Positions 1 through 64,000 of a stretch of DNA of 64,000 nt are shown in pieces. A program made the translations under genes and the position numbers. This stretch comes from Candidatus Staskawiczbacteria bacterium (GTDB lineage Bacteria; Patescibacteriota; Minisyncoccia; Minisyncoccales; Staskawiczbacteraceae). Below the pieces are notes generated by a model. That model was not told the origin of the DNA. It saw only the letters and a program-made list of their open reading frames with translations, and made no database searches. Within the stretch, counting starts at the first letter, position 1. Every line of letters begins with the position of its first letter. The DNA lies in the NCBI GenBank assembly GCA_023245155.1, contig JAHFKV010000001.1, positions 11,034 through 75,033 on the forward strand, read 5' to 3'.

Positions 1-155
1 TCATGAAAAAATAAAATGATGCTATCTTTATAAATATCTTGTTTTTCAAAATAACCCGCCAAGCTTAAAAATCCGAAATTGGCATATAATAGTCCCGCAA
101 AAACCACCAGGGCGACCAAACAAGCAAACCCAACCCAAAACAGTTGACTGGTCAT
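1..155 (-). CDS. partial hydrophobic protein, N-terminal ~51 codons only (continues past window start)
   Basis: ATG at 155 on minus strand, open to the window edge; MTSQLFWVGFACLVALVVFAGLL looks like a TM helix; below the ORF-track size cut-off. Confidence 0.3.
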   Translation of the reverse strand, partial: MTSQLFWVGFACLVALVVFAGLLYANFGFLSLAGYFEKQDIYKDSIILFFH

Positions 156-174
156 GATTTTTCTTACCTGTTTT

Positions 175-645
175 TTAAAATTCATTTCTTATGATAGAAT
201 AACCCGCAACGCCAAAGGCCACGGAAACATTTAGCGATTCTTTGCGACCCTTCATAGGCAGATGAATAATAACGTCTGATTGTTTGAGCACTTTTTTGGA
301 AACTCCCTTGACTTCGTTACCAACCACCAGAGCTAGGGGAAACTTTGGTTTAAACTTTGTAAAGTCGATGCTTTTACCAGATTGCTCAAGTGAAATAATG
401 CGGATTTTTTGCTGTTTTAGTTTTTCAACTAAGCGCCAAGTTTGCTTATAATGCTCAAAGGGAACGGTTTTTTCCGCTCCCAATGCTGTCTTTGATATTT
501 TTTGATGAGGTGGCTGGCCGCTGATTCCACACAAATATATCTTTGCCACACCCAAGGCATCTGCCGTCCTGAAAATAGACCCGATATTTTCCAAACTGCG
601 GATGTTGTCGCACACCACATAAAATTCTTTCATCTTAAAATCCAA
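175..645 (-). CDS. SpoU/TrmH-family RNA 2'-O-methyltransferase
   Basis: 156 aa; ENIGSIFRTADALG, LVVGNEVKGV and LNVSVAFGV motifs typical of SPOUT methylases. Confidence 0.8.
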   Translation of the reverse strand: MDFKMKEFYVVCDNIRSLENIGSIFRTADALGVAKIYLCGISGQPPHQKISKTALGAEKTVPFEHYKQTWRLVEKLKQQKIRIISLEQSGKSIDFTKFKPKFPLALVVGNEVKGVSKKVLKQSDVIIHLPMKGRKESLNVSVAFGVAGYSIIRNEF

Positions 646-1267
646 CTGCCAAGAATGCCCACCAAGGTTTTTTGACTGACACTATTTCTCCGGTTTGAGC
701 GTTAAATGTTGCCGTCACATGAGCAGAAACGTCCCAAAATCCGAATAATTTCACCTCTTTTTTAGCTGCAACTTCATAAGTGGTATCAGTTTGACTAGTC
801 ACTGCAACTTGCTGCATACCCATGTCGGTCATTTTTTGATCTACTTTAACCGAAACGGTCCCAGGCAATACAATTGTTGTTGGTGGTTGTGGCGGATTCG
901 TCCCGGCACTGGCAACGCATGAAATGTGTGCTACCGAACCAATCGTAGCCGTTTGCATAACTTCTGTTTTTAATCCAGCACAGCAAACATCTTGCCCATA
1001 GACTCCGATTTTACCAGCCTGGATGCAGGCGCCGGTAGTGGTGGTAGTGCCCGGATCGCGTAATTGTTCTGGGGGTAAACAAGCTCCAATAAAAACGCAT
1101 TTACCATTAACCACCATGGCGCTGCAACCTTGGGGAGTAATGCACAAAACATCGGGCTGTGCATTAACTGAAAGCTGTGCCAGGGTTACATTCGCACCCA
1201 CCATTGCCACCATGGAAACTAAGGAAATTAATAATGCTTTTTTCATAATTGTTATGATTAATAACAT
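635..1267 (-). CDS. secreted hypothetical protein (signal peptide, Cys-rich, PepSY-like C-terminus)
   Basis: N-terminal MKKALLISLVSMVAMVGANV signal-like segment; C-terminal KKPWWAFL motif. Confidence 0.5.
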   Translation of the reverse strand: MLLIITIMKKALLISLVSMVAMVGANVTLAQLSVNAQPDVLCITPQGCSAMVVNGKCVFIGACLPPEQLRDPGTTTTTGACIQAGKIGVYGQDVCCAGLKTEVMQTATIGSVAHISCVASAGTNPPQPPTTIVLPGTVSVKVDQKMTDMGMQQVAVTSQTDTTYEVAAKKEVKLFGFWDVSAHVTATFNAQTGEIVSVKKPWWAFLAVGF

Positions 1268-1303
1268 CCCTCACCCCCATATGACGTCGTTGAGGCCTGA
1301 ATA

Positions 1304-1966
1304 TTACAACAAATCAAAGTCATTAATCTGAAGCCCAAAGCGATATCCTAAAAATTGCGCGGCTTTGCGGCAAAATTCCATTCTCTCCGTAAAAATTTCA
1401 AAATATTCCATCACCGGGCAAAAGTTGGTGTCAATTTTTAAACTTAATAAAATTTTCTTAGCTTTTTTATCCACACTAACCTTGCTTTCGGTTGTCGCAT
1501 AATTTACTCTATCATGAATATCCGTTTTCATATGCTCCAATTCTTTATCCACCACGCGACTCCTGTCCACATCTGATTTATCCGCCAGCACCAAAATAGC
1601 TGAAATATTATGCGTAAAATTCATTTCTTCTTTGTCATGGTTGCCAATCGCCTGCATAATCATAGCCAGTTCACGGGGCTCAAACTGCCCCATAAATACC
1701 TGGCTAAAAAGCGTGGCACCAAAAAAATGGTGATAAGTTCGGGTTAAAAAATTCCCAATATCATGACAAAAACCGGCAATTGCCACCAGCTCCCCCTCTC
1801 TTTGAGTCAACCCCAAATCCTTGGCAATTTCCATGGCGCGCCCGGAAACAATATTAGAATGACGCAGTCCATGATTGGTGTATTTTAACGCCTCCATGGC
1901 CTCTTCGGTTTGTTTTATAAACTCCAAAATTTGCGGATTCTTTTTGACGTCCTCAAGAGTTATCAT
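1304..1966 (-). CDS. HD-domain phosphohydrolase
   Basis: HGLRHS ... CHDIGN metal-binding HD signature. Confidence 0.75.
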   Translation of the reverse strand: MITLEDVKKNPQILEFIKQTEEAMEALKYTNHGLRHSNIVSGRAMEIAKDLGLTQREGELVAIAGFCHDIGNFLTRTYHHFFGATLFSQVFMGQFEPRELAMIMQAIGNHDKEEMNFTHNISAILVLADKSDVDRSRVVDKELEHMKTDIHDRVNYATTESKVSVDKKAKKILLSLKIDTNFCPVMEYFEIFTERMEFCRKAAQFLGYRFGLQINDFDLL

Positions 1967-1967
1967 G

Positions 1968-2585
1968 TTAATTTTTGTTAAATCTTTTTTCTATGGCTTG
2001 CCAATTAACCACATTCCACCAGGCTTTTAAATAATCTGCCCGGACATTTTTGTACTGCAAATAATAGGCGTGCTCCCAGACATCATTTCCCAGAATTGGC
2101 GTGAGCCCCTCGCTCATCGGATTGTCCTGATTGGCGGTTGTCATAATTTCCAATCCCCCGTTTTTATTTTTTACCAGCCACACCCAGCCACTGCCGAAAC
2201 GCTTAGCGCCCGCATCATTAAATTTGGTTTTAAAATCTTCAAAACTGCTAAAAGTTTTTTTAATCTCTTCGGCTAATGCCCCACTTGGTTCACCGCCTGC
2301 ATTCGGAGCCATAATTTCCCAAAACATGCTGTGATTGACATGCCCCCCGCCATTATTTTTGATTACCATGCGAATATCTTCTGGAATGGCATTCAAATCC
2401 ATCAACAGCTCTTCTGCAGTTTTTTCAAATAACTCTGTATGCTTTTCCAAAGCGTCATTCAAATTTTTTATGTAAGCCGCATGGTGCTTGTCATGGTGCA
2501 GCTCCATAATTTCTTTAGAAATCACGGGCTCAAGCGTGTCATACGCATATGGCAACTCTGGCAAAGTGTGTAATTTTTTTTCCAT
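1968..2585 (-). CDS. sodA: Fe/Mn superoxide dismutase
   Basis: [28 protein letters not shown] signatures. Confidence 0.95.
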
Positions 2586-2601
2586 AGACTAATTATAGCA
2601 C

Positions 2602-3741
2602 TTAAATTTCCCCTTTTCTAATCTTTTCACGGATTTTGACAACGTATTCATTAAAGTAATGTAAATTATGGAACGTAATGAGTCGCAGGGCCGTAATTTC
2701 GCCTGCCCGCAGTAAATGACAAATGTAATCTTTTTTGTAGTTCAAGCACACCTGACATACGCAATTCTTGTCTAGCGGTTCGCGCTTTTTTAAAAACTTC
2801 TGCTGGCGCAAATTAAGACGGCCTTCAGAAGTAAAAGCAATTCCCCGCCTGGCATAATGGGTGGGCACCGTGCAGTCAAAGGTATCAACACCGGACTTAA
2901 TCAAATCTTCGATATTTTTTAAGTAGCCAACTCCCAACATGTGGCGTGGCTTCTTTTCGTCTAGCAAGGGAATAATCCACTGCAACACCCGGTTGGTTCC
3001 GCCCTTGTCGCGCCACAAATCTCCGCCAATACCAAAACCATCAAACCCCAACGAATTAATATATTTGGCGCTTGCCTCACGTAAATCCTTAAATTCTGAA
3101 CCTTGGATAATCCCAAAAAGGGCTTGCTTAGTTTTTCTTGCCTTCAGGCATATCTTCGCCCAGCGGTGCGTGCGCTCTAATGATTTTTTTACGTATTCAT
3201 AATCTGCTAACGGAGGAGTACATTCATCAAACGTAAACATAATATCAGCCCCGATGTTCTCTTGGATAGCGATTGATTCCTTTGGACCGATAAACAGTTG
3301 ATCACCATTAATGGGCGACTTAAAATACACCCCGTCCTGAGTAATTTTTACTGATTTTGGCTGTTTTGATTGCGTAATAACTTTTTTATCTTTCATGCCC
3401 TTGCCCAAAAACTTGGTCAAGCCAAAGTCACGCCCGAAACCCAAAGAAAAAACTTGGAACCCGCTGGAATCGGTCATGAGCGGTTTTTTCCAATTCATAA
3501 ATTTATGAATTCCACCAGCTTTATCAATGATTTTTTCTCCAGGGCGCAAATGTAACCAAAAAGTGTTGGAAATAAGCATTTGTGAATTAGTCTGCTCAAC
3601 CTCTTCGCTGGTCAATGTTTTTATAACCGCTTGCGTTGCCACAGGAATCAAGCACGGAGTCTGGACCACTCCGTGTTCTGTTTCCATAAACCCTAGCCGG
3701 GCATTGCTGATGTTCGATTTTTTGAGTATTTTAAAGTTCAT
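2602..3741 (-). CDS. tgt: queuine tRNA-ribosyltransferase (tRNA-guanine transglycosylase)
   Basis: 379 aa; TPCLIPVAT, MTDSSGFQV, CxCxxC zinc site (CVCQVC) typical of Tgt. Confidence 0.9.
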   Translation of the reverse strand: MNFKILKKSNISNARLGFMETEHGVVQTPCLIPVATQAVIKTLTSEEVEQTNSQMLISNTFWLHLRPGEKIIDKAGGIHKFMNWKKPLMTDSSGFQVFSLGFGRDFGLTKFLGKGMKDKKVITQSKQPKSVKITQDGVYFKSPINGDQLFIGPKESIAIQENIGADIMFTFDECTPPLADYEYVKKSLERTHRWAKICLKARKTKQALFGIIQGSEFKDLREASAKYINSLGFDGFGIGGDLWRDKGGTNRVLQWIIPLLDEKKPRHMLGVGYLKNIEDLIKSGVDTFDCTVPTHYARRGIAFTSEGRLNLRQQKFLKKREPLDKNCVCQVCLNYKKDYICHLLRAGEITALRLITFHNLHYFNEYVVKIREKIRKGEI

Positions 3742-4217
3742 TTAAATTTAACCGGCACGATAACTGTTTTATCTTTTGCCGGATCACCACTGGCGTTTTC
3801 GTTGTGAAATACCAACGATCCTGTGGCAATGGCGGGGGCTGGGAATATTAGCGTGGTTTCAAAATTTGTTGGCAGTTGAGTCCACTCCGTAATAGCAGTA
3901 AGTGGGCCCTGTGCCAAAACCGCACCGTTTGCATCCAGTAATTCCACTCCTCCCACCTGTCCTTCAAACCCATTCCAGCCATTGCCACGCACCACGCCAG
4001 TAATTTTTAGAGGAGAAGACACCACTTCATTTGGCTTTGGTGAAAAAACTTCTATATCAGCAGGTGGCGGGGACTGGAGAACCGTTTCTTTATGTACGGG
4101 CCAAAATAAAACTACAGCCAGTGCCAAAATAATGATTGCTAAAACGATAACGATTAGCATTTCCTTTTTCATATCTGCATCATAACCTGAACAATCCACA
4201 CCTGTAAACATTGACAC
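3738..4217 (-). CDS. membrane-anchored Gmad2 immunoglobulin-like domain protein
   Basis: TM helix then SPLKITGVVRGNGWNGFEGQVGGVELLDANG pattern; true start may be the internal MKKEM (4172). Confidence 0.55.
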   Translation of the reverse strand: MSMFTGVDCSGYDADMKKEMLIVIVLAIIILALAVVLFWPVHKETVLQSPPPADIEVFSPKPNEVVSSPLKITGVVRGNGWNGFEGQVGGVELLDANGAVLAQGPLTAITEWTQLPTNFETTLIFPAPAIATGSLVFHNENASGDPAKDKTVIVPVKFK

Positions 4218-4306
4218 GAGCTATACAGAACGTACAATAAATACAGACAATGGTCTATAAACGGCCTGATGTCAAAGGTCGTTTTATTAAATAAAGAGAA
4301 AAAAGA

Positions 4307-4483
4307 ATGTTCAATAACAATCAAGGAGGAGGAAATTTTACCCCTCGCCCAAAAGTGCAGGGCAATTGGAAATGTTCAGATTGCGGAAAAGAAATTACAG
4401 AACTTCCATTTGAACCGGCTCCAGATAGGCCCATTTATTGCTTAGACTGCTGGAAGAAAAACCGGCCTCCAAAGAAATACTAA
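4307..4483 (+). CDS. small zinc-ribbon protein, CxxC-x18-CxxC (resembles the CxxC-x17-CxxC family)
   Basis: 58 aa ORF not in the track: MFNNNQGGGNFTPRPKVQGNWKCSDCGKEITELPFEPAPDRPIYCLDCWKKNRPPKKY; A-rich upstream region; terminator follows. Confidence 0.7.
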   Translation: MFNNNQGGGNFTPRPKVQGNWKCSDCGKEITELPFEPAPDRPIYCLDCWKKNRPPKKY

Positions 4484-4493
4484 ATTTCACAGA

Positions 4494-4532
4494 AACAAAA
4501 AACCGCGTACGTAATCGCGGTTTTTTGTTTTT
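4494..4532. terminator. bidirectional rho-independent terminator
   Basis: AAACCGCG-loop-CGCGGTTT hairpin flanked by an A-run and a T-run, between convergent genes. Confidence 0.75.
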
Positions 4533-4535
4533 TAA

Positions 4536-4739
4536 TTACATGCTCTTCTTAGTCAAGGCCATCCATCCTACATACAATGCTGACAAACCTACTAAAATAT
4601 AGATTAAGCTGACAAGCATTGGCCAGGTGCCAAAGATCATCCATACCACGTTAGTGGTTCCCGTTAACCCCATGATGCCCCAGTTTAATCCTCCAATCAC
4701 CAATAACCAAAGGGCGATCATATCTAACATCTTGTTCAT
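4536..4739 (-). CDS. DUF378-family small membrane protein
   Basis: 67 aa, two TM helices, LVIGGLNWGIMGL motif. Confidence 0.65.
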   Translation of the reverse strand: MNKMLDMIALWLLVIGGLNWGIMGLTGTTNVVWMIFGTWPMLVSLIYILVGLSALYVGWMALTKKSM

Positions 4740-4854
4740 TTTTTTAAAACTGATTAATACTATTTAATCTTTTTTAAACAGAACGACCTTTAAAGACCTA
4801 TCTTACAGTCTTTAGCAATTATACCATTTTTCCTAAAACTCATGTCAACCACGG

Positions 4855-5367
4855 TTATCCACTGTTGGCTAAAACGTTAATATCTTCAACCTGGGACTTT
4901 TTCAAAATAGCATCTTGGATTTGCAGGGCAATTTGCTTATCTAATGAGGGTAAAATAACCTGGGACTCCCCTTCTACCATCATAATAATCAACTGGCTGA
5001 GTCCGAATAATTGGTCGGCCAATGAACGCTCAATCTTCACATCTTTAATCCGGCGGTACGGGATGCCCACTTCTTCCACCGCAAAGAGGCCGCGCCGCAC
5101 TCTAATATCTTTCTCATTCATAAAAATACCATACCGCGAATATTCCAGCCAGCCGATGAGAAGAGCTGCAATGGCCATCATCACAAACAGCGCCATGCCA
5201 CCGAACATGGCATTAATGGCAATATCAAGGTATTGGGTTGGAACATAGCCTAAAAAATACATTCCCAAAGTCAATGCTATTGCCAGAACGACCGCAAAAA
5301 AACTCCGCTTAAACACCAGCATAAAAAGCGTTTTGCCTCCCAATGGATAGTATGATGTTTCTGGCAT
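4855..5367 (-). CDS. membrane protein with bacterial PH (bPH_2/YdbT-like) domain
   Basis: two N-terminal TM helices then YRRIKDVKIERSLADQLFGLSQLII. Confidence 0.6.
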   Translation of the reverse strand: MPETSYYPLGGKTLFMLVFKRSFFAVVLAIALTLGMYFLGYVPTQYLDIAINAMFGGMALFVMMAIAALLIGWLEYSRYGIFMNEKDIRVRRGLFAVEEVGIPYRRIKDVKIERSLADQLFGLSQLIIMMVEGESQVILPSLDKQIALQIQDAILKKSQVEDINVLANSG

Positions 5368-5368
5368 A

Positions 5369-7921
<2,553 letters not shown>

Positions 7922-8026
7922 GAATTTTGAACGAAGTAAGAAATTCACTTTGAAAATCAGGTTGAAATTTTTATATACCGTTACTGCTGGACCTGATTTT
8001 CATTGCGACACATTGCTTTGTTTCTA

Positions 8027-9547
8027 TTATACAGTTTCAATGAATTTTCCGATCACCTCCTTCATTTTTGCTTCAATTTTATCGGTAATTTGGCGTTCTT
8101 TTTTCAGTGATTCCAGTAAGTCGCCATGCAAATCTTTCACGTATTCCAAAAACCTCACTTCAATTTCCTGGATTTTTTCCGGTTCAAAGTTATTGAAGTA
8201 ACCATTCAGTGCTGCATAAATTACCAGTACTTGGTTTTCAAATGGGAATGGCGCCAAGTCAGTTTGCTTTAAGACCTCCGTCATAATTCTGCCCCGATGG
8301 ATTTTTTGTTTGGTTTGTTCATCAACGTCGCTGGCAAACTGCATAAACGTTTGTAATTCGCGAAACTGCGCCAATTCAAGCCTTAATTTGCCCGCCACTT
8401 TTTTCATGGCTTTGGTTTGAGCCGATGTTCCCACGCGCGAAACCGACAAACCCACATTCACTGCCGGACGCGTGCCTTGATAAAATAAATCAGATTCTAA
8501 ATAAATCTGTCCGTCGGTGATGGAAATAACGTTGGTTGGGATATAGGCCGTGCCGTCGCCCAATTGTGTTTCAATGATTGGGATCGCCGTCAATGACCCT
8601 CCCCCATTTTCTTTGGACAGCTTTGCCGCGCGCTCTAAAAGCCTTGAATGCAAGTAAAACACATCTCCCGGATAAGCTTCTCTGCCTGGCGGTCTTCGCA
8701 AAAGCAAAGAAATTTGCCGATACGCCCAGGCGTGTTTGGACAAATCATCATAAATAATCAGCGCATCCTGGCCCTTATCACGGAAATATTCTCCAATGGC
8801 GCATCCCGCAAACGGTGCCAAATACCAAAAAGCTGCGGGGCTGGAAGCGGCGGCCGAAACTACAATGGCATTTTCAAAGGCATCATTATTTTTTAGTGTT
8901 TCTACTATTTTAGCCACCTTGGATTCTTTTTGCCCAACCGCCACATAAATGCAAATAATTTTACTGCCCTCGCGCGCTTGATTAATAATCATATCCAACG
9001 CAATAGCCGTTTTCCCGGTTCCACGGTCGCCGATAATTAATTCTCTTTGCCCTCGGCCAATCGGAATCATCGCGTCAATAGCTTTAATACCGGTGTGAAG
9101 CGGTTGATTGACCGATTCGCGCGCCAATACATTGGGCGCCTCGTTTTCCAAAAAATTAAGTTGCGGTTTTTCTTTTTCACTAAAAATCGGCCCCTTGCCA
9201 TCCAGAGGATTTCCCAAGGGGTCAACTACTCTGCCCAACAATTGCTCTCCAACCGGAATAGACAGAAGCTGCTTGGTCCTTTTTACCGTTTGACCGGCTT
9301 TTACCGCGACGCTATCACCCAACAGCAAGGCTCCTACAGCATCTTCTTCTAAATTCAGCGCTACAGCGTTAATTTTTTCTTTTTCTGTTTCAATAAGTAA
9401 AACCTCCTGGCTTTGCACATTTGAAAGGCCAGAAATTTTAATAATTCCATCCCCCACTTCAATCACTTTGCCAATTTCCTCCCACTCGGGGTTGTCTTGG
9501 TAACCCTCAATGGCTTTTTTTAATTTTTCTATAATTTCCTGCGACAT
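8027..9547 (-). CDS. atpA: ATP synthase F1 alpha subunit
   Basis: GDRGTGKT Walker A; 506 aa. Confidence 0.98.
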
Positions 9548-9600
9548 TGAATACCACTCTATTTAATTTTATAATGTCTGGTATAAGTGTAGAAAAATTG

Positions 9601-9930
9601 TTATTTTTCTACCTTAAATACCTTATCTAATTTATTTTTTAGTGAAAAATCTAATTGCTTTTCTCCATTGATGGTGATTCTGGCACCAGCCACCAACTCG
9701 GGGTTTATTTTTTCTTCAACCCGGTCATTTTTTCCAAAGCGCCAATTGGTTTTTACGTTTCTGGCAGTTTCAATGACTACGTTCCGGTACTTCATTTTTC
9801 CAATCAAAACTACAATTTCTTTTAATTTTTTTACGTCACCATTCTTTTCCAACAACCGTAAAAAGTTCTGCAAATTAAACTTCTTAGCTTGCACAATCGC
9901 TCTTGCGTATTCCTTGGCTTTATATTTCAT
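9601..9930 (-). CDS. atpH: ATP synthase delta (OSCP) subunit, unusually short
   Basis: operon position between atpF and atpA; C-terminal ELVAGARITINGEKQLDFSLKNKL matches the delta signature; 109 aa. Confidence 0.7.
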   Translation of the reverse strand: MKYKAKEYARAIVQAKKFNLQNFLRLLEKNGDVKKLKEIVVLIGKMKYRNVVIETARNVKTNWRFGKNDRVEEKINPELVAGARITINGEKQLDFSLKNKLDKVFKVEK

Positions 9931-10422
9931 GTTTTACAAAATCAGCGGCTTTCTCTATCAGCGCTTCATCAATTAATTCCGGCTTCAATTCAACCGTTTT
10001 GACAATAAATTTTTTTATCAATTCAGACGCACCTTTTAACACATTCTGCCTGGCCTCCTCTTTTTGACGCTCGCCGGCCGCAGTAATTTGCGCCATTAAT
10101 TCTGCTTGGCGCTGTTCGGCCTTCAATTTTAAAGAAGCTTCCAATGTTTTGGCGCGATTTTCGGTTTCCTTAATCATGGCCAGCGCCGCGTTGTCTGCTT
10201 TTTGCAATTTTCCCTTGGCAATGCTATCAACTTCATGTAGCCGCACATCGGCTTCAGCGGCCTTATCCAAACCCTCTTTAATGATTGCATTTCTTTTTTT
10301 AATAACTGCCAACAGAGGCTTGTAGACAAATTGACGCAAAACCAACAGTAAAATGGCAAAATTAAAAACCTGGCTTAATAAAAGCTTCCAGTCAATCCCG
10401 AGCTGTCCAAGCAGTCCCTCCA

Positions 10423-10423
<1 letters not shown>
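9920..10423 (-). CDS. atpF: ATP synthase Fo subunit b
   Basis: single N-terminal TM then long charged helix; operon position. Confidence 0.85.
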
Positions 10424-10668
<245 letters not shown>

Positions 10669-10762
10669 CTAATCTACTAATGACACACTAATTTACTAAT
10701 TCGCAAATCGTATTCGTATATTCGGGGGTGATTAGTATATTCGGGTCGCCTTATTTTAATAA

Positions 10763-11482
10763 TTAATGCTCGTGCACCGCAGTGTGCAGTGATATTGAAA
10801 CCAACGTAAGCATAGCAAACAAAAAAGCTTGAATCAAGCCGACAAACAGTTCTAAAAACAAAAATGGCAGAGGAATGAAATAGGGTGCTAAAAAAGCTAC
10901 AATGGTCAGCAGCACTTCCCCCGCAAACACGTTCCCGAATAATCGGAATGATAATGAAATAATCTTGGCCAGTTCCGATACCATTTCTAAGATACCGATG
11001 AAAAACTTAATGGGGTTTTTAAAGTTGATAAACTTGCTGATGTGAGGCAAAATGCCAACGGCGAAAGCTCCCAAAATGTTGGTCATGACTACGGAAATGA
11101 TGGCAAAAGCCAGAGTGAAGTTTAAATCCGCGGCAGGAGAACGGAACAGTGGTGTTTCTCCCAAATGAATGGATCCCACTCCCGGGAAGATCCCCAGCAC
11201 ATTAGAACATAAAATAAAAATAAAAATGGTGGCAATGAGCGGAAAGTATTTTTCAGCGGCTTGGACAGAGCCCAGCGTGGCATGCATGACATCTAACAGC
11301 CATTCCATTCCCATTTCCAAAGCGCCCTGTAATTTACCGGGAATCAGGGAAATCTTTTCCCGCATCACAAAAGAAAATACGATGAGCAACGCGGAAACAA
11401 CCAGGGTCATGAAAAACCCATTGGTAAAAGGGAACCCGCCAATGGTAAATAACTCTTGGGCTTTAAGAGAAATGGCTTCCAT
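10763..11482 (-). CDS. atpB: ATP synthase Fo subunit a
   Basis: SLSFRLFGNVFAGE motif with the essential Arg. Confidence 0.92.
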   Translation of the reverse strand: MEAISLKAQELFTIGGFPFTNGFFMTLVVSALLIVFSFVMREKISLIPGKLQGALEMGMEWLLDVMHATLGSVQAAEKYFPLIATIFIFILCSNVLGIFPGVGSIHLGETPLFRSPAADLNFTLAFAIISVVMTNILGAFAVGILPHISKFINFKNPIKFFIGILEMVSELAKIISLSFRLFGNVFAGEVLLTIVAFLAPYFIPLPFLFLELFVGLIQAFLFAMLTLVSISLHTAVHEH

Positions 11483-11904
11483 TAGATTTGCGCTTTCTTC
11501 CGTTTATATTCTAACCAAATAAGCATAATTAAGAAAAAATCAAAAACAATAAACCCTGACAATACCAGGGAATGATTGAATAAAAACCGCACAAACATAT
11601 AAGCGGTAAATATCAAAAAGCAAGTAATGGCAACCGGGTAGGCCCACAACTTTCCCCGCAGCAACGAAATCACCAAGAACAGATTAACTGCTCCGTAAAA
11701 AAGCAGGTAGGCAGCAATAAAATGCCTGGTACTATAAGAAAAACGGGGTGGGTGGCTTAACGAGGCCGTCATAAAACGCACCGCAGCTTGTTCTCGAAAT
11801 AATAAAAAAGCACCAGACACCATTTCCAAAACGCCACTAATACCTTTGGCAAAAACCGTCACCTCAAACAACCCGTGAGTGACTTTTTTTAATGTATTAT
11901 CCAT
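11482..11904 (-). CDS. DUF2127-like 4-TM membrane protein in the atpI position
   Basis: 140 aa, 1-nt overlap with the atpB start; the family call is from general pattern only. Confidence 0.4.
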   Translation of the reverse strand: MDNTLKKVTHGLFEVTVFAKGISGVLEMVSGAFLLFREQAAVRFMTASLSHPPRFSYSTRHFIAAYLLFYGAVNLFLVISLLRGKLWAYPVAITCFLIFTAYMFVRFLFNHSLVLSGFIVFDFFLIMLIWLEYKRKKAQI

Positions 11905-11905
11905 A

Positions 11906-12289
11906 TTACCCGATGGCTTCTTTTATTATTTCCACCAGATCAGAAGGAGTGGTGTTGGCCTTAATAATGATTTTATCGGGTTTTACGCCCGCGGGCATCT
12001 GGCCTTCGGCGTTTTCCTGGTTGGTTAAGATAAATGCCTTCACGTCCTTGGTTGCAGGCGTTTTACGAATTTCAGCAAGAATTTCCGTGCCGTTCATATC
12101 AGGCAAAATCAGGTCAAGCAGGAAGATATCAGGCTTTGGCGAGGTGCCTTCGGCAACGTCCTTGATTTTCTTGATAACATCGGCGCCCAAACTCAACACC
12201 TCAACATCAAAATGGCTCTTGGTAAGCATAGTTTGATAAATGTCGATAATTGCAGCGTCGTCCTCAACAAGAACTATTTTTTTACTCAT
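11906..12289 (-). CDS. stand-alone response regulator receiver domain (CheY-like)
   Basis: VLVEDD ... LLDLILPDMNG ... ILTNQ receiver motifs; no output domain. Confidence 0.85.
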   Translation of the reverse strand: MSKKIVLVEDDAAIIDIYQTMLTKSHFDVEVLSLGADVIKKIKDVAEGTSPKPDIFLLDLILPDMNGTEILAEIRKTPATKDVKAFILTNQENAEGQMPAGVKPDKIIIKANTTPSDLVEIIKEAIG

Positions 12290-12301
12290 GGTTTTTATTT
12301 T

Positions 12302-12607
12302 TTAGAATGGGTTATTGTACTTCTCTTGTGAAAAATTATCAATAACATTCTGGCGCTTTGCCCATTCGCCCAGAACGGATTGATAGGTTTTTTCTCCGAA
12401 AGCGGCGGGGGTATCAGTGACCTGGATTTGTTGGTGTGCAGGCGAAGAAACATAGTGATAAAATAACAGCTCTCCTAGAACTAATTCCAAACACACAAAA
12501 ACCAAGATAAACAAAAACGCGTGACTGGCCAACAGCCACGGTATTTTTTTAATTACCAGGCCATATTTTGAAAATGTTTTTTTAATGTTTTGCGGAGTTT
12601 GCAACAT
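12302..12607 (-). CDS. hypothetical single-TM protein, last gene of pilus cluster
   Basis: ORF with TM helix, tightly packed after the pilO-like gene. Confidence 0.45.
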   Translation of the reverse strand: MLQTPQNIKKTFSKYGLVIKKIPWLLASHAFLFILVFVCLELVLGELLFYHYVSSPAHQQIQVTDTPAAFGEKTYQSVLGEWAKRQNVIDNFSQEKYNNPF

Positions 12608-12611
12608 ACTA

Positions 12612-13157
12612 TTATTTAGGCAAAGCCTCTAATGAAATAAATGCTTCTAAATCACCTTGAGGGACGTTTTTACTCAGAACACTTTTTTCTATTTTTCGTA
12701 TTGTTACGTTAGTGACATTCACTAAATAAGGACTCATTTCCAATTGCTGGGAAAATTGCAGGATCCCCCTGAAGCTTCCGGTTATGTCAATTTGGAATGT
12801 AATAGGCTTTTGAGCCGCATCTAACGTTTTAGCTCCTCCAACGGTAATGTCTGCATTCACATTGGTATTAACGGCGACACCTTCCAAAAATTGGATAAAA
12901 TCTACTGGATTCTCCGCATCAACAAATAATTGGCCAGCCTTGTCTAAATTTTCCTTGTATCCTTGGTATTTTGCCTTAAAATCACTCACTTGCTTATCTT
13001 GCAACTGCATGGAAACCACCTCTTGTTTTTCTGCGGCAACATCAAGAGATCCTTGTTGAATAGCTCCCAGAACCAGATACAGTAAAACACACAGCACTAT
13101 GATTGCCACAGAGATGCCCGAGAGCAATATGATATATGCCCTATTGGGGGTTTTCAT
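12612..13157 (-). CDS. pilO: PilO-like pilus assembly protein
   Basis: N-terminal TM plus coiled coil, position after pilN. Confidence 0.5.
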   Translation of the reverse strand: MKTPNRAYIILLSGISVAIIVLCVLLYLVLGAIQQGSLDVAAEKQEVVSMQLQDKQVSDFKAKYQGYKENLDKAGQLFVDAENPVDFIQFLEGVAVNTNVNADITVGGAKTLDAAQKPITFQIDITGSFRGILQFSQQLEMSPYLVNVTNVTIRKIEKSVLSKNVPQGDLEAFISLEALPK

Positions 13158-13695
13158 CTATTTCAAAAGTAACATGAAAATTAATATCTTTAGATTTTAT
13201 CCAATTATCGGGCGGAAAATAAGCGCTGGTTATTTCTTTGGCAGCTTCAACACTAGTTTTAAATTGCAGCAGATTTTCCCGATTATCAGCAGAACCCGTC
13301 ACCGCAACGCTAATCCCCTTGTCACCAATATGCTGCATAGTGATGTCGTGAAAAAGCACCCCATCAGGCTTTGCAATACTTGAAATAACGGCCAAGGCTT
13401 GTGAAAAATATAGTTCTTTTTTATAAAACACATTAGCTTTGGCCAGAATCTGGTTACTGCTCTTGATGATGCTCTTGTACTGTAAAAAATCTTTGGTTTG
13501 GTATTGTTGCCTGGCATCATCCAACAAACTCTTTTGGTAAGAAACCTGCACCATAATGTAAAAATACAATGAAAGCAACAACAATACAAAGCACAGCAAG
13601 GAAATCAGCAATATAAAGCTCAATACCAAAACCAGCTTCCGGTTTTGTTCTTTTTCAAGCTTGATTTTTTCTTGTAACGGCAATAAATTGATCAT
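13141..13695 (-). CDS. pilN: PilN-like pilus assembly protein
   Basis: MINLLP start motif, TM, position after pilM. Confidence 0.65.
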   Translation of the reverse strand: MINLLPLQEKIKLEKEQNRKLVLVLSFILLISLLCFVLLLLSLYFYIMVQVSYQKSLLDDARQQYQTKDFLQYKSIIKSSNQILAKANVFYKKELYFSQALAVISSIAKPDGVLFHDITMQHIGDKGISVAVTGSADNRENLLQFKTSVEAAKEITSAYFPPDNWIKSKDINFHVTFEIDENPQ

Positions 13696-14798
13696 TGAAT
13701 AATACCATTAGCGTCCCGTAAGGCCAGCCCGAAAGCGGTTGAATAAGACAATGCTTTTTGATAAATAATGGGGCACTTTTCTCCCTTATTGCAGGGAATG
13801 ATATTTACAAAAGGGTCTCCCAATTCAACGGGGATTTTCAAGAATTCAAACAGAAATTCAGGCAAACCTTTTAAATTGGCTCCCCCGCCGCACAAAATAA
13901 CTTTTTCAATGCCGATATCTGAGGGAAAATAATCATGAGAAGCATGATCTTGGTAAAAACTGATATACTTTTTAATTTTGGTAGCGAAGTCAGTGAGCAA
14001 GGGTTCCACGGCCTTGGCGGCCTCTTTAGATTCTTTGGTTTTTTTATCTCCCAGGCCGGTTTTAATTTTTACATCCTCTGCTTTACTGGGGGTTATTTTT
14101 AGGGCTGTAGCGATGGCGGCGGTTAATTCTTTGGAAGAAAAAGGAACCGAAGTGGTAAACCGCATGGCGTTTCCTGAAAAAATAATGAAACTGGTATTAT
14201 CTTTCCCCAGGTCAATGATTGCCACCGGTTTTTCCGACTGGCTGTTTTTAATCAAGGCCCGGGCAATGGCTTGCGATTCAATTTCCATGACGCAGGGCTT
14301 CAATCCGGCCGCGGTAAAACAAGCCAGGTATGAATCAACAATATATTTGGGCATAACATTTACGAGCACATCCAGATGTTTACTGGTGTTAGCTTCCTCG
14401 CGAGGTGTTACCACTTCAAAATCTAAATAGACTTTATCGATGGGAAGCGGTATATAATTTTCCGCTTCAAACGGCACGGCTTTTTGCAGTTCTTTTTGAT
14501 TCATCTGCGGCATTTGGATGATTTGGGAAAATGATTTTTCTTCCGGCAATGAAACAATCACATAGTTGGTGCTGATTTTTTTACCCTGCACCCCCTTAAC
14601 CGCCGCGGTAATGATTTTTACCAATTCTTCCTGGTTCATAATCACTCCCTCTTTGATGATTCCGGGTTTTATAAGCACCTCATTATAAGAGCGCAAAAAG
14701 AAGTTGTGCTTTCGCTTTTCAAGCTTGACTACTTTCAACGAAGAGTCATTCAAATCAATCGCAAATATTTCAGGTTGTAGATTAAGAAATTTAAACAT
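13692..14798 (-). CDS. pilM: type IV pilus assembly protein PilM (actin-like ATPase fold)
   Basis: 368 aa; AIDLNDSSLKVV, IIDLGKDNTSF, ILCGGGANLKGL motifs. Confidence 0.85.
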   Translation of the reverse strand: MFKFLNLQPEIFAIDLNDSSLKVVKLEKRKHNFFLRSYNEVLIKPGIIKEGVIMNQEELVKIITAAVKGVQGKKISTNYVIVSLPEEKSFSQIIQMPQMNQKELQKAVPFEAENYIPLPIDKVYLDFEVVTPREEANTSKHLDVLVNVMPKYIVDSYLACFTAAGLKPCVMEIESQAIARALIKNSQSEKPVAIIDLGKDNTSFIIFSGNAMRFTTSVPFSSKELTAAIATALKITPSKAEDVKIKTGLGDKKTKESKEAAKAVEPLLTDFATKIKKYISFYQDHASHDYFPSDIGIEKVILCGGGANLKGLPEFLFEFLKIPVELGDPFVNIIPCNKGEKCPIIYQKALSYSTAFGLALRDANGIIQ

Positions 14799-14813
14799 TA
14801 CCTAAGTATACCA

Positions 14814-15086
14814 CTAAAAAAGTTTCTTTTTAAGCCAGCGCCAAAATAGGAAAACCGCAACCATAACAATAATGCCAATCATAACCGGCAACAGGTAATG
14901 GTTGGTATTGGCTGGCAAAATTGAGGGGGTTGACCCTGTTGTGGCGGGAGCGCTTGGAACTTCTTGGGTTCCCAAAAAGGGTACTGCCTTACTGCCATCA
15001 TAATTAACACTACCGGAAATGTTGGGTGAGGTACCCCCGGGCATAGGCTGCAACGATTTTTGATTGGGAAAATCAGCTCTTTTCAT
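14814..15086 (-). CDS. small Pro/Ser/Thr-rich protein with C-terminal LPANT + TM + basic tail
   Basis: ILPANTNHYLLPVMIGIIVMVAVFLFWRWLKKKLF resembles a sorting signal. Confidence 0.45.
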   Translation of the reverse strand: MKRADFPNQKSLQPMPGGTSPNISGSVNYDGSKAVPFLGTQEVPSAPATTGSTPSILPANTNHYLLPVMIGIIVMVAVFLFWRWLKKKLF

Positions 15087-15088
15087 AG

Positions 15089-16480
15089 TTAGTTACTTAT
15101 CCAACTTAATGGTTGATAATCGGACGAAGAAAATGGGAAACTGGGCGGTGGCCCGTATAATAAATTACTGTCGTAATTATCAACGGTGTTGGGATAACCT
15201 GAAACAATCTGGTTTGACCCGTTCACCCATGACCAGGTCCATTGGGCAAACGTCATAATGGCCCCATAAATGGTAATCGTATTTTTTATAAAGTTAGGGT
15301 AATAAAAGAATTGAGCACCCCCGTTTTGGGAAATCAGTGCCGCGTCAATTTCTATGTTGTTGGGCGCGTGATAGGTTACCACAATATCTTTCTGGGCAAT
15401 TAGTCCCAACACATGGGAACCATCTTTGCTCGCATACACAATATTATTGGGAATATAAACAGTGGGGGCCGTTGAAGCATTGTAGGGAAGTTTGGCAGCC
15501 ACCACATTTACCCTGCCGTTAACGGTGCCTTCCACCCAGGTTTTATCTTCAACGTATATAATACCGTTGGCGGGAATAGCCTGGGTAAATTGCAGAGTTC
15601 TGGTATTGTAATCAATATATTCATTGTGTGCTGCACCAGTGGTATCCCAACCAGTGGGATTAGACAAGAGGCTGTTTATTTTATACACGCTCACAGTTCC
15701 GGCAACGTTAAACACCAACGAATATCCTTGGGCGTTGGAAGGCGGCAGGTAAATTCCTCCTGATTGGGCACTGGCTTTCATGGATGCCAAATTGGAAGTT
15801 AAGGCAGAAAAATCCACAGCTGGCACCGGGAATTGCCAAAAGGCTTGCACCGCCTGGCTGGCCGACCCCCAAACTCCATTTTTGGTTTGACCGCCGCTTG
15901 AACACCCCTGACCCGCATAACAGGTGTAGGTGGATTTTGCCGACTGGATGGGTGCGTTACCTGAACCGTCAAACCGGATACCGTTATTGGAATCCAATTG
16001 CCCACTAACTGATTCAGTATCCCCGATCCACACAATATCATTGCTCAAGAAAGCATATTTCGCCAAGGAAGGAATGCCGTATTTTGCGGTGATGACACGT
16101 GTCACGCTGGGGTTTTTTAAAGTCCAACCGGTTGACTGAATAGTGACAATAGTAGAACCTACAGTGGGTTGGGTAATTACCAAACTGAATTTCCCAATTT
16201 TAGTTTGAGTGTCAAAATCAGTATAGTCATGCACATAAGGGCCATTCTGATTGGTTCCATCTTTATAATCGCTTGGATAATGTGCCAAATGCCACTGATA
16301 GTAATTAATTCCAGCCTCGGCAATTTGCAAAGCCTGTTCGCGGTCAGCGGAAGACCTTAGCAGCTGCATTTTTTTTGCCACCACGTCAATGATGGGCAGC
16401 ATTAATATGGAGAACACAAAAATAATGATGATGAGATAGAGCAACATTGCCCCGGTTTGTTTTTTACGGTTTTTTGGCAT
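15089..16480 (-). CDS. large PilX-N-like minor pilin / pilus tip protein
   Basis: KQTGAMLLYLIIIIF hydrophobic N-terminus then SSADREQALQIAEAG; ATG at 16480 (the track start at 16492 is TTG). Confidence 0.6.
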   Translation of the reverse strand: MPKNRKKQTGAMLLYLIIIIFVFSILMLPIIDVVAKKMQLLRSSADREQALQIAEAGINYYQWHLAHYPSDYKDGTNQNGPYVHDYTDFDTQTKIGKFSLVITQPTVGSTIVTIQSTGWTLKNPSVTRVITAKYGIPSLAKYAFLSNDIVWIGDTESVSGQLDSNNGIRFDGSGNAPIQSAKSTYTCYAGQGCSSGGQTKNGVWGSASQAVQAFWQFPVPAVDFSALTSNLASMKASAQSGGIYLPPSNAQGYSLVFNVAGTVSVYKINSLLSNPTGWDTTGAAHNEYIDYNTRTLQFTQAIPANGIIYVEDKTWVEGTVNGRVNVVAAKLPYNASTAPTVYIPNNIVYASKDGSHVLGLIAQKDIVVTYHAPNNIEIDAALISQNGGAQFFYYPNFIKNTITIYGAIMTFAQWTWSWVNGSNQIVSGYPNTVDNYDSNLLYGPPPSFPFSSSDYQPLSWISN

Positions 16481-16481
16481 A

Positions 16482-17093
16482 CTAATTTCCAAGATTGTTT
16501 TTTAAATTCCTAATTGTTGCTCCCGCCGAAATGGAAAATACCGTATTCACGTTTTCTTTCACCCTGGTTAATACCATTAAGTTCATTTTAACGAATTTTA
16601 CGGAATTAATATTGACGGGCTGGACCAAGGCACTTCCCGAACCCGCATAGCTTCCATCATAGTAGGTAAATATCGGCGTAACCCCGTTGGAAATATCGCG
16701 CTGGACAATAATGTTTGATTCTTGGGCTAGATTATAATTAGGCGGGTTTCCGCTGGGCACGGTTACGCCCTTATACAACGTGGTTCCCACCAAATAATAG
16801 CGCACCCGATTGACCGTAGCCCCGCCCAAGGACGACTTTGAGAAAAAAATAATCTGGTTGGTGGAAGCGGTGTTTAATGGTGCCGAGCCCTCAACCCCGG
16901 TGGTAGCGTTACGTATTTCATTGGTAAATTGGTTGGTTACCAGCCTAGCCTGGTCAACATTGCTTAACGCTGAAAATTGCTGGTTAGAACCCGTAAAAAT
17001 GTTAACAAACAAAAGTGCCGCCATAACGGAGAGGACGCTGAAAATACTGACTGCAACCAATAACTCTAGAATGGTGAAACCTTTTTCTTGCAT
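16482..17093 (-). CDS. prepilin-type N-terminal cleavage/methylation domain protein (pseudopilin)
   Basis: MQEKG|FTILELLVAVSIF class III signal. Confidence 0.85.
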   Translation of the reverse strand: MQEKGFTILELLVAVSIFSVLSVMAALLFVNIFTGSNQQFSALSNVDQARLVTNQFTNEIRNATTGVEGSAPLNTASTNQIIFFSKSSLGGATVNRVRYYLVGTTLYKGVTVPSGNPPNYNLAQESNIIVQRDISNGVTPIFTYYDGSYAGSGSALVQPVNINSVKFVKMNLMVLTRVKENVNTVFSISAGATIRNLKNNLGN

Positions 17094-17094
17094 G

Positions 17095-18870
17095 TTATGG
17101 ACTTAATGCGACATTTAATACGTTATAGCCATTAACCGTGAGGCCGCTGATAGTTTGGGTCTGGTAGCCGGTTGCAGAAATCGTGGCACTATAATTTGAT
17201 CCTTGCGACAGTCCCGCAAACATGGCCTGGCCGGGTGCCGGACATCCTGAAACATAATTCACATTGACACTGGTAAGAGCTGGGGTTTTAGAACTGTCAG
17301 TCGTTGATAAAAAAGCTTTATAGCGCACATAGCGCTTCCCATTAAGGGCTGCGGAAATGGATGTGCCCGTAATCGTGTAATAAGAATTTTGGGTTCCGTC
17401 CGGGCCGAAATAATTCCAACTGGTGTTATCATTATTGGCTGCCAATTGGAATTTCACTACGGTCCCCGCGCTTTGCGAAGCCGGCTGCCACTCTAAACTA
17501 GTGTAAGCGGTCGTCGATGTGCCCGTATCAAATGAAGAAGATTCCAACTGCCCCGAATTGGCGTATTCCCCCCCGAATTGCGCCAAGCGCAAAGCCAAGG
17601 GAATGGTATTAGCGTCAACATTTCCATCATCGACAAAATATTTCTTGGTATTGGTAAAATTAACCTGGCCAGAACCCAAAGACCAATCCTGTTGGCTCCA
17701 AACACTGCCTTCAGTTAGTTTGGTACCGCTATAGGAAGGACTGGCGCTTTGTAAAGTAACGCTGGCTCCCTCAATGGGATTCTGAGTAGCGGCATCTTTG
17801 ACAATCGTTAACAGGCTATTAGCGGTTTTAGCACCCAAGATAACATTAAAATTCTGAGTGGTATTAGGCAGCACATTGATTTGCTGAATGGGCGAAGTGC
17901 CGTAAATCATGTAGGAATTGCTAATCAGAGCGGGTGTATAAGTATCCCATTCAACGTTTTGCAGGGCCACCTGGCCACTGCCGTCTGAAGTGTAGGTATT
18001 ATCAAATTTCAACACGCTGGGTAGGCCAATCAGTTTTGCGCCCTGGACTTCCATAGTAACCCCGCCAATGCCCGCGCAAATGTTATCTTGAGTGACAAAG
18101 GTGAGGTTGCTGGTTTTATCAATGGAAAAACTGATTTGGGTGACCTGGCCATTGGAAATAGTACTGTCGGGTTTTACCGGATTCGGATTCTGCTGGGTGA
18201 CAGGATAGGTTTGATCGCTGGAATACCCGTTTTTGGTAACGGTAATGTGGTAACTGTTAGCGCTATTGGGTAAACCCACCTCCACCCAATTGCCATTGAT
18301 ATCAGAAAGCCGGTTTAAATCAAGGGAAGGGTTGATGCTTAGGTTCTGAATGCGAATTGAAGCCCCTGAAACCGGCTGACCCACCGCGTCAAACACTTTT
18401 ATCATGAATGCCCCACCCGAAGCCAAACCCTCCAAACCCTTTGGCACGATGCTTGTAAAAAAAGAGTTGACTGCCTGGGTGCGAGTGTTTTTAATGGAAA
18501 GCTTAACTTGTTTATAGTCGTCGGGAGCAGCATCGGTGCCTTGTAAAATAGTACCATCGGCAGTGTCATCAATGTAAGTTACTTCGTAATATATATTATA
18601 AGTAACACCGCTGACACTAACTACAATCGGGTTATCGCCGTCAGCCAAGCTGCCATGAGGGTTGCCGCTCAGCGTTCCAATTTGAGAATAGGGTAAATTC
18701 CTGGCCACTTCCATGTACTGGTCGGCCAATGAAGTAATCGTGGTTTGTTCTCGGTAAGCGATAATCTGGCTGACAATCAAAAAATAAATCTGGGCGGCGA
18801 TAACAGCCATAGTTAAAAAAATCCCCACGCTCACCACAATTTCAACAATGGTAAAACCTTTTTGCTCCAT
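17095..18870 (-). CDS. giant pseudopilin (591 aa) with prepilin signal and beta-sandwich repeats
   Basis: MEQKG|FTIVEIVVSVGIF class III signal; repeated carboxypeptidase-regulatory-like segments (GQPVSGASIRIQN, NPIEGASVTLQS). Confidence 0.8.
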   Translation of the reverse strand: MEQKGFTIVEIVVSVGIFLTMAVIAAQIYFLIVSQIIAYREQTTITSLADQYMEVARNLPYSQIGTLSGNPHGSLADGDNPIVVSVSGVTYNIYYEVTYIDDTADGTILQGTDAAPDDYKQVKLSIKNTRTQAVNSFFTSIVPKGLEGLASGGAFMIKVFDAVGQPVSGASIRIQNLSINPSLDLNRLSDINGNWVEVGLPNSANSYHITVTKNGYSSDQTYPVTQQNPNPVKPDSTISNGQVTQISFSIDKTSNLTFVTQDNICAGIGGVTMEVQGAKLIGLPSVLKFDNTYTSDGSGQVALQNVEWDTYTPALISNSYMIYGTSPIQQINVLPNTTQNFNVILGAKTANSLLTIVKDAATQNPIEGASVTLQSASPSYSGTKLTEGSVWSQQDWSLGSGQVNFTNTKKYFVDDGNVDANTIPLALRLAQFGGEYANSGQLESSSFDTGTSTTAYTSLEWQPASQSAGTVVKFQLAANNDNTSWNYFGPDGTQNSYYTITGTSISAALNGKRYVRYKAFLSTTDSSKTPALTSVNVNYVSGCPAPGQAMFAGLSQGSNYSATISATGYQTQTISGLTVNGYNVLNVALSP

Positions 18871-18873
18871 AAA

Positions 18874-20097
18874 CTAACTTCCGATAAACTTTAATGATGA
18901 ATACATCGGCTGGATAATGGAAAAGGCGAAGAATCCCACCGAAACCCCCAAAAAGATAATCAATATCGGTTCAATTAAAATGGCCAATTTTTCCACGGCG
19001 GCCGATGCTTCTTGTTCGTAAAAATCCGCCAGTTTTTTTAAAATGACGGCAGTTTTCCCCGTTTCCTCACCCACTTCAATCATTTCAATTACCCCATAAG
19101 GGAACAGATTCTGGTTTTCCCGCAGGGCAGCGGATAATTTGTCTCCCTTTTTAATTTTTGCGCTGGCGGCAATCAGCGCATTGGCAAAATATTGGTTGCT
19201 GACCGTTTTTGCAGAAATTTCCAATGACCGGATTAATGGCACCCCCGAAGCAATCAGGGAAGACAGTGACCTAATCAAAAACGCAGAATTGCTTTTTTTG
19301 GTAATTTGGGAAAGAACCGGGAAGCGCAGTAAAAAAGTGTCTAAAACCCATTTACCCTTTTTAGTTTTAAGAGCCATGTAAACAATCCCCGCCAAAGCGG
19401 CTGGCCCTACCAGCAATAGCCACCAGTTTTTTGATAAAAAGTTCCCTCCCACCAGCACGATTTTAGTATAAATGGGAATGGGCACATTCAAGGAAGTAAA
19501 AAACGTATTCAAGCTGGGCAAAACCACGGTAATAATCACCACACCCACCACCAGCATTACCATCATGATAATGGCCGGGTAGGTCATGGCATTTTTGATT
19601 TTTGATTTTAATTCATGCTCTTTGCCCAGCTGAAGGGATAGGATTTGGAAAATCTCGTCTAGGGTTCCCGATTCCTCTCCTACTTTAATCATGTTCACAA
19701 ACAGTTCGTTGAAAATATGAGGGTAATGGGCCAAGCCATCGGAAAGATTTTCCCCCTTGCTGACTTTTTCTTTAATGTCAATCAGGGCGGCTTGTAATTT
19801 TTTATTTTTAGTCTGGCCGGATAAAATTTCGAAGATTTTCACCATGGAAAGCCCGGTAGAAAACATCACGCCCAGGTTCCGAGTCATCATGATTTTTTCC
19901 GTACTAGAAACGCCGCTTAAAAACGGCAGGGAAATTTCCCGGTTAAACCCCTTTTTACGTCCTTCTGCGGCCGCATCAATCAAAATCAATCCTTGGGCTT
20001 TTAGGGTTTGAGCCAGCTCGCGTTCGTTAACGGCCTGCATGGTACCGCTACTATCGGCACCTTCAAAAGACCTGGCTTTGTAACGATAATTTGGCAT
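18874..20097 (-). CDS. pilC: type IV pilus platform protein PilC (GspF family)
   Basis: 407 aa, duplicated T2SSF domain, 3 TM. Confidence 0.9.
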   Translation of the reverse strand: MPNYRYKARSFEGADSSGTMQAVNERELAQTLKAQGLILIDAAAEGRKKGFNREISLPFLSGVSSTEKIMMTRNLGVMFSTGLSMVKIFEILSGQTKNKKLQAALIDIKEKVSKGENLSDGLAHYPHIFNELFVNMIKVGEESGTLDEIFQILSLQLGKEHELKSKIKNAMTYPAIIMMVMLVVGVVIITVVLPSLNTFFTSLNVPIPIYTKIVLVGGNFLSKNWWLLLVGPAALAGIVYMALKTKKGKWVLDTFLLRFPVLSQITKKSNSAFLIRSLSSLIASGVPLIRSLEISAKTVSNQYFANALIAASAKIKKGDKLSAALRENQNLFPYGVIEMIEVGEETGKTAVILKKLADFYEQEASAAVEKLAILIEPILIIFLGVSVGFFAFSIIQPMYSSLKFIGS

Positions 20098-20102
20098 AAA
20101 AA

Positions 20103-21827
20103 TTACTCTATAATAACTCTGAGCACCTCTTCAATGGAGGTTAATCCCATGGCGGCTTTGACCAGCCCGTCTTCAAACATAGTGCGCATGCCTTGGGTAA
20201 TTGCTGAATCGGTGATATCTTTGGTGGAAGCTTTTTTAACAATCAATTCTTTAATGGCCTGGGTAACTGGCAGCACTTCATAAATTCCCATTCGGCCCTT
20301 ATAACCGGTAGCAGAACCTTTGCTTGGCTTAGGACGGAAAAAATCAATGTCTAAAAAGGTTTGCTTGGCCTTCAAGATTTTTTCAGCGCGTAAAATTTCC
20401 AAAATCCGTTCCATGTTGCAGTGTATGGCCAGGTTATCTGCATCGGCTTTTTTTAATTTATACTTTTCTTTTTCACCGGCGAATTTACGCACCAAACGCT
20501 GGGCAATGATTACGTTTAACGTGGAAGAAATCAAAAAGGGTTCTACATCCATATCAATCAATCTCGGAATGGTTCCAGCCGCTTCGGTGGTGTGAATGGT
20601 GCTCAAAACCAAGTGGCCGGTTAAGGCCGCGTTAATGGCCAGGGAAGCGGTTTCATTGTCGCGGATTTCCCCCACCATGATAATGTTGGGATCTTGCCGA
20701 ACCAACGCTCGCAGCCCCGCCGCAAAGGTAAGGCCGATGGCCGAATTAGTCTGGGTTTGATTCACCCGCGGCATGCGGTATTCAATCGGATCTTCCACGG
20801 TGGAAATGTTCACATCGGGCGTGTTCAAAATGTCCATCATGGAATACAAGGTGGTGGTTTTACCCGAGCCCGTGGGCCCGGTGATTAATATCATGCCGGT
20901 GGGCCGCACCAAATTCTGCTTGATAATTTCCAAAGCTTTTCCCGAAAAACCCAATCCTTCCAAAGACACTGCTTTGGTGCCTTCAGCCAATAATCGCATT
21001 ACGATTTTCTCACCGGTAAACACCGGCAGGACCGAAACCCTCACCGAATATTTATAGTCATCTGTTTCAATTTTAAAGCGGCCATCCTGGGGCAAGCGGT
21101 GTTCGTCTAATTTTAAATTACTGAGTACTTTGATGCGGGCCACAATACCCATTGCACTGGTGGCAGGCAAAACCATCATATCATGCAAAATACCATCAAT
21201 CCGGAAACGCACCACCACATCTTTTTCCATGGGTTCAATGTGGACATCGGAAGCATTTTGTAGAATGGCATGCTTCATTAAGGTGTCCACAATTTTAACA
21301 ATAGGGAGTTCCTGGGCAGCCTTGGCCAAATCTTCGATTTTTCCAGAAACTTGTTTGGCGGTTTGCATGATATCACCAAATTCGACATCCAAAGTTTCCT
21401 GGTACTGGCGCAAAGCATTTTTAATGCCTTCGGGCGTGGTTAGCCTGGGCAAAATTTTAAGCAGCGGATCGGTTTTTTTAATGAATTCAATGGTGTTTAA
21501 ATCTTCAGGATCAAGCATGGCCACCTCCAAATTATTTTCCCGCTTGCGAAAAGCAATAATGTTGTGAGACCGAGCAATCTGCTGGGGAATAATGTTTAAA
21601 ATGTCAGGGGTAATGGTTTCTTTTTCAATGTTCACAAACGGCACACCTAGCAAATAGGCTTCGAATTTAGTGAGCTTTTCGCGGTCAATCAAACCATCGG
21701 CCACCAGCACATCGCTGATTTTTTTATGGACTTGGACAGACTTTTTAAAAGCCGCATCAAAATCAGCTTCTTTAATAAGCTCAGCATCTAACAAAAACTT
21801 CTTAAGCCGTTCTGGCTCAATATTCAT
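20103..21827 (-). CDS. pilB: type IV pilus assembly ATPase PilB (GspE family)
   Basis: GPTGSGKTTTLY Walker A, MVGEIRD, tetracysteine-less C-terminus. Confidence 0.93.
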   Translation of the reverse strand: MNIEPERLKKFLLDAELIKEADFDAAFKKSVQVHKKISDVLVADGLIDREKLTKFEAYLLGVPFVNIEKETITPDILNIIPQQIARSHNIIAFRKRENNLEVAMLDPEDLNTIEFIKKTDPLLKILPRLTTPEGIKNALRQYQETLDVEFGDIMQTAKQVSGKIEDLAKAAQELPIVKIVDTLMKHAILQNASDVHIEPMEKDVVVRFRIDGILHDMMVLPATSAMGIVARIKVLSNLKLDEHRLPQDGRFKIETDDYKYSVRVSVLPVFTGEKIVMRLLAEGTKAVSLEGLGFSGKALEIIKQNLVRPTGMILITGPTGSGKTTTLYSMMDILNTPDVNISTVEDPIEYRMPRVNQTQTNSAIGLTFAAGLRALVRQDPNIIMVGEIRDNETASLAINAALTGHLVLSTIHTTEAAGTIPRLIDMDVEPFLISSTLNVIIAQRLVRKFAGEKEKYKLKKADADNLAIHCNMERILEILRAEKILKAKQTFLDIDFFRPKPSKGSATGYKGRMGIYEVLPVTQAIKELIVKKASTKDITDSAITQGMRTMFEDGLVKAAMGLTSIEEVLRVIIE

Positions 21828-21896
21828 GTTGTTTCATTTTACCACATACAAAAAAGCCGTGCTGTGGATATATCCACAGCACGGCTTTTCAATCCA

Positions 21897-23561
21897 CTAT
21901 CCCAAAGGCAATTCAATATAAAACTGGGAACCCTTGCCTTCTCCTTCCGACTCCGCCCAAAGCTTGCCATTATGAGATTTGATAATTTGATACGATAAAT
22001 ACAGTCCCACCCCACTGCCCGTGATATTTTTGGCATTGGTTCCGCGTTCAAACATTTTTGTAAACAAATTTTTCAAGTGGTCTTGGGCAATGCCAATGCC
22101 CGTGTCTGAAACAACAATTTTTACCGAATCATGATTCTTAAATTTCACATCAACTCCGCCTTTCATAGTGTATTTGATGGAATTATCAATCACGTTAAAT
22201 ATGGCAGCCTTCAGTTTTTGCGGGTCAGCCTTAATCTTAAACACCTGTTGGGGCTTTTCTAAAGTCAGGGTAATTTTTTTGTCCTCGGCTTTAAATTTCA
22301 ATTCATTAACTACTTCTTCAACCAGCGGCAGTAATTCAACATCGGGTTTTAATGAAACAACATCTTTTCCCAGCTGGAAAGCGGAGGCATCCAAAAAGTC
22401 ATTCACCATTTTTATCATACCCTTGCCCAACATCTGGAATTTCTGGATTACTTCAACCGTTTTTTTATTTTGCTTGCCATAGGTGCCATTCAAGATTAAG
22501 TCAGAATATCCCATAATGCTAGTCAGCGGTGTGCGCAAATTGTGCTGAGTGGTCATCAAAAATTGGTCTTTGACTTTGTCCAGTTGTTCCAATTCTGTAT
22601 TAGCTTTCTTCTCAATGGCATAAGCTCTCCGCACATCTTCAGCCATTTTAGTAATCTGTTGCTTTTGTTCAATTTCCCGTTTAACAGAACGGATTAATAT
22701 CCAGCCGAATATGACAGAAAGCAGCGTGGTTAAACCATTCAACAGTTCGTTTACGGGATTTTGAATAAATGCGAATTGGGCAGCAACAATAGCCACTAAT
22801 CCCATCACCAATATCTGAGCAGTAAACACTTTCATATTAAATTCCCCGTACGCCACCACCAACCTGGCCAAAGCCACAATGAAAATACCGATAGCCAAGA
22901 GGCCATAAATTTCCAGGGTGTAATTTTCCGTGAAACTGGCAATAATCCCCGACAACAAAAAGGCGAACACAAAACTCAGCATGCCAACTGCCAGCACTAA
23001 AATCTTTTTCCGGGATACCGTGTCTGATTTAATAAAAGCCCTTACCACCAGGCCAAGCATTAAAAGCGACATGAACACTTTCAAGCCGAACACATAATTG
23101 GCCAGTGCCTGGCCTTCGGTGGCAATGCATTCTTGGGCATTAAAACCGGTCAAGTTGAACGTAGTTGAAGACAATATGACAATGGGCACAAACAAAGCGA
23201 CAACCCCAATCTTTATATAAAAAGAAACATCATTTTTATAAATATAGATGTACATAAAATACAAGGAAAGGATAAACAGCAGCAAGCTGAACATTTCAAT
23301 AATTGACCAGGAAAACATGACAATAGTACTGTTGCTGTAATAAACCCAAATGGAAAGATCCAGCGCCGTCCAAATGGAAAAACAAATGGCAATATAGAGT
23401 AGAATTTGGGCTAAAATAAGCTTGCGGTTTTTCATGTGAATTAACAAAGCCACCACAAGCATCACCAAGGCAGTGGGAATGTGCGAATAAAAAACCGCGC
23501 CGGAAACCGCGTCCACCACGCTTTTACAATACGTTATATTAGTAACAATATTATCGATCAT
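21897..23561 (-). CDS. sensor histidine kinase with ~8-9 TM N-terminal sensor
   Basis: HNLRTPLTSI H-box, DNSIKYT, DTGIGI, GSGVGL ATPase boxes. Confidence 0.9.
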   Translation of the reverse strand: MIDNIVTNITYCKSVVDAVSGAVFYSHIPTALVMLVVALLIHMKNRKLILAQILLYIAICFSIWTALDLSIWVYYSNSTIVMFSWSIIEMFSLLLFILSLYFMYIYIYKNDVSFYIKIGVVALFVPIVILSSTTFNLTGFNAQECIATEGQALANYVFGLKVFMSLLMLGLVVRAFIKSDTVSRKKILVLAVGMLSFVFAFLLSGIIASFTENYTLEIYGLLAIGIFIVALARLVVAYGEFNMKVFTAQILVMGLVAIVAAQFAFIQNPVNELLNGLTTLLSVIFGWILIRSVKREIEQKQQITKMAEDVRRAYAIEKKANTELEQLDKVKDQFLMTTQHNLRTPLTSIMGYSDLILNGTYGKQNKKTVEVIQKFQMLGKGMIKMVNDFLDASAFQLGKDVVSLKPDVELLPLVEEVVNELKFKAEDKKITLTLEKPQQVFKIKADPQKLKAAIFNVIDNSIKYTMKGGVDVKFKNHDSVKIVVSDTGIGIAQDHLKNLFTKMFERGTNAKNITGSGVGLYLSYQIIKSHNGKLWAESEGEGKGSQFYIELPLG

Positions 23562-24354
23562 ACTGTTTTACTTCTTCTTGAACCTGGGCCTCATACGAGA
23601 GCCAGCGCATGTCCATTTCATTTTCAATGGGAACCAGGGGAAATATTAATGGTTTTAAGCCGAACTCTTCTTGTATCTTACGGATGCTCGGCAACACTTT
23701 ATGCTCTACAAAATCAGCCTCGGAAGGGTCAGACAGCACATAATTATCAAACAAAACGGCATGGCTCATAAACATCAACAAGAACAAGAAATAATAATCT
23801 GTTCCCATTTTCCGGGTTGCATTAAACCAGTGGGTGAAATTATGGATGTTACACGTTGCAGCATCGGCATATTTATAAAACAAATCATGGTGCAAATCCA
23901 ACAGCGACGTGTTCTGGCGGGTCAATACCTGGCTCATATTTTTGCCCTGATAGGCATTGATATCAACAACAGCTATCTTTTTTGGTTGAATATAATCATG
24001 GTTATGTTTATCGGTAAAAAAATGCATTTTGCAAAGAAAAAACTTTTCAGGGTTACGGGTCACCAACTTGCCATCGTATTCTAAAATGACGGGTATAAGA
24101 TTGTTTTTTTTAGCGATATCTAAAAAGTGCTTTTGTTCAACATTCGGACTGGCAGCACTGCGCGAAAGTATCGCATAACGGTTACTGCCAGATAAATCAA
24201 TACCGGGAAGCTCGTGCAAAAGCCAATATTTATTGAGGGCTGATGCCAAATCTTTATTTTCAGACCTAGTTTTTAACTCTTGTAACACATCGAAAAAGTT
24301 TTCGGAAAAATAAACTTCTTTTCTGATGGCCGCATAATTCTTAGCGTCTATCAT
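23551..24354 (-). CDS. hypothetical protein (267 aa), no family recognised
   Basis: long ORF, 11-nt overlap with the kinase start implies co-transcription. Confidence 0.5.
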   Translation of the reverse strand: MIDAKNYAAIRKEVYFSENFFDVLQELKTRSENKDLASALNKYWLLHELPGIDLSGSNRYAILSRSAASPNVEQKHFLDIAKKNNLIPVILEYDGKLVTRNPEKFFLCKMHFFTDKHNHDYIQPKKIAVVDINAYQGKNMSQVLTRQNTSLLDLHHDLFYKYADAATCNIHNFTHWFNATRKMGTDYYFLFLLMFMSHAVLFDNYVLSDPSEADFVEHKVLPSIRKIQEEFGLKPLIFPLVPIENEMDMRWLSYEAQVQEEVKQYDR

Positions 24355-24374
24355 AGTAATTTTTTACACATTAG

Positions 24375-24719
24375 CTAAAAGCAGTCTTCATAATCACTAT
24401 ATGTTTTTGCATTACTGTTTTGGCAATAAATAACCTGGCACTGGCTGCTGGTGCCGCATTCTTGCAACGCAACATTCACATACGCCCACTTTCTTACCAT
24501 TTTAAAATAAAAGATATCGTCAACGGGGCAGCGCGGATCGCCATCTTGACATTGTTCCTTAAAACATGATTCTACGGTTGGGTTGCATGATAGTTTTGTT
24601 TCTATAACAAAATTCTTATGAATAAAATACTTTTCATAAGAAAGATACACTGAACCTAAAATCAACACCACGAGAAATCCTATCAGCACTATTGATTTAT
24701 AATTATGCCGTATATCCAT
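24375..24719 (-). CDS. membrane-anchored Cys-rich extracytoplasmic protein
   Basis: TM helix then 8 Cys (CNPTVESCFKEQCQDGDPRC...); start taken at the internal MDIRH to avoid overlapping eamA. Confidence 0.45.
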   Translation of the reverse strand: MDIRHNYKSIVLIGFLVVLILGSVYLSYEKYFIHKNFVIETKLSCNPTVESCFKEQCQDGDPRCPVDDIFYFKMVRKWAYVNVALQECGTSSQCQVIYCQNSNAKTYSDYEDCF

Positions 24720-24723
24720 GGCA

Positions 24724-25638
24724 TTAATTATATAATATAACCGTTCCAATTAACACTATGGCAATACACAGGGCCTTGTGGGCCAAATGCTTGAAAGAAG
24801 TATTTTCTCTGCTTATCTGGGGAAAAAACAAAGTGAGTAGCAACCCTTCAACAAACACAAACACGGGTTGGTAGCTAATGGTTGTCATCACCAGCGCCAA
24901 AGGCGCCAATAATAATGAAAAGTTATAAAAGGTGTTTCCAATAATGGTGGCTCCCTCATTAATCATATTAATGGAAAAAAACCTCCAGTTGTGCTTTTGA
25001 ATTAAATACAAAAAATCCTTACGGTATTTTTTTCGCCAAGAAAACAAAATTACCCCGAAGAGGAACAGCCCGGCGTATTGCCAGAACGTGGAAAGCCAAA
25101 ACCCATCTTCTAAAGCTGTGAATTTAAACAAGGCTTCATAAAGCGCGAATAATAACGATGAGGCTAGCATCATAACCGCTAGCTTCTTTTTTAATTTCAC
25201 CTTGCGCAATTCACTAATTTCTAAGGACAAAATTACCGCCCCTAAAATAATGATTGCCGAACCAATGTATTGTTGGATCGTCAGCGTTTCTTTGAACAAA
25301 ATAAAGCCCAGGATAAAACCAAATATAGGAATGGTCTGCCAAAATGGCACCACTAAAGAAGCGTCATCATCTTCTAAGGCATATAAATAAAGATAAATAC
25401 CAAGGGAACTAAAACACCCTGCAACCATTAAAATAACGGCATTTTTAAGCCCAACCGAAAGCACATGGTGGTTGAACATATAGGCAATGGGCAGCATCAC
25501 CAGCCCCACCAGTGTGGAATACAATATTAAAGCTTCTTTGCCAATACCTTTGAGATGCTTGCCCAGCAAAAATTTGTCCGTATGGTTAGACAAGCTCCAA
25601 AACAGTGGCCCTAAAATGGCGATAAAAAACCAATTCAT
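24724..25638 (-). CDS. EamA/DMT-family transporter (10 TM)
   Basis: 304 aa, duplicated EamA-like 5-TM halves. Confidence 0.75.
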   Translation of the reverse strand: MNWFFIAILGPLFWSLSNHTDKFLLGKHLKGIGKEALILYSTLVGLVMLPIAYMFNHHVLSVGLKNAVILMVAGCFSSLGIYLYLYALEDDDASLVVPFWQTIPIFGFILGFILFKETLTIQQYIGSAIIILGAVILSLEISELRKVKLKKKLAVMMLASSLLFALYEALFKFTALEDGFWLSTFWQYAGLFLFGVILFSWRKKYRKDFLYLIQKHNWRFFSINMINEGATIIGNTFYNFSLLLAPLALVMTTISYQPVFVFVEGLLLTLFFPQISRENTSFKHLAHKALCIAIVLIGTVILYN

Positions 25639-25937
25639 CTTACCAAAAGCAATAACGCCGCTCCCCCAGATTCCATATGGTCGCCCTCAACTCTGCCAAT
25701 GTAGCGGTTATTATAATCGTACACTTTTCCATCAGTGTGAACGGTACCCACGCGCTTTCCCGATTCGTCATACACATAGCCACTGGCGTCATAGCGGCCC
25801 GCCTTGTCGCCTGCGGTATTAAATAATTCCCCGTCTGCAGATATCCGGCCAATAACACTTCCCTGTTTGTTGCGCACGTGGCCGTCTTCACCAATGGTGG
25901 CAATCGCATAACCATCTAGATTCAAGATGTTTGACAT
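25635..25937 (-). CDS. 5 x 17-aa Gly-rich beta-hairpin repeat protein
   Basis: Gly at 9/26/43/60, 30/47/64/81 and 19/36/53/70 gives an exact 17-residue period. Confidence 0.6.
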   Translation of the reverse strand: MSNILNLDGYAIATIGEDGHVRNKQGSVIGRISADGELFNTAGDKAGRYDASGYVYDESGKRVGTVHTDGKVYDYNNRYIGRVEGDHMESGGAALLLLVR

Positions 25938-25942
25938 GGTTT

Positions 25943-26602
25943 TTAATTTAATAATTTGTAATCGTGATAAAATACTTTTTGCGCTATCACGTAAATAGCG
26001 TACGTAATAAACGGGGCGGCAAACACATCAATGGAATAATGCATGTGGGCAAAGAGCATACTGGCGCCAAAAATACATGCCAAGGCAAAAAACAGATACC
26101 TAAAAAACGTTTCCCTCCAAAAAATCAAGCCAAATAAATATGCAGCTCCCACGTGACCGGAAAAGAAAAAATCATTTTTCGCGTTATATAAAAAATCATA
26201 CAGGCTAAAGCCAATACTGTTCGTGTTTAACGTTATTTGGTGCAAATTAATGCCTAAGTGCGTTAAGCTGATAAAAAAAGACCGGATAACAATAAACAAC
26301 GCCAGGGTTTTCAATGAAAATGAAATATATTTTGGTTTGACGATAAACAGGCAGATGGCAAGAAAGGTGGAAATAAGGGCTCCTTGAACAATAAAAAAAT
26401 CTAAGTTAAGCGCGGGCAGGTTATTTAAAAAAATGTCACCCACCGCCGTGCCATCCACGTGGTTGTCAATGTACAAATAAGCAAAATGCTGAATAATAAT
26501 GGCAAACAAAAACCAGGCGATGCCGGTTAATAACAAGAAAAAGGAATGCCGGGTCCAAAAGTTTTTGTGGCGTAGATAAAAATTATTGATGAGCGCGGTC
26601 AT
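25943..26602 (-). CDS. PAP2_C / sphingomyelin-synthase-like membrane protein
   Basis: FFFSGHVG ... HMHYSIDV C2/C3-type phosphatase motifs, 6 TM. Confidence 0.55.
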   Translation of the reverse strand: MTALINNFYLRHKNFWTRHSFFLLLTGIAWFLFAIIIQHFAYLYIDNHVDGTAVGDIFLNNLPALNLDFFIVQGALISTFLAICLFIVKPKYISFSLKTLALFIVIRSFFISLTHLGINLHQITLNTNSIGFSLYDFLYNAKNDFFFSGHVGAAYLFGLIFWRETFFRYLFFALACIFGASMLFAHMHYSIDVFAAPFITYAIYVIAQKVFYHDYKLLN

Positions 26603-27131
26603 ATAATTTGCTAAAAACCATAAAAATAATGATTAAGGTAAAACCCGTCAAAGCCATCATGGGAATAGTGATGTAACCGAATTCAAACACGTAGCGCTTA
26701 GTGCAAGAGATCACCATTCCCCCCAGCTGGCAAGACAAATTCAGCCCGCCGTTATAATAGTAAATATAGTTATGATAAAGAGAAATAACGCCACCAATAG
26801 CGGCCAGGGGTAATATGTAGTCGGCAATTTTGCGGTCTTTTTTTATGAGCGCAAGGGCAGTAAGAATAAGCAAGGGATACATGAAAATCCGTTGAAACCA
26901 ACACAATTCGCACGGCTCAAACCCCGCAATCTGGGAATAAAACAAACTACTGGCAACAGCGCCCAGAGAAATCAAAAAAGCAAACAACAAACCGTATTTT
27001 CCAAAAAAGTCGGTTACCGCAACAAATTTTTTACGCAAAAAGAACAGGTGCAGTATTGCCCAAATAATGAATAGCTGGGCAATAATGGTTTCAATAGCAA
27101 GTTTTTTGTTAGCTAGCTCTATGAGTGTCAT
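26583..27131 (-). CDS. disulfide bond formation protein B (DsbB/BdbC family)
   Basis: CELCWFQRIFMYP motif and second Cys pair; start at MTLIEL (27131); the track N-terminal extension overlaps the upstream gene. Confidence 0.75.
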   Translation of the reverse strand: MTLIELANKKLAIETIIAQLFIIWAILHLFFLRKKFVAVTDFFGKYGLLFAFLISLGAVASSLFYSQIAGFEPCELCWFQRIFMYPLLILTALALIKKDRKIADYILPLAAIGGVISLYHNYIYYYNGGLNLSCQLGGMVISCTKRYVFEFGYITIPMMALTGFTLIIIFMVFSKLYDRAHQ

Positions 27132-27135
27132 GGTA

Positions 27136-27528
27136 TTACGGTAATGGACATGCTGTTTTATCGGCCAGCATTTGCAGGGGCATTTCTCCTTCATTAGTTG
27201 AACCGTCGGCAAACTTCCAGGTGGGATAGGTTTTAATGCCTTTGGCCTTGCAAACATCTAATTGCCCATTGGCATCGGGAGTTGAGCATTCAATATACGG
27301 AAGTTTGTCGGCAGCACCGCCAAACAGTGTGTTAAACATGGCTTTTTGGTTTTGGCAGTGCGGACACCAGAAAGCACCATACATTTCTGCTCCGCTATTT
27401 TTGATACAGATAGCAAACGTTTCCAGTTTGGCCGCTTTGGCTTGTTCCCCGGTCCACAACCAGTAAAAGCCCCCAACCACCACCAAAACTACCACAATAA
27501 CAATCGCCCACGTTAATTTTTTTTCCAT
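27136..27528 (-). CDS. membrane-anchored thioredoxin-like protein (VKOR-associated Trx type)
   Basis: MYGAFWCPHCQNQK ... YIEC ... GIKTYPTW, as in the Trx domain fused to bacterial VKOR. Confidence 0.7.
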   Translation of the reverse strand: MEKKLTWAIVIVVVLVVVGGFYWLWTGEQAKAAKLETFAICIKNSGAEMYGAFWCPHCQNQKAMFNTLFGGAADKLPYIECSTPDANGQLDVCKAKGIKTYPTWKFADGSTNEGEMPLQMLADKTACPLP

Positions 27529-27534
27529 AATTTT

Positions 27535-28305
27535 TTAAATTAAACTTATTTGTGTTTTTAATTTCGCCTGGTTAATCAGCTTACGGTAAGCGCAGTGCTG
27601 GCAATCTTTACCTGCTTCGGGAATATTCGCAGACTCAAGACACTGTTTAATCTCAACTACGGTGGGCTCGATCCAAGAAGTGTCACCTGTATATTCTAAA
27701 ATAGAATTTTCAAATTCCAGCTTGCCATGGAATCCCGGCCGGTTTTTTGAAGCATTGGCAAATAAGAAATATCCTGTGGGAGAAACAGCAAAGCCCATGC
27801 GGGCAAAAATCCATTGATACACTTCCATTTGTTTTTTATACCCATCTTTGTACTTGCCAGCCAGGGAAATCGGATAATCAGTGCTAGTGGATTTATAATC
27901 CACAATGTGTAATTGCTGGTTTTTGGTATTTTGCCAAATATCGTCAATGATACCGCACACATTCAACTGAGTTTTTTTATGCAGAAATGATGCTCCAATC
28001 TTTTTATTATGGTCATCCCGCCAAATATGGAAATTAGGGTGGCTAAAGGGAATAGCATCAATCCGGTGGAATAGCATCAAGCGGTGAGGCTCTTTCTTTT
28101 CGCGCAACGAATCAAATTCATTTTTGAGCAGCGTATCAACAGCGGAGTTCAGTGACCAGCCGGGCATGTCTGGGCGCGAAATACCCAATTTCCGGTCCAG
28201 CCAGAAACATTGCGGGCATTCCAAGAAAAGCGCGATTTTTGATCTGCTAACATTAAAAGGAACATCTGAGCCTGCTTTGTATAAATGAGAACGCTTGCGT
28301 TGCAT
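27535..28305 (-). CDS. PD-(D/E)XK (Cas4/RecB-like) nuclease with Cys cluster
   Basis: LECPQCFWL N-terminus, IVDYKS catalytic-like motif, C-terminal CQHCAY. Confidence 0.65.
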   Translation of the reverse strand: MQRKRSHLYKAGSDVPFNVSRSKIALFLECPQCFWLDRKLGISRPDMPGWSLNSAVDTLLKNEFDSLREKKEPHRLMLFHRIDAIPFSHPNFHIWRDDHNKKIGASFLHKKTQLNVCGIIDDIWQNTKNQQLHIVDYKSTSTDYPISLAGKYKDGYKKQMEVYQWIFARMGFAVSPTGYFLFANASKNRPGFHGKLEFENSILEYTGDTSWIEPTVVEIKQCLESANIPEAGKDCQHCAYRKLINQAKLKTQISLI

Positions 28306-28355
28306 TTTGGTAATACGTTCATTATTTCACTTTGTGTTCTTTTTTGCAATAACAT

Positions 28356-28389
28356 AAAAGCCGCCCCGATGTACATCGGGGCGGCTTTT
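28356..28389 (-). terminator. rho-independent terminator
   Basis: AAAAGCCGCCCCGAT-GTAC-ATCGGGGCGGCTTTT perfect hairpin after the stop at 28404. Confidence 0.75.
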
Positions 28390-28403
28390 ACTATCTGAAA
28401 AAA

Positions 28404-28625
28404 CTAGCAGCACTTACACTTGTGGGACATCATTTTCATCCCCCCAATAACCATCAATAGCACCGGCCAGATAACGCCAACGGCCCACATGGTTAAAATG
28501 TTAAAGGTTCCCAATAAAAATACTAAACCTATTAACATGACTGCACCTGGCACCACTTTATGGTGCCCGCAATTGCACACCATTTTCCCGCCTTGGGAAT
28601 TCCCCATATTTTGCATATTGTCCAT
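28404..28625 (-). CDS. small 2-TM protein with Cys/His-rich termini
   Basis: CNCGHH near the N-terminus, HKCKCC at the C-terminus, flanking two TM helices. Confidence 0.55.
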   Translation of the reverse strand: MDNMQNMGNSQGGKMVCNCGHHKVVPGAVMLIGLVFLLGTFNILTMWAVGVIWPVLLMVIGGMKMMSHKCKCC

Positions 28626-28667
28626 GATTTTTTACTTGTTAATAATATATTAAATCCAGTATAACAC

Positions 28668-28691
28668 AAAAACCGCCTTGCGGCGGTTTTT
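28668..28691 (-). terminator. cspA terminator
   Basis: AAAAACCGCC-TTGC-GGCGGTTTTT hairpin 20 nt after the cspA stop. Confidence 0.8.
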
Positions 28692-28710
28692 GTTTAAGCG
28701 CTCGTGCGAT

Positions 28711-28908
28711 TTAGGCACGTGTAACGTTTTTTGCGCTTGGTCCCTTTGGACCTTCCTCAACATCGAAGTTAACGGTGTCGCCAACTTTCAATTCATTGAA
28801 GGCTACGCCATTCAAATCATTTGAATGGAAGAAAAGATCTTTGGCTTCGCCTTCTCGGGCGATGAATCCAAATCCTTTTTCTGTTAAGGTTTTGATAGTA
28901 CCTGTCAT
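28711..28908 (-). CDS. cspA: cold-shock protein
   Basis: KGFGFI (RNP1) and FFH (RNP2-like) motifs, 65 aa. Confidence 0.95.
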   Translation of the reverse strand: MTGTIKTLTEKGFGFIAREGEAKDLFFHSNDLNGVAFNELKVGDTVNFDVEEGPKGPSAKNVTRA

Positions 28909-28988
28909 GATTTTTTATTTTTTAGCTTGCTACTGAGAAACTCGACCCGTTCCCGCTAGCCCTAACGGGCCAATTCACAAGTACAGCC

Positions 28989-29017
28989 ACTCTAGCACAT
29001 GGGTCTTTCCCTGTCAA
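28989..29017 (-). promoter_or_regulatory. sigma70-type promoter of cspA with ~75-nt leader
   Basis: minus strand TTGACA-17 nt-TAGAGT; the leader contains a CCCGTTAGGGCTAGCGGGAACGGG hairpin. Confidence 0.55.
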
Positions 29018-29156
29018 TGGCCAAACAACTTTTTATCGAATTCGTCAATATCCCACTATTCATTTCTCAATTTTCCACCCCACAATGGAACTCTCAGAAA
29101 TGCTGGGGAGATTGGCTTTCTCTCCCCCCCCCAAAAAAAAGTGTAAAGAACTGCGA

Positions 29157-29435
29157 TTAACTGTTGCGCGCCGAGTCGGTGGCGGCCGCATGTTCTGCCG
29201 CAACCGGCACCGTTGGTCCGGCCGCCAGAAGTTCGTCGTCCCCCATCCACGAATCTTGATCGTGCGGGTTTTCAACTTGGGCCGTGAAGGCATAGCCGAT
29301 CACCGAGGGCACATACGTGGGCCCATCATAGAAGTGGCCATCGCCCTTCAATTCCAGGAGAATCGGCCGGCGGGCCGTGTCCTGCCAGGCAACATAAAAG
29401 CCTGGTTTAACTGGCTTGAACGGGGTCCAATTCAT
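29157..29435 (-). CDS. orphan protein in GC-rich island 1
   Basis: 92 aa from MNWTPF; GAGGAG SD 6 nt upstream; the track version starts at a GTG at 29480. Confidence 0.55.
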   Translation of the reverse strand: MNWTPFKPVKPGFYVAWQDTARRPILLELKGDGHFYDGPTYVPSVIGYAFTAQVENPHDQDSWMGDDELLAAGPTVPVAAEHAAATDSARNS

Positions 29436-29570
29436 GACGTACTCCTCATTGAATATTGCGGCATGTACAAAGTGCTTCACGGGCTTGCCGCTTTGACGCC
29501 CGTTAATTGATTGATTTACGATAGCACAACTACTGTCTATGTCAATTACATCTCCCCACTACCCAAAAAA

Positions 29571-30281
29571 TCAAGCCACCGTCCGTCCTCCATCAATCGT
29601 CAAAATCTGCCCTGTCACAAAATCCGCTTCCAGTAAGTATAACACTCCTTTGGCAATTTCTTCGGCCCCACCCCAGCGTTTTAGCAGCGTCTTTGAAAGC
29701 ACCTCTTCATTTTCTTGATCCGTTAAATCCAGCGGCTTTAATATGGGCCCTGGGGCAATAGCATTTACCAAAATGCCCGGTGCCAATTCTTTAGCCAGCG
29801 AATAGGTTAAACCAACCACGGCGGCCTTGGCCGCATTGTAGGCCAAGTGCCCGGTGTAGGGGCGGGTTAAAACTGACCAATCAGAAAAGAAAACCATCTT
29901 ACCCTTTATATCACCTGAGTTTTTTAGCATTTCATCCCCTGCAAGGCGGCCAAATAAAAACGTGCTTTTGGCCATAATATCCATGTTTTTTGCCCAATCT
30001 GTTTCATCGGCGCTCTCCCAGGGCACTTTCTCATAAATGGCGGCCATGTGGATCAGAATATCCACACTGCCGAACTTTTCTTTGGCGACCCTAACCACGC
30101 GCCCCACATCTTCTTTGTTGGCAACATTGGCTTGCACCGCCTCCCCGTACGGTCCTGCTTCCGACGCATCTTTAAAATACGTGATAATCAAATTTGCTCC
30201 TTTCTCTTTGAGTACTCGCGCCACTTCTTGGCCAATGCGTGCTGCACCGGTAATGATAATTGTTTTATTTTTTACATTCAT
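29571..30281 (-). CDS. SDR-family oxidoreductase
   Basis: TGAARIG dinucleotide motif, YNAAK catalytic motif; start at MNVKNK. Confidence 0.85.
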   Translation of the reverse strand: MNVKNKTIIITGAARIGQEVARVLKEKGANLIITYFKDASEAGPYGEAVQANVANKEDVGRVVRVAKEKFGSVDILIHMAAIYEKVPWESADETDWAKNMDIMAKSTFLFGRLAGDEMLKNSGDIKGKMVFFSDWSVLTRPYTGHLAYNAAKAAVVGLTYSLAKELAPGILVNAIAPGPILKPLDLTDQENEEVLSKTLLKRWGGAEEIAKGVLYLLEADFVTGQILTIDGGRTVA

Positions 30282-30283
30282 AT

Positions 30284-30973
30284 TTATATTTGATAAATTA
30301 CGTCTTTGCGCTCGACGACTATTTTCCAACCGTGTTTTTTAGCATGTTTATACAATGTGGCATTAGGGTTAAAACAAATCGGGTTTTCTACAAACTTCAA
30401 AAACATAATATCGCTTTGTGAGTCCCCCACACCATACGAATCCGCCAGGCTCAATTGTTCTTTTTCAATAAAACGCTTTAAAATTTTGGCCTTGTCATTA
30501 ATTTCTTCTTTATAGAGTGTCTGACCGGTGAACATGCCATTTTTGCCAACTTCATATATTCTGCCATACACTTTATCAAACCCCCACTGGGCGCAAAACT
30601 CGTCCAGTAATTCTTTAGGTGAATGAGAAATGGCTAGTATAAAATACCCCTGTTTTTTTAATCCCTTAATTAAATCGCGCGGATAAACGTAAGTATGGTA
30701 TTTATGGAAACCAATCACCTGTTTAACGACCCTCATAAAATCGGCGTGACGCAACCCAACCATATATTGTTCAAAAGACTCTACTACCTTGGCAATATAG
30801 GTATCATAGGAACCCGTTCGGTCCAGCCAATCCTGATAACTTTTTTCATACATCAAGCGTGACTTCTCTGGAAATAATTTATTTTCAATCAAAGCTCTTA
30901 CCAATTCGATCAGTAAACTTGATCTGAAAATAGTCCCATCAATGTCAAAGATAGCCACTTTCTTTTTCTTCAT
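30284..30973 (-). CDS. HAD-IB family hydrolase
   Basis: FDIDGT motif I, GDSQSD motif IV. Confidence 0.8.
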   Translation of the reverse strand: MKKKKVAIFDIDGTIFRSSLLIELVRALIENKLFPEKSRLMYEKSYQDWLDRTGSYDTYIAKVVESFEQYMVGLRHADFMRVVKQVIGFHKYHTYVYPRDLIKGLKKQGYFILAISHSPKELLDEFCAQWGFDKVYGRIYEVGKNGMFTGQTLYKEEINDKAKILKRFIEKEQLSLADSYGVGDSQSDIMFLKFVENPICFNPNATLYKHAKKHGWKIVVERKDVIYQI

Positions 30974-31011
30974 AGATTCATTGTATGTCCGCCTACGAAA
31001 ATTTACAAACC

Positions 31012-31039
31012 TTGTAAAGATATGTTTTTGTGGTAGTAT
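31012..31039 (+). promoter_or_regulatory. candidate sigma70 promoter of island-2 ORF
   Basis: TTGTAA-16 nt-(TGg)TAGTAT. Confidence 0.4.
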
Positions 31040-31080
31040 TTAGGTGATTTCAAACAAGGCTCTTTCATAAAGGACAAGTC

Positions 31081-31572
31081 ATGAACCTGCAAGGTCTCAA
31101 TTTCAATTTCGCAGAAAATATCGCCAAGACCATCCAAAACCTGCTCAAGCTCAGGCAATTCCCTCAGGACAGAAGGGGTGTGATATTTGGGAGTGCTCAT
31201 GCGCTACTCCCTGACACGCTCCTCGTTCAGCTCCTAGTTGGGGATTTACCAGCGGAAAGGGCGATACGATTTACCGGCTTCATGAAAGAAAAACTGAATC
31301 GCTCTTCCCAGCACAAAGACCATACAAGCGGCTACCAGAGTGCAGATTTCTCCGACGATCCAACCCGCGACCACAAGATGTACCCTGGTGCAATCACGAC
31401 GCCATCAGGGATCATCTTGTCCTGTTCGGGGGCGCCCTGGCAATGCGACGAACTGATTAATGCGATTGCAGGAGTCAATGCCAAGCTTATGGATGAAGCC
31501 CACGCATACGAAGTCGCAAAGATCAGCAAGAACGAGTGGTTCGACCTGTATCTCAACAAATTCGGCTGGTAG
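31081..31572 (+). CDS. orphan protein in GC-rich island 2
   Basis: 163 aa ORF with promoter, AAGGA SD and terminator; alternative start at 31282 (MKEKLN) if the antisense 31003..31200 ORF is real. Confidence 0.5.
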   Translation: MNLQGLNFNFAENIAKTIQNLLKLRQFPQDRRGVIFGSAHALLPDTLLVQLLVGDLPAERAIRFTGFMKEKLNRSSQHKDHTSGYQSADFSDDPTRDHKMYPGAITTPSGIILSCSGAPWQCDELINAIAGVNAKLMDEAHAYEVAKISKNEWFDLYLNKFGW

Positions 31573-31594
31573 ACATACTGCCAGACTGAATCAT

Positions 31595-31626
31595 AGCGAA
31601 CGCTCGCCCCGTTCGCTGTTTTTTTT
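31595..31626 (+). terminator. rho-independent terminator of island-2 ORF
   Basis: AGCGAACG-7 nt loop-CGTTCGCT then G + T8. Confidence 0.8.
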
Positions 31627-31641
31627 CAATACTTCACTTGC

Positions 31642-31791
31642 GTTTTAAGATTTAGTTTCCAAAGTGGCTCTCGCAGGCGAAAAAGCATGGTTTTTCGTGC
31701 AAAGACACGAAAATTTTTCGCTGAGAGTGCAGGGCGAAAAATCTCGCTGGAGATTTTTACGCCTGGCACTTTGGGGGCTAAATCTTAAAAC
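31642..31791 (+). repeat. three-way-junction structured repeat, copy A (candidate ncRNA)
   Basis: shares the conserved core with 47463-47641 and 60172-60296; 25-bp continuous closing helix; compensatory differences. Confidence 0.85.
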
Positions 31792-31823
31792 ACACCAACC
31801 AAAAGGCGCTCTCCAGCATCTTC

Positions 31824-33218
31824 TTACGTATTCTTAATGTCATTATATACTTTCTGTAAAATTGCGACCATGGCGTAGGTGTCGCGCTTGCAGTATTCAA
31901 GCATATCGTGTTTTAATCTTTCGCGCTGAGTGGGTGGGGTTTTTTCACTGGTCATTTCCGGCCAGCTGGCAGAAGCCGTTTCCCCTTCCTGGATGGCTAA
32001 GTCTTTGTAAGATAATTCCGGGCACAAGACGGGTAAAACCACTTTTAAGGAAGCTAATTTTTTAAATTCACTTTTGGTGTACAGCTGATTTTTAAATTTA
32101 AACAAGAGCATAAGGTCAAACATCCGCTCATTCATAGAATTCAGTAAATCAGAAAATTCCGGATATTCGGCAGCCATTTCGTTGTTGCGCCCCGTTTCAA
32201 AAGGGGCAAACCAAACAATGATGCTGCCTTTTGGCCCTACATCCTTGGCTAACTTCTCTAACAATTTAAGCAACGGATTTTCAAACGCATCCGCTAAAAA
32301 ATCAACGTGCTTGGGTTTTGCACCCGGGGCTTCTTGGATATGCACAGAATATTGGAATGGAATTTGCTGATAAGGCTTGGTGCCGTCAAAGGGCGGAATA
32401 GCATAATTATACGTTTCATAATCAAAAAAATATAAGGGGAATTTCAGCTTGGCCAATTCGTGCTTGATACCTTCAATATTAATTTGGGTGAACGCAACGG
32501 GCGGCTTGAAACCTAGTTTTTCCAAAAGCGCGGCAGGAAGCTTGCGGTAATCCAAAATTTCACGCTCAAGCAAGTGGGCTAACTGGGTTGGCTGGATATT
32601 TTCTGCCAAAGGATAAATACCCTCTGACATTTTAACGTAATATTCCAAATAATCGCAGTATTTAGGATTTTTGCAAGCATTAATCAAACTTATGCTCGGC
32701 TCATCGGTAATATCCATAATTTTCAAAGCGCGCTGTATTTCATCTTTAATTTCGGGCAGCAATTCTTCCACTTCTTCGGTAATATCTTCAACTTCAAAAA
32801 GCTCAACAGGATTAATGGCGCCATGGCGGACATAGTTTCCATTAATATGCACCAATTTCAGGCGCCCAATTTTTTTGCCCGCGTTTTCAAAACAGATTTT
32901 CTGGAAACCCAAATCATACAAGTATTCTTTTTTGACTTTGGTGGCCATTTTTACTTCGTGCATGTCAAAGAAGCCACCAGCAGCGGGAACTAACATGTCC
33001 GCCCGGGCAAGTAGTTCCCCGGCGGTGGCAGTGGGCTGGATCAACACTCCCGAATCCACGGGAAATAATTGCTTAGCCAGCTCATCTACTTCTCTCCCGG
33101 CCGCCAAAATCCGTTCTTTTTGGGCGTCGTCATCGGGCAACTGCTCGGGCCGGTGTTTGGAAAGCCACAAGTACATGGGGCATTCCAAATAATTCATAAA
33201 ATCGGTTTTAGTTAACAT
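31824..33218 (-). CDS. DUF2779-type protein (Cas4-like nuclease N-terminus)
   Basis: MLTKTDFMNYLECPMYLWL start typical of DUF2779; 464 aa. Confidence 0.65.
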   Translation of the reverse strand: MLTKTDFMNYLECPMYLWLSKHRPEQLPDDDAQKERILAAGREVDELAKQLFPVDSGVLIQPTATAGELLARADMLVPAAGGFFDMHEVKMATKVKKEYLYDLGFQKICFENAGKKIGRLKLVHINGNYVRHGAINPVELFEVEDITEEVEELLPEIKDEIQRALKIMDITDEPSISLINACKNPKYCDYLEYYVKMSEGIYPLAENIQPTQLAHLLEREILDYRKLPAALLEKLGFKPPVAFTQINIEGIKHELAKLKFPLYFFDYETYNYAIPPFDGTKPYQQIPFQYSVHIQEAPGAKPKHVDFLADAFENPLLKLLEKLAKDVGPKGSIIVWFAPFETGRNNEMAAEYPEFSDLLNSMNERMFDLMLLFKFKNQLYTKSEFKKLASLKVVLPVLCPELSYKDLAIQEGETASASWPEMTSEKTPPTQRERLKHDMLEYCKRDTYAMVAILQKVYNDIKNT

Positions 33219-33226
33219 TCTCTATA

Positions 33227-34018
33227 TTAATACCCCGCGCTTCCGCTTACTCCCGTGGTAGTACCGGCTGCCCCCAATACATTAATAACTCCTCCGTTAA
33301 TCTGTAAATTTACATTGGCATCCAACTTGAAGTTTGCTTTCACTTCTCCATTGCTATCCATTCCAGCAGAAGTATTTGAATCTACCGTTCCGCCGGTTAT
33401 AGTCAGGATGTTATAAGAATTCACACCTACCATTGCGTTTTCCCGGCTTTCAAAGTTCACTACAGGAGCGAACACAAATTCGCTCTTACTGGTCTTGTGC
33501 AACGATTGGTCAGCTAACACGTCAAAGGTTGCCACCGAAGAAGTTCCGCCAGTCACCTTCAACGTCCCTGCCATTTTAAAATCTCCTGAAGGAAGCGCGG
33601 CCGCTTTGGCAGTTTTTCCAGTTTCAGTTACTGTGGCGCCGGAAATGTGGAACCAGGCTTGGTCATAGGTGTCAGCTGCCACGGTAGCGGTTGCCATTAA
33701 TTGAGCGGCGCCGCTGGCTTTTAAATTAAGTAAACTGAATGTTTGCGGATTCGTGGAAACGGTCACCCAACCTTGGCTTTCGCTGTGAACGTATATTTTA
33801 TCTACGGTCATATCCACCGCGCTTACGTTACCCATATTAACTGCTGCGTCTTTAAATGACATATAGATTGTGCCGTTGGCTGAAGCGCCATTACTTGGAT
33901 TGTTCATGGAACTATATTGGCCCGCCTGGTTATGATTGCCAGACAGTAGTAGCCAACCCCCTCCGATTAACAAAATAAAGACTATGATGATAATTGCTGT
34001 AACAACTCCTTTGCTCAT
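33227..34018 (-). CDS. DUF4382-like membrane-anchored protein
   Basis: TM anchor then VDKIYVHS..GWVTVS...FSLLNL pattern. Confidence 0.5.
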   Translation of the reverse strand: MSKGVVTAIIIIVFILLIGGGWLLLSGNHNQAGQYSSMNNPSNGASANGTIYMSFKDAAVNMGNVSAVDMTVDKIYVHSESQGWVTVSTNPQTFSLLNLKASGAAQLMATATVAADTYDQAWFHISGATVTETGKTAKAAALPSGDFKMAGTLKVTGGTSSVATFDVLADQSLHKTSKSEFVFAPVVNFESRENAMVGVNSYNILTITGGTVDSNTSAGMDSNGEVKANFKLDANVNLQINGGVINVLGAAGTTTGVSGSAGY

Positions 34019-34084
34019 GTGAATAAATAGATTAATTGTAGAAGATAGACTGATGCCAGCAGACTACGCCCTTGTTTCTTACAA

Positions 34085-34414
34085 CTAGTTGGTGTAGCTG
34101 GACGGAGTATTTATCCGGCCTACCATTTTCATGAATGCCACTAACACATACCCGATAATAGAGTAAAAAACCATGGCAATTAACACCGACGGCTCAAGCA
34201 CCATCTGACCCACAGCCGAAGTGCCAAACATACCATTAAACGGCCCCACCAGCACCAGGCTGATAGAATACAAAAACGCAACGATTTGATTTTCCGGATT
34301 AGCCCCTAGTAACTTTAACGCAAAACGCAAAAATAAAGTGAGTTCTATGATCCACAAAACGTAATAAATGATATCGTACGCAAACTGTTCTATTTTTAGT
34401 GGTACGTTGTCCAT
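34085..34414 (-). CDS. YggT-like membrane protein
   Basis: LFLRFALKLLGANP motif, 3 TM. Confidence 0.45.
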   Translation of the reverse strand: MDNVPLKIEQFAYDIIYYVLWIIELTLFLRFALKLLGANPENQIVAFLYSISLVLVGPFNGMFGTSAVGQMVLEPSVLIAMVFYSIIGYVLVAFMKMVGRINTPSSYTN

Positions 34415-34442
34415 ATTCTTCTGTATGACTACGAAGTAATTT

Positions 34443-35564
34443 CTACTTTAACAAACTTCCACCGACCTTTACTTGATTATTAATTTGTACTCCTCTAACC
34501 TCATTATTGTCAATATGAATAACACCAGCTCCTTGTTTGAGCATCGTATCTTCATCGGTATCATTGGCAGGCTGGTTTAGTTTTACTTTCAGTTTTGATT
34601 CGTTAGAAACATAAATGTTAATTTCCTGCAAGGTGCGCAAAGCATCTTGGTAATTAATAAGACCATCTTGGTAATTTTCCAATTGCACATTGGCCTTTCC
34701 AGAAGCAATATCCTGGTTTACCAGAACCAAATCTGCCTGGCCTTTCACATAGGTATCAACGCTCACCTGGCCTTGCCTGTTTAACAAGAACCGGCTGGTT
34801 TTTTCCGCTAAAGCATCAGCTTCATTTGCTTTGGCGGCAACCTGGGTGGCCAAAACGGCTGATGATTGCAAAGGAACGTCTAACTCATCAGATTTGCGGG
34901 ATTGCTTAACCTTGCTAACGGTATCTTTGACATCCTTTAGAATGGGTTTAACCCCTGCGGAAGAAACAGCGCCGCGATCATTGGCTATTTTATCAAGGAC
35001 GCGCGCATTGGCATTCAATGAAGCTTCCAGATCTGAATTAATCTGGATGGCTTCAGCAACCGTTTGACCCTGCTTAAGGTGTTCAATCCGCTGCTTAGCA
35101 TCGGCAATATGCCGGTTGAGCAAAGCATTAACCTGGACGGAGGCCTCTGCATTTAATCTATTTTCGGAAGCGGCTTGTTCTGTTTCCTGGAAACGCAACT
35201 GGACAAGATTAAGGTCATAACTGGCTTTCGCCTGTTCAGAAAACATCGTCCAGGCCAACACTTTTTCAGTTACCCCAGTTTTAAAGCCATACAAGCGGTC
35301 TCCTGGTAAGGCATTCTGGGCTGCAAAAGCAATACTACCGCCACCCACCAACAATGCCATGGCAGCCAAAGAAACAACGCGGAATGCCGGGGTTTTTGTA
35401 AACCCGAACCAGGCAAAACGAGCGGCCACAGGAGTCACTAAAGGATGCTGTTGCATGAAATGCAGCAGGTGTGACTTCATTGCCGCTTTTTCTTCTGGTA
35501 ACAAAGCTTCCTTGGGAGAGCTTTGAATGATTTCTTTTAGTTGTTGTTCAATGGTTGGTTCCAT
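34443..35564 (-). CDS. DUF5667-type putative anti-sigma factor
   Basis: follows and overlaps the ECF sigma gene; TM helix then ALPGDRLYGFK motif and a long helical region. Confidence 0.6.
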   Translation of the reverse strand: MEPTIEQQLKEIIQSSPKEALLPEEKAAMKSHLLHFMQQHPLVTPVAARFAWFGFTKTPAFRVVSLAAMALLVGGGSIAFAAQNALPGDRLYGFKTGVTEKVLAWTMFSEQAKASYDLNLVQLRFQETEQAASENRLNAEASVQVNALLNRHIADAKQRIEHLKQGQTVAEAIQINSDLEASLNANARVLDKIANDRGAVSSAGVKPILKDVKDTVSKVKQSRKSDELDVPLQSSAVLATQVAAKANEADALAEKTSRFLLNRQGQVSVDTYVKGQADLVLVNQDIASGKANVQLENYQDGLINYQDALRTLQEINIYVSNESKLKVKLNQPANDTDEDTMLKQGAGVIHIDNNEVRGVQINNQVKVGGSLLK

Positions 35565-36052
35565 AGTTTTTTTACTTTTTCCAATCCGCGGCTCAGCCTC
35601 ACATAAATATTATTTTCCGTTTCGTTAAGGGCGAAGGCAATTTCTTTGGTGGAAAGGTCATCAACATATTTCATCAATATTACATCGCGGTATTTTTCAT
35701 CTAATGACTTTACCATATTAATAATTTCTTTTCCGGTGAAATAATCCTGAGTTTTTTCGCGCGTGTCGGTTTTGGGCGTGAATCCTTTTTCCATAATTCC
35801 ATCTAACGAAGTGGCTTTGCGCTTGCGGGATTCGTCAATAATAATGTTGTTGGCGGTGCGGTATAAGAATGCCCTCAAGTTTTGGATTTCCTTGCCTTCA
35901 GACAGGTATTTCCAAGTCCGGCAATAGGCTTCTTGGACATAATCCTTGGCTTTTTCGCGGTCGAAAACACGATAATAGCAATATCGGAATATGGCATCAG
36001 AATACTGCTCGTAGGCCACTAGGAATTGTTGTTCTTTATCGGCACCTAACAT
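35537..36052 (-). CDS. ECF-type RNA polymerase sigma factor
   Basis: region 2 (YVQEAYCRTW) and region 4 (LSTKEIAFALNETENNIYVRLSRG). Confidence 0.88.
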   Translation of the reverse strand: MLGADKEQQFLVAYEQYSDAIFRYCYYRVFDREKAKDYVQEAYCRTWKYLSEGKEIQNLRAFLYRTANNIIIDESRKRKATSLDGIMEKGFTPKTDTREKTQDYFTGKEIINMVKSLDEKYRDVILMKYVDDLSTKEIAFALNETENNIYVRLSRGLEKVKKLWNQPLNNN

Positions 36053-36084
36053 GTGAGACGTATTAAGATTTTGTTACTTACACT

Positions 36085-36109
36085 TTACGCTACTTTGTAA
36101 GAAAGTTCC
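36085..36109 (-). promoter_or_regulatory. candidate ECF-type autoregulated promoter
   Basis: minus strand GGAAC-15 nt-CGTAA about 30 nt upstream of the sigma start. Confidence 0.4.
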
Positions 36110-36137
36110 ACCTGCCCCGCTTCGGCGGGGCTTTGTA

Positions 36138-36166
36138 TTGTAAAAATGGAAATTACATGGTATGAT
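36138..36166 (+). promoter_or_regulatory. candidate sigma70 promoter of pyk
   Basis: TTGTAA-17 nt-TATGAT. Confidence 0.5.
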
Positions 36167-36193
36167 TTATTTTGTATTTAAAAAATAACTAAC

Positions 36194-36245
36194 ACGAGGA
36201 AGGTATCCAGCGTCCCGCTTAGCGGGACGAGGAAGGTATCCAGCG
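36194..36245 (+). repeat. 19-nt direct repeat x2 flanking a hairpin in the pyk leader
   Basis: ACGAGGAAGGTATCCAGCG at 36194 and 36227, with GTCCCGC-TTA-GCGGGAC between them. Confidence 0.9.
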
Positions 36246-36298
36246 GAAATCAGGCCGCAAGGAATACTGTATATTAAAAATTAAGCCTGATTTCCGAG

Positions 36299-37351
36299 GT
36301 GAATTTTTACACTTCGTTTAAAAAATTCATGAATCCAAAAATTGTGGCTAATGTGGGCAGAAGATCCGGAGACTATGAAATCTTAAAAAAAATGGCGTTG
36401 GCTGGTATGGATACGTGTCGGCTTAATTTTGCGCACGCCTCAAACGACCAACTGATAGAATTAAAGGCCAATTTGAAAAAAGTTGAAGAAGAAACAGGCA
36501 TTCATGTAAAAGTTTTTCAAGACTTATGCGGACCCAGAATCAGAGTTGGGGTAATGCCCGAAGACATCCACATGAAAGAAGGTGAAAATTATTCTTTTTC
36601 ATTTGACAAATGTGACCCCAACGATAAAACCTGCGTCCCCATTGATAGCAAAGATTTAATTAACGATTTAGAAGTCGGCCATCCGTTTTATTTGGTCAAT
36701 GGTGCCATCGAATTAACCATTACTAAAATCTCCGATGGGAAAATTTATTGCGCAGTTGAACGAGGCGGACTTTTGAGCAGCAAAAAAGGGATTAATTTAC
36801 CAAAAACTAATTTATCTGGTGGCGGTTTAACCAAAAAAGATGAAATTGATGCGGCTTTTGGCGCATCGGTGGGCGTGGATTACATGGGGCTATCGTTCGT
36901 ACAAAGCGAGGAAGATATCATTAAACTGCGAAAAATTATCGGCCCAAACATTCCCATTATCGCTAAAATTGAAAGGGGCACGGCCATGCCGGCGATTGAT
37001 AAAATTATCCGCGAATCCGACGGCATTATGATTGCGCGCGGAGATTTAGGTATTGAAATGCCGTTGGAAGAATTGCCCATTTTGCAAAAAGAACTCATCC
37101 GCCACGCGCATTGGCACAAAAAATCTGCCATGGTTGCCACCCAAATGATGATGAGTATGGTGGAAAAAAGCCATCCAACGTATGCGGAAGTTACCGATGT
37201 AGCAAACGCCGTTTTTGATGGAGCTGATACACTCATGCTTTCCGATGAAACTGCGGTGGGAAAATATCCGGTAGAGTGTGTGGCAACTATGAAAAAGATT
37301 ATTGACCGGGCGGACGAATACTTTAACAAAATGAATTATTGGAACGAATAG
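36299..37351 (+). CDS. pyk: pyruvate kinase, short form lacking the C-terminal regulatory domain
   Basis: RLNFAH, MIARGDLGIE, MLSDETA motifs; GTG at 36299 or ATG at 36329. Confidence 0.85.
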   Translation: MNFYTSFKKFMNPKIVANVGRRSGDYEILKKMALAGMDTCRLNFAHASNDQLIELKANLKKVEEETGIHVKVFQDLCGPRIRVGVMPEDIHMKEGENYSFSFDKCDPNDKTCVPIDSKDLINDLEVGHPFYLVNGAIELTITKISDGKIYCAVERGGLLSSKKGINLPKTNLSGGGLTKKDEIDAAFGASVGVDYMGLSFVQSEEDIIKLRKIIGPNIPIIAKIERGTAMPAIDKIIRESDGIMIARGDLGIEMPLEELPILQKELIRHAHWHKKSAMVATQMMMSMVEKSHPTYAEVTDVANAVFDGADTLMLSDETAVGKYPVECVATMKKIIDRADEYFNKMNYWNE

Positions 37352-37364
37352 GGTTTTGCAATTT

Positions 37365-37399
37365 AAAAGCGCCCCGATGTACATCGGGGCGCTTTTTTT
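37365..37399. terminator. bidirectional terminator between pyk and obg
   Basis: AAAAGCGCCCCGAT-GTAC-ATCGGGGCGCTTTTTTT. Confidence 0.85.
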
Positions 37400-37403
37400 A
37401 TAA

Positions 37404-38378
37404 TTATACTATCGCTGTTTTTTCTTGTATTAAACGATTCAATACTTTTTTAAGCTCTTCCATACTTTGAACATCAATAATGGAAATTGGCACCACACTT
37501 TTGCCAAGGGCAGAGAATTCTTTGGCGATTTGGGCCATTTCATCTTGGCTAACTGCATCGCTTTTACTCAAAAAAATATATTCGGCTTTTTCCAAAAGCT
37601 GAGGATTATATTCCTCTAATTCTTTTCGCACAGTTGTATAGTCTTGCACAGGATGCATAGAATCAGCCGCAACTAAATGGAATAAAACGCGAGTGCGCTC
37701 TACATGCTTTAAAAACCGGATACCCAAACCTTTCCCAGTTGAAGCTCCTTCAATCAATCCGGGAATGTCAGCTAAAATTAGTTCATAATAAACTCCAAGA
37801 TTCGGCTCAAGGGTTGTAAACGGATAATTGGCAACTTTACTTTTAGCTGCCGTTAATGCATTTAACAAGCTGGATTTCCCCACATTCGGCAAACCGATTA
37901 ACCCCACATCCGCGATCATTTTCAATTCCAGGCGCATGGTAAAATCTTCCCCGTTTTTGCCTTTTTCAGCTTGCATAGGCGTGGTATTAGTGGGCCCCCG
38001 GAATTTAAAATTCCCCCGGCCGCCCTTACCGCCCTTAGCCATCAATTCCAATTGGCCAATCTTGGTAATTTCCATGCTGCGCTTGGTGACCAAATTATGG
38101 ATAATCGTTCCCACCGGCACCAGAAGCACTAAATCTTCCCCGTTATGCCCATCGTTCAACTGAAACTTTCCCATTTGGCCGTTTTTAGCCGCCAACTCTT
38201 TTTTAAAACGGAATTGGCGCAAGGCATTCAAATCAGAAACTCCTTTCATATAAACATCCCCTCCTTTTCCGCCATTGCCGCCGGTGGGGCCCAACGTCAT
38301 CTTAGTTTTAGAAAACCGTACCACACCATCGCCTCCATTCCCTCCGGAAACTTTAATTGTTACGTCATCAATAATCAT
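37404..38378 (-). CDS. obg: GTPase Obg/CgtA
   Basis: Gly-rich Obg fold (GGNGGDG, GGKGG) plus G1 GLPNVGKS. Confidence 0.93.
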   Translation of the reverse strand: MIIDDVTIKVSGGNGGDGVVRFSKTKMTLGPTGGNGGKGGDVYMKGVSDLNALRQFRFKKELAAKNGQMGKFQLNDGHNGEDLVLLVPVGTIIHNLVTKRSMEITKIGQLELMAKGGKGGRGNFKFRGPTNTTPMQAEKGKNGEDFTMRLELKMIADVGLIGLPNVGKSSLLNALTAAKSKVANYPFTTLEPNLGVYYELILADIPGLIEGASTGKGLGIRFLKHVERTRVLFHLVAADSMHPVQDYTTVRKELEEYNPQLLEKAEYIFLSKSDAVSQDEMAQIAKEFSALGKSVVPISIIDVQSMEELKKVLNRLIQEKTAIV

Positions 38379-38379
38379 G

Positions 38380-39846
38380 TTATTTTAGAAATTTTCCCAA
38401 GTCTAAGGTTTGGTCAATCCTGATTTTTGCCGCAAATTCGGGCATATGACTGACCAAAATTATCGCTCCTCCAAATTCGTTAATGGCTTTAGCAATCACG
38501 GGAATGTGTCTGAAATTAATGTGGTTGGTAGGCTCGTCTAAAATCAGCAGTCCGGGTTTCTGCAGCGAAATAGCGGCAAAGGCCACCAAGCCTTTTTGAC
38601 CCTCGGAAAGTTTTTCAATCTTGGTTTTTAACATGTCCGCATCAATCAAAAAGCCGGCTGCGTGAGCGCGCAAATGTTGCTCAGTAATTTCCACCCCATT
38701 CTTAATATTTGAAAGAAGTTCGTGGACGGTTTTTGTAAAATCCAAGTTTGAAAAATCTTGGCGGTAATAACCGATATGCAAACCTTCTTTTACATGCTCG
38801 CCTTTGGCATGCCCGCTGGCTAATTTTTCCAGCAAGGTGGTTTTACCAATACCGTTGGGACCAACCAAAAGCAACCGGTCCTTCTTTCCCAACTCAACAG
38901 CAACCTTTTTATCAATAAATTTATGATTCTTTACAATGGTAACCGAATCTAATTTTAACAACGTCCCGCCAATATCTTCTTGGGCTTCAATGGTAAAATG
39001 CTTAATCGTTTTGTCTTCCTGGCGCTGATCAACTTTTTCTTCTTCCAGCTTCTCAATGGTTTTTCTCATTTTAGCCGAAACATCACGCAAATGCCCGCCT
39101 TTTTGGGCAAAAAAGTTGGCTTGTTCTTTACGGTGGGAAATATCTTTTTCCAACCGGGCGTTTTTCATGCGTTCCCGTTCTAAGCGCATTTTAATTTCTT
39201 CCACCACTTTAAAGTAGTTGCCGGTGTACTGCTCCACTTTTTTGGTAAAAATATCTAAATACAAAACTCCTTGGGTAAAGGAATTTAAAAAATCGGCGTC
39301 ATGGGAAATAACCATGCAGGTTTTCGGATAATTAACAATAAATTCGGTTAAATGTTCAATCCCGGCTTTGTCTAAGTTATTGGTGGGTTCGTCAAGTAAT
39401 AATAAATCCGGGTCCTGGATTAATGCCGAAGCTAATAGTAGCCGCGCCTGCTGTCCGCCCGAAAGGCTTTTTAAAACTCGGTCATGAGGAACGGAAAGAT
39501 TCACAATTTCCAACACATCATGGATTTTGGGCTCTAAGTCATACACCTTTTCAGGAAAACATTTTTCAAAGAATGCTTCCACGGTTAATTCCAAGTCTTT
39601 GCGGTCAATCACCTGGCGGGCCGTTGCAATCGTTAAACCATTGAAAATGTTAATGGTGCCAGATTCCGGTTGAGCAGCACCCGTAATTAATTCAAAAATC
39701 GTGCTTTTCCCAGCTCCATTTTGGCCCATTAAGGTGATTTTTGATCCGCGGCGCAGACCAAAATCTGCTTCATCTAAAATGTGCTTAGTTTCACCCCAGC
39801 TAAAAGAAACTGCATTAAATTTTACAATCGTTTCGTTGCTTAACAT
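38380..39846 (-). CDS. ABC-F family ATPase (two NBDs, no TMD)
   Basis: two Walker A (GQNGAGKST, GPNGIGKTT) and two LSGGQ-like signatures. Confidence 0.9.
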   Translation of the reverse strand: MLSNETIVKFNAVSFSWGETKHILDEADFGLRRGSKITLMGQNGAGKSTIFELITGAAQPESGTINIFNGLTIATARQVIDRKDLELTVEAFFEKCFPEKVYDLEPKIHDVLEIVNLSVPHDRVLKSLSGGQQARLLLASALIQDPDLLLLDEPTNNLDKAGIEHLTEFIVNYPKTCMVISHDADFLNSFTQGVLYLDIFTKKVEQYTGNYFKVVEEIKMRLERERMKNARLEKDISHRKEQANFFAQKGGHLRDVSAKMRKTIEKLEEEKVDQRQEDKTIKHFTIEAQEDIGGTLLKLDSVTIVKNHKFIDKKVAVELGKKDRLLLVGPNGIGKTTLLEKLASGHAKGEHVKEGLHIGYYRQDFSNLDFTKTVHELLSNIKNGVEITEQHLRAHAAGFLIDADMLKTKIEKLSEGQKGLVAFAAISLQKPGLLILDEPTNHINFRHIPVIAKAINEFGGAIILVSHMPEFAAKIRIDQTLDLGKFLK

Positions 39847-39916
39847 TATAACGTATTGAGCATTGTACCTTGAAAAACTTTTAAAATCTAGTATGATATA
39901 TTCAAGTTAATTGTAT

Positions 39917-39989
39917 TCCCCGGTAGCTCAGCTGGTAGAGCGCCTCGCTGTTAACGAGGATGTCCTTGGTTCGAGTCCAAGCCGGGGAG
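39917..39989 (+). tRNA. tRNA-Asn (GTT)
   Basis: manual cloverleaf: TCCCCGG/CCGGGGA acceptor, CCTCG-CTGTTAA-CGAGG anticodon arm, CTTGG-TTCGAGT-CCAAG T arm; CCA not encoded. Confidence 0.93.
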
Positions 39990-40005
39990 CACCTAAACAT
40001 GCTCC

Positions 40006-40365
40006 GTGATTAAAAATCAATCTTTTTCTACTAGCTTTAAAATTGCGTTATATGGCCTGGTTTCCGCCTTTAAAGAAGAACGGAACTTCCGTTTACAATG
40101 CGTTGCCGGCGCCGCAGTTATTGTCACCATGGTGGTTTTAGGGTTAACCCCCGTTGAAAAATCCATCCTCATGGTAACCATTTTGATGGTATTAAGCCTA
40201 GAACTGATTAATTCCCAAATTGAAAAATTTCTCGACCTCATTGAGCCCAACCACCACCCGCGCGTAAAAATCATTAAAGATTTTTCAGCGGGCGCCGTGC
40301 TACTCTCAGCCATAGGTTCGGTTGTTATCGCAGCCTTAATCTTTTTACCCCACCTTATTTCCTAA
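40006..40365 (+). CDS. dgkA: diacylglycerol/undecaprenol kinase (DAGK_prokar family)
   Basis: EERNFR, LELINSQIE, KDFSAGAV motifs, 3 TM. Confidence 0.85.
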   Translation: MIKNQSFSTSFKIALYGLVSAFKEERNFRLQCVAGAAVIVTMVVLGLTPVEKSILMVTILMVLSLELINSQIEKFLDLIEPNHHPRVKIIKDFSAGAVLLSAIGSVVIAALIFLPHLIS

Positions 40366-41113
40366 TCACCACCAGTTTTTCCTTGCCCAAACCTTGCATA
40401 CTGGGCATAGAAATCCCTAATTCTTCCTGCCAAAATTCTGTTTTAGAAAGTAAATCAATAATCCAGGGCAAATGGCCATCTTGGCTTAGCATAACCCCAT
40501 CGCCAGCGAGCAACGGATATAAATATTTCAAACAGGTTTGGGTTGAAGAAGCCAGATCCACATCAATATATGCTGTTACTACCGGCCTGGTAAAACTTGG
40601 CATGGTGGCGTCAAAAAAACCTTTGATAAATTCACAGCTTTCCAGGTGACCAAACCGGGCCACATTTTTTTTCACTTCTTCCAATGACCCCAGGTAACTC
40701 CCCTTGGGGAAATAAGCATCACCGCCAAATATGTTTTTGCCGTGCTTTTCCTGGTGACCAGGAATACCTTCAAAAGAATCAAACACGACAAACTTCCTTT
40801 GGGCGATGTGCGCCGCTAAACTTATTTTGGCCGTACTGCCCCCCTTAAATGAACCCGCTTCCACAATCACTCCTTTGGTGGCGGCGGGCATAGAAAAAAT
40901 ATGGTACATCACTTTTATCATTTCCCCCTCCATGTGCGGACAGTTAACAGAATACGATATGCGGTAGCACCGCCAAACCAACCAGAATTTTTGCCAAAGG
41001 CTAACCGGGGTTGATGGTTTTAAAAAAATAAACCGTGCGATAATTGGCACATCGTACGGCAGCGCGCGCGTTTTCCGGTATAGGTAATGAATAGGCCAGG
41101 GGATATTTTTCAT
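40355..41113 (-). CDS. TylF/MycF-like class I SAM-dependent methyltransferase
   Basis: VIVEAGSFKGGST ... VVFDSFEGIPG pattern. Confidence 0.6.
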   Translation of the reverse strand: MKNIPWPIHYLYRKTRALPYDVPIIARFIFLKPSTPVSLWQKFWLVWRCYRISYSVNCPHMEGEMIKVMYHIFSMPAATKGVIVEAGSFKGGSTAKISLAAHIAQRKFVVFDSFEGIPGHQEKHGKNIFGGDAYFPKGSYLGSLEEVKKNVARFGHLESCEFIKGFFDATMPSFTRPVVTAYIDVDLASSTQTCLKYLYPLLAGDGVMLSQDGHLPWIIDLLSKTEFWQEELGISMPSMQGLGKEKLVVIRK

Positions 41114-41787
41114 GAGGTTTTCCGCACCATAATGAATGGTGTCATTTCGTCATCCTGGCCCATGGGATTGTCCAGTAAAATCAGCCGGGCTGTTTTTTTA
41201 TCAACGGGCATACCGCTGCTCTGTGCGATAATTTTTACATTAATATTATTGCCATCAATAATAACGGTGGGCATGCCAAACTGTTGCTCAATGTCGCGGC
41301 ATACTTTTTGGGGGTCTTTGGGCGGCAGCACGGCGTATTCAGTGTAAGGATACATGGAATCTGGGTTAAAGCCATCAATTTCGGAAACGCGATTACCCGC
41401 CACTCGCCAAAAAATACCCTTGATACCAATCACTTTGCCCAGGGCGCCTAAAATAATGGCAGCCACCATGCGCCCCCTGCCAGACATTTCAACGGCAACC
41501 TGCATCTTCTCTGCCTTTGAAAAACCAATATCGTTAGGATATTTTTTTACAAACTTTACAATCAGCTTGGCTAAAAAACCGGCTTTTACGGTTGATATGT
41601 GGCGTACATTATTTTGGCAAACGGAAACTACCTTTTCAGAAATAGCCAGCCAATCACCCGGCTTCATATTAGGTAAAACATATTCTTCAATCGCTTTACA
41701 TAGGTCATCGCCAAAATGCAAAAGGCGGGTTTTAACCGCTATGCGTTCGTAATTGACACCATTAACTGCTCGATGCGGGTTCATCAA
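41110..41787 (-). CDS. CofE-like (F420-0:gamma-glutamyl ligase family) protein
   Basis: general similarity pattern (GDWLAISEKVVS ..., C-terminal LLDNPMGQDDE); assignment tentative. Confidence 0.45.
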   Translation of the reverse strand: MMNPHRAVNGVNYERIAVKTRLLHFGDDLCKAIEEYVLPNMKPGDWLAISEKVVSVCQNNVRHISTVKAGFLAKLIVKFVKKYPNDIGFSKAEKMQVAVEMSGRGRMVAAIILGALGKVIGIKGIFWRVAGNRVSEIDGFNPDSMYPYTEYAVLPPKDPQKVCRDIEQQFGMPTVIIDGNNINVKIIAQSSGMPVDKKTARLILLDNPMGQDDEMTPFIMVRKTS

Positions 41788-41790
41788 TTT

Positions 41791-42993
41791 TTAGTAATAA
41801 TCTTTTACTTTCTTTAAATCGTTGTGCCGGCGTAATTTTTCCAGCGCTTTGGCCTGAATTTGCCTGATACGTTCGCGGGTTACCCCGAATTCATCGCCCG
41901 TTTCTTCCAGGGTATGCATAACGCCGTCTTCCAATCCAAAGCGCATGCCCAAAATTTTTAATTCCCGGCCGGTCAGCTCGCTGGAAATTTCTTTTAAGCG
42001 ATCTTTAAGGAGTCTTCTGGCGGCTTCAGTGTTGGGTGCGATGCTTTTATCATCTTTAATGAATTCTGCCAGCACGCTGTCTTGCTTGTCTTTATCTTCG
42101 CCAATCGGGGTTTCCAGGGAAACCGCTTTCTGGGCGATTTTCCTGATGTGATGCACCTTTTCCACATCCAGCCCCATTTCCGCTCCAATCTCTTCAGCTA
42201 AAGGTTCCCGCCCCAATTCTTGTAACAAGGAACGGCGGACTTTTGTGTATTTTGAAATCGTTTCAATCATGTGCACGGGAATTCTAATGGTACGGGCCTG
42301 GTCAGCCAAGGCCCGGGTGATACTCTGGCGGATCCACCAGGTGGCATAGGTTGAAAATTTATAACCCTTGCGCCAGTCAAACTTTTTAACGGCTTTGAAC
42401 AGACCCAAATTCCCCTCTTGAATTAAATCCAGCATCGTTAAATTGGGCGACCGTCCCACATATTTTTTAGCAATAGAAACCACCAGGCGCAGGTTAGCCA
42501 GGGCCAATTTGTCTTTGGCATCTTCTTCGCCATGCTCAATGCGTTTGGCCAGTTCTTTTTCCTCTTTTGCCGACAAGAAGCTGCTCCGCCCAATTTCTTT
42601 TAAGTAAATCTGGATCGGATCAATTTTGCCAATAATGGGTTTTTTATCTTTCTTGCCTTTTTTACCCACCAACTGTAAAAATTCCTGAGTTTCTTTAATT
42701 TCAATACCCCTTTCTCGTAGCATGTCGTAAATACTTTCCAAGCCCTCAATATCATACTCAATATGGGGCACAATATTCAAAACCTCGGCGGCGGTTACAA
42801 ACCCCCGCTCAGAACCTTTTTTAACAATGGTGTCAATTTGTTCTTGAGAAATTTTCGGCCCGCGTTTCCTTTTGATTACCTTTTTGGCGGCAACTTTCCT
42901 TTTCGTAGCCCTTGGTTTTCTTTTGAACACTTTTTTCTTCTTTGGCATGAGGTTATTGTTTAATAGCGTGAAACTTTTTGGCCTCTTTTTCAA
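41791..42993 (-). CDS. rpoD: primary sigma factor RpoD
   Basis: regions 1.2-4.2 present ([39 protein letters not shown]); start may be the MPKKKK at 42948. Confidence 0.95.
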
Positions 42994-44524
42994 ATTCTTT
43001 AATTAAATCTTGCTTTTTTTGTTCATCCATTTCTTTAGAAATGGTTTCCACCATGGCTTTTTGGAGGTTTTTTGATTCCAGTTTTCCTAATTCTAAGATG
43101 CATAACTCAAGTTCCTTTTTTTCTTCTTCATTTTCAGTCCCTTCCAGCGATAAAATCCGTTGTTGCAATAAGCGTTTTCTCTGTTCTTGCCCTCGCAACA
43201 TTTGGGCGGGAGCAGAATCTTGGTGGCGCACCTTTTCTCCTTTTACTTTTGCCAATTCCTGCGCAACTGCTTCTTGTGTTGTCTCCAGTGTTGCAGCCAA
43301 CTTTTGCACCCAGAAATTCTGCTCAATGGTATTTTGCAACCGTTTAATAGCCGGCAGTACCACGTTAGCAATATCTTTTTTTCCCTGCGGAGTTTTAACG
43401 TTAAAATGGACTAACGCCGAATCCAAGTAATAATCCATAATACCTTTAGCTCCCGCAACTGCTTTTTCCCAAATACTCTTGTCTTGTAAAATAATATCGG
43501 CGGGGTCAGATTTTTCGTGGCCATCTCCGTAACTCCCAATAATTTTTATATTAAACCCCTGCTCTTGGGCGTTATTAATCCCCCGTTTCGTCGCGTTATC
43601 TCCCGCCACATCCATATCAAAGGCCAGCACCAAATTTTCAGAATACCGTTTTAAAATCGCCAAATGCTGGGTAGTAAGCGCAGTTCCGGAAGCCGCCACC
43701 GTATTTTCAAACCCGGCTTGGTGAGCCAGAATCACATCGGTGTAGCCCTCTACCACAACGCACTGGTTTTGCTTGCGCACGGCTAGCTTGGCGCTGTTTA
43801 ATCCATACATCACCCCCGATTTATCATACAGCAACGTTTGGGGAGTATTGATGTATTTTGCTGTTTCTCCCACTTGCCTGAAAACGCGTCCGCCGAAACC
43901 CACCACTTGGCCGTTCAAATCAAATACGGGAAAAATGATTCTGCCACGAAACCGGTCATACGAATCATTGCCATTCTCTTTCTGTATCGCTAAACCGGCT
44001 TTAATCACTTCTTGGCGGATATATCCTTTGCCCACCAAAAAATCTGACAAGCTGTTCCACAAATCCGGCGAATAGCCAATGCGCCATTTTTTAATGCTTT
44101 CTGAAGTAATGCCCCGGCCCAATAAATATTCTTTCACCTCTTGTCCTTTGGCACTGCCTTCCAATTGTTTTTGGTAAAATGCGCAAGCTAGCTCGCAGAT
44201 TTCATGCAGACGAGTGCGCTCGGTGCGTAACTGCACATTTTCTCGCTTCAGTTGTACGCCGGCTTTGGCCGCCAATATGCGCAGGGCATCGGCAAATTCC
44301 ACGCCCTCAATTTTCATAATAAAGTCAAAAATAGAAAATCCGGCCCCACAACCAAAACAATGCCACATTTGGCGGCCCGGCGAAACAAAAAAAGAGGGTG
44401 ACTTTTCAGAATGGAAAGGGCAAACCCCGCGGTAATTGACTCCTGTTTTAGTAAGCTTCATGTAGCTGCCCACAACATCTAACACGTTCAGCTTATTTTT
44501 GATTTCCTCAACTTGGGAGTCCAT
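42953..44524 (-). CDS. dnaG: DNA primase
   Basis: [11 protein letters not shown] zinc ribbon, TOPRIM EGYTDV; start at MDSQVEE. Confidence 0.93.
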
Positions 44525-44605
44525 GTATAGAGACATTATGCCATACCAGACACCAAAAAACAACCTGGCATGGCTTCTTGTTTTTTATATTAGCAAAATT
44601 TCCAG

Positions 44606-45019
44606 CTACGATAATTTTTTAGCAATTTCTTTGAGTTCTTCAAAATCCGCTTGCGGTAAGTGGAGTGTGGTAGCGGGGTGTACATCAAGGCCATCATTTT
44701 TATATCTTGGGATAATATGCAAATGAAAATGCATAATATCCTGGCCGGCCACCCTGCCATTTGACTGCGACAACCTAATGCCATCAGCTTTAAGGATATC
44801 CCTTATTCTAATAGAAAGCTTTTTCCCGGCCACAACTACTTTCTGCAGTGCGTTTTCAGAAATTTCAAATACATCTTCAGCATGCTGTTTGGGAATCACC
44901 AAAGTGTGGCCTTTTGTTGCTGGCTTAATATCTAAAAACGCAAGTACATCATCGTCCTCATACACTTTAAGTGAAGGAATTTCCCCGGCAACAATCTTAC
45001 AAAAAATGCAGTCGCTCAT
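44606..45019 (-). CDS. HIT-family protein
   Basis: HFHLHIIPR histidine triad. Confidence 0.9.
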   Translation of the reverse strand: MSDCIFCKIVAGEIPSLKVYEDDDVLAFLDIKPATKGHTLVIPKQHAEDVFEISENALQKVVVAGKKLSIRIRDILKADGIRLSQSNGRVAGQDIMHFHLHIIPRYKNDGLDVHPATTLHLPQADFEELKEIAKKLS

Positions 45020-45825
45020 TTTATTCTATACGTTAACGTCACCGTTACATCCACTTCCTGCTGCCCTGTTTGAATCGATGGCGCCACAGAATCTTTGGCC
45101 ATCGGCGAAGCCAGACCCGTCGCATACATTGGTTGGGGATAATTATTGTAACCTTCAGAAATGTTGACAATCTTTGCGCCAGACAATCCAGCCGCGTCAA
45201 ACATACTGGAGGCTTTTTCCTTGGCTTGCTTGATGGCATCGGCGCGAGCTTCGGATTTTACCTTTTCCATATCATCCACCGTAAACTGCAAACTGCCGGT
45301 TGTGTTAGCTCCATTTTTTGTCGCGCCGTCCAAAATGGCATTAATGTTATCAAAATTCCTAATCTTTACCTGAATTTTTTGATCCAACGAATATCCCACA
45401 AAAACCTGCCCACCATTTTGTGTGTAATTATATTTTGGCTGCAAATCATAACCAACGGTTTGAATGTCTTTGTCCGCAACCCCCAACCCCTTAGCTGCCG
45501 CTGTCACCGCATTCATAATAGTATTATTTTGGCTAACCGCATCCTGACTTTTAATAGCCTCGGTGTGCGCACCAAAAATAATCAGAGCTACATCTGGTTT
45601 AGCATAGGCCCGACCATCACCGCTTACCGTAATTTCATGCGGAGCATTTTGGGGCAACGCGTTGAATGAATACCACAAATACCCGAGACCAAAAACAGCC
45701 ACTACACTAATCATCGCAATGGGCAATTTATACATCCTGTCCGACAAATCTAAAATATGTTTTGTTTCTGTTTCCACGGTTTTAAAAAATTTAATTATAT
45801 TACCTTCTTTATACCAAAATTCCAC
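45016..45825 (-). CDS. SIMPL (DUF541) domain protein
   Basis: TM anchor then ITVSGDGRAYAKPDVA start of the SIMPL domain. Confidence 0.7.
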   Translation of the reverse strand: MEFWYKEGNIIKFFKTVETETKHILDLSDRMYKLPIAMISVVAVFGLGYLWYSFNALPQNAPHEITVSGDGRAYAKPDVALIIFGAHTEAIKSQDAVSQNNTIMNAVTAAAKGLGVADKDIQTVGYDLQPKYNYTQNGGQVFVGYSLDQKIQVKIRNFDNINAILDGATKNGANTTGSLQFTVDDMEKVKSEARADAIKQAKEKASSMFDAAGLSGAKIVNISEGYNNYPQPMYATGLASPMAKDSVAPSIQTGQQEVDVTVTLTYRIK

Positions 45826-46442
45826 TAAAAGCCAAGTGTTTCTCCTACAATAATCATTCGCACCTTGCGGCCCATCATTGGATTTTCCCGGTTAAATACC
45901 AGCACCTTTGAGGGAAAAGTATGCACCCCATACTGCTTCATCAGCCGCACATCCTCCAAGGGAATCACATACTCATTTAACCGCTTGAATGCTTCATCAA
46001 TATTTGGCACTATTTTTTGCGCACCAACCACAAAAATTAAGCTGGCCGAAGTAAAAGTAATGTGCGGCAATTGGCTGCCGCTGTTGGAAGCAATCAAAAA
46101 TTGTCCCGTTTCTGCCAGCGCGTGTACACTGCCCAAATAATAATCCGACAACACCGCTTGTTTCCGCAGGCCAGCTTGTTTGACTGGATCCTTCTCCACC
46201 AAAATTCCATCGTGTAAATTATTCCAGCCATGCTTGCCCCCTTTTAAATAATCCACAAATCCAATTTGTTCCAGCGTCACCGAAGAGCCATTCATTACAG
46301 AGACACCCACGGGAATCAATTCTTTAATTTTTTCCAGCGCCACTGCGCCATTTTCCACAAAAATTCCCTCCACCCCATTTAGAGCTAAGTTTTTAATGGT
46401 TTCATCAATTATTTTTTTATCCGCCAAAGCAGTATAGTCCAT
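45825..46442 (-). CDS. LUD (lactate-utilisation B/C-like) domain protein
   Basis: overall pattern, IFVVGAQKIVP segment. Confidence 0.6.
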   Translation of the reverse strand: MDYTALADKKIIDETIKNLALNGVEGIFVENGAVALEKIKELIPVGVSVMNGSSVTLEQIGFVDYLKGGKHGWNNLHDGILVEKDPVKQAGLRKQAVLSDYYLGSVHALAETGQFLIASNSGSQLPHITFTSASLIFVVGAQKIVPNIDEAFKRLNEYVIPLEDVRLMKQYGVHTFPSKVLVFNRENPMMGRKVRMIIVGETLGF

Positions 46443-46447
46443 AGTTT

Positions 46448-47122
46448 TTAATTCTTAATAGTTTCAATTACTTTACCATCGTCAATCCTCACAATTTTTT
46501 GCGCCATTTTGGCGTACTGTTCTTCGTGCGTCACCATAATAATGGTTTGGCCTTCGGCGTGCAATTCCTGAAAAATTTCCATGACAATCGCGCTCGATTC
46601 GTTATCCAAATTGGCGGTTGGCTCGTCTGCAAATAGAATAATCGGATGATTGGCAATTGCCCGGGCAATGCTGACACGCTGCTGCTCCCCGCCGGAAAGT
46701 TGGCTGGGTAAATTATTCAGCCGATGCGACAATTTCACTTTTACCAACGCATTTTTGGCACGAGTATAGGCTTGTGCTTTTTCCATATCTTCCATTAACA
46801 GTGGCAACACCACATTTTCCAACGTTGTCAGCTCTGGTAACAAAGCATAGTCCTGAAACACGTAACCGCATTTTTTCAATCTAAATTCCGTTTTTTCTTC
46901 CGGTTTCATGTTGTGGGCATGCTTTCCATCAATAATAATTTCGCCGCTGGTTGGTTCATCCAGCAAACTCATTTGATAAAGCAGAGTACTTTTCCCCGCG
47001 CCGCTTCTACCCATAATGGCAATAAATTCCCCTTGAGCTGCCTTAAAATCAATGCCTTTTAGCACATTGGTAACTTTATCCCCGTCGGTAAATGATTTGG
47101 TTAATTGTTTAGTTTGAATCAT
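46448..47122 (-). CDS. ABC transporter ATP-binding protein (MacB/LolD type)
   Basis: [24 protein letters not shown]. Confidence 0.93.
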
Positions 47123-47136
47123 ATGTTATGAGAAGA

Positions 47137-47165
47137 TTGATAATGCTAATTTTTTATTATATGAT
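47137..47165 (+). promoter_or_regulatory. candidate sigma70 promoter of island-3 ORF
   Basis: TTGATA-17 nt-TATGAT. Confidence 0.5.
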
Positions 47166-47207
47166 AGATTAAGTTTAGATTAAGTATTCCCAACTCCGAG
47201 GAGAACT

Positions 47208-47384
47208 ATGTTCAGACAAATCCTTTCTGTGATTTCGGCAGTGGCAGCCGTGATCCTACTGATCTGGACCCTGGGAAACACAGAGCCAGACAGCCTTGCA
47301 AGGTGTCTCAGCGTAGGAGGCGAGGTTGTACTGATAGGCGGTTATGCCGTCCTTGCGGGAAAGCATGCTCGGTTCTTAAGTTAA
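47208..47384 (+). CDS. 58-aa hydrophobic peptide in GC-rich island 3
   Basis: not in the track; GAGGAG SD 5 nt upstream; MFRQILSVISAVAAVILLIWTL...VVLIGGYAVLAGKHARFLS; terminator follows. Confidence 0.55.
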   Translation: MFRQILSVISAVAAVILLIWTLGNTEPDSLARCLSVGGEVVLIGGYAVLAGKHARFLS

Positions 47385-47406
47385 GACCTTGCTATCATTC
47401 ACTCAG

Positions 47407-47440
47407 GCCCACACGAAACTCAAGTAGTGTGGGCTTTTTT
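47407..47440 (+). terminator. rho-independent terminator of island-3 ORF
   Basis: GCCCACAC-12 nt loop-GTGTGGGC + T6. Confidence 0.8.
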
Positions 47441-47462
47441 CTTGCATAATTTTCAATCCACA

Positions 47463-47641
47463 TTTGCGAATCGGTGTGAGTTCTGAAAGTAACTCTCGGA
47501 GGCGATTTGGCACGGTCGGTGTGGTGTAATAATTCGACAGAATTAGTATACCACACCGCAAATCGCCGAGAGCGTAGGGCAAAAAATCTCGCTGGAGATT
47601 TTTATGCCCGGTACTTTCACGGGCTCACATCGGTTCGCAAA
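47463..47641 (+). repeat. three-way-junction structured repeat, copy B (candidate ncRNA)
   Basis: same core as copies A and C; 18-bp outer helix with two G-T pairs. Confidence 0.85.
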
Positions 47642-47642
47642 C

Positions 47643-48896
47643 CTAATTCCTCCCCAAAATACTATCCAACGTATTTTTTCTGACAATCATTCTACTTGGA
47701 ATATATCCTGCAATAATAGTGGAAATAATCAACAGGGCCATGCGCACTAGGGTTTCCCCCAGCGGCGCCACTAAAATACCATCGGAAAAAGGAAAATTAA
47801 TGGGGTGAGCCACAAATAAAGGGACTAAAACCACGTATACCAAAATCAGCCCCACAATTGACCCCACTAGCGCGTAAAAAATTGACTGAAACATATACGA
47901 AAACTCAATCGCTTGGCCATTAATGCCAATGCCCTTTAAAATACCAATAAATTTGCGGCGCGTCAGCGCATTAATAAAAATCACAATAAAAATAGTAATG
48001 GAAGAAACCACCAATCCAATGCTACTTAAAAAGTTTCCCAAAGTTCTAAAGGTGGCCACAATATCTTTTAAAAACTGCGGCTGGGCGTCGGCATAGGTTT
48101 GCACTTTAGCGGATTTATCAATACCGGCCAAAATTAACTTTTGCTTAAAAGCAATCGGGTCCACGCCATTTTTTAACACAATGGCAATTTGGCCCACGTT
48201 GCCATCATCCCGCCCAATTAAACTTTTCACTTCCGAATCAATCATAAAAATTCCGCGCCGCACATTGTCCACTTTACTGCGTAAAATGCCTTTCACCGTC
48301 ACCTCGCGCATGACACCATTCACACTAATCCTAATTTTAGTCCCCACGTACACATTTTTTAATGACTGAAAATCCGGGCTATCAATCGCCACATATTGCT
48401 TAAGCAAAAAATACCCCACCAAAACTTTATCATAATCATTGGGCGTCAAATAATTTCCTTCCAGCATATGACCCGAAAGGCCGGTGACCGAATTTTCATC
48501 CGCCGGGTTTATGCCAATTAATTGGGCCGAGGCGGTGTTGGCTTTGTCAGTTTCTTTTTTGGTTTGGTAATTGGCTTCCACCAAAGACCCGCTGGTATAA
48601 CGCGCGGAAAAAGACTTCACATCCGGCATATCTTTTAAAATATTTATAATATTCGGACTGCCTTCAATGTAAGCTTTGTTGTCCAAACTGGAAATAATTA
48701 CATCACCCGTAAATTGAGCGTGATAGGCCGCAATTGACCCTTCAATTAACCCCACCAAAATTCCGCTCACCACCACCAAATTCAAAAACGTTAAAATCAT
48801 CACAAACACAATCAGCCCCGTAGTCCAAGGGTTTGATCTTCTAATCTGCCTCCAGGCAAGAAAGAAACCGATTTTGATGTTTAAAAGTATTGACAT
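47643..48896 (-). CDS. ABC transporter permease (FtsX/MacB type)
   Basis: 417 aa, N-terminal TM, large periplasmic domain, C-terminal 3-TM FtsX domain. Confidence 0.88.
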   Translation of the reverse strand: MSILLNIKIGFFLAWRQIRRSNPWTTGLIVFVMILTFLNLVVVSGILVGLIEGSIAAYHAQFTGDVIISSLDNKAYIEGSPNIINILKDMPDVKSFSARYTSGSLVEANYQTKKETDKANTASAQLIGINPADENSVTGLSGHMLEGNYLTPNDYDKVLVGYFLLKQYVAIDSPDFQSLKNVYVGTKIRISVNGVMREVTVKGILRSKVDNVRRGIFMIDSEVKSLIGRDDGNVGQIAIVLKNGVDPIAFKQKLILAGIDKSAKVQTYADAQPQFLKDIVATFRTLGNFLSSIGLVVSSITIFIVIFINALTRRKFIGILKGIGINGQAIEFSYMFQSIFYALVGSIVGLILVYVVLVPLFVAHPINFPFSDGILVAPLGETLVRMALLIISTIIAGYIPSRMIVRKNTLDSILGRN

Positions 48897-48917
48897 TTTA
48901 TAAATAAATGATAGTAT
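48890..48917 (+). promoter_or_regulatory. candidate sigma70 promoter of island-4 ORF
   Basis: TTGACA-16 nt-TAGTAT; the -35 overlaps the permease start codon. Confidence 0.5.
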
Positions 48918-48958
48918 TTAATTAGTTTCCCGACACCCCCCACTCAAGGAGAAACGTC

Positions 48959-49123
48959 ATGAAGCAGGTAGCCATCCCCCTCGACGAACGAAAGTGGCAA
49001 ATCATCATTGCCGCGCTGAAAATCGCAGCCCGTTCCGGCAATTCCAGAATGGGCAGGGAGGCCCAGGAACTGGAAACTGAAGTTGCGGAGGCCCTTAAGA
49101 AGGTGCCCAAAGAAGAAAAATAA
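48959..49123 (+). CDS. 54-aa charged helical protein in GC-rich island 4
   Basis: not in the track; AAGGAG SD; MKQVAIPLDERKWQIIIAALKIAARSGNSRMGREAQELETEVAEALKKVPKEEK. Confidence 0.55.
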   Translation: MKQVAIPLDERKWQIIIAALKIAARSGNSRMGREAQELETEVAEALKKVPKEEK

Positions 49124-49146
49124 TCAAAGCCTTCTGCGATCAACAG

Positions 49147-49173
49147 AAGACTCGTGCGCCCGCGAGTCTTTTT
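49147..49173 (+). terminator. rho-independent terminator of island-4 ORF
   Basis: AAGACTCG-8 nt loop-CGAGTCTT + T-run. Confidence 0.75.
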
Positions 49174-49190
49174 CCTTACAAATTTTCAAA

Positions 49191-50729
49191 CTACTTTATA
49201 ATCACCACGTCGCCATCTTTGAGCCCCGAAACAATTTCCGCTTGGCCGGAAGAAGAAATTTCTCCCACCACAACGGCTCGTTGCTCAATCTTATCTCCAT
49301 TTTTTACCGGTACAAACTTTCCTGAAGCGTCACCAGTAATAATTCCTTGTGGCACGGCAATCACGTTTGATTTTTTTTCAGTGGTAATCACCACATTGGC
49401 CGTCATACCATTACGCACATCCACACCATTATCATTTAATTCCAATTTTAACTTATAGGTTGAAACGCCATCTTTAATGGTTTCCGATGGGTCAATCGAA
49501 ACCACTTCGGCGTTAAATATTTTATCTGCACCATAAGCATCCAGCGTCACATCGGCATCATTTCCAATTTTTACCAACGCCACATAAATTTCCGGCACAT
49601 AACTTTCAATTTGAAATTTTCCTGCGCTAATCATGCTCGCCGCTGGCTCGGTAACCGAAGAAATACTGCCCACTTTGGCATTAACGGTTGTAATCGTTCC
49701 ATCAATCGGAGCAAAAATTTCCCGCTTTCTTATCTGTGCCTGCACATCTTGAGCCTGAGCCTCGGCCTGACTAATTTGCGCCTGATAAACCGCAATGTCG
49801 GTGTCTCTGGCCGGAGCCTTAACCGAATCCAAATTATTTTGCGCTTGCTGCAAAGCAGTTTTATAAGAAGCAATACTCGTCTGGCTAGCAGTTAAATTAG
49901 TCAGCGCCGTATTAATATTGGTTTTTTGTGTATCGAGCGAAGCTTTGTCGGTAGCGGTAACTCTTGAATAGTAGACATCAATATCGCACTGCTCCCTGAT
50001 CACTTTTAAGCCCGCATAGGTATTATTAAGATCCGAAAGCACACGACTTATTTGGGTATCAGGAGCGCCCTGCAAACCATTATTTGCGTCACCAAGATTA
50101 TTTTTAGCATCTTGTAAATCATGGCTAATATCATTTTTGGCATTCTGTACATTAATACCTGCAGCATCAGCACTGGTAAAATACGTGTTTTGCATGTACA
50201 GCGCCACCGTATAAGCATTGTAAATGGCATTGTACGATGTATTTAAGGTAACCAAAGTGCTCTGATCAGCATTCTTTAAATCTTGGTCAGCTGAGGCCAC
50301 TTTATCCTCTGCAATTTTAACATCTTCGTGGCTGGCGCCCGCCAAAAGCTGTGCCAACTTGGCTTTTTGCAAATCAATCCCGGCCCGCATTTGAGATAAT
50401 TGGGCACTCAATTGGGCTATATCTTGGCTGGCAATAAACTTGCCGGCAAAAACCTGGTCGCCCTCTTTTACCGTAACCGCCCGGACAATTCCCGCTTGCT
50501 CAAACGACAAATCCAAATTTTGGGTGGCCATCACCTTCCCTGAAACCGAAACCTGCTGCAAAAAATCGGCCGGATGCACGGTCAGCGTTTGCTGGGTTGT
50601 TTTTTTATTAAAGAAAAGAAAGTAGGCGCCAAGAACTACAACAATAGCAACAATTCCCCAAATAATTCTTCTTCGCCAGGCCATAGCTTTAGCGGAGGCT
50701 GGTTTTGTAAATAGCTTTTTGATATTCAT
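49191..50729 (-). CDS. HlyD/MacA-type periplasmic adaptor with long coiled coil
   Basis: TM anchor, lipoyl-like and beta-barrel ends, ~250 aa Ala/Gln-rich coiled coil. Confidence 0.8.
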   Translation of the reverse strand: MNIKKLFTKPASAKAMAWRRRIIWGIVAIVVVLGAYFLFFNKKTTQQTLTVHPADFLQQVSVSGKVMATQNLDLSFEQAGIVRAVTVKEGDQVFAGKFIASQDIAQLSAQLSQMRAGIDLQKAKLAQLLAGASHEDVKIAEDKVASADQDLKNADQSTLVTLNTSYNAIYNAYTVALYMQNTYFTSADAAGINVQNAKNDISHDLQDAKNNLGDANNGLQGAPDTQISRVLSDLNNTYAGLKVIREQCDIDVYYSRVTATDKASLDTQKTNINTALTNLTASQTSIASYKTALQQAQNNLDSVKAPARDTDIAVYQAQISQAEAQAQDVQAQIRKREIFAPIDGTITTVNAKVGSISSVTEPAASMISAGKFQIESYVPEIYVALVKIGNDADVTLDAYGADKIFNAEVVSIDPSETIKDGVSTYKLKLELNDNGVDVRNGMTANVVITTEKKSNVIAVPQGIITGDASGKFVPVKNGDKIEQRAVVVGEISSSGQAEIVSGLKDGDVVIIK

Positions 50730-50731
50730 GG

Positions 50732-51157
50732 TTATATTTTTGAAAGTAATTTATATTGCAATTTCACATATTGTTTTAATTCCGCATCGCTTAATGCGCC
50801 AAATAAAGTGTGGGCAATAGCTTCGTGCCGCTTTTTCATGGTTACAGCATACGTTTTTCCCTTTTTAGAAACTGCCAGGTCAAGTTCACGCTTATCGTGC
50901 TTGTTGGTTTTACGTGTGATAAAGCCCCGGTGCACTAGCTCGCCCACCAGCTGGGTAGCGGCGCTTTGAGAAACCCCAAGCTTTTGGGCAATATCCTTAA
51001 CGCTGGCGTTTTTGTGGACGGCAATCAATTCAAGCACACACCACTGTGAAAGGGTAAGAGTATGTTTATCGCCATCCAAAAACTGCGCTTGCATTTTGTT
51101 CTTGAAGGCTTGAAAGTTATTGATAATTTGCGCAATCAGCTGCTTTTTGGTCTGCAT
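50732..51157 (-). CDS. MarR-family transcriptional regulator
   Basis: winged HTH VKDIAQKLGVSQSAATQLVGELVHRGFITR. Confidence 0.88.
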   Translation of the reverse strand: MQTKKQLIAQIINNFQAFKNKMQAQFLDGDKHTLTLSQWCVLELIAVHKNASVKDIAQKLGVSQSAATQLVGELVHRGFITRKTNKHDKRELDLAVSKKGKTYAVTMKKRHEAIAHTLFGALSDAELKQYVKLQYKLLSKI

Positions 51158-51161
51158 ATTA

Positions 51162-51195
51162 TTAGTTAAGATACTTATATAAGTATCTTAACTAA
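51162..51195. promoter_or_regulatory. perfect 34-bp palindrome, probable MarR operator overlapping the operon promoter
   Basis: TTAGTTAAGATACTTAT|ATAAGTATCTTAACTAA; minus-strand TTGACA (51208-51213)-17 nt-TAAGAT (51185-51190). Confidence 0.7.
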
Positions 51196-51240
51196 TTCAA
51201 AGCTGCGTGTCAACAAGCCCCTCCTCCTCAGAACGATTTG

Positions 51241-51269
51241 TTGACAAATAACTTTAATACATGTAGGAT
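51241..51269 (+). promoter_or_regulatory. sigma70 promoter of island-5 ORF
   Basis: TTGACA-17 nt-TAGGAT, AGGAGG SD at 51312. Confidence 0.6.
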
Positions 51270-51322
51270 AGTAATAAATTAGAAGCGCGCCCTTTCAATC
51301 ACTTAATAAATAGGAGGCCGGT

Positions 51323-51754
51323 ATGCGACGATCTCATGTGGTCTTTTATAGGACCAACCCAAACAATCCGAAGGCAGCAGCGCGAATCGTACAGAAGGCA
51401 AGGGAACTATTTGAGCCGATTTGCCGTGCTGGGGACATCCACTTTCACGCAGCCACGATCCCACCACCCACCCGAGCAGTGCAAGGAAACGAATTCCAGG
51501 TGATGCTGAATTTCATTTTCCCAAATCAGGAAAGCTACGAGTGGTATATGGCTCATGAGAACCATCGTGCATTCGTGCGCTTCGTGCTGTTCGGACTGAG
51601 ATTGAAGGGCGATGAGGAAGTGGGTGCCCAAAACCGATTCTTCGCCCACGTCCTCTACTCATCGCCCAGCGATCCACCCAAAGAATGGGAAAAAGATCCG
51701 GATATCGCTGAAGACTTCGTCGTCTGGGGAGGTGAAAGGGTCTTCGATGCCTAA
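51323..51754 (+). CDS. Dabb-like (stress-responsive alpha/beta barrel) protein in GC-rich island 5
   Basis: 143 aa; FPNQESYEWYMAHENHRAFV resembles the Dabb signature; tentative. Confidence 0.55.
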   Translation: MRRSHVVFYRTNPNNPKAAARIVQKARELFEPICRAGDIHFHAATIPPPTRAVQGNEFQVMLNFIFPNQESYEWYMAHENHRAFVRFVLFGLRLKGDEEVGAQNRFFAHVLYSSPSDPPKEWEKDPDIAEDFVVWGGERVFDA

Positions 51755-51818
51755 CCCAACCATCCACCGCGTTCTCGCTATAAGCTCACTGGTCAATTTG
51801 ATCTTTGGGCTTCTTTTT

Positions 51819-52595
51819 TTATATCTCAATCTCCACCTCCACCGGGCAATGGTCGCTGCCCAAAACTTCCGGCAAAATTAAGGCTTTTTTTATTTTAGGT
51901 TTTAACACCTTGCTGGCAAAGATGTAGTCAATGCGCCAGCCGACGTTCCTTGCCCTGGAATTGGCAAAATGGCTCCACCAGGTGTAGTGGCCATTGCCCT
52001 GCGTAAACATTCTGAACGTATCAACAAAACCGGCTTTCACCACATTATCAATTCCGCTTCTCTCTTCTGTTGTGAATCCCTTTTTACCCACATTTGGTTT
52101 TGGATTGGCCAAGTCGTCAGCCGTGTGCGCCACATTTAAGTCTCCGCAGAAAACGACAGGCTTAGATTTCTCAAGCTGGCGCATGTATTCCAAAAACGCA
52201 GGATCCCATTGTTTGTGGCGCAATGGAATTCTACTCAAATCATCCTTGGCATTGGGAGTATAAACAGAAACCACAAAAAACTTTTCAAACTCCGCAGTTA
52301 TCACCCTTCCCTCGCGAGCTGGATCCCCATAACTGTCTTCAAATTTTCCCTTCATTCCATTAATAACAGAAATAGGCTTTTCTTTCGTAAAAATAGCTGT
52401 GCCACTGTAGCCCGGCCGTTCGGCCGAATTCCAATATTCTTCATAATCTGGCAGGTCAACTTCGCTTTGGTGGTCAAACGCCTTTGTTTCCTGCAAACAC
52501 AACACATCCGGCTGATATTTTTCAATAAACGGCAAAAACAGTCCCTTTTTATGGACTGCTCTAATGCCATTCACATTCCAAGAGATGATTTTCAT
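51819..52595 (-). CDS. xth: exodeoxyribonuclease III
   Basis: MKIISWNVNGIRA, LQETK, SDHCPV. Confidence 0.95.
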   Translation of the reverse strand: MKIISWNVNGIRAVHKKGLFLPFIEKYQPDVLCLQETKAFDHQSEVDLPDYEEYWNSAERPGYSGTAIFTKEKPISVINGMKGKFEDSYGDPAREGRVITAEFEKFFVVSVYTPNAKDDLSRIPLRHKQWDPAFLEYMRQLEKSKPVVFCGDLNVAHTADDLANPKPNVGKKGFTTEERSGIDNVVKAGFVDTFRMFTQGNGHYTWWSHFANSRARNVGWRIDYIFASKVLKPKIKKALILPEVLGSDHCPVEVEIEI

Positions 52596-52984
52596 ATATT
52601 CTCTTCAATAAAATGTTTCAATGCTTCCAAATCTTTTTTCTCGTTATCGTAGTGGTAGGTTGTTATCCCAGCCGATTTAGCGCTTTTGACGGCTTCCGGG
52701 TTGTGTTCAAAGTAAATAACGTTATCTTTTTTTAAACCAAACTGCAAAAGCATGGTTTCATAATACGTTGGATTAGTTTTTTCAGGGTTATGTTTTAGGG
52801 TAAAAACTTCGTAAGGCAATTTATCTAATCCAAACTTTTTAAATTGTTCATCATTAGCTCCAGTTAACACAATTTTCCGGTTTGGAAAAGTTTCCAGTAA
52901 TTCATGCATTTCTTTAAATATCTCAAACGTTCCATCTTTTTCAATGACAAGGCAATATGCCGCATCAACAAGAATAGTTTTCAT
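52592..52984 (-). CDS. small HAD-like hydrolase
   Basis: 130 aa, HAD-like fold pattern, degenerate motif I (VDAAY). Confidence 0.45.
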   Translation of the reverse strand: MKTILVDAAYCLVIEKDGTFEIFKEMHELLETFPNRKIVLTGANDEQFKKFGLDKLPYEVFTLKHNPEKTNPTYYETMLLQFGLKKDNVIYFEHNPEAVKSAKSAGITTYHYDNEKKDLEALKHFIEENI

Positions 52985-52985
52985 A

Positions 52986-53396
52986 CTAACTTTTCTTCAT
53001 GCTCGGCGGAACTTCATGCAATCCCATCAAATTACCCTCCGTGTCTTTAAACGCCGCAATCCAACCCATATTGGGTGCAATTTCGGTTTTTGGCAAAGCC
53101 ACGGTTCCGCCGTTGGCGATGATGGTTTTAAACATTTCATCAATTGAGTCAACATGAATGTAATTCATAAACGGCTGGCCAGTGTTTTGGCGCTTCATCA
53201 AGCCGCCGTTAATCGCGCCCGGAGTTTTGGGCTGAAATTTTTCGTCAACCTCGGTAGTTCTTACTCCGTAGTATGGGTCTTTGCCATCGGGCATCGGGAA
53301 TTCATTAATTTCCCAGCCAAAAGTTTTGGCATAAAAATCTTTAGCGCGCAAAACATTATCAGCCGGAATTTCGAAATGCACAATTGAGTTTTTCAT
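52986..53396 (-). CDS. VOC/glyoxalase-family protein
   Basis: HFEIPADNVLRAKDFYAKTFGWEI. Confidence 0.8.
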   Translation of the reverse strand: MKNSIVHFEIPADNVLRAKDFYAKTFGWEINEFPMPDGKDPYYGVRTTEVDEKFQPKTPGAINGGLMKRQNTGQPFMNYIHVDSIDEMFKTIIANGGTVALPKTEIAPNMGWIAAFKDTEGNLMGLHEVPPSMKKS

Positions 53397-53404
53397 AAAT
53401 AAGT

Positions 53405-53833
53405 TTACGCAAATTTAATAATAACTATTGAGCCGATAAAAATAAGTGCTCCGCCGATGAAAAAATATACATTGGGCGTTGAACGAAAAAGGATATAGCT
53501 AAATAATACCACGGAAAATGGATAGGCAATTTCAATAATAGAAGCAGTTGATGCATTCAGATTTTTAATGCCATAAAAAATGAAGAAATTGGCTAAAGTG
53601 CCCAGTATCAGACAAACAACAACTAAAAACCAATTTATTCTACCTGACATGAGAGCATCTTTGATTGAACCGCTATAGAAAAATATAAACGGCAGCATAA
53701 TGAATGGGGAGATTACAGCATCAATAATCAATAAATTCATTGGCGAAACATCTGAAAGGATTATTTGGTCTATTGCGTATACCAACCCCCAGGTAACTGC
53801 TGCTCCGATAGCATACATAAATCCAGTTTCCAT
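53405..53833 (-). CDS. half-size EamA-like transporter (single 5-TM domain)
   Basis: 142 aa hydrophobic, EamA-like pattern. Confidence 0.55.
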   Translation of the reverse strand: METGFMYAIGAAVTWGLVYAIDQIILSDVSPMNLLIIDAVISPFIMLPFIFFYSGSIKDALMSGRINWFLVVVCLILGTLANFFIFYGIKNLNASTASIIEIAYPFSVVLFSYILFRSTPNVYFFIGGALIFIGSIVIIKFA

Positions 53834-53855
53834 AATTTTATAAGATTAATTTACT

Positions 53856-54080
53856 TTACCGATGCCTGCAACCCACCCAGCAACACGGCCGGCGTTTGCC
53901 ATCGATTAATTCCTCCCGCGCACGGCGAACGTGGTCTTTCCTTGTTTCTTCCTTTTTAACCGATTGGACCCAGCAAATCCATTCATTACGAGCCAACGGC
54001 GTAATATCTTCCCACGCGGCTAATGCTTTCGGAGTAGAAACAAGAGCTTTCTTTAAATCTGCTGGCAATTTATGTAGCAT
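53856..54080 (-). CDS. YdeI/OmpD-associated family small protein
   Basis: PADLKKAL...NEWICWVQSVKKEETRKDHVRRA; the track N-terminal extension runs through tRNA-Ser, so it was trimmed to MLHKLP. Confidence 0.6.
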   Translation of the reverse strand: MLHKLPADLKKALVSTPKALAAWEDITPLARNEWICWVQSVKKEETRKDHVRRAREELIDGKRRPCCWVGCRHR

Positions 54081-54094
54081 TTCTTTGATCACGG

Positions 54095-54178
54095 CGGAGG
54101 GTATCGGACTCGAACCGATGAGTCCCTTGCGGGACACAGCTTTCCAAGCTGTTGCAATAGCCACTATGCGAACCCTCC
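54095..54178 (-). tRNA. tRNA-Ser (GGA), class II with long variable arm
   Basis: manual fold: GGAGGGT/ACCCTCC acceptor, ACAGC-TTGGAAA-GCTGT, variable arm TCCC-GCAA-GGGA, ATCGG-TTCGAGT-CCGAT. Confidence 0.9.
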
Positions 54179-54424
54179 CAGGGTATCTTTTAATTTCTCC
54201 TTTAATACTTCACGCCCATGGCCTGTTTTAAAATACTTTTCAGCTTCCTGGGCATCCTTCTTACTAATATAGGCTTCGTAAAAAATTAAGTCAAATGAAC
54301 CATTTTTTGAAGTAAAACTAGAATTTCCAGATTTATGATCTGCAATTCTGCGCTTCAAATCATTAGTAAAACCTTTATAGAGTTTACCGTTCTGTTTAAA
54401 ATATAAAATATAAAAATAATACAT
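54164..54424 (-). CDS. small GIY-YIG (URI-type) nuclease
   Basis: YYFYILYFKQNGKLYKGFTNDLKRRIADH; the last 15 nt including the stop lie inside tRNA-Ser. Confidence 0.8.
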   Translation of the reverse strand: MYYFYILYFKQNGKLYKGFTNDLKRRIADHKSGNSSFTSKNGSFDLIFYEAYISKKDAQEAEKYFKTGHGREVLKEKLKDTLGGFA

Positions 54425-54502
54425 ATAGATTCAGCCATTTCAGCCACTTCTGCCTCTTCGGCAGATCCGCCGTTGAGGCGGAATGCGCCCCCTCCAACGA
54501 GA

Positions 54503-55276
54503 TTACTTTATTACAAAAATAAAGAAAAACAAAGCCACCACAATCCTATAAATCCCGAATGCAGTGAATGTGTGGCTTTTAATGAAGCCCACCAGCCATT
54601 TTACCGAGAGCATGGCTGAAATAAAAGCTACCACAAAACCTATAAAAAGTATACCCAATTGGCTATTGTTAAAACTGTGCGACGATTTTAAAAAGTCATA
54701 TCCTGTGGCTGCGGCCATAGTAGGAATAGCGAGTAAAAAAGAAAACTCTACAATGGCTTCGCGTGTAATACCCATGGCCATGCCAGCCACAATAGTTGCT
54801 CCACTCCGCGAAACTCCGGGGATGATAGCCAATGCCTGCGCCACACCAATGGTGAAAGATTTTTTGTAGGTTATTTCTTTTGGCGCGCGCCGCGCAGCGG
54901 CGTGCGCATACCACCATTCAAACGCAATCAGCGCCAACCCTCCAAGCGCCAAGGCCCAAACCACGATTATGGCATTGGAAAGCAAGTACGTCTTGAGCAC
55001 CTTATACAACAAAAACCCGATAACCGCCGTCGGTAAAAATGCCACTGCCACTTTTTTCCATAATTCTTTGCCACCATGCCAAATCCGGTGCCAATACAAA
55101 ACCACAACAGCTAAAATGGACCCAAGCTGAATAATAATTTCAAAACTCTTGGTAAAATCGCTATTGGCAATACCCATTAACTTGCTTGCCAAAATCATAT
55201 GCCCCGTGCTAGAAATCGGCAAAAATTCTGTTACGCCCTCAACAATGCCCAAAATGATGGATTGAATTATGGTCAT
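54503..55276 (-). CDS. uppP: undecaprenyl-diphosphate phosphatase
   Basis: GIVEGVTEFLPISSTGH and PGVSRSGATI motifs; start at MTIIQS. Confidence 0.93.
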   Translation of the reverse strand: MTIIQSIILGIVEGVTEFLPISSTGHMILASKLMGIANSDFTKSFEIIIQLGSILAVVVLYWHRIWHGGKELWKKVAVAFLPTAVIGFLLYKVLKTYLLSNAIIVVWALALGGLALIAFEWWYAHAAARRAPKEITYKKSFTIGVAQALAIIPGVSRSGATIVAGMAMGITREAIVEFSFLLAIPTMAAATGYDFLKSSHSFNNSQLGILFIGFVVAFISAMLSVKWLVGFIKSHTFTAFGIYRIVVALFFFIFVIK

Positions 55277-55294
55277 GAATTTGGAGCGAAGGCA

Positions 55295-55348
55295 TTCTTC
55301 CAAAAGAGCTCCTCGGAGGCGAGCCGCTTTGTCGGCTCGCTGAGAGAG
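55295..55348 (+). repeat. partial (5' half) copy of the three-way-junction repeat
   Basis: TTCCAAAAG-AGCTCCTCG-GAG-GCGAGCCG-CTTTGT-CGGCTCGC-TGAGAG; no P3 and no 3' P1 arm. Confidence 0.55.
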
Positions 55349-55417
55349 AAGCAAATTTTTCTATATCGTTGTGGAAAAATTATGCTGTATCTTTTGGGGG
55401 AATGCCCAAGCAAAATG

Positions 55418-56326
55418 CTAAATTTGCATGTCTCTTAATGCTTTAACCCTTTCCTCAATAGGTGGGTGGGTGGAAAATAACTTTACGAACCAGCTGCCTT
55501 TGCCAGAATCTTCTTTAAATGGAGATTCAATGTATAAATGCGAAGTGGCGGTGTTAGCGCTTTTCATGGGAGTTGGGTCGGCTGCAATTTTTTCCAGTGC
55601 GCTGGCCAGGCCTTCCGGGTAACGCGTCAAAAGCGCTCCATCGGCATCCGCTAATGATTCTCGCTTACGAGAAATGGCTAACTGCAACAGGGTGGCTGCA
55701 ATCGGCGCCAAAATGGCTGCAATTAATCCGGCAATCATTAAAATAGCGGCAGCGTTGTCGCGGTCGCGCCCGCGGGCGCGACCGCCCCCAAAAAAACTAA
55801 TCCGCAAAAAAAAGTTTGCCAAAAGCGCCACCACGCCCGCCAGCACCACAACCACCGTACTTAAAAGCATGTCTTTATTGCCGATATGCGACAGTTCGTG
55901 AGCAATTACGCCCTCTAATTCTGTTTTATTTAAACGCTGCAAAAGCCCGGCAGTTACAGCGACTACCGCATGATTTTTATCGCGCCCCGTGGCAAAAGCA
56001 TTTGGCTGCATTTCTGGAGTAATGTAGATTTTAGGAACGGGCAAGCCCGCGGTAATGCACAAATTTTCTATAATCCGGTATAGCTCCGGATTATCTGCCT
56101 TCTGGATTTCCTGCGCTCCGGCCATGCTCAAAACAATTTTATCTGAAAACCAATAACTGCCAATACTCATGGCAACACTCAAAATAACCGCAAACACCAA
56201 AATAGCATCGCTTTGTAATGCCTGCGAAAACAGCCAGCCGATAGCAATCACAAACACCAAAAACCCAGTTATCAAAAACCATGTTTTACGAGTATTAGAA
56301 TCTGCTTGTGTGTAAATTGAAGCCAT
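55418..56326 (-). CDS. htpX: M48 zinc metalloprotease HtpX
   Basis: HELSHIGNKD zinc motif, 4 TM. Confidence 0.92.
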   Translation of the reverse strand: MASIYTQADSNTRKTWFLITGFLVFVIAIGWLFSQALQSDAILVFAVILSVAMSIGSYWFSDKIVLSMAGAQEIQKADNPELYRIIENLCITAGLPVPKIYITPEMQPNAFATGRDKNHAVVAVTAGLLQRLNKTELEGVIAHELSHIGNKDMLLSTVVVVLAGVVALLANFFLRISFFGGGRARGRDRDNAAAILMIAGLIAAILAPIAATLLQLAISRKRESLADADGALLTRYPEGLASALEKIAADPTPMKSANTATSHLYIESPFKEDSGKGSWFVKLFSTHPPIEERVKALRDMQI

Positions 56327-56329
56327 AAT

Positions 56330-56908
56330 TTAAGGTGAAAGAGCCGCCTGCCAGTGTAAAATAGCCTTGGCAGGATGCGTAAACATGATGATGTTTAACA
56401 ATAAATTGTCGCGGGTAATAAAACCAACTAAGAGCTCCAAACCAATGACAATAACGATAACTGCCCACACTGGCAAGATCCAGGCTAGCCAGAAACCAGT
56501 CATCATACAAACGGTGTCCATTAATGAATTTACTATGCTGTCGCCATAATAGTCAAAAGAAATGGTGTTGATTTGGAAGCGGTGAAGGGCAAAATGGGTA
56601 TTCTCAAACAATTCCCACCCAGTTGAAAGCGCCACAGCCAGTAAAAATACTACGTATAACGGCCAGCCGAACTTTTTCCGAGCAACCCAGCCTGCAAAGT
56701 ATAAAAGAAAACCGTAAATGACGTGTGAAAACGAATACCAGTCCAGGAGGTGCTGCGAATTTTCAGAGCTGCGCACGGAAGCATCAAAGAGTTTTACATA
56801 GCCGCATGGACAAATAAGCGGATTTCCCAGGAAAACGTAAAGGGAAAAAGCCTGAATTACCAATATTGCCACAACAGCCAGGATAATAATATGAGTTTTC
56901 GTTATCAT
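56330..56908 (-). CDS. DUF2585-like membrane protein
   Basis: LLDWYSFSHVIYGF motif; 5-6 TM. Confidence 0.5.
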   Translation of the reverse strand: MITKTHIIILAVVAILVIQAFSLYVFLGNPLICPCGYVKLFDASVRSSENSQHLLDWYSFSHVIYGFLLYFAGWVARKKFGWPLYVVFLLAVALSTGWELFENTHFALHRFQINTISFDYYGDSIVNSLMDTVCMMTGFWLAWILPVWAVIVIVIGLELLVGFITRDNLLLNIIMFTHPAKAILHWQAALSP

Positions 56909-56930
56909 ATTATTGTAGATGGAAACAGAA

Positions 56931-57503
56931 TTAAAATTTCACTGCAACCGGCTGCCTTTCGGCTTCATTGGCTGTTTGAAATAATTCCATTGCTTTAAAT
57001 CCGAATGCGTTGGCCATCAGATTAGTTGGAAAACTTTCAATTTTAATGTTCAGGTCACGTACATTGGTGTTGTAAAACCTGCGGGCGGCTTGGATTTTAT
57101 CTTCCGTGTCCGTCAATTCATTTTGCAATGCTAAAAAGTTTTGAGCGGCTTTCAATTCCGGATAATTTTCCGAAACCGCAAACAAACTTTTTAAAGTACC
57201 TGAAAGCATATTTTCAGCATCGGCTTTACCTTGCACCCCTTGTGCTGACATAGCATTAGTACGGGCTTTGGTCACATTTTCAAACAATTCTTTTTCATGC
57301 GTGGCATAACCTTTGACCGTTTCCACCAAATTGGGAATCAGGTCATAGCGCCTTTTTAATTGCACATCAATGTCTGCCCAAGCTTCTTTGGCCCGGTTTT
57401 TCAAAGTGACCAAGCCATTAAAAGCCATCACCACCCACAAGGCCAACACCACAACGATAATCAACACAATAAGTTCAAACATGTTATTTTGGCAAATCCT
57501 CAA
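56931..57503 (-). CDS. lemA: LemA family protein
   Basis: N-terminal TM, RRYDLIPNLVETVKGYA, RRFYN motifs. Confidence 0.92.
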   Translation of the reverse strand: MRICQNNMFELIVLIIVVVLALWVVMAFNGLVTLKNRAKEAWADIDVQLKRRYDLIPNLVETVKGYATHEKELFENVTKARTNAMSAQGVQGKADAENMLSGTLKSLFAVSENYPELKAAQNFLALQNELTDTEDKIQAARRFYNTNVRDLNIKIESFPTNLMANAFGFKAMELFQTANEAERQPVAVKF

Positions 57504-58014
57504 TCAGTTTTTCCAAATGAGGATGCTGCGTTAAAAATTTATAATTAAATAATTTAGCTAACATCAAAAATTCTTCCAGTTCTTCCCGGAATTTTTGCGG
57601 ACCACCAAACACCTCCCACAATTGTACTACGAGATTTTTGGCATAGTGGTGCAAAATTTCGTAGTCGGCCTTCTTTTTTAAGTAAATCATGATTTGCTTG
57701 AACTCGCCCCGGTCAAGCCAAATTCCCTGGCAGTGCTTACAAAAATCAATCTTAACGTTTGAGTTGTCATACATAACATGCACCAACGGGATGCGGCACG
57801 AGGGGCACCTTCGTTCAGTTGGCAGTAACTGGAATTTTCCTTTATCACGCCAAATATCAAAATCTAACCAGTTTAACTGCTTGTCTGAATCATTCTTGGC
57901 CAGCGCCAATTCACCGTTATCAAACCAAATGCCAAGGCATTCTGCACAATAATCCACCTCCACGTTATGGAAGAGAGCTTTTTGCATTTGGCCATGTTTA
58001 TTAGGACAATCCAT
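57484..58014 (-). CDS. tandem zf-TFIIB-type zinc-ribbon protein
   Basis: two CP..-..C..C.GIW.D.GE modules. Confidence 0.7.
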   Translation of the reverse strand: MDCPNKHGQMQKALFHNVEVDYCAECLGIWFDNGELALAKNDSDKQLNWLDFDIWRDKGKFQLLPTERRCPSCRIPLVHVMYDNSNVKIDFCKHCQGIWLDRGEFKQIMIYLKKKADYEILHHYAKNLVVQLWEVFGGPQKFREELEEFLMLAKLFNYKFLTQHPHLEKLIEDLPK

Positions 58015-58063
58015 AATTTTATTCTAACTAAAAATATATCCGAATACAAGTCATTTTTATTAT

Positions 58064-58101
58064 AAAAAAGCCCGAAAGGAGATTGGTGGTCTCCTCTCGG
58101 G
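58064..58101 (-). terminator. rho-independent terminator of island-6 ORF
   Basis: minus strand CCCGAGAGGAGA-loop-TCTCCTTTCGGG + T6. Confidence 0.8.
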
Positions 58102-58103
58102 TA

Positions 58104-58364
58104 CTAACACGCGCCTTCCGAGTCAGGGCGAATGCCTAAATTAATCTCAATTTTTCTCTGAATCATCAATTGATCGTCTATCGACAATTCGAGCTCAAGG
58201 GCCATCACACTGATACGACCGCAGAGAGTGCCCCAGTGAGACCAATAGGCCCTCCATCGTACAGAACCGAATGGTTCTTTTCGGCCATTGCCAAGAGCTT
58301 GCCATGCCGCCAGCTCATGAAGTAGATCTTTGTAGTCGGAAAGGTTTGACTGATTTTGATCCAT
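58104..58364 (-). CDS. orphan protein in GC-rich island 6
   Basis: 86 aa, AAGGGGA SD-like, own terminator. Confidence 0.5.
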   Translation of the reverse strand: MDQNQSNLSDYKDLLHELAAWQALGNGRKEPFGSVRWRAYWSHWGTLCGRISVMALELELSIDDQLMIQRKIEINLGIRPDSEGAC

Positions 58365-58442
58365 AAATCCCCTTGTAGAATGAACAAATCACCAAAACCG
58401 TTATGTTAACTAAAATTTACCATTTTTATAAAAAATTACAAG

Positions 58443-58478
58443 CTAATAGCGCCCCGCCAGCTGGCGGGGCGCTATTAG
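58443..58478 (-). terminator. groEL terminator
   Basis: CTAATAGCGCCCCGCC-AGC-TGGCGGGGCGCTATTAG 16-bp hairpin. Confidence 0.8.
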
Positions 58479-58500
58479 AAATTAGTAACTTAAAATTTGA

Positions 58501-60138
<1,638 letters not shown>

Positions 60139-60171
60139 TTAAGATTTATGATTTAGGATTTATGAAGCGAC

Positions 60172-60296
60172 GCGTCAGTTTCCAAAGTAGCTCTCGGAGG
60201 CGATTTTGCAGGTCCCGCGAAGCGGGAAAATCGCCGAGAGGCGCAGGGCAAAAATCTCGCTGGAGATTTTATGCCCGGTACTTTGGGGGCTGATGC
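60172..60296 (+). repeat. three-way-junction structured repeat, copy C (candidate ncRNA), in the groES-groEL spacer
   Basis: core identical in architecture to copies A and B; 189-nt spacer. Confidence 0.85.
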
Positions 60297-60318
60297 AGAG
60301 CGAAATACCCGCACGCAA

Positions 60319-60609
60319 CTATTCAATAATCGCCAAGATATCGCTTTCAGAAGCAATCAAATACTCTTTCCCATCCACTTTAATTTCACTTGGGCCATAT
60401 TTCATAAACAGCACTTTTTGACCAGGCATCACAGACACCGGAACAATTTTTCCATCATCGGTTTTTTTACCATTACCGACAGCAATAATGATACCTTGTT
60501 CGGATTTTTCTTTATCAACCGTATCAGGCAAAAAAATCCCCGTCTCCGTTTTTTCGCTGGCTTTAATGGGTTCTATTAATATGTGATCTGAAAGTGGTTT
60601 TATATTCAT
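60319..60609 (-). CDS. groS: co-chaperonin GroES
   Basis: MNIKPLSDHILIEP start, 96 aa. Confidence 0.98.
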   Translation of the reverse strand: MNIKPLSDHILIEPIKASEKTETGIFLPDTVDKEKSEQGIIIAVGNGKKTDDGKIVPVSVMPGQKVLFMKYGPSEIKVDGKEYLIASESDILAIIE

Positions 60610-60619
60610 GGTTTTGTTT

Positions 60620-60646
60620 TTAGCAAACTTATTATTTGATTGCTAA
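60620..60646. promoter_or_regulatory. CIRCE-like inverted repeat (HrcA operator candidate)
   Basis: TTAGCAAAC-N9-GATTGCTAA vs consensus TTAGCACTC-N9-GAGTGCTAA, directly after the -10. Confidence 0.6.
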
Positions 60647-60674
60647 TATTAGAAAAAATATATTTTATTGTCAA
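60646..60674 (-). promoter_or_regulatory. sigma70 promoter of groESL
   Basis: minus strand TTGACA-17 nt-TAATAT. Confidence 0.7.
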
Positions 60675-60680
60675 GTATCA

Positions 60681-60721
60681 AAAATAAAAAAACTCCGGGG
60701 GCAACACAGTGGCGCCCGGAG
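60681..60721 (-). terminator. rho-independent terminator of island-8 ORF
   Basis: minus strand CTCCGGGCGC-loop-GCCCCCGGAG followed by a T-rich run. Confidence 0.75.
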
Positions 60722-60731
60722 CTTTTAAACA

Positions 60732-60989
60732 TCATTCCTTCCCGGTAAAACCCAGCAATTGGTAGACTTTCAAGACGACCTTTCCCTCCGGGATGCTGGC
60801 CTTCCCAATACAGATGACTTCCCGTTGAATAGGGTCTTCATCGGCGCATTCATGTGGGGTAGCGCGATTCACTGCCGTATCTTCGTTTTCTGAGACGACA
60901 ACAGCGTGAATGAGAACCTCTTCCCACATCGGGTATCCCATTTGCTTTCCCCCAAAAGAAAGCTGGATATCGTAGATCTTCAGCAACAT
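60732..60989 (-). CDS. orphan protein in GC-rich island 8
   Basis: 85 aa from MLLKIYD with AGAGAGG SD; the track ORF extends 25 codons into the AT-rich leader. Confidence 0.5.
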   Translation of the reverse strand: MLLKIYDIQLSFGGKQMGYPMWEEVLIHAVVVSENEDTAVNRATPHECADEDPIQREVICIGKASIPEGKVVLKVYQLLGFTGKE

Positions 60990-61096
60990 GGTGTTAGCCT
61001 CTCTTGAAAAGGGAATGTGTTTACTGGTAAAGAACGAACGCCCTCGATTCATTATTTTATACACGATTAATACTTATTTATCAATTTATATAAAGA

Positions 61097-61122
61097 GAAA
61101 ACCGCCCTCTCGGGCGGTTTTC
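61097..61122 (-). terminator. uvrA terminator
   Basis: AACCGCCC-TCTC-GGGCGGTT hairpin immediately after the stop, T-run on the minus strand. Confidence 0.8.
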
Positions 61123-63921
61123 TTAGATTTTCTTCAAATATTTACCAGTGAAAGAATTTTTAATTTTAGCAATCTCCGCCGGGCTTCCCTCTCCGATAAT
61201 TTTACCTCCCTTCTCTCCGCCTTCGGGGCCCAAATCAATTATCCAATCCACACATTTTATAAAATCTATATTGTGTTCAATAGTAATAACGGTATTGCCT
61301 CTGTCCACCAAATTTCTTAACACCTGTACCAATTTTTTGATATCTTCAAAATGCAGGCCGGTGGTTGGTTCATCTAAAACATACAATGTCTGACCGGTGC
61401 CTCGGCGCGAAAGTTCGGTGGCTAATTTGATTCTTTGCGCTTCTCCGCCACTCAAACTGGTGGCAGATTGACCAAGCTCAATATACGAAAGCCCAACTTC
61501 TTTAAGTGTTTTCATTTTATCGTAAATGCCCGGAATGTTTTTGAAAAATTCGGCAGCTTCTTCAATGGTCATGTGCAACACATCTGAAATACTTTTGCCT
61601 TTGTAATCAATTTCCAATACTTCCTTGCTGTAGCGTTTGCCATGGCATTCCTCACATTCCACATAAATATCCGGCAAAAAATACATTTCCACTTTTTTAA
61701 CTCCCTGGCCTTCGCACGCTTCGCACCGGCCGCCTTTGACATTAAAACTAAACCGGCCCGCGCCATATCCACGCACTTTGGCTTCGCGAGTCTCGGCAAA
61801 TAAATCCCTAATGCCACTGAATGCGCCCGTGTAGGTGGCTGGATTTGAGCGCGGCGTCCGGCCGATGGGCGACTGGTCAACCAAAACCACTTTATCAATA
61901 TGCTCTGTCCCTAAAATTTCTTTGTGCGCGCCCGGTTCTTCTTTGGCGCGGTAAAATTGTTTCAGCAACGACGTTGCCAAAATGTCGCTGACCAAAGATG
62001 ATTTCCCCGACCCCGAAACTCCCGTAAAACACACAAACTTTCCCAGCGGAATTTTCACATCCACGTTTTTTAAATTATGTTCCGATGCACCTTTTATTTC
62101 TAAGAACTTTTGAGATTTGTTTGTTTCTTGTATCTTGTTTCTTGTATTTTCAGCCGCCACCGTTTTCCTGCCACTCAAATAATCTCCGGTTAACGTTTTA
62201 GATTTTAAAAGCTGGGCTGGCGTTCCTTCAAATATCACTCTGCCACCGTGTTTGCCCGCCCCCGGTCCAATTTCCACCACCCAATCGGCCGCCAGCATAG
62301 TTTGAGAATCATGCTCAACCACCACCACCGTATTTCCCAAATCCCGCAACTGAAAAAGCGTTTCAATCAACCGATGCTGGTCGCGCGCGTGAAGTCCAAT
62401 AGAAGGCTCATCTAAAATATATAGAACGCCAGAAAGTTTTGACCCAATCTGCGTAGCCAGACGAATGCGCTGCTCTTCTCCGCCCGAAAGCGTGCCAGCT
62501 TTTCTATCGAGCGTTAAGTAATTTAATCCCACATCCAGCAAAAACTGGATTCTTTCTGAAATTTCCTTGGTAATGGGCTGACTGATTTTAGCTTCATTGA
62601 CGCTTAATTTTTTAATTAAAGCCGCGAAAAAATCCCGCGTTTTTTCAACCGGCATTTCTACAATAGTGTCGATAGAAGCGCCGCCAACGGTCACCGCCAG
62701 TACTTCCGGTTTTAGCCTTTTTCCATGGCAGCTTTCACACGTTCGCGTGACCATGTATTTATTGATTTCTTCCCGGGTCCACTCAGAATCTGTTTCATGA
62801 TATCGCCTTTCCAAATTGGCAATCACGCCCTCAAAACCCTGCTTGTCTCCATGCAAAATAATATCAATTACTTTCGGCGACAAATTTTTTATGGGTTCAT
62901 TGACAGAAAAGTTGTGCCTGTCAGCCACTTCACGTAATTTCCAATCGTAATAGCCCTGTCTGCCCACTTTATGGCTGGCCGTTGCCCAGGCAAAAATGGC
63001 GCCCTCAGCAATAGTCAAGTTTCTATTGGGCATGACCAAATCCGGATCAATTTCCAGTTTTTCTCCCAAACCCGTGCAATCGGGGCAAGCGCCATAAGGG
63101 TTATTAAAAGAAAAAGTTCTTGGTTCAAGTTCGGCCAAAGAAATTCCACAATCTTCGCAGGCAAAGTGTTCGCTGAAAATCAAATCATCTTTATCTTTCT
63201 CTGCAACAATCACGATGCCTTTTCCTAATTTCAGCGCAGTTTCCAGTGAATCAACCAAGCGCGATCTATCCAAATCTTTTTCTAAAACCAATCTGTCCAC
63301 CACTGCTTCAATGCTGTGTTTTTTGTTTTTATCTAAAGCTTTAAATAAAGCCTCTTCTATGGGATAGACATCGCCGTCAATGCGTACACGGATAAACCCG
63401 CCGCGCTGAATTTCTTCCAGCACCGCCGTATGTTCGCCTTTTTTAGCACGAATGACCGGCCCCAAAATCATCACTTCCGAACCTTTCTTGATTTTCAAAA
63501 CCTGTTCAACAATCTGATCAATGGTTTGTCTGGCGATTAACTTTCCGCAATTGGGACAATGTGGCTTTCCAATCCGCGCATACAGTAACCGCAAATAATC
63601 ATAAATTTCGGTAATCGTGCCCACGGTGGATCTTGGGTTATGCACCGCTTTTCGCTGGTCGATGGCAATGGCCGGGCTAATGCCTTCAATTTTGTCCACC
63701 TCGGGTTTGTCCATCACCCCTAAAAACTGCCGCGCGTAGGGCGACAAACTTTCCACATACCTACGCTGCCCCTCCGCATAGAGCGTATCAAACGCCAAGG
63801 ATGATTTCCCAGAGCCAGAGAGCCCGGTAATTACCACCAATTTGTTTTTTGGAATATCAAGATCAATGTTCTTGAGATTATGTACCTTCGCTCCGCGAAT
63901 TTTAATGTAGTCGTTTTTCAT
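61123..63921 (-). CDS. uvrA: excinuclease ABC subunit A
   Basis: [40 protein letters not shown]; two ABC modules and zinc fingers; start at MKNDYI. Confidence 0.98.
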
Positions 63922-64000
63922 GAAATACGCTATTATACATTTTTTCTTCAAACTTTACAATGATGCCTATTTCGTGTTAGATGAAGCCATGATAGAACAT

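Follow-up and report, generated by a model that had tools for sequence, protein, structure and literature searches.

A probable family of small, structured mobile elements in Patescibacteria, lying antisense behind stop codons

The window analysed here, that is, the whole stretch of 64,000 nt, carries four copies (A to D) of a structured element of 137–179 nt, and several other contigs hold at least two. Copy A (31642–31791, +) is flanked on one side by the terminator of a + strand orphan gene of 163 aa and on the other by a DUF2779/Cas4-like gene on the − strand, the stop of which is at 31824. Copy B (47463–47641, +) lies 1 nt past the stop codon of an FtsX-type permease gene (47643–48896, −). 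Copy C (60165–60304, +, including its terminal motifs AAGCGAC...AGAGCGAA) is found in the groES–groEL spacer, antisense to both genes. Copy D (55284–55420, +) lies between the genes for an M48 peptidase and BacA, and ends in CTA, which reads on the − strand as the TAG that stops the M48 gene.

Three of these copies had been described in the initial annotation, at 31642–31791, 47463–47641 and 60172–60296, and were recovered there, all on the + strand; the fourth and divergent one, copy D, had been missed. A covariance model built from 12 family members and run on the window without filters gave 115 bits for copy A, 103.5 for copy C, 97 for copy B and 29.3 for copy D (E = 5e-6 with filters off; model span about 55285–55412). 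The P3 20-mer AAAATCTCGCTGGAGATTTT occurs exactly three times in the window and not once in 100 shuffles.

The predicted folds of copies A, B and C reproduce the originally proposed three-way junction of helices P1, P2 and P3, with energies of −73.9, −102.8 and −69.6 kcal/mol and z-scores of −10.0, −12.9 and −8.0, respectively; for copy A, the fold of the − strand is less stable than that of the + strand by 11 kcal/mol. In copy A, P1 is 25 bp long, including the 13-bp outer helix already reported, and is followed in order by P2a, a CAG bulge, P2b, a one-sided bulge of 7 nt (GCAUGGU, 31685–31691, +), P2c, and then P3, of which the P3b hairpin (31738–31757, +) reads AAAAUCUC-GCUG-GAGAUUUU. Copy B has a P1 of 28–29 bp and a long P2c. 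The paired differences between copies A, B and C that were first pointed out can all be read in their sequences: GTG/CAC against GTA/TAC and CC/GG against TG/CA in P1, three variants of P2b, and GGGCG/CGCCT against GGGCA/TGCCC in P3a. The accompanying claim that mispairs on the + strand are wobbles is likewise accurate, since copies A–C carry 16 G-U pairs and zero A-C 1 × 1 mismatches there. Copy D retains P1, P2a, a GAG bulge, P2b and P3a but neither P2c nor the GCAUGGU bulge, and its P3b is another hairpin, capped by a UCGU loop; it folds alike and favours the same strand (−64.6 kcal/mol for the element strand, −51.6 for the other). Identity among the window copies is only 67–81%, so that none is a recent copy of another, and this was counted against a mobile origin.

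Homologs were located by searches with P3. Of ten exact 20-mer matches in 185,579 species genomes, seven mark true homologs, every one in a Patescibacteria MAG (two Saccharibacteria contigs, Yanofskybacteria, Liptonbacteria and unclassified members), and the remaining three are chance matches in coding regions of other phyla. A metagenome scan with a P3 18-mer gave 75 loci, 28 of them with the element. Altogether, about 30 distinct homologs come from Patescibacteria MAGs and metagenomes, and the covariance model also recovers members with other P3 stems, beyond the reach of the search pattern. Phage and plasmid collections gave no blastn match to copies B and C, and in viral contigs the P3 18-mer had two matches, both by chance in coding regions.

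Individual folding of about 25 distinct members gave the same plan. P1 is mostly 18–23 bp; P2 consists of P2a, a 3-nt SAG bulge, P2b, the one-sided 7-nt bulge GCAYGGU and a variable hairpin, P2c; the P2–P3 junction closes with GYAG; P3a has a bulged A, P3b ends in a C-GCUG-G loop, and a GG junction returns to P1. The element matches no Rfam family, and none had been recognised in the initial annotation. Searches of Rfam 15 at the gathering score found only two tRNAs in the window; in 21 related loci they gave, besides tRNAs, a single group I intron and a single fragment of 16S rRNA, and with E values up to 10 nothing was found on the element in copies A and B and three other members. A resemblance to known structures (SRP Alu domain, retron msr/msd, Chi, CsrA sites, K-turns and self-cleaving ribozymes) was supported neither by a model match nor by the anatomy. 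A pairing of the 5′ flank with the P3 loop region (CUCGCU/AGCGAG) was also discarded, as it shows no covariation in the P3 variants. Full-text literature searches turned up neither a MITE or REP-type element nor the present motif in CPR/Patescibacteria.

Compensatory evolution, first claimed from copies A–C, extends across the family. In a model-made alignment of 32 distinct sequences, which by being fitted to the model favours structure somewhat, standard pairs fill 88.6% of cells, compared with 31–53% when the 3′ partners are slid by 1–3 columns, and double-sided changes occur in 32 of the 35 pairs. The covariation score is 0.60, against at most 0.15 for every slid control, and none of 500 shuffles reached the observed pairing or covariation values. 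A plain MAFFT alignment already has double changes in 26 of the 35 pairs. The P3b stem covaries in members found by the model alone.

Two unpaired motifs are nearly or fully invariant. Positions G, C, G and G of the GCAYGG bulge are kept in 31–32 of the 32 distinct members, although this bulge was never part of the search pattern. The GCUG loop and its closing C-G pair are kept in 32/32. Between closely related pairs of copies there are nine changes to or from G-U, three to A-C, and seven double compensations. Behind trxB, orthologous copies in Saccharibacteria are separated by two to three double compensatory changes, suggesting that pairing is also maintained in place, which is not required of a purely selfish element.

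The fold is specific to one strand, as first proposed from the + strand of the window. The element strand is the more stable in 33/33 copies (by a mean of −9.2 kcal/mol), and over the same copies it has 83 G-U pairs and four A-C 1 × 1 mismatches, against 37 and 26, respectively, on the opposite strand. Because the + strand of the window is C-rich (GC skew −0.04 to −0.17), mutation pressure should yield A-C mismatches there, not G-T. The bias is opposite to this expectation, which argues for selection on the element strand in single-stranded form, either as RNA or as DNA. The helices are kept by compensatory change on that particular strand.

The element persists almost solely antisense, right behind the stop codon of the upstream gene, and at times supplies the stop itself. 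By the ORF scan, 29 of 31 distinct copies are antisense to the genes on both sides. Copy A is antisense solely to the gene that it abuts, and is preceded by a + strand gene. The element's 3′ end points towards the stop codon of the upstream gene, from which it is separated by a median of about 1 nt (range −21 to +76), and in a dozen cases the ORF enters P1 and terminates there; the distance to the next start codon is far more variable. The abutted genes are ordinary and often highly expressed: groES, the FtsX-type permease and the DUF2779 nuclease-like gene in the window, and elsewhere those for enolase, L11, S7, L14, L16, EF-P, SHMT, MreB, FtsZ, RpoC, ribonucleotide reductase, PheS, thioredoxin reductase and glutaredoxin. 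Members of one subfamily adjoin different genes in different genomes. At locus L048, the element (577–731) is antisense inside a 16S rRNA gene (652–1043, −), beside a group I intron (69–586, −); this insertion is at about E. coli 16S position 788/789, between the exon and the 5′ end of the intron, so that the element must leave together with the intron.

Upstream of copies A and B on the + strand are genes with a terminator hairpin, the 163-aa orphan and an ORF of 58 aa, respectively, and these two copies therefore sit between convergent genes. The orphan gene (31081–31572, +) is on the minority strand of the window and has a strong terminator (31593–31627). Its product matches nothing in Pfam, NCBIfam or PHROG, and has a single homolog among 5.8 billion protein clusters (a related MAG, 75% identity). 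The 58-aa ORF belongs to a cassette of about 330 nt (47121–47450), between the ABC ATPase start and copy B, that is absent in relative L092. It comprises a + strand promoter-like site (47137–47165, TTGATA-17-TATGAT), the hydrophobic ORF (47208–47384), and then a hairpin with a T-run (about 47405–47440), and is flanked by an 8-bp near-repeat, TTTGAATC (47113–47120) and TTTCAATC (47451–47458). This cassette has the look of another insertion, separate from copy B. The one PHROG match of the ORF, to TciB-like proteins, is weak (E about 0.01), and Pfam and NCBIfam gave none. The family has no small ORF that recurs upstream of the element on its own strand: there are only spurious antisense ORFs, and the 58-aa gene is genome-specific.

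The element has inverted termini. According to the initial annotation, each copy extends P1 with an outer helix of unrelated sequence, which holds within the window only; family-wide, the termini are conserved as imperfect inverted repeats, AGCGAGGCAAT at the 5′ end and TTGCCGAGCG at the 3′ end (the pair may also be written AGCGAGGCAAT/ATTGCCGAGCG, the ends reading AGCGAGG.../...CCGAGCG). The terminal consensus, AGCGAGGCAAT...TTRTTGCCGAGCG, is kept by 17–28 of the 32 distinct members per column, and is degenerate in copies A and B. A constant GA stands opposite GA in the termini, forming a tandem of G-A on the element strand and of U-C/C-U on the other. Watson-Crick or wobble pairs take their place in copy B and in members L001 and L013 (in copy B in the Watson-Crick form, TTTGCGAA/TTCGCAAA), and this complementary replacement indicates that the terminal motifs belong to the helix and not to a duplicated target. 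A 4-bp duplication made up of the flank motifs was ruled out by the Watson-Crick replacements in these three copies, and AGCGAG/CGAGCG was dismissed as a genomic target because it is not enriched in the window.

GroEL similarity places the genome of the window near Candidatus Staskawiczbacteria. Comparison with homologous regions from relatives (GroEL identity 84–91% or permease identity 82–85%) shows that all four sites of the window are empty in relatives, and the covariance model found no copy in about 67 kb of these regions. Against two relatives, copy D is a clean insertion of 145 nt with CAAATT on either side. In both relatives the stop of the M48 peptidase gene overlaps the BacA start (...CAATTATGACT...), and in gene sense the insert begins with the TAG that now ends the peptidase gene. 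Alignment with the two empty sites places the 6-bp duplication at 55278–55283 (AATTTG on the + strand, CAAATT in gene sense) and 55421–55426. At the site of copy B, relative L092 has 1 nt between the permease stop and the ABC ATPase start; copy C is missing from the groES–groEL spacers of L088, L089 and L090; and at the site of copy A, L094 has the same terminator of the 163-aa gene with no element after it. The element inserts into new sites, and one of these insertions duplicated 6 bp of its target. Copies A, B and C show no target duplication. When every copy was scanned for direct repeats in its flanks, the result was not clearly above a null of mismatched flanks, so the 6-bp duplication stands on copy D, with L016 (TTTAAT) and L061 (CGATAAA) as further candidates.

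These results bear on the early statement that the element is not a MITE, which does not stand against inverted termini, empty sites at all four positions and a 6-bp duplication. It had been added that a MITE would have conserved termini and target duplications and no compensatory substitutions. Conserved termini and one target duplication were found, and the compensatory changes are also present. Neither the scanned genes of the window nor the fetched loci yielded a transposase or other autonomous partner, and no unattached termini were present in 93 fetched loci.

The element is probably a member of a previously undescribed family of small (about 125–180 bp), non-coding, non-autonomous, MITE-like structured mobile elements that is confined to CPR/Patescibacteria, and of which the folded single strand would be recognised by a putative factor. 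A putative trans-acting protein would recognise the folded element strand, either as a cruciform or single-stranded DNA arm or as a low-level antisense transcript, with the invariant GCAYGG bulge and C-GCUG-G loop as its likely contact points. Such recognition, for mobilisation or processing, would hold the fold under selection. Insertions in the sense orientation within operons would be lost because the recognised fold would appear in mRNA, and a closed hairpin at a stop codon may, of all insertions, do the least harm where the genome is very compact, as the neighbouring cistrons stay adjacent. A MITE moved as double-stranded DNA by cut-and-paste has no known need for an internal three-way junction, and the connection between fold and mobility is thus one that we infer.

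The genomes of CPR/Patescibacteria are tiny and tightly packed, and their non-coding and mobile DNA is almost unstudied. The family would be a case of a mobile element surviving with almost no spare DNA, helped by its site at stop codons, its own stop codon, its closed hairpin and its single orientation. Two unpaired motifs that are invariant phylum-wide, together with a strand-specific fold, point to a putative protein partner, and should its substrate be RNA or single-stranded DNA, its mode of action would be novel among bacteria. A further and more tentative proposal is that a CPR-specific enzyme, acting on the folded single strand, uses the three-way junction with its GCAYGG bulge and C-GCUG-G loop as its recognition module. 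The family might then represent a new mechanistic class, moving via an RNA/cDNA intermediate (a bacterial SINE-like element) or a template-strand DNA hairpin, or might have been recruited by hosts as a modular antisense regulator of the abutted gene. The covariance model could be used to flag such insertions in the annotation of MAGs, where they alter ORF ends by extension or truncation and may sit in rRNA genes.

Each copy could instead be the gene of a structured ncRNA, transcribed from the + strand and antisense to its neighbours, with a host role such as cis-antisense control of the abutted gene, the protein-binding junction serving as a scaffold. The strand-specific fold with its wobble bias, the strong covariation and invariant unpaired motifs, the compensatory changes between orthologous copies, and the element 3′ end always facing a gene 3′ end would all suit an RNA gene. 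Yet on the element strand copies A–C are neither preceded by a sigma-70-like promoter nor followed by a suitably placed terminator, no consistent + strand signals were found around them, and copies A and B lie directly downstream of the + strand terminator hairpins of other small genes. These signals argue against an independent RNA gene and are compatible with low-level antisense transcription. Such a gene is also at odds with the emptiness of all four sites in relatives, the patchy distribution (the seven true homologs among ten exact P3 matches in 185,579 genomes, all Patescibacteria) and the inverted termini with a target duplication, and we regard it as unlikely.

Equally doubtful is a role in the sense of the mRNA, as a domesticated or tolerated intercistronic or 3′-UTR hairpin that protects the message, serves as an RNase III site or couples stop and start. 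Copies do lie inside operons that are certainly co-transcribed (groES–groEL, rplN, rplP, rpsG, rplK), the element begins at the stop codon, the opposite strand retains a good fold of −47 to −84 kcal/mol, and double compensatory changes are strand-neutral. However, in every copy the wobbles are on the other strand and become A-C mismatches in the mRNA sense, as the terminal G-A tandem becomes a U-C/C-U tandem; the better fold would be expected in the sense orientation and is found in the reverse one, and there is no consistent U-tract downstream.

Least likely of all is a single-stranded DNA recombination substrate of the kind of an integron attC site or an IS200/IS605-type palindrome, in which an enzyme recognises a folded template-strand hairpin: like attC, the element lies directly 3′ of an ORF and often overlaps its stop codon, folds on the strand antisense to that ORF, conserves structure above sequence and has a variable apex, but it has no RYYYAAC/GTTRRRY boxes (the R/L box consensus) and forms no cassette arrays, its neighbours are core housekeeping genes in conserved synteny with no integrase among those scanned, and its 6-bp duplication varies between copies, unlike a recombination core. 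IS200/IS605 elements carry separate subterminal hairpins and lack inverted termini and duplications, both of which are present here, and their active strand is on the lagging-strand template, whereas the C-rich folded strand of the present element is, by GC skew, the leading-strand template.

As a MITE-like family, the elements share several properties with the Correia/NEMIS elements of Neisseria, ERIC and RUP, being small, non-coding, dispersed and multi-copy, with inverted repeats at their ends, insertion polymorphism, a short target duplication (clear here for one insertion), the capacity to fold over their whole length as a hairpin and a location in transcribed intergenic regions. They differ from these MITEs in having an internal three-way junction with two covarying local hairpins, unpaired motifs that are invariant across phylum-level CPR lineages, a strict wobble strand bias, a nearly constant antisense position abutting a stop codon, and no known parent IS. 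REP/REPIN-RAYT systems are similar in being intergenic palindromes at gene 3′ ends, in the compensatory evolution of their stems, and in their presumed action as folded single strands that a protein recognises in trans. REP units, however, are paired sequences of 20–40 nt with a GTAG head, are species-specific, occur in hundreds of copies and make no target duplication, whereas the present unit is a branched fold of 125–180 nt with few copies per region, conservation across lineages of phylum level and one clear 6-bp duplication. The likeness to eukaryotic SINEs is one of analogy only: both are short and non-autonomous, with an RNA-type fold, target duplications and an antisense bias in transcription units, but an RNA intermediate, internal promoter, A-tail and reverse transcriptase partner are features that the present family is not known to have.

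Five contigs of metagenome sample Ga0265292 (L039, L049 at 3760–3950, L059, L074 and L083) carry an unrelated repeat of five or six consecutive 10-bp hairpins with GTACG(T/A)A spacers, one hairpin of which (ATGAAATCTCGCTGGAGATTTCAT) coincides with P3b; its model score is only 30–33 bits. Two copies that are 96% identical, L005 5763–5898 and L064 252–387, abut genes for RmuC and pyruvate phosphate dikinase, respectively, and have about 12 nt of 5′ flank in common (ATTTTTAAAC); either the element is longer at its 5′ end in that subfamily, or a rearrangement has occurred at the element boundary. Derivatives of the element occur as truncated tandem copies and as one form without P3. The tandem arrays lie behind efp in two Liptonbacteria-like contigs (L003 1458–1773 and L087 1856–2170), and consist of one complete copy and one or two upstream copies truncated at their 3′ ends, each unit starting with AGCG(T/G)AGC. 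The form without P3 (L045 4393–4491, −) is a 99-nt derivative behind a glutaredoxin gene, and retains the conserved termini and a P1 of 19–20 bp.

Follow-up and report, generated by a model that had tools for sequence, protein, structure and literature searches.

Antisense, moron-like cassettes at the junctions of a MarR-associated efflux operon point to a candidate noncontiguous operon in a Parcubacterium

How an operon for a tripartite efflux pump comes to hold short opposite-strand genes in both of its internal gaps is the question raised by this locus, which lies in a Parcubacteria host with a tiny, Staskawiczbacteria-like genome. In the window, that is, the whole 64-kb stretch of DNA that was analysed, Pfam and NCBIfam matches place marR, the adaptor, the permease and the ATPase in that order on the minus strand, with rpoD, dnaG, groESL and uvrA as housekeeping neighbours, and the locus reads MarR-HlyD, mini54 (+), FtsX, mini58 (+), ABC. 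The FtsX-ABC gap measures exactly 520 nt (47123-47642) and the HlyD-FtsX gap exactly 294 nt (48897-49190). Since layout and gap sizes are identical in independent ENA, Logan and NCBI assemblies, the arrangement is not an assembly artefact. As in MacAB/YknXYZ-type tripartite exporters under MarR, the adaptor, an FtsX/MacB-type permease and a separate ABC ATPase are encoded together and preceded by marR, whose perfect 36-bp palindrome (51161-51196) is a likely candidate for the MarR operator.

Each gap, as well as the region upstream of marR, contains a plus-strand unit, hereafter a cassette (Table 1), whose promoter and terminator are predictions, as is the translation of mini54 and mini58; in both gap units the SD is a strong one. 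Cassette 1 encodes mini58, a hydrophobic peptide with two predicted transmembrane (TM) segments, and its terminator, with a hairpin stem of 10 bp, ends in a tail homologous to those of other cassettes. The -10 of a candidate ABC promoter on the minus strand overlaps the plus-strand -10 of this cassette by 2 nt, resulting in a back-to-back pair. Cassette 2 encodes mini54, which is hydrophilic and helical-looking, and its tail abuts the HlyD stop codon; a weak minus-strand candidate for an FtsX promoter would yield a near-leaderless transcript. Searches of Pfam, PHROGs, NCBIfam and PADLOC gave no family match for mini54 and none above threshold for mini58. The original prediction held up well at this level: it had described the same minus-strand gene order, gaps of 294 and 520 nt, a promoter-SD-ORF-terminator unit in each (all elements were located, at 48890-49172 and 47137-47436, respectively), a repeat copy in the second gap, a third cassette divergent from marR, and a promoter at 48890 whose -35 (48890-48895) overlaps the permease start codon (48894-48896), an overlap of 2 nt (48894-48895).

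Table 1. Genes, cassettes and predicted signals of the pump locus, with positions in the window
Feature	Positions	Strand	Evidence
ABC transporter ATPase, last pump gene	46448-47122	-	Pfam ABC_tran, E 5.8e-35
Cassette 1 promoter, TTGATA-17-TATGAT, 15 nt from ABC start codon	47137-47165	+	promoter scan 10/12
Candidate ABC promoter, TTAATC-16-TATAAT	47156-47183	-	own scan 9/12, prediction only
mini58 ORF, 58 aa, GC 0.52, SD GAGGAG	47208-47384	+	ORF/SD analysis
Cassette 1 predicted intrinsic terminator: hairpin 47405-47436, T6, conserved tail CTTGCATAATTTTCAA	47405-47455	+	-17 kcal/mol
Repeat copy B, Y-shaped structured element in FtsX-ABC gap	47470-47632	+	one of four copies in window
FtsX/MacB-type permease	47643-48896	-	Pfam FtsX, E 9e-10; NCBIfam LolCE and MacB-like matches
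Cassette 2 promoter, TTGACA-16-TAGTAT, extended TG	48890-48917	+	promoter scan
Weak candidate FtsX promoter, GTGTCG-17-TATCAT	48908-48936	-	own scan 8/12, prediction only
mini54 ORF, 54 aa, GC 0.53, GC3 0.62, SD AAGGAG	48959-49123	+	ORF/SD analysis
Terminator-like hairpin and U-rich tract in operon direction, just past HlyD stop codon	49127-49153	-	terminator scan 11 pairs; centroid fold -14 kcal/mol
Cassette 2 predicted intrinsic terminator: hairpin 49145-49172, T5, conserved tail CCTTACAAATTTTCAAA	49145-49190	+	-15.5 kcal/mol
HlyD/MacA-type membrane-fusion adaptor	49191-50729	-	Pfam HlyD_3, HlyD_D23; NCBIfam RND_mfp, E 1e-37
MarR-family regulator	50732-51157	-	Pfam MarR, E 2e-15
marR promoter, TTGACA-17-TAAGAT, and 36-bp palindrome	51161-51213	-	promoter scan
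Cassette 3: promoter TTGACA-17-TAGGAT (51241-51269), SD AGGAGG, ORF, terminator	51241-51821	+	promoter scan, fold
Cassette 3 ORF, 143 aa	51323-51754	+	SD AGGAGG
Cassette 3 predicted terminator: hairpin then T-run	51782-51812	+	-15.8 kcal/mol

Repeat copy B is independent of cassette 1 and part of a separate four-copy family of structured repeats, with a predicted fold of -102 kcal/mol on the plus strand and -84 on the minus strand, and an Rfam search with it returned no match. Like REP/BIME, Correia and other MITE-like intergenic repeats, the family is short (130-165 nt), highly structured and multi-copy, and sits in the spacers of co-directional genes, including some within operons (groES-groEL). 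Unlike them, its closing stems vary between copies with compensatory changes and without conserved terminal inverted repeats, all four copies share strand polarity and conserved G-U pairs, and no transposase linked to the family was found.

Whether the gaps were emptied in other lineages or filled in this one was addressed with 39 orthologous pump loci of conserved synteny, the comparison that the original prediction had proposed for finding empty gaps. In about 30 of them both junctions are tight, with at most 40 nt between HlyD and FtsX and at most 47 nt between FtsX and ABC. Two of the closest relatives, L016 and L018 (FtsX identities of 83% and 85%), have gaps of -1 and 1 nt and of 11 and 11 nt, respectively; L018 also lacks cassette 3, its ExoIII-marR spacer being about 95 nt. 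Because the junctions are mostly tight, also in these two relatives, the gaps of 294 and 520 nt are, by synteny, lineage-specific insertions and not ancestral genes, as had been proposed. Ancestral genes had been expected to recur universally in orthologous operons, as the same ORFs at normal GC content; homologues of mini54 and mini58 were sought in the relatives' loci and none were found, nor does any cassette ORF match another locus. Moreover, the loci with expanded gaps are polyphyletic in a neighbour-joining tree of FtsX plus ABC.

At the FtsX-ABC junction, three related loci (L001, L002 and L004) carry unrelated, non-homologous antisense cassettes, in each of which a TTGACA promoter adjoins the ABC start and a terminator adjoins the FtsX stop. 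Near its pump operon, L004 has another three cassettes, of 60-68% GC, and two of its cassettes are in tandem. What the cassettes of the window and of the relatives have in common is a homologous terminator tail, TTTTTCTTRYAAATTTTC. A search of both strands of 368 kb for its consensus, TTRYA(W)AATTTTC, gave seven occurrences, of which five (four independent) lie directly 3′ of cassette terminators, and the 3′ ends (terminator plus tail) of cassette 2 and of the L004 FtsX-ABC cassette are identical at 31 of 35 nt (z 11.9). These comparisons show that one and the same junction holds different cassettes in the relatives and that a homologous 3′ end is common to them. The shared tail is seen mainly at the junctions of this operon, with one further instance at a cassette of L004 that lies some 2 kb downstream of ABC; because of this distribution, it could also descend from one ancestral insertion spread by homologous recombination, instead of from repeated independent insertion.

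The cassettes differ from their host in composition and in translation signals. As the original prediction had it, their ORFs are richer in GC (0.51-0.60, versus a mean of 0.42 and a maximum of 0.495 for host genes; Mann-Whitney p about 1e-4), each of them exceeding all 68 host ORFs. All five GC-rich cassette ORFs of the window, but only 4 of the 66 genes of the host, are preceded by an SD core of 5 nt or more (Fisher p 1e-5), so that both composition and SD usage are, on these statistics, foreign to the host. The 16S anti-SD has been reported absent in a Parcubacteria subgroup (PMC9297842); if the host ribosome lacks it, the SD may be a relic of the donor and the mini-ORFs would be translated poorly or not at all. 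In a word-indexed search of 5.8 billion proteins, mini54, mini58 and the 143-aa protein of cassette 3 matched only themselves. For the latter, 43 remote homologues were found; its homologues are SD-led and come from genomes of 55-58% GC. Its match to Pfam Dabb (dimeric alpha/beta barrel, DABB, a ferredoxin-like beta-alpha-beta-beta-alpha-beta fold) is sub-threshold, with 19.4 bits for a cutoff of 25, its family profile matches PDB 3bn7 (E 7e-8), and its AF2 model (pLDDT 96.4) has DABB proteins as top Foldseek matches, which together show a real DABB-fold protein. A donor, carrier element, recombinase and target-site duplication were searched for and none were found, and the locus gave no PHROG, phage-record or close viral-contig matches.

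The reading that best accommodates these data, with a probability of about 0.65, is that horizontally acquired, autonomous, moron-like cassettes colonised an ancestrally compact operon, which thereby became a candidate noncontiguous operon. The ancestral state would be a tightly packed marR-macA(hlyD)-ftsX-ABC operon, probably translationally coupled, upon which three transcription units settled in this lineage, each with a putative sigma70 promoter, an SD, a GC-rich orphan ORF and an intrinsic terminator, that is, the architecture of phage morons in a cellular chromosome; the structured repeat would have landed separately in the FtsX-ABC gap. Inside the operon only the antisense orientation would survive, because an intrinsic terminator is unidirectional, as the predicted fold geometry of these suggests, so that a head-on cassette would spare operon transcription, whereas a co-directional one would have a polar effect. 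Expression of the pump genes would then depend on transcription that reads through the cassettes or on new back-to-back promoters in the AT-rich 5′ ends of these. In the case of read-through the operon would be noncontiguous, and mutual interference or dsRNA would be limited to the spacers. Given the candidate back-to-back promoters of the minus strand and the unidirectional terminators, interference is one of several possible outcomes for the pump genes. As an accessory locus, the pump operon would collect cassettes mainly through tolerance. Since one -35 lies within the FtsX coding sequence, at least part of the module, whose AT-rich promoters look host-like, may have been assembled in situ and not imported. 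For Patescibacteria, both horizontal gene transfer and the uptake of DNA are on record (PMC12455944).

The two systems that this reading brings together are reportedly due to Saenz-Lahoya in 2019 (noncontiguous operons) and to Hendrix and Juhala (the phage-moron concept). Here the original prediction, which knew of no described arrangement of this kind, has to be corrected, as both are described (PMC11034616, PMC7154746; PMC2920897). [quoted passage not shown] The pump genes are likewise co-directional, functionally linked and split by very small opposite-strand ORFs. However, noncontiguous operons are defined by co-transcription across the full length of the antisense gene, and overlapping transcripts with mutual repression are expected of them, whereas the pump locus, as a candidate, has their gene layout. 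In addition, its interrupters would not be conserved partners but foreign DNA inserted recently, which varies from one close relative to another, and the operon may instead have been split by the candidate internal promoters together with the possible terminator that follows hlyD in the operon direction.

Phage morons are promoter-ORF-terminator modules of deviant GC lying between genes that are adjacent in relatives, and they mark insertion hotspots (PMC2920897). The cassettes resemble them in consisting of a single ORF with its own predicted sigma70-type promoter and factor-independent terminator, in a composition that deviates from the neighbouring genes, in lying between genes adjacent in related genomes, in the presence of different units at the same junction in different genomes, and in products of mostly undefined function. 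On the other hand, they reside in a cellular chromosome, among dnaG, rpoD and groESL, and not in a phage or prophage as morons do, they are inserted head-on inside a host operon, they bear an SD in a host largely without it, and they have a short conserved terminator tail in common. Integron cassettes also come to mind, with their orphan ORFs, conserved structured 3′ ends and tandem order (two cassettes in L004), but each pump-locus cassette has its own promoter and the cassettes are scattered, not arrayed. The 3′ ends consist of a hairpin, a T-run and TTACAAATTTTCAA, without attC core sites (RYYYAAC / GTTRRRY), and neither an integrase nor attI was found among the genes annotated with Pfam across about 20 kb spanning the pump locus.

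Unlikely, yet the strongest of the competing explanations, is an evolved regulatory device, in which the antisense mini-genes gate or throttle FtsX and ABC by transcriptional interference or dsRNA, in line with the original prediction, which had expected convergent transcription to interfere with or conditionally gate the downstream pump genes. Selection for pump control would then have made the locus a working noncontiguous operon or excludon. The cassettes do face the operon head-on, the -35 of cassette 2 overlaps the FtsX start codon, all five in-operon cassettes (window, L001, L002 and L004) are antisense, and there are documented cases of noncontiguous operons whose antisense genes encode small peptides. 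However, the cassettes are lineage-specific, non-homologous orphans without which most relatives' pumps do, that of L001 lacks an intact ORF, similar ones are found outside the operon, and MarR-operator-like sites were sought at the cassette promoters and none were found. Moreover, survivorship explains the antisense orientation equally well, as a unidirectional terminator is non-polar only when facing the operon.

It is rather improbable that the mini-genes encode pump-related peptides, such as exported substrates, bacteriocin-like or immunity peptides, or small membrane modulators of the MacAB/YknXYZ-like pump. At the FtsX-ABC junction, the window and L002 each have a cassette whose product is a small protein with two TM segments, four cassettes of L004 lie no more than 3.5 kb from its pump operon, and three of the five cassettes of the window fall within the 5.4-kb pump locus, a clustering biased by its having been the selection criterion. 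Against this, the ORFs are unrelated in sequence and character (that of L004 is hydrophilic, acidic and Pro-rich, mini54 is hydrophilic and L001 has none), profile searches gave no leader or bacteriocin family signal, and most orthologous pumps lack such genes. Still less credible are type I toxin-antitoxin-like modules, with a hydrophobic toxin such as mini58 checked by the complementary pump transcript. This 58-aa product would indeed have a strong predicted promoter, full antisense overlap with any read-through pump mRNA and a weak PHROG match to a TciB-like small membrane protein (E 0.0098); however, all family matches are below threshold, mini54 and the L004 ORF are hydrophilic, and no dedicated antitoxin RNA promoter was found, the scan of ORF and terminator regions of cassettes 1 and 2 having returned no separate minus-strand promoter, so that only pump read-through could be antisense.

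In generic scans, promoters and terminators show no enrichment relative to shuffled sequence, loose promoter-like matches numbering 26 for 21 expected, and perfect TTGACA-N16-18-TAnnnT promoters occur seven times in 64 kb, two of them in these cassettes. Only seven units in about 400 kb of window and related loci passed a strict filter that combined a promoter, an SD, a terminator and an ORF of 40-200 aa whose GC exceeds that of the locus by 6 points or more; three of the seven are exactly those of the original prediction. The same order and spacing recur in several genomes, with a perfect -35, correct promoter spacing, an SD 6-9 nt before the ATG, a space-filling ORF, and a hairpin with its T-run no farther than 15-25 nt from the stop codon. 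That the cassettes are no genes at all but chance patterns in decaying intergenic or inserted DNA, as the unenriched scans, the mini-ORFs without homologues and a host that may not use SD would allow, is thus very hard to reconcile with so rare and recurrent a composite and with the confidently modelled cassette 3 protein and its 43 homologues.

A last question is whether these probably horizontally acquired, moron-like cassettes belong to something larger. We would tentatively entertain, as a possibility well short of an even chance, that Parcubacteria harbour mobile expression cassettes of a class not yet described, with a host-type promoter, an SD-led, foreign, GC-rich orphan ORF and a conserved terminator tail (hairpin-T5-6-CTTRYAAATTTTCAA), which would repeatedly colonise the same accessory-operon junctions in antisense, in genomes whose other genes dispense with SD-dependent initiation. 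Such cassettes would then amount to the chromosomal equivalent of phage morons, having their own mechanism of insertion or exchange, and a candidate route for their arrival would be the uptake, by natural competence, of DNA from the bacterial hosts of the episymbiont.

The window has a GC content of 42.7% and carries its genes on the minus strand in almost all cases, including the four genes of the pump operon, whose products were identified through Pfam and NCBIfam. The internal gaps of this operon measure exactly 294 nt (HlyD-FtsX) and 520 nt (FtsX-ABC), and annotation, motif and fold analyses confirmed in each of them the plus-strand unit of promoter, SD, ORF and terminator (hereafter, cassette) that the original prediction had proposed. 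A third cassette lies upstream of marR, back-to-back with the marR promoter. Cassette layout and gap lengths are identical in independent ENA, Logan and NCBI assemblies, and an exact look-up of the FtsX protein, in which strain-level presence or absence was sought, returned four contigs, all with one layout. The proposed overlap between the -35 box of the HlyD-FtsX cassette and the FtsX start codon was also found, and spans 2 nt. Codons 2-3 of FtsX read Ser-Ile in the window (48888-48896, ATG TCA ATA) and Phe-Leu or Pro-Val in the related loci L001, L003, L016 and L018. The altered codons give rise to the TTGACA -35 of the antisense promoter, which lies partly in host coding sequence and may in part have evolved there.

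Features of the pump locus, of other cassettes and repeat copies in the window, and of related loci (window positions, except for L004)
Feature	Position	Strand	Details
MarR	50732-51157	-	Pfam, NCBIfam
MacA/HlyD-type membrane-fusion adaptor	49191-50729	-	Pfam, NCBIfam
FtsX/MacB-type permease	47643-48896	-	Pfam, NCBIfam
ABC ATPase	46448-47122	-	Pfam, NCBIfam
FtsX-ABC cassette (mini58)	47208-47384 (ORF)	+	58-aa ORF; TTGATA-17-TATGAT; SD GAGGAG; hairpin -17 kcal/mol, then T6
HlyD-FtsX cassette (mini54)	48959-49123 (ORF)	+	54-aa ORF; TTGACA-16-TAGTAT with TG extension; SD AAGGAG; hairpin -15.5 kcal/mol, then T5
Third cassette	51323-51754 (ORF)	+	143-aa ORF; TTGACA-17-TAGGAT; SD AGGAGG; hairpin and T-run
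GC-rich intergenic ORF, 92 aa	29157-29438 (92 aa: 29160-29438)	-	GC 0.60; TTGACA-16-TATCGT promoter; unit 29100-29550
GC-rich intergenic ORF, 163 aa	31081-31572	+	GC 0.51; strong terminator, then copy A directly; unit 30985-31635
Candidate promoter upstream of ABC		-	TTAATC-16-TATAAT
Candidate promoter upstream of FtsX		-	GTGTCG-17-TATCAT; weaker
Repeat copy A	31645-31786	+	between plus-strand cassette and minus-strand gene
Repeat copy B	47470-47632	+	FtsX-ABC gap
Repeat copy C	60168-60298	+	groES-groEL spacer
Repeat copy D	55287-55408	+	diverged
L001 FtsX-ABC unit			no intact ORF
L002 FtsX-ABC unit			68-aa protein, two TM segments
L004 FtsX-ABC unit	6243-6619	-	57-aa acidic, Pro-rich ORF; gap GC 58%
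L004 further cassettes	2335-2875, 8598-9018, 9032-9370	+

For comparison, 39 orthologous loci were drawn from collections of genomes and metagenomes; the closest public ones carry the annotation Candidatus Staskawiczbacteria, Parcubacteria or Paceibacterota. The clade conserves the synteny ExoIII-MarR-HlyD-FtsX-ABC-(LUD)-SIMPL-HIT-DnaG-sigma, and about 30 of the 39 loci show a HlyD-FtsX gap of 40 nt or less and a FtsX-ABC gap of 47 nt or less, often of just 1-11 nt, a spacing compatible with translational coupling. Among them are L016 (FtsX identity of 83%), with gaps of -1 and 1 nt, and L018 (85%), with gaps of 11 and 11 nt and an ExoIII-marR spacer of only ~95 nt. Homologues of mini54 and mini58 are absent from all fetched relatives, and the 143-aa protein found a sole match among the fetched loci, in L040, an unrelated locus of higher GC that had been retrieved through the homologue P0003. 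The same ORFs are thus not universally present at normal GC content in orthologous operons, which supports the original proposal that the cassettes are insertions. Expanded gaps occur in the window and in L001, L002 (identical to L017), L003, L004, L005, L009 (identical to L021) and L022; a neighbour-joining (NJ) tree built on FtsX plus ABC scatters them among the loci with tight gaps. A single ancestral gene was rejected on the strength of this tree together with the lack of homology among the ORFs.

All five cassette ORFs of the window have GC contents (0.51-0.60) above that of every host ORF (maximum 0.495). The same five GC-rich intergenic ORFs carry an AGGAG-type SD at the correct spacing, whereas any 5-nt SD core precedes only 4 of ~66 host genes, two of these four being mis-spaced (Fisher p ~1e-5), and host start codons follow A/T-rich leaders. 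The SD-less host genes are consistent with the absence of the 16S anti-SD motif reported in a survey for a Parcubacteria subgroup (PMC9297842), and in the light of that report the SDs of the cassettes resemble relics of a donor. Searches among 5.8 billion proteins with mini54, mini58 and the 143-aa protein gave self-matches only. No significant family was found in Pfam, PHROGs, NCBIfam or PADLOC for the cassette ORFs of the window and of L004, except for a weak Dabb match of the 143-aa protein; the 92-aa and 163-aa ORFs are likewise unmatched in the four collections. Scans of viral contigs with the ORFs of 163 aa, 143 aa and, from L004, 140 aa yielded nothing or weak partial matches, with no relative for the 163-aa ORF, and by blastn neither gap matched a phage record. 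No Rfam family was found for the cassettes, either in the whole window at gathering thresholds or in the FtsX-ABC gap at E values up to 10. The product of the 143-aa ORF is a real protein, as indicated by 43 remote homologues of equal length, a profile match to DABB proteins of the PDB and an AF2 model (pLDDT 96.4) that in fold likewise matches DABB proteins best. Its closest homologues are SD-led and reside in genomes of 55-58% GC, a pattern compatible with acquisition of this gene from a higher-GC, SD-using lineage.

At loose criteria, promoter and terminator matches show no enrichment. The perfect motif TTGACA-N16-18-TAnnnT occurs seven times in 64 kb: two are the promoters of the HlyD-FtsX and third cassettes, one each is found at groES, at marR and at a cold-shock gene, and of the remaining two one heads another GC-rich cassette. 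A strict composite filter, which kept only units with both promoter and terminator, with an SD and with an ORF (40-200 aa) whose GC content exceeds that of the locus by 6 points or more, retrieved seven units in the ~400 kb of the window and related loci, three of them being exactly the originally predicted cassettes, three lying in L004 and one in L025.

The FtsX-ABC gaps of L001, L002 and L004 each contain a different antisense unit, placed with its TTGACA promoter adjoining the ABC start and its terminator adjoining the FtsX stop; that of L001 looks like a decayed cassette. The cassette ORFs are mutually unrelated, yet the 3′ ends are homologous. A tail of the form TTRYA(W)AATTTTC was found seven times in 368 kb (both strands), in five cases (four independent) directly after cassette terminators, and the HlyD-FtsX cassette of the window has 31 of 35 nt in common with the FtsX-ABC cassette of L004 across terminator and tail (z 11.9). 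L004 holds three further units of identical build (GC 60-68%, in a locus of 47%), one directly upstream of marR and two in tandem from ~1.3 kb downstream of ABC, and the TTTTTCTTACAAA tail is also present on one of the tandem pair. In all, this related Parcubacteria MAG has four cassettes within 3.5 kb of the pump operon, with ORFs of 58-68% GC. A likeness between the 5′-UTRs of cassettes (an AGTnnCCCGAC-like block) was suggestive by eye and in MAFFT, and in pairwise local alignments did not rise above shuffles.

No convincing target-site duplications or terminal inverted repeats were seen at the gap boundaries, and neither a recombinase nor an attC-like site was found at the locus. The reading as integron cassettes was rejected, since attC core sites are missing and no integrase appears among the genes annotated over the ~20 kb spanning the locus. 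An AT-rich direct repeat, TTAAGTT(T/A)AGA (10/11; 47169-47179 and 47376-47386), flanks the SD plus ORF of mini58, lying between promoter and terminator, and could be either chance in AT-rich sequence or the trace of an ORF inserted into a pre-existing promoter/terminator frame. In other relatives the junctions are filled by short palindromic or MITE-like elements (L004 4892-4988, L005 6243-6695, and the gaps of L003 and L022); L004, for instance, has hairpins of the GTCATTCCCGCGAAAGCGGGAATC type, and L005 one long inverted repeat. Pump-operon junctions are general landing sites for small elements.

Copy B, which occupies the FtsX-ABC gap together with mini58, is independent of the cassette and belongs to a four-copy family of Y-shaped (three-way junction) structured elements of 120-165 nt. 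All four copies lie in spacers, including groES-groEL and M48-BacA, antisense to the adjoining minus-strand host genes. The sequences of closing stem and arms vary among the copies, with compensatory changes that keep the stems, and conserved U-G pairs give the plus strand of the repeat an advantage of 12-18 kcal/mol in stability over the minus. The family had no match in Rfam (whole window at gathering thresholds; FtsX-ABC gap at E up to 10), and a weak covariance-model match lies, antisense, in the FtsX-ABC gap of L005. A similar stretch, TTTTCAATnC..CACwTTGCG, follows the cassette terminator and precedes copies A and B (31620-31645, 47435-47465); either the repeat unit would reach further 5′ than its structured core or the terminator tail would be a preferred landing site. 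Runs of a GATTTAWG-type A/T heptamer repeat lie directly upstream of the groEL start (60130-60165) and of the ABC start in L001 and L002, flanking the gap of L002 as an inverted pair; they may act as an SD-independent leader or translation enhancer.

As for the expression of the pump, the cassette terminators are unidirectional, since in the operon direction they read as a hairpin preceded by an A-run and lacking a U-tract, from which we infer that an antisense cassette need not terminate operon transcription, while a co-directional one would be polar. All five intra-operon cassettes found are antisense, an orientation that non-polar head-on terminators may explain, although, shared ancestry being possible, the count is statistically not strong. 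Just after hlyD (49153-49127), the operon direction also has a terminator-like hairpin and U-rich tail, and both cassettes contain candidate minus-strand promoters whose -10 shares 2 nt with that of the plus-strand promoter. The locus may thus work as a noncontiguous operon or, alternatively, be split into three units. A perfect 36-bp palindrome at 51161-51196 (ATTAGTTAAGATACTTAT / ATAAGTATCTTAACTAAT), overlapping the marR promoter at its -10, is likely the MarR autoregulatory operator. Its half-site GTTAAGATACTTAA also precedes marR in L004. No MarR-operator-like sites were found at the cassette promoters, the palindrome of the marR promoter being the only match.

The original observation is thus confirmed and extended, and its interpretation is borne out in part. 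The insertion reading holds, and regulatory gating of the pump by the cassettes may occur. The original claim that no such arrangement had been described fails, because two counterparts are already known. Noncontiguous operons, co-directional genes parted by an opposite-strand gene, are defined in PMC11034616, and among those of S. aureus with a peptide gene of <50 aa this gene is the opposite-strand one in 7 of 8 cases (PMC11034616). Phage morons, autonomous units of promoter, ORF and terminator, have been described together with 'hotspots where different morons integrated' (PMC2920897), a description that the cassettes match, hotspots included; unlike morons, however, they sit in a cellular chromosome and lack any phage signal. 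We place the locus as moron-like autonomous orphan cassettes that colonise an operon-junction hotspot in SD-less Parcubacteria. Since antisense genes within operons and the build of morons have each been described before, it is not a new regulatory principle.

Genomes of the Candidate Phyla Radiation (CPR) are described as streamlined and tightly packed, and the pump locus shows where and how new orphan genes enter one of them: as self-contained transcription units wedged into operon junctions, at a hotspot common to related lineages. The contrast between an SD-less host and SD-bearing, GC-rich cassettes offers a simple computable marker of recent acquisitions in Parcubacteria, and raises the question of whether cassette genes are translated by ribosomes reported to lack the anti-SD. 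Finally, the locus is a natural test case of whether head-on insertions turn a coupled operon into a noncontiguous one or split it into separate units.

Follow-up and report, generated by a model that had tools for sequence, protein, structure and literature searches.

The 64-kb stretch of DNA analysed here (the window) carries an operon in which an FtsX-type permease gene (47643..48896, − strand), whose C-terminus ...LGRN* is intact, is followed by an ABC transporter ATPase gene (46448..47122, −). The permease stop codon and the ATPase start are separated by 520 nt (47123..47642), and this interval holds a small gene and a structured element on the plus strand. The small gene, mini-ORF B (47208..47384, +; from the ORF list), encodes 58 aa, is an ORFan, and has a GC content of 52% against 42.7% for the window. 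A scan places a promoter-like site, TTGATA-17-TATGAT, upstream of it (47137..47165, +), and both lie outside the element as neighbours. An intrinsic terminator of mini-ORF B, GCCCACAC...GUGUGGGC + U6 (47407..47440, +), was read by eye; it consists of a hairpin at 47407-47434 followed by T6, and its 12-nt loop is beyond the limits of the scan. The element itself, copy B, occupies 47463..47641 (+) as a whole unit in the MFE fold. As originally predicted, its 5' arm starts at 47463, 22 nt past the end of the terminator T-run (47440), and its 3' arm ends at 47641, with a single nucleotide left before the permease stop codon at 47643-47645 (ORF 47643-48896, −).

On the plus strand, copy B adopts a long closing helix (P0/P1) with a three-way junction on top, from which the arms P2 and P3 extend. 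The fold of 47455-47650 has a minimum free energy of −103.3 kcal/mol (z = −12.4), which none of 200 shuffles equals. The 5' arm of the closing helix (47463..47491, +) has P0 as its outer 18 nt, and the 3' arm (47612..47641, +) has a single bulged C at 47620. P0 pairs TTTGCGAATCGGTGTGAG (47463-47480) with CTCACATCGGTTCGCAAA (47624-47641) in 18 bp, 16 of them Watson-Crick and two G-T, in agreement with the original prediction; the P0 18-mer has no second occurrence in the window (chance expectation 0.02). Within it, GCGAA at 47466-47470 takes the place of the GCGA tag of most copies. The P2 arm (47493..47572, +; MFE fold and family alignment) starts from a CUCUC/GAGAG base and a 3-nt bulge, GGA (47498-47500, +), and continues through a 9-bp helix, GGCGAUUUG/CAAAUCGCC (+), to an asymmetric, conserved 7-nt bulge, GCACGGU (47510-47516, +), with the family consensus GCAUGGUC. 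A variable cap (47517-47558, +) completes the arm. The cap pairs CGGTGTGGT (47517-47525) with ACCACACCG (47550-47558) in the predicted 9 bp, leaving 24 nt between the arms, and in the MFE fold this 24-nt 'loop' contains further pairing. Junction J2/3, CGUA (47573..47576, +; family consensus YGYA), leads into the P3 hairpin, GGGCAAAAAAUCUC-GCUG-GAGAUUUUUAUGCCC (47577..47609, +), whose loop GCUG lies at 47591-47594 and whose 20-mer core has the same letters in many genomes. Junction J3/1, GG (47610..47611, +; family consensus CGGUAC spanning the junction), closes the circle; both junctions are defined by the MFE fold and the alignment.

Repeat finding and alignment identified three copies in the window (A, B, and C), all on the plus strand, and a covariance model built from these three and two copies of other genomes recovered a diverged fourth, copy D. 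An exhaustive search with a second model (R2) found exactly four copies in the window, all on the plus strand; copy B scores 143 bits with model R1 and 114 bits with R2. Copy A (31637-31795, +) follows an ORF, ORF-A, and its terminator, and ends 28 nt before the stop of a DUF2779 gene (31824-33218, −). Copy C (60164-60307, +) sits between groES (60319-60609, −) and groEL (58501-60129, −). Copy D (55283-55417, +) touches the stop of an M48/HtpX gene (55418-56326, −) and precedes BacA/UppP; it has another P3 loop and lacks the GCAUGGUC bulge. At 179 nt, copy B is indeed the longest, against 159 nt for A, 144 nt for C, and 135 nt for D. Pairwise identity among the four copies is only 44-74%; they share no sequence in the outer closing helix or at the P2 tip, yet both regions stay paired.

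Copy B is a member of a dispersed family of non-coding elements of 135-180 nt (about 150 nt), which is confined to Patescibacteria (CPR) as far as sampled. The covariance model finds about 30 more loci in Patescibacteria genomes and metagenomes, so that the first description of copy B as one copy of a structured repeat family is borne out. A scan for the exact P3 20-mer with one genome per species matched at seven sites in six assemblies of Patescibacteria (labelled Liptonbacteria, Yanofskybacteria, Saccharibacteria, and unclassified) and produced three chance matches in coding DNA of other phyla. In metagenomes, the P3 18-mer occurs at 75 loci, about 37 of which have the full element. Three loci (L004, L008, and L010) and about 35 metagenome matches are bare chance, and five Ga0265292 loci with the 18-mer are arrays of short perfect hairpins; neither group belongs to the family. 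The viral contigs, phage records, and plasmids searched contain no member. Based on the density here (four copies in 64 kb) and on additional copies in other contigs, we extrapolate to a few tens of copies per genome. Patescibacteria account for a large share of bacterial diversity and have tiny, tightly packed genomes, for which, to our knowledge, very few non-coding elements have been described.

Comparison with Rfam 15 did not place the family. Over the whole window, only two tRNAs pass the gathering threshold; nothing relevant matches 47300-47750 at E ≤ 10, and no Rfam family overlaps the element in any of 25 member loci. Rfam matches in one of these loci, L046, are a 16S fragment and a group I intron. 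The three-way junction and the words GAGAG-GUAGGG raised 5S rRNA as a candidate, which we rejected since RF00001 gives no match at E ≤ 10. We found no description of the element in the literature on CPR structured repeats and RNA motifs.

The fold is supported by covariation across the family. In an alignment of 39 distinct sequences, fitted to the covariance model, 92.3% of pair cells are paired, compared with 38-48% in slid controls; at 46 of the 48 pairs both partners change, and none of the shuffles comes up to the observed values. RNAalifold on a plain MAFFT alignment of five sequences returns the same three helices, with compensatory changes at 17 of the 48 pairs. The family fold comprises a closing helix of 25-30 bp, the three-way junction, and the arms P2 and P3. 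P2 combines the conserved GCAUGGUC bulge with a variable tip, and P3 is an almost invariant hairpin, AAAUCUC-GCUG-GAGAUUU, although the near-invariance of its stem is partly an artefact of finding loci through P3. Members found via the model alone (L058:1177, L075:5401, and L029:3922) keep the GCUG loop and have a covarying stem. The conserved unpaired or sequence-specific blocks are AAAGUA-ACUCUCG, a GSA bulge, GCAUGGUC, CGAGAG-YGYA, and CGGUAC, and such blocks are shared by distant Patescibacteria genomes. By eye, the alignment reveals no covariation for a pseudoknot between the bulge and J2/3 or J3/1. A coding function was rejected by reading, as the AUG of the GCAUGGUC bulge is missing in B and C and the helices covary.

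The edges of the element are well defined. Conservation around the helix stops sharply at −6 and +5, and the closing helix often ends, in about 60% of copies, with C-G and G-C pairs plus tandem G.A/A.G (5'-GCGA...GAGC-3'). Watson-Crick pairs replace GCGA/GAGC in copy B and in L001, which indicates a helix extension and not a duplication. The outer helix GCGAGGCAAUA...UAUUGCCGAGC is semi-conserved in many copies and replaced in those of the window, and the 3' flank has the consensus GAGCGAAAUU.

Only the modelled strand, here the plus strand, is selected to fold. First, the model pairs of the family include 93 G-U against 31 A-C, and U.G pairs recur in P1. Second, each of 38 elements (38 of 38) folds more stably as the modelled strand than as the reverse complement, with a mean difference of 8.3 kcal/mol, a comparison that does not depend on the alignment. 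Third, covariance-model scores are 13-18 bits for the reverse strand and 113-115 bits for the modelled one. Fourth, the P0 mismatches are purine-purine (G.A/A.G) when read on the modelled strand, whereas its complement would have pyrimidine-pyrimidine mismatches (U.C/C.U). The two G-T pairs of copy B that had been taken to mark the plus strand as the folding one thus reflect a property of the whole family.

The placement of the element relative to genes, determined with our own ORF caller, is strict. Its 3' end faces the 3' end of an opposite-strand gene in 41 of the 43 cases with a 3'-side neighbour, and the stop codon mostly lies −18 to +5 nt from the end of the element match (range −26 to about +50). 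For 29 elements the flanking genes on either side both lie on the opposite strand, which places the element, in antisense, between two genes that point the same way. Abutting a stop codon, as copy B does at the FtsX permease, is therefore the family rule, and the gene positionally tied to copy B is the convergent permease, not the mini-gene. The abutted genes in the window are those for DUF2779 (A), FtsX (B), groES (C), and htpX (D); elsewhere they encode PPDK, RmuC, enolase, L11, rpoC, pheS, SHMT, ribonucleotide reductase, ftsZ, S7, mreB, EF-P, L16, and L14. Two copies in L006 lie in a ribosomal protein operon, between L16/L29 and L14/L24. Each copy takes up about 150 bases, and copies occur within the most conserved operons, among them those with ribosomal protein genes, groESL, and ftsZ, and even within a 16S gene. 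Several host ORFs enter the element and stop within it, such as those for PPDK in L062 and for enolase in L014. The covariance model lets annotators mask element sites, which would correct gene ends now running into them. In two loci (L044 and L038), a terminator lies between the gene and the element. Two candidate identities were rejected on placement: a riboswitch or 5' leader, as 41 of the 43 genes at the 3' side are opposite-strand genes, and a retron msr-msd, as the downstream genes are convergent housekeeping genes and not reverse transcriptase.

This placement bears on the possibility that the reverse complement is the active form, co-transcribed as a sense-mRNA element that would act after the stop codon as an mRNA stabiliser, processing site, or translation brake. 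Such an action is reported for E. coli REP sequences located no more than 15 nt from a stop codon, and ERIC repeats affect mRNA similarly. The minus strand of copy B also folds strongly (−88.3 kcal/mol, z = −9.4, for the reverse complement of 47455-47650), the element is necessarily part of the polycistronic mRNAs groES-groEL, L16-L29, L14-L24, and FtsX-ABC, and the stop codon is −26 to +16 nt from the match end in most loci. The strand data point the other way: A-C on the modelled strand, which is G-U on the sense strand, is three times rarer than G-U, the sense strand is the less stable one in every one of the 38 elements, and it would carry the P0 mismatches as U.C/C.U. Moreover, the terminator of L044 and L038 separates the gene from the element, and relatives lack the element at the same junctions. 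We consider a sense-strand function improbable.

No transcription signal of the element's own recurs among its members. Of 35 upstream regions, 14 contain a −10-like hexamer, which is no enrichment over the 11.6 ± 2.4 of shuffles; no upstream position beyond −6 is conserved among members, and promoter and terminator scans at copies C, D, and A gave nothing convincing for the element. In many loci the start codon of the next gene is only 8-40 nt from the 5' end of the element, which leaves no room for a promoter. An intrinsic terminator was rejected as its identity: the scan finds no U-run terminator hairpin at the ends of B, C, and D on either strand. No linked partner protein emerged when the ORFs lying up to 2.5 kb from 40 elements were compared all against all; orthologous contexts alone gave matches.

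The empty-site comparison proposed for the FtsX-ABC loci demonstrates that the interval at 47123-47642 was inserted. Syntenic loci were found through permease homologues (75-85% identical, Parcubacteria/Paceibacterota), and in L087, L108, L110, and L112 the FtsX and ABC ATPase genes are 1-11 nt apart, from which it follows that the 520 nt represent an insertion. For copy D, L087 provides an empty site in which M48 and BacA are 11 nt apart (TAG-TTTTCATATTT-ATG); copy D fills this gap in the window, and no duplication is visible relative to L087, at high divergence. About 120 kb from at least six relatives contain no copy, and the element is therefore dispensable. The elements of L005 and L062 are 94% identical and follow different genes (RmuC and PPDK, respectively), and the two loci cease to be homologous about 26 nt before the helix and about 11 nt after it. 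The element is a self-contained insertion module with sharp boundaries. Orthologous copies, in turn, are better conserved than their flanks (93.3% versus 74-80%, 98.7% versus 89-93%, and 85.5% versus 44-75% identity), and L002 and L050 differ by compensatory changes in P1. The family looks both mobile, if rarely, and selected in place.

Copies A and B were originally said to share the order promoter, GC-rich ORF, terminator, element, raising the idea of one mobile unit. The order holds in full for B. For A, ORF-A (31081-31572, +) lies upstream and its terminator with T-run (31593-31619, +) is found by scan, and no promoter-like site is. Two of the four window copies have this arrangement on the plus strand, a promoter-like site for ORF-A excepted, and both carry TTTTCAAT 23-25 nt upstream of the helix. 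However, neither C nor D is preceded by an ORF on its own strand, and the same is true of most of about 35 other members; an upstream neighbour on the element's strand occurs in 6 of 37 cases, near the 12.5% background. ORF-A and mini-ORF B are unrelated, neither has a Pfam match, and mini-ORF B has no homologue among 5.8 billion proteins. The sole homologue of ORF-A (75% identical, in L105) keeps the same terminator and lacks the element, and L090/L091 have a different ORFan mini-gene at the same FtsX/ABC junction, again with the element absent. ORF and element therefore occur apart, which is the very observation that had been named as contradicting a joint unit; the element is independent of neighbouring ORFs, and we regard travel of promoter, ORF, terminator, and element together as extremely unlikely.

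For a non-coding, hairpin-forming insertion module, the known families of extragenic repeats are the natural comparison. ERIC/IRU, Correia, BOX, RUP, and Bacillus cereus bcr repeats (structured interspersed repeats or MITEs) resemble the element in being intergenic, 100-180 nt long, folded as RNA, and polymorphic in presence; in some of them, compensatory changes occur and the effect on adjacent genes depends on orientation. Each is found in one genus or family, usually with conserved terminal inverted repeats and TA-type duplications, and in both orientations. The element, in contrast, is spread over several lineages of Patescibacteria and lies almost always in antisense, and no duplication is visible at the site of copy D relative to its highly diverged empty counterpart. 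Its presence or absence at orthologous sites together with similar copies at unrelated sites is MITE-like. REP/BIME/REPIN sequences, mobilised by the Y1 HUH protein RAYT, are likewise extragenic, multi-copy, hairpin-forming, and without an ORF; they often follow stop codons, lie inside operons, persist in lineages, and carry a short tag at the palindrome foot. The tag differs (GTAG/CGTC in REPINs, GCGA...GAGC here). Unlike a REPIN, in which short palindromes are paired in inverted orientation, the element has a three-way junction with five conserved blocks across distant genomes; unlike a REPIN population, which stays near a master sequence, its window copies are only 44-74% identical; and its antisense polarity is strict. 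In REPIN systems the RAYT gene is single-copy and typically has repeats on its flanks; so far no RAYT has been found, with 64 kb of the 662-kb contig covered, and no protein family recurs next to the elements.

A parallel in geometry is the integron attC site, which also conserves structure above sequence, folds on one strand antisense to the upstream ORF, and abuts or overlaps the ORF stop codon; in chromosomal integrons the folded attC strand is the leading-strand template. The attC core, RYYYAAC...GTTRRRY, differs from the element ends, GCGA GGCAAU ... AUUGCC GAGC. Unlike attC, the element has a much larger sequence conservation, and its copies are scattered after core operon genes instead of being arrayed after cassettes, with no integrase linked. 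An IS200/IS605-derived element (PATE) or TnpB reRNA was rejected, as no neighbour gene (tnpA/tnpB) recurs, and the active strand of IS200/IS605 is on the lagging-strand template, sense to co-directional genes, whereas that of the element is C-rich and antisense to 232 of 265 genes (replication direction taken from skew). The element is thus a structured interspersed non-coding element that fails the defining features of each known family tested. What sets it apart is a strict antisense placement at gene ends, which we could match to no described family of repeats or RNAs, together with a sequence that is deeply conserved among Patescibacteria.

The strict polarity can be read in two ways. In the member loci, 232 of 265 genes are oriented opposite to the element, and in 29 of 31 loci the strand that carries the element is C-rich, with a negative GC skew; gene polarity and replication polarity are therefore confounded, and a replication-coupled process at the DNA level fits the polarity equally well. 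L039 is the sole candidate locus for separating the two, and it has no clear 3'-side gene. The element may be a non-autonomous mobile DNA element that acts as a folded single DNA strand of plus polarity. A trans-encoded HUH/Y1 transposase or tyrosine recombinase would recognise P3 and the GCGA/GAGC helix foot, and replication-coupled insertion would fix the orientation, as for REPIN/RAYT or attC. Such a mode of action is consistent with the sharp ends, the lack of promoter and terminator, the strand-specific folding, the C-rich strand in 29 of 31 loci, the patchy distribution and presence/absence polymorphism at orthologous sites, the near-identical copies in different contexts, the host ORFs that use a stop codon inside the element (PPDK in L062 and enolase in L014), and the insertion in a 16S gene and intron. 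C-GAA-G tips and YGAR tandem G.A are also stable motifs in DNA, which counts in its favour. Several features are at odds with it. No transposase or recombinase adjoins any copy, no target-site duplication is visible when copy D is compared with its empty site, and an identity of 44-74% among the window copies is unlike a recently active repeat population. Conservation of orthologous copies above their flanks, with compensatory changes, is not what selfish decay would predict, and five conserved blocks with a three-way junction far exceed the content of attC or REP. The folding strand is the leading-strand template by GC skew, the opposite of IS200/IS605 top strands. Overall, a folded-DNA function is less likely than not, though a close rival to the explanation that we prefer; if real, it would point to a new strand-specific mobilisation system.

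We tentatively prefer another explanation, in which plus-polarity RNA from the element is bound by a trans-acting protein through P3 and the bulge. Three traits typical of structured RNAs speak for it: wobble pairs, a large number of conserved blocks, and selection in place. The RNA nature of the folded molecule, its protein partner, and its role for the cell are inferences, whereas the structure, its strand, the family, the insertion, and the independence from the ORFs are shown. The active form would be RNA antisense to the host operon, made at a low level by transcription entering from the 5' side of the element. In copies A and B, this transcription would be read-through of the small gene's terminator, located about 20 nt upstream of the element. 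For B, a source of plus-strand transcription is offered by the promoter-like site at 47137-47165 and the terminator that ends 22 nt upstream, which could leak transcription into the copy. The RNA would fold into a stable rod whose P3 and bulge are recognised by the protein. New copies would arise rarely by a copy-and-insert process, would survive only just past a gene end in antisense orientation, and would then be kept by selection. Were this the case, the element would represent a new, abundant ribonucleoprotein component or regulator in CPR.

The RNA proposal has counterparts in orphan structured ncRNA motifs of the kind collected in Rfam, which, like the element, have covarying helices, conserved junction and bulge nucleotides, and strand-specific G-U pairs; the element convergent with a gene 3' end also recalls the geometry of riboswitch-gated antisense RNAs. 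Unlike these motifs, it has no Rfam match, promoter, expression platform, or same-strand downstream gene, and by extrapolation it is present in tens of copies per genome. Counting against the preferred reading are the missing conserved promoter, the start of the next gene being too close for one, the lack of a terminator after the element and of a linked partner protein gene, and the dispensability of the element. Antisense copies inside ribosomal-protein operons, groESL, and a 16S gene would also be an odd site for an RNA gene.

In a variant of the RNA proposal, the element would serve as a conserved scaffold that binds a protein, and transcription would proceed outward from it into the neighbouring gene's 3' end, providing a CPR-specific, genome-encoded, cis-templated, RNA-guided control. 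Strict antisense polarity, abutment on gene ends, the lack of a terminator, deep scaffold conservation, and in-place selection would all be accounted for. The element is comparable in this respect to the guide-RNA scaffolds of TnpB/IscB (reRNA/omega RNA), where a conserved structured scaffold at the edge of a mobile unit is followed 3' by variable host DNA, as in the element. Unlike in those systems, no tnpB or iscB adjoins any copy, and Rfam HEARO and IS605-orfB give no match. We regard RNA-guided control as very improbable. If it were true, each copy would consist of the scaffold and an antisense 'guide' over the stop-codon region of one housekeeping mRNA. In L046, the copy lies antisense within the 16S rRNA gene, directly after ...GGAUU (about position 789) and at the 5' edge of the group I intron, and here the 'guide' would cover a stretch of 16S rRNA.

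The junction between the FtsX-type permease stop codon and the ABC ATPase start (window 47123-47642), which holds copy B of the element, seems to be a recurrent insertion spot for small foreign genes. Its counterpart in the related locus L090 carries a different insert of 525 nt (L090:7758-8282), also found in L091; the L090 insert is formed by an opposite-strand ORFan of 77 aa, itself unrelated, and a terminator, and the element is absent from it. A diverged fourth copy, copy D (window 55283-55417, plus strand), lies between the M48/HtpX stop codon (55418) and the BacA/UppP start. Its P3 loop differs from that of the other copies and the bulge GCAUGGUC is absent; in the relative L087, the gap between the same two genes measures 11 nt and is empty of the element.

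Upstream of the closing helix, the 8-mer TTTTCAAT was found at a distance of 23-52 nt in five of the 32 non-redundant copies, namely copy A (about 31612), copy B (47450-47457), L005, L059, and L029:3922, against a chance expectation that we roughly estimate at ~0.1 copies.

Family members also occupy unusual settings in other genomes. The copy at L046:575-736 (plus strand) lies antisense within a 16S rRNA gene (652-1043, minus strand), at the 5' edge of a group I intron (69-586, minus strand) and directly after ...GGAUU (position ~789). In L075, ftsZ is flanked on each side by a copy, the two being mutually inverted (5401-5550, plus strand; 6807-6955, minus strand), and the ftsZ-upstream copy is one of two exceptions to the rule that the element's 3' end faces the stop codon of an opposite-strand gene. 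L003 bears a tandem pair on the plus strand, 1461-1600 and 1640-1781, separated by 40 nt, the first of which scores weakly (19 bits).

Five loci on Ga0265292_* contigs (L037, L047, L057, L072, and L081) hold intergenic arrays of four to seven short perfect hairpins with GTACG/AGTAC spacers. The P3 18-mer is identical to one of these hairpins, probably by chance. The arrays may come from an archaeon, since a TRM5/TYW2-type gene adjoins an array.

Elsewhere in the window, a 56% GC island (29085-29510; genome, 43%) has long ORFs on both strands, of 141 aa (plus) and 107 aa (minus), neither with a Pfam match. Two bidirectional terminator-like hairpins (28357-28389 and 37365-37397), built of an A-run, a GC stem, and a T-run, have the core CCCCGATGTACATCGGGG in common; in L044 and L038, similar hairpins stand after the gene for L11. 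A small minus-strand ORF (54164-54424), putatively GIY-YIG-like as judged by eye, is located immediately upstream of a long-arm tRNA gene (54095-54178, minus strand).

Follow-up and report, generated by a model that had tools for sequence, protein, structure and literature searches.

Several described families of intergenic repeats and folded DNA or RNA elements invite comparison with the element that splits the groES-groEL operon in the 64-kb window studied here (by window we mean the whole stretch of DNA that was analysed). ERIC (IRU), BOX and Correia (NEMIS) repeats are structured sequences of about 100-150 nt that lie between co-transcribed genes, in either orientation, and carry conserved inverted repeats at their ends; once transcribed they fold, with an orientation-dependent effect on the processing or stability of the mRNA. 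The attC sites carry R'' (RYYYAAC) and R' (GTTRRRY) boxes at their ends and stand in arrays beside intI. REPs are about 20-40 nt long, with a conserved GTAG-type head and often alternating orientations, and the gene for RAYT, a Y1 transposase, is typically flanked by them. REPs have been described as simple imperfect palindromes (PMC2817692).

The present element is, unlike a REP, a three-way junction of 120-190 nt with invariant loops, arms of free sequence and one orientation only. In the 64 kb plus ~9 kb read of its contig of roughly 660 kb it is accompanied by no RAYT gene, and the neighbours tested are without Y1_Tnp. It does resemble the REP, BIME and REPIN sequences of gamma-proteobacteria in being a short structured intergenic repeat at operon junctions and gene 3' ends. 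Like REPs and REPINs, whose movement is thought to go through a folded single strand, it varies between relatives. With ERIC, BOX and Correia repeats, as generally described, it shares a transcribed intergenic location within operons (13 of 16 copies), but it has one orientation in all 16, its outer-helix sequence is not conserved, its selected strand is the one absent from mRNA, and its host is a CPR (candidate phyla radiation) bacterium. As with attC in the usual description, structure takes precedence over sequence, conserved bases are unpaired, a terminal structure varies in length, the fold is strand-specific and orientation is biased; unlike attC, no R''/R' boxes were recognised on reading the P1 helix ends of the groESL copy, and copies are singly dispersed in housekeeping operons rather than gathered in cassette arrays, with no integrase nearby. 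The msr-msd ncRNA of retrons, as we understand it, likewise has a Y shape, a terminal closing stem, one conserved and one variable arm, and an AGCG-type motif near the closing stem. Unlike a retron, the element has no adjoining reverse transcriptase (its flanking genes are housekeeping genes), occurs in many dispersed copies and, on its selected strand, has the arms in reversed order. Nor does it have the sequence-conserved terminal inverted repeats of a MITE (miniature inverted-repeat transposable element): its outer helix pairs in every copy, and the sequence of that helix is unrelated among the four window copies (A, B, C and D) and those from metagenomes.

Copy C lies between groES (60319-60609, minus strand; 96 aa, Pfam Cpn10) and groEL (58501-60129, minus strand; 542 aa, Pfam Cpn60_TCP1 on an identical protein), whose product has its nearest named homologues in Candidatus Staskawiczbacteria (Parcubacteria-type). 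The initial annotation had given the gap between the two genes as 189 nt, filled mostly by copy C, and both statements agree with our coordinates: the spacer runs from 60130 to 60318 (189 nt), the element takes up 125 to 138 nt of it, and the same 189-nt spacer is also present in independent assemblies of the same organism (L001). Upstream of groES, a promoter scan returned TTGACA-17-TAATAT, and reading the sequence showed an inverted repeat after it (both within 60619-60674, minus strand). We take this repeat, TTAGCAATC-N9-GTTTGCTAA, to be CIRCE-like, judging by the CIRCE consensus TTAGCACTC-N9-GAGTGCTAA. A perfect palindromic terminator lies on the 3' side of groEL.

On the + strand, 60172-60296 of copy C folds into a three-way junction (a Y shape) of helices P1, P2 and P3, and the limits first drawn for the repeat turn out to be the exact outer ends of P1. 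The P1 5' arm (60172-60189, +) pairs with the 3' arm (60279-60296, +) over 18 bp. Three of these are U.G wobbles (UUU/GGG), which on the opposite strand turn into A.C mismatches. The P2 arm (60190-60244, +) comprises P2a, a bulge, P2b, an asymmetric loop and the tip hairpin P2c. At its base P2a (CUCUC/GAGAG) is followed by the conserved GGA bulge; P2b is formed by 60199-60206/60228-60235; the asymmetric loop reads GCAGGU, the family consensus being GCAUGGU; and the variable tip hairpin P2c spans 60213-60227. P3 is the hairpin GGGCAAAAAUCUC-GCUG-GAGAUUUUAUGCCC (60246-60276, +), the inner 21 nt of which are identical across copies A, B and C. The covariance-model match to copy C covers 60170-60298 (126.8 bits, E 4e-31), and terminal AGCGA motifs (60166-60170 and 60299-60303) bring its full extent to 60166-60303 on the + strand. 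For the spacer, folding the + strand gives -78.3 kcal/mol (z -5.48), with 0 of 200 shuffles equally stable, and folding its reverse complement, the mRNA sense, gives -61.3 kcal/mol (z -4.44). The expectation that the reverse complement would retain most helices and lose the G-U pairs was thus correct.

We built a covariance model seeded from the three + strand repeat copies A, B and C. Three copies had been reported in the window; the model found four, all on the + strand, and a search with filters off confirmed these and returned beyond them only simple terminator hairpins. Copy A (31639-31794, +; 148.4 bits) has 28-nt outer arms and lies between convergent genes, beginning 10 nt past the intrinsic terminator of a + strand gene (31081-31572). 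Copy B (47463-47641, +; 142 bits) comes after a small + ORF (47208-47384) and a hairpin resembling a terminator; only 2 nt separate its end from the stop codon of a minus-strand ABC permease gene. The newly found copy D (55289-55408, +; 42.6 bits, E 1e-8) separates two minus-strand genes, those for the M48 peptidase and bacA; it is degenerate, without the GCAUGGU loop and with a different P3 loop. Copies in the window are solitary and 8-16 kb apart, and ~8.7 kb of neighbouring sequence on one side of the window held no further copy. We considered reading copies A and B as integron-like cassettes of ORF plus element, and rejected it; both + ORFs appear to have their own promoters and terminators.

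Further copies came from scanning JGI metagenomes with an exact 20-mer from P3. This gave 22 loci, 14 of which hold genuine elements, and the covariance model added second copies in two. Since all metagenome copies were found through the P3 20-mer, the conservation of P3 is overstated. The resulting family alignment contains 17 distinct copies from the window and the metagenomes. Standard pairs occupy 93.9% of its pair cells, compared with 41-51% in controls with slid partners and 66% after shuffling, and both sides change in 40 of the 44 pairs. All 19 model P1 pairs change on both sides across copies, 6/6 P2b pairs covary, and so do the outer P3 pairs: in the second copy at L140 (copy b), UCUC/GAGA is replaced by CCGC/GCGG and the GCUG loop is kept. 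RNAalifold independently yields the same three-way junction, covariance-model E-values reach down to 1e-37, and exact-pattern match counts exceed those of every shuffle. Among unpaired positions, conservation is seen in the GGA/GCA bulge, the 7-nt GCAUGGU loop and the GCUG loop of P3; junctions 2/3 (YGYAG) and 3/1 (GG) and a terminal motif, 5'-(A)GCGA(G)...(C)GAGCG(A)-3', are conserved as well. The P1 extension and the P2 tip, on the other hand, are unrelated in sequence and length, even among copies of one genome. Together the covarying helices and the fixed junction and loop nucleotides show that the fold is under selection, and the covariation in this family is some of the clearest obtainable from 17 sequences. 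Between GGCGA and UCGC there are 27 nt in copy C, 37 in copy A and 57 in copy B; the variable arm thus differs by 10, 20 and 30 nt between copies, and no reading frame is kept; small ORFs within the element were rejected as coding on this ground. The family consists of dispersed, non-coding, Y-shaped elements of ~120-190 nt in groundwater genomes of Parcubacteria type, from Candidatus Staskawiczbacteria and the like.

The family is previously uncatalogued and is not in Rfam. Release 15 (4227 models) gave no match at gathering score in the window and no credible match to copies A and C at E up to 10 or to six other loci at E up to 1; the best, BTnc231, reached 15.8 bits (E 0.5), far below its threshold of 80.4. 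A blastn search of copy C against phage and plasmid collections returned no match, and a search of the literature on structured RNAs and repeats of CPR bacteria found no description of this element. An 18-mer scan of viral contigs hit two sequences that were homologous to each other and otherwise unlike the element, and we set these aside as chance matches. A pattern scan of genome contigs (GGGCN{4,8}TCTCGCTGGAGAN{4,8}GCCNGG) proved too loose: the matches listed came overwhelmingly from taxa that are unrelated and largely of high G+C, and the 16-nt core of the element was absent from all the genome-contig matches listed. Presumed motif likenesses to 5S rRNA (GAGAGUAGGG, GAUGGUA), the TPP riboswitch (CUGAGA), T-box and RNase P ('GGU'), the hammerhead (CUGAUG in the copy C flank) and Chi sites were dropped, as they had no Rfam score support and the arrangement of motifs differs.

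The modelled strand folds better than its complement in all 17 copies, by 2 to 23 kcal/mol (mean 9.6). It contains 46 G.U pairs as against 22 A.C pairs, although the alignment was fitted to the model and the count leans its way. The same strand is G-rich in every copy (17/17, GC skew +0.08 to +0.18), and the strand around the element is C-rich in 12 of 13 loci (-0.08 to -0.21). The unpaired motifs GGA, GCAUGGU and GG are purine-rich on the modelled strand and would be pyrimidine-rich on the other. The better fold, the G.U excess, the G-richness and the purine-rich loops lead us to conclude from these alignments that a single strand is selected, the G-rich, G.U-tolerant one, which in the window is the + strand.

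This strand has a fixed relation to its surroundings. In all 16 copies with a callable neighbour (14 independent loci), the element converges on its 3'-side gene and ends 0-30 nt from the stop codon of that gene; in L130, L135, L138 and L142 the stop codon falls within the outer helix. Two co-oriented genes flank 13 of the 16, which are thus antisense to an operon junction, in gaps too short for separate promoters. The host junctions are rplN-rplX and rpsQ-rplP (one ribosomal-protein operon), rpoC, trxB-eno, glyA-folD, rmuC-like-rplU, groES-groEL and M48-bacA, that is, unrelated housekeeping operons with no recurrent partner gene. The remaining three (copies A, B and L134) have a co-oriented gene on the 5' side, from which a terminator-like hairpin separates the element. 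Given the antisense placement and these hairpins, host transcripts that cross an element carry its reverse complement. The initial annotation had placed copy C in the + orientation and had predicted that any + strand transcript would be antisense to the groES-groEL junction. The orientation was confirmed, with the operon mRNA carrying the less stable reverse complement, and the element's orientation against the minus-strand genes supports the prediction; the antisense arrangement is a family-wide rule and not special to copy C. About 50 of the 53 long ORFs in the window are on the minus strand and the GC skew of the + strand is negative throughout. With so extreme a gene-strand bias, orientation relative to transcription is inseparable here from orientation relative to replication.

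The comparison of groES-groEL spacers among relatives that had been proposed for this locus was run and gave five spacers, none with the element: 5 nt in L149 and 8 nt in L148 (GroEL identity 83% in each), 79 nt in L147 (90%), 134 nt, AT-rich, in L123 (91%), and 177 nt with other hairpins in L124. The covariance model found no match in 87.6 kb from these five relatives' loci. The description of the gap as long for a tight operon consequently holds against the two relatives with 5 and 8 nt, but the closest relatives have AT-rich spacers of 79 and 134 nt. On this comparison copy C is a gain, and its presence at groESL is lineage-specific. Similarly, M48 and bacA have 4 nt in common in L123 and L148 and stand 141 nt apart around copy D, a decayed copy, in the window. 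Judged from these loci, copies come and go between close relatives, in which the junctions of C and D are tight or element-free. Near-identical copies occur at unrelated loci (L142 adjoins ppsA and L143 adjoins rplU), and lineage-specific subtypes can be distinguished (L132a, L132b and L134; L130, L135, L136 and L138). A comparison of L130 with L138, which are orthologous copies at trxB-eno, shows two compensatory double substitutions in P1; some copies, at least, are therefore kept where they are.

Between copy C and groEL lies a tandem repeat that had been read as a 14-nt unit. TRF instead gave a period of 7 with 5.6 copies at 60128-60165 (minus strand; in mRNA sense, NUAAAUC five times). 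The repeat runs straight into the groEL ATG, and it stays unpaired in the mRNA-sense fold of the spacer, the 3' 37 nt of which are free. Relatives without the element have other short tandems in the same place, CTAAACC four times in L147 and AATTAGNNT three to four times in L123, which identifies the repeat as the native groEL leader, outside the element. The suggestion that part of this flank matches the outer-helix arm of copy A stood insofar as a 10-mer, TTAAGATTTA, is indeed present at 31645 and 60139; it is a single short AT-rich match.

We favour, at a probability of roughly one half, the reading that these sequences are dispersed, copy-number-variable, structure-constrained elements whose sense strand is kept out of host mRNAs, with a passenger copy at groESL. 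The family would then be non-autonomous and copy-number-variable (mobile or selfish), its sense strand, as RNA or ssDNA, would have some activity or be recognised, and inside operons only those insertions that give the reverse complement in the host mRNA would survive. At groESL, the CIRCE-controlled promoter upstream of groES would transcribe the operon straight through copy C, and the mRNA would carry a weaker, mismatch-interrupted fold starting ~15-22 nt after the groES stop. Translation of groEL would begin from the unstructured AU-rich leader of 7-nt repeats, left intact by the insertion. If copy C has an effect on the GroES:GroEL balance, the route would be the structure that it gives the mRNA between the two cistrons, and not an antisense promoter of its own; copy C is probably a tolerated passenger. 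We infer the mobility of the family only from presence/absence and dispersal, and no transposase, reverse transcriptase or recombinase was found beside any copy. Two observations pull the other way: the outer helix differs wholly between copies, unlike the inverted repeats recognised by transposases, which counts against a mobile element, and the compensatory change at an orthologous site suggests copies kept by selection, which fits a host function better than a pure passenger.

Each copy might instead be a small RNA gene on the + strand, antisense to the host operon. Its RNA could work in trans, as part of an RNP or as a catalyst, or in cis, by antisense regulation of the junction. For such a gene, it is apt that the selected strand is the antisense one (17/17 by energy), G-rich with purine-rich conserved loops, that peripheral helices covary deeply around an invariant core, as is typical of functional RNAs, and that orthologous copies are maintained with compensatory changes. 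Two motifs picked out by reading are common in protein binding: the terminal 5'-GCGA...GAGC-3' can form tandem G.A pairs, and CUC-UCG-GA / GA-GAG resembles a kink-turn, although copies A, L142 and L143, with GCA for GGA, do not fit the latter. Against such genes, a sigma-70 scan gave no + promoter upstream of copies A, B, C and D; reading the flanks of the 17 copies gave no upstream box at a fixed distance; and several copies are only 8-13 nt from a neighbouring start codon, with no room for a promoter outside the coding sequence. At groESL the promoter would be supplied by the AT-rich, -10-like hexamers of the leader repeat, as the initial annotation had proposed. This is unlikely: the repeat is a native leader, relatives that have no element also carry short tandems there, and the scan found no + promoter in front of copy C. 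Neither is the element followed by a terminator: the terminator scan found none after copies A-D, copy C has no terminator-like site (hairpin plus T-tract) on either strand, and a T-run follows the element only in L135 and L138 of the 17 copies. RNA genes all head-on to transcription and replication would, moreover, be unusual. We regard small RNA genes as unlikely.

The element might act instead as folded ssDNA, a substrate for recombination or transposition comparable to REP/REPIN-RAYT, the ends of IS200/IS605 or attC, with its orientation set by replication. Over 30 kb the copies keep to one orientation, which at 12 of 13 loci follows the GC skew, and because G.T wobbles are tolerated in DNA hairpins too, the strand asymmetry is compatible with DNA and no proof of RNA. 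As in attC, structure is conserved, helix sequence is free and one arm tip varies in length; presence or absence differs between relatives; and the direct repeat (A)GCGA that flanks most copies (a perfect 6-mer in L127 and L134) could be a crossover core. Set against this, the better-folding strand is, by GC skew, the leading-strand template and not the strand exposed as ssDNA. The rule for IS200/IS605 is the opposite strand preference to that of this element. The outer P1 arms of copy C, on reading, are without R boxes of the attC type. Mobile-element domains including Y1_Tnp were absent from the neighbours tested, among which there was no Y1/HUH transposase or integrase, and no gene of this kind recurs beside other copies. 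A three-way junction with an invariant P3 is also more elaborate than known ssDNA transposon ends. On balance an ssDNA substrate is distinctly improbable.

REP, ERIC and Correia families act as intercistronic structures in mRNA stability or processing, and the functional form here could likewise be the reverse complement in the mRNA, as a stabiliser of the upstream cistron or as an RNase III or other processing site that uncouples groES from groEL, an idea of the initial annotation. In mRNA sense a stop codon precedes the element by 0-30 nt at every site, the spacer retains a strong fold (-61.3 kcal/mol, z -4.4), and the groEL leader stays unpaired. Against this, it is the other strand that shows selection: in mRNA sense the fold is the weaker in 17/17 copies, A.C mismatches break its long stem, and the conserved loops would be rich in pyrimidines. 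A C-to-T bias on the coding strand would be expected to push the G.U asymmetry towards the mRNA sense, and the opposite is seen. The host operons are also functionally unrelated. We think a role in mRNA highly doubtful.

It is just as doubtful, and offered as speculation, that the element represents a new class of functional RNA (a catalytic or RNP core) spread by an RNA-mediated route, in effect a SINE-like element of CPR bacteria. Retro-insertion, or RNA-primed insertion into the nascent lagging strand, would be the candidate routes, and such a route would explain both the lagging-strand polarity of the sense strand and its absence from host mRNAs. Chance similarity or an assembly artefact, for which one might cite that the flanks of A and C have only a short AT-rich 10-mer in common, has a negligible probability given the same spacer in independent assemblies, E-values down to 1e-37 and covariation far above controls.

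The genomes of CPR bacteria (Patescibacteria) are tiny and tightly packed, so that a conserved non-coding structure of ~150 nt within operons calls for an explanation, the more so as the operons interrupted include groESL and ribosomal-protein, rpoC and glycolytic operons. The rule that the selected strand is never the strand of the host mRNA is unusual. Whichever mechanism applies, be it a strand-specific RNA activity counter-selected in mRNAs, ssDNA-based mobility or antisense RNA genes, it would give new insight into the genome dynamics or RNA biology of a major lineage so far uncultured. The groESL operon itself provides a natural experiment, with chaperonin spacers of 5, 8, 79, 134 and 189 nt across close relatives.

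The ends of the element and the base of P2 each allow two readings. Flanking direct repeats are AGCGA at copy C, AGCGAC at L127 and GAGCGA at L134, and the motif is the same everywhere; it could be a target-site duplication or, equally, a closing motif of tandem G.A pairs. The kink-turn-type arrangement CUC-UCG-GA-GG / CC-GA-GAG fits most copies, but A, L142 and L143 read CA where it requires GA; the bases involved can also be drawn as a plain helix carrying a GGA bulge. Around copy D we considered a flanking duplication of the bacA 5' end and rejected it as weak: the local alignment scored 21, compared with 14.5 +/- 3.2 for shuffled sequences, of which 24 of 500 did as well. The 'ATGCAA' near copy D is how the M48 gene natively ends, and L148 has the same.

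An inverted repeat resembling CIRCE (TTAGCAATC-N9-GTTTGCTAA; minus strand, window 60619-60674) lies upstream of groES, directly after a TTGACA-17-TAATAT promoter, and its presence at this promoter suggests HrcA-type heat-shock control in the CPR bacterium from which the window derives. At the other end of the operon, just downstream of groEL, we found a perfect 36-nt palindrome, CTAATAGCGCCCCGCCAGCTGGCGGGGCGCTATTAG (58443-58478), which is likely a bidirectional terminator.

Both groES and groEL of the window organism seem to be without Shine-Dalgarno sequences. Three close relatives have short tandem repeats immediately 5' of the groEL start codon, with a different unit in each: NTAAATC x5 in the window (60128-60165), CTAAACC x4 at locus L147 (165-206), and AATTAGNNT x3-4 at locus L123 (9945-10000). 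These repeats represent a conserved 'tandem-repeat leader' of groEL. In another relative, L124, the 177-nt groES-groEL spacer contains four separate hairpins that are unrelated to the Y-shaped repeat element, and the GroEL homologue at this locus (P0006, 10001-12367) was called at 788 aa, ~245 aa above the usual length.

In the flanks of most copies of the element, one terminal motif is conserved: 5'-(A)GCGA(G)...(C)GAGCG(A)-3'. At copy C, which occupies the groES-groEL spacer of the window, the motif is present at 60166-60170 and 60299-60303. In the metagenome loci L127 (AGCGAC) and L134 (GAGCGA) it forms a perfect 6-nt direct repeat. The motif could represent tandem G.A closing pairs, or alternatively a recombination core or a target duplication.

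A degenerate fourth copy, D (55289-55408, plus strand), which is missing from the list in the initial annotation, is located at the junction of the M48 peptidase gene and bacA; in the relatives L123 and L148, these two genes overlap by 4 nt. At a further metagenome locus, L132, a single ribosomal-protein operon contains two copies, one between rplN and rplX (2925-3065) and the other between rpsQ and rplP (4275-4419). The two copies run antisense to the neighbouring genes and belong to a divergent subtype that is shared with L134.

Copy B directly follows a small plus-strand ORF (47208-47384) encoding 58 aa with a hydrophobic N-terminus, for which there was no Pfam match. In contrast to groES and groEL of the window, this ORF has a strong ribosome-binding site, GAGGAG; it is followed by a terminator-like hairpin and lies between ABC permease and ATPase genes, oriented opposite to both. 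Two AAAGCCGCCCCGATGTACATCGGGGCGGCTTTT hairpins (28357-28389 and 37365-37397), 88% identical and 9 kb apart, make up a second small repeat family in the window, which resembles a terminator.

Across the window (1-64000) the gene-strand bias is extreme, with ~50 of the 53 ORFs of at least 150 aa on the minus strand, and the GC skew of the plus strand is negative throughout (-0.01 to -0.17). The closest relative, L123, carries a CD-NTase and Cap15-like pair (16872-18223), a CBASS-type defence module, in the part of its sequence that shares synteny with the window; different genes occupy this position in the window genome.
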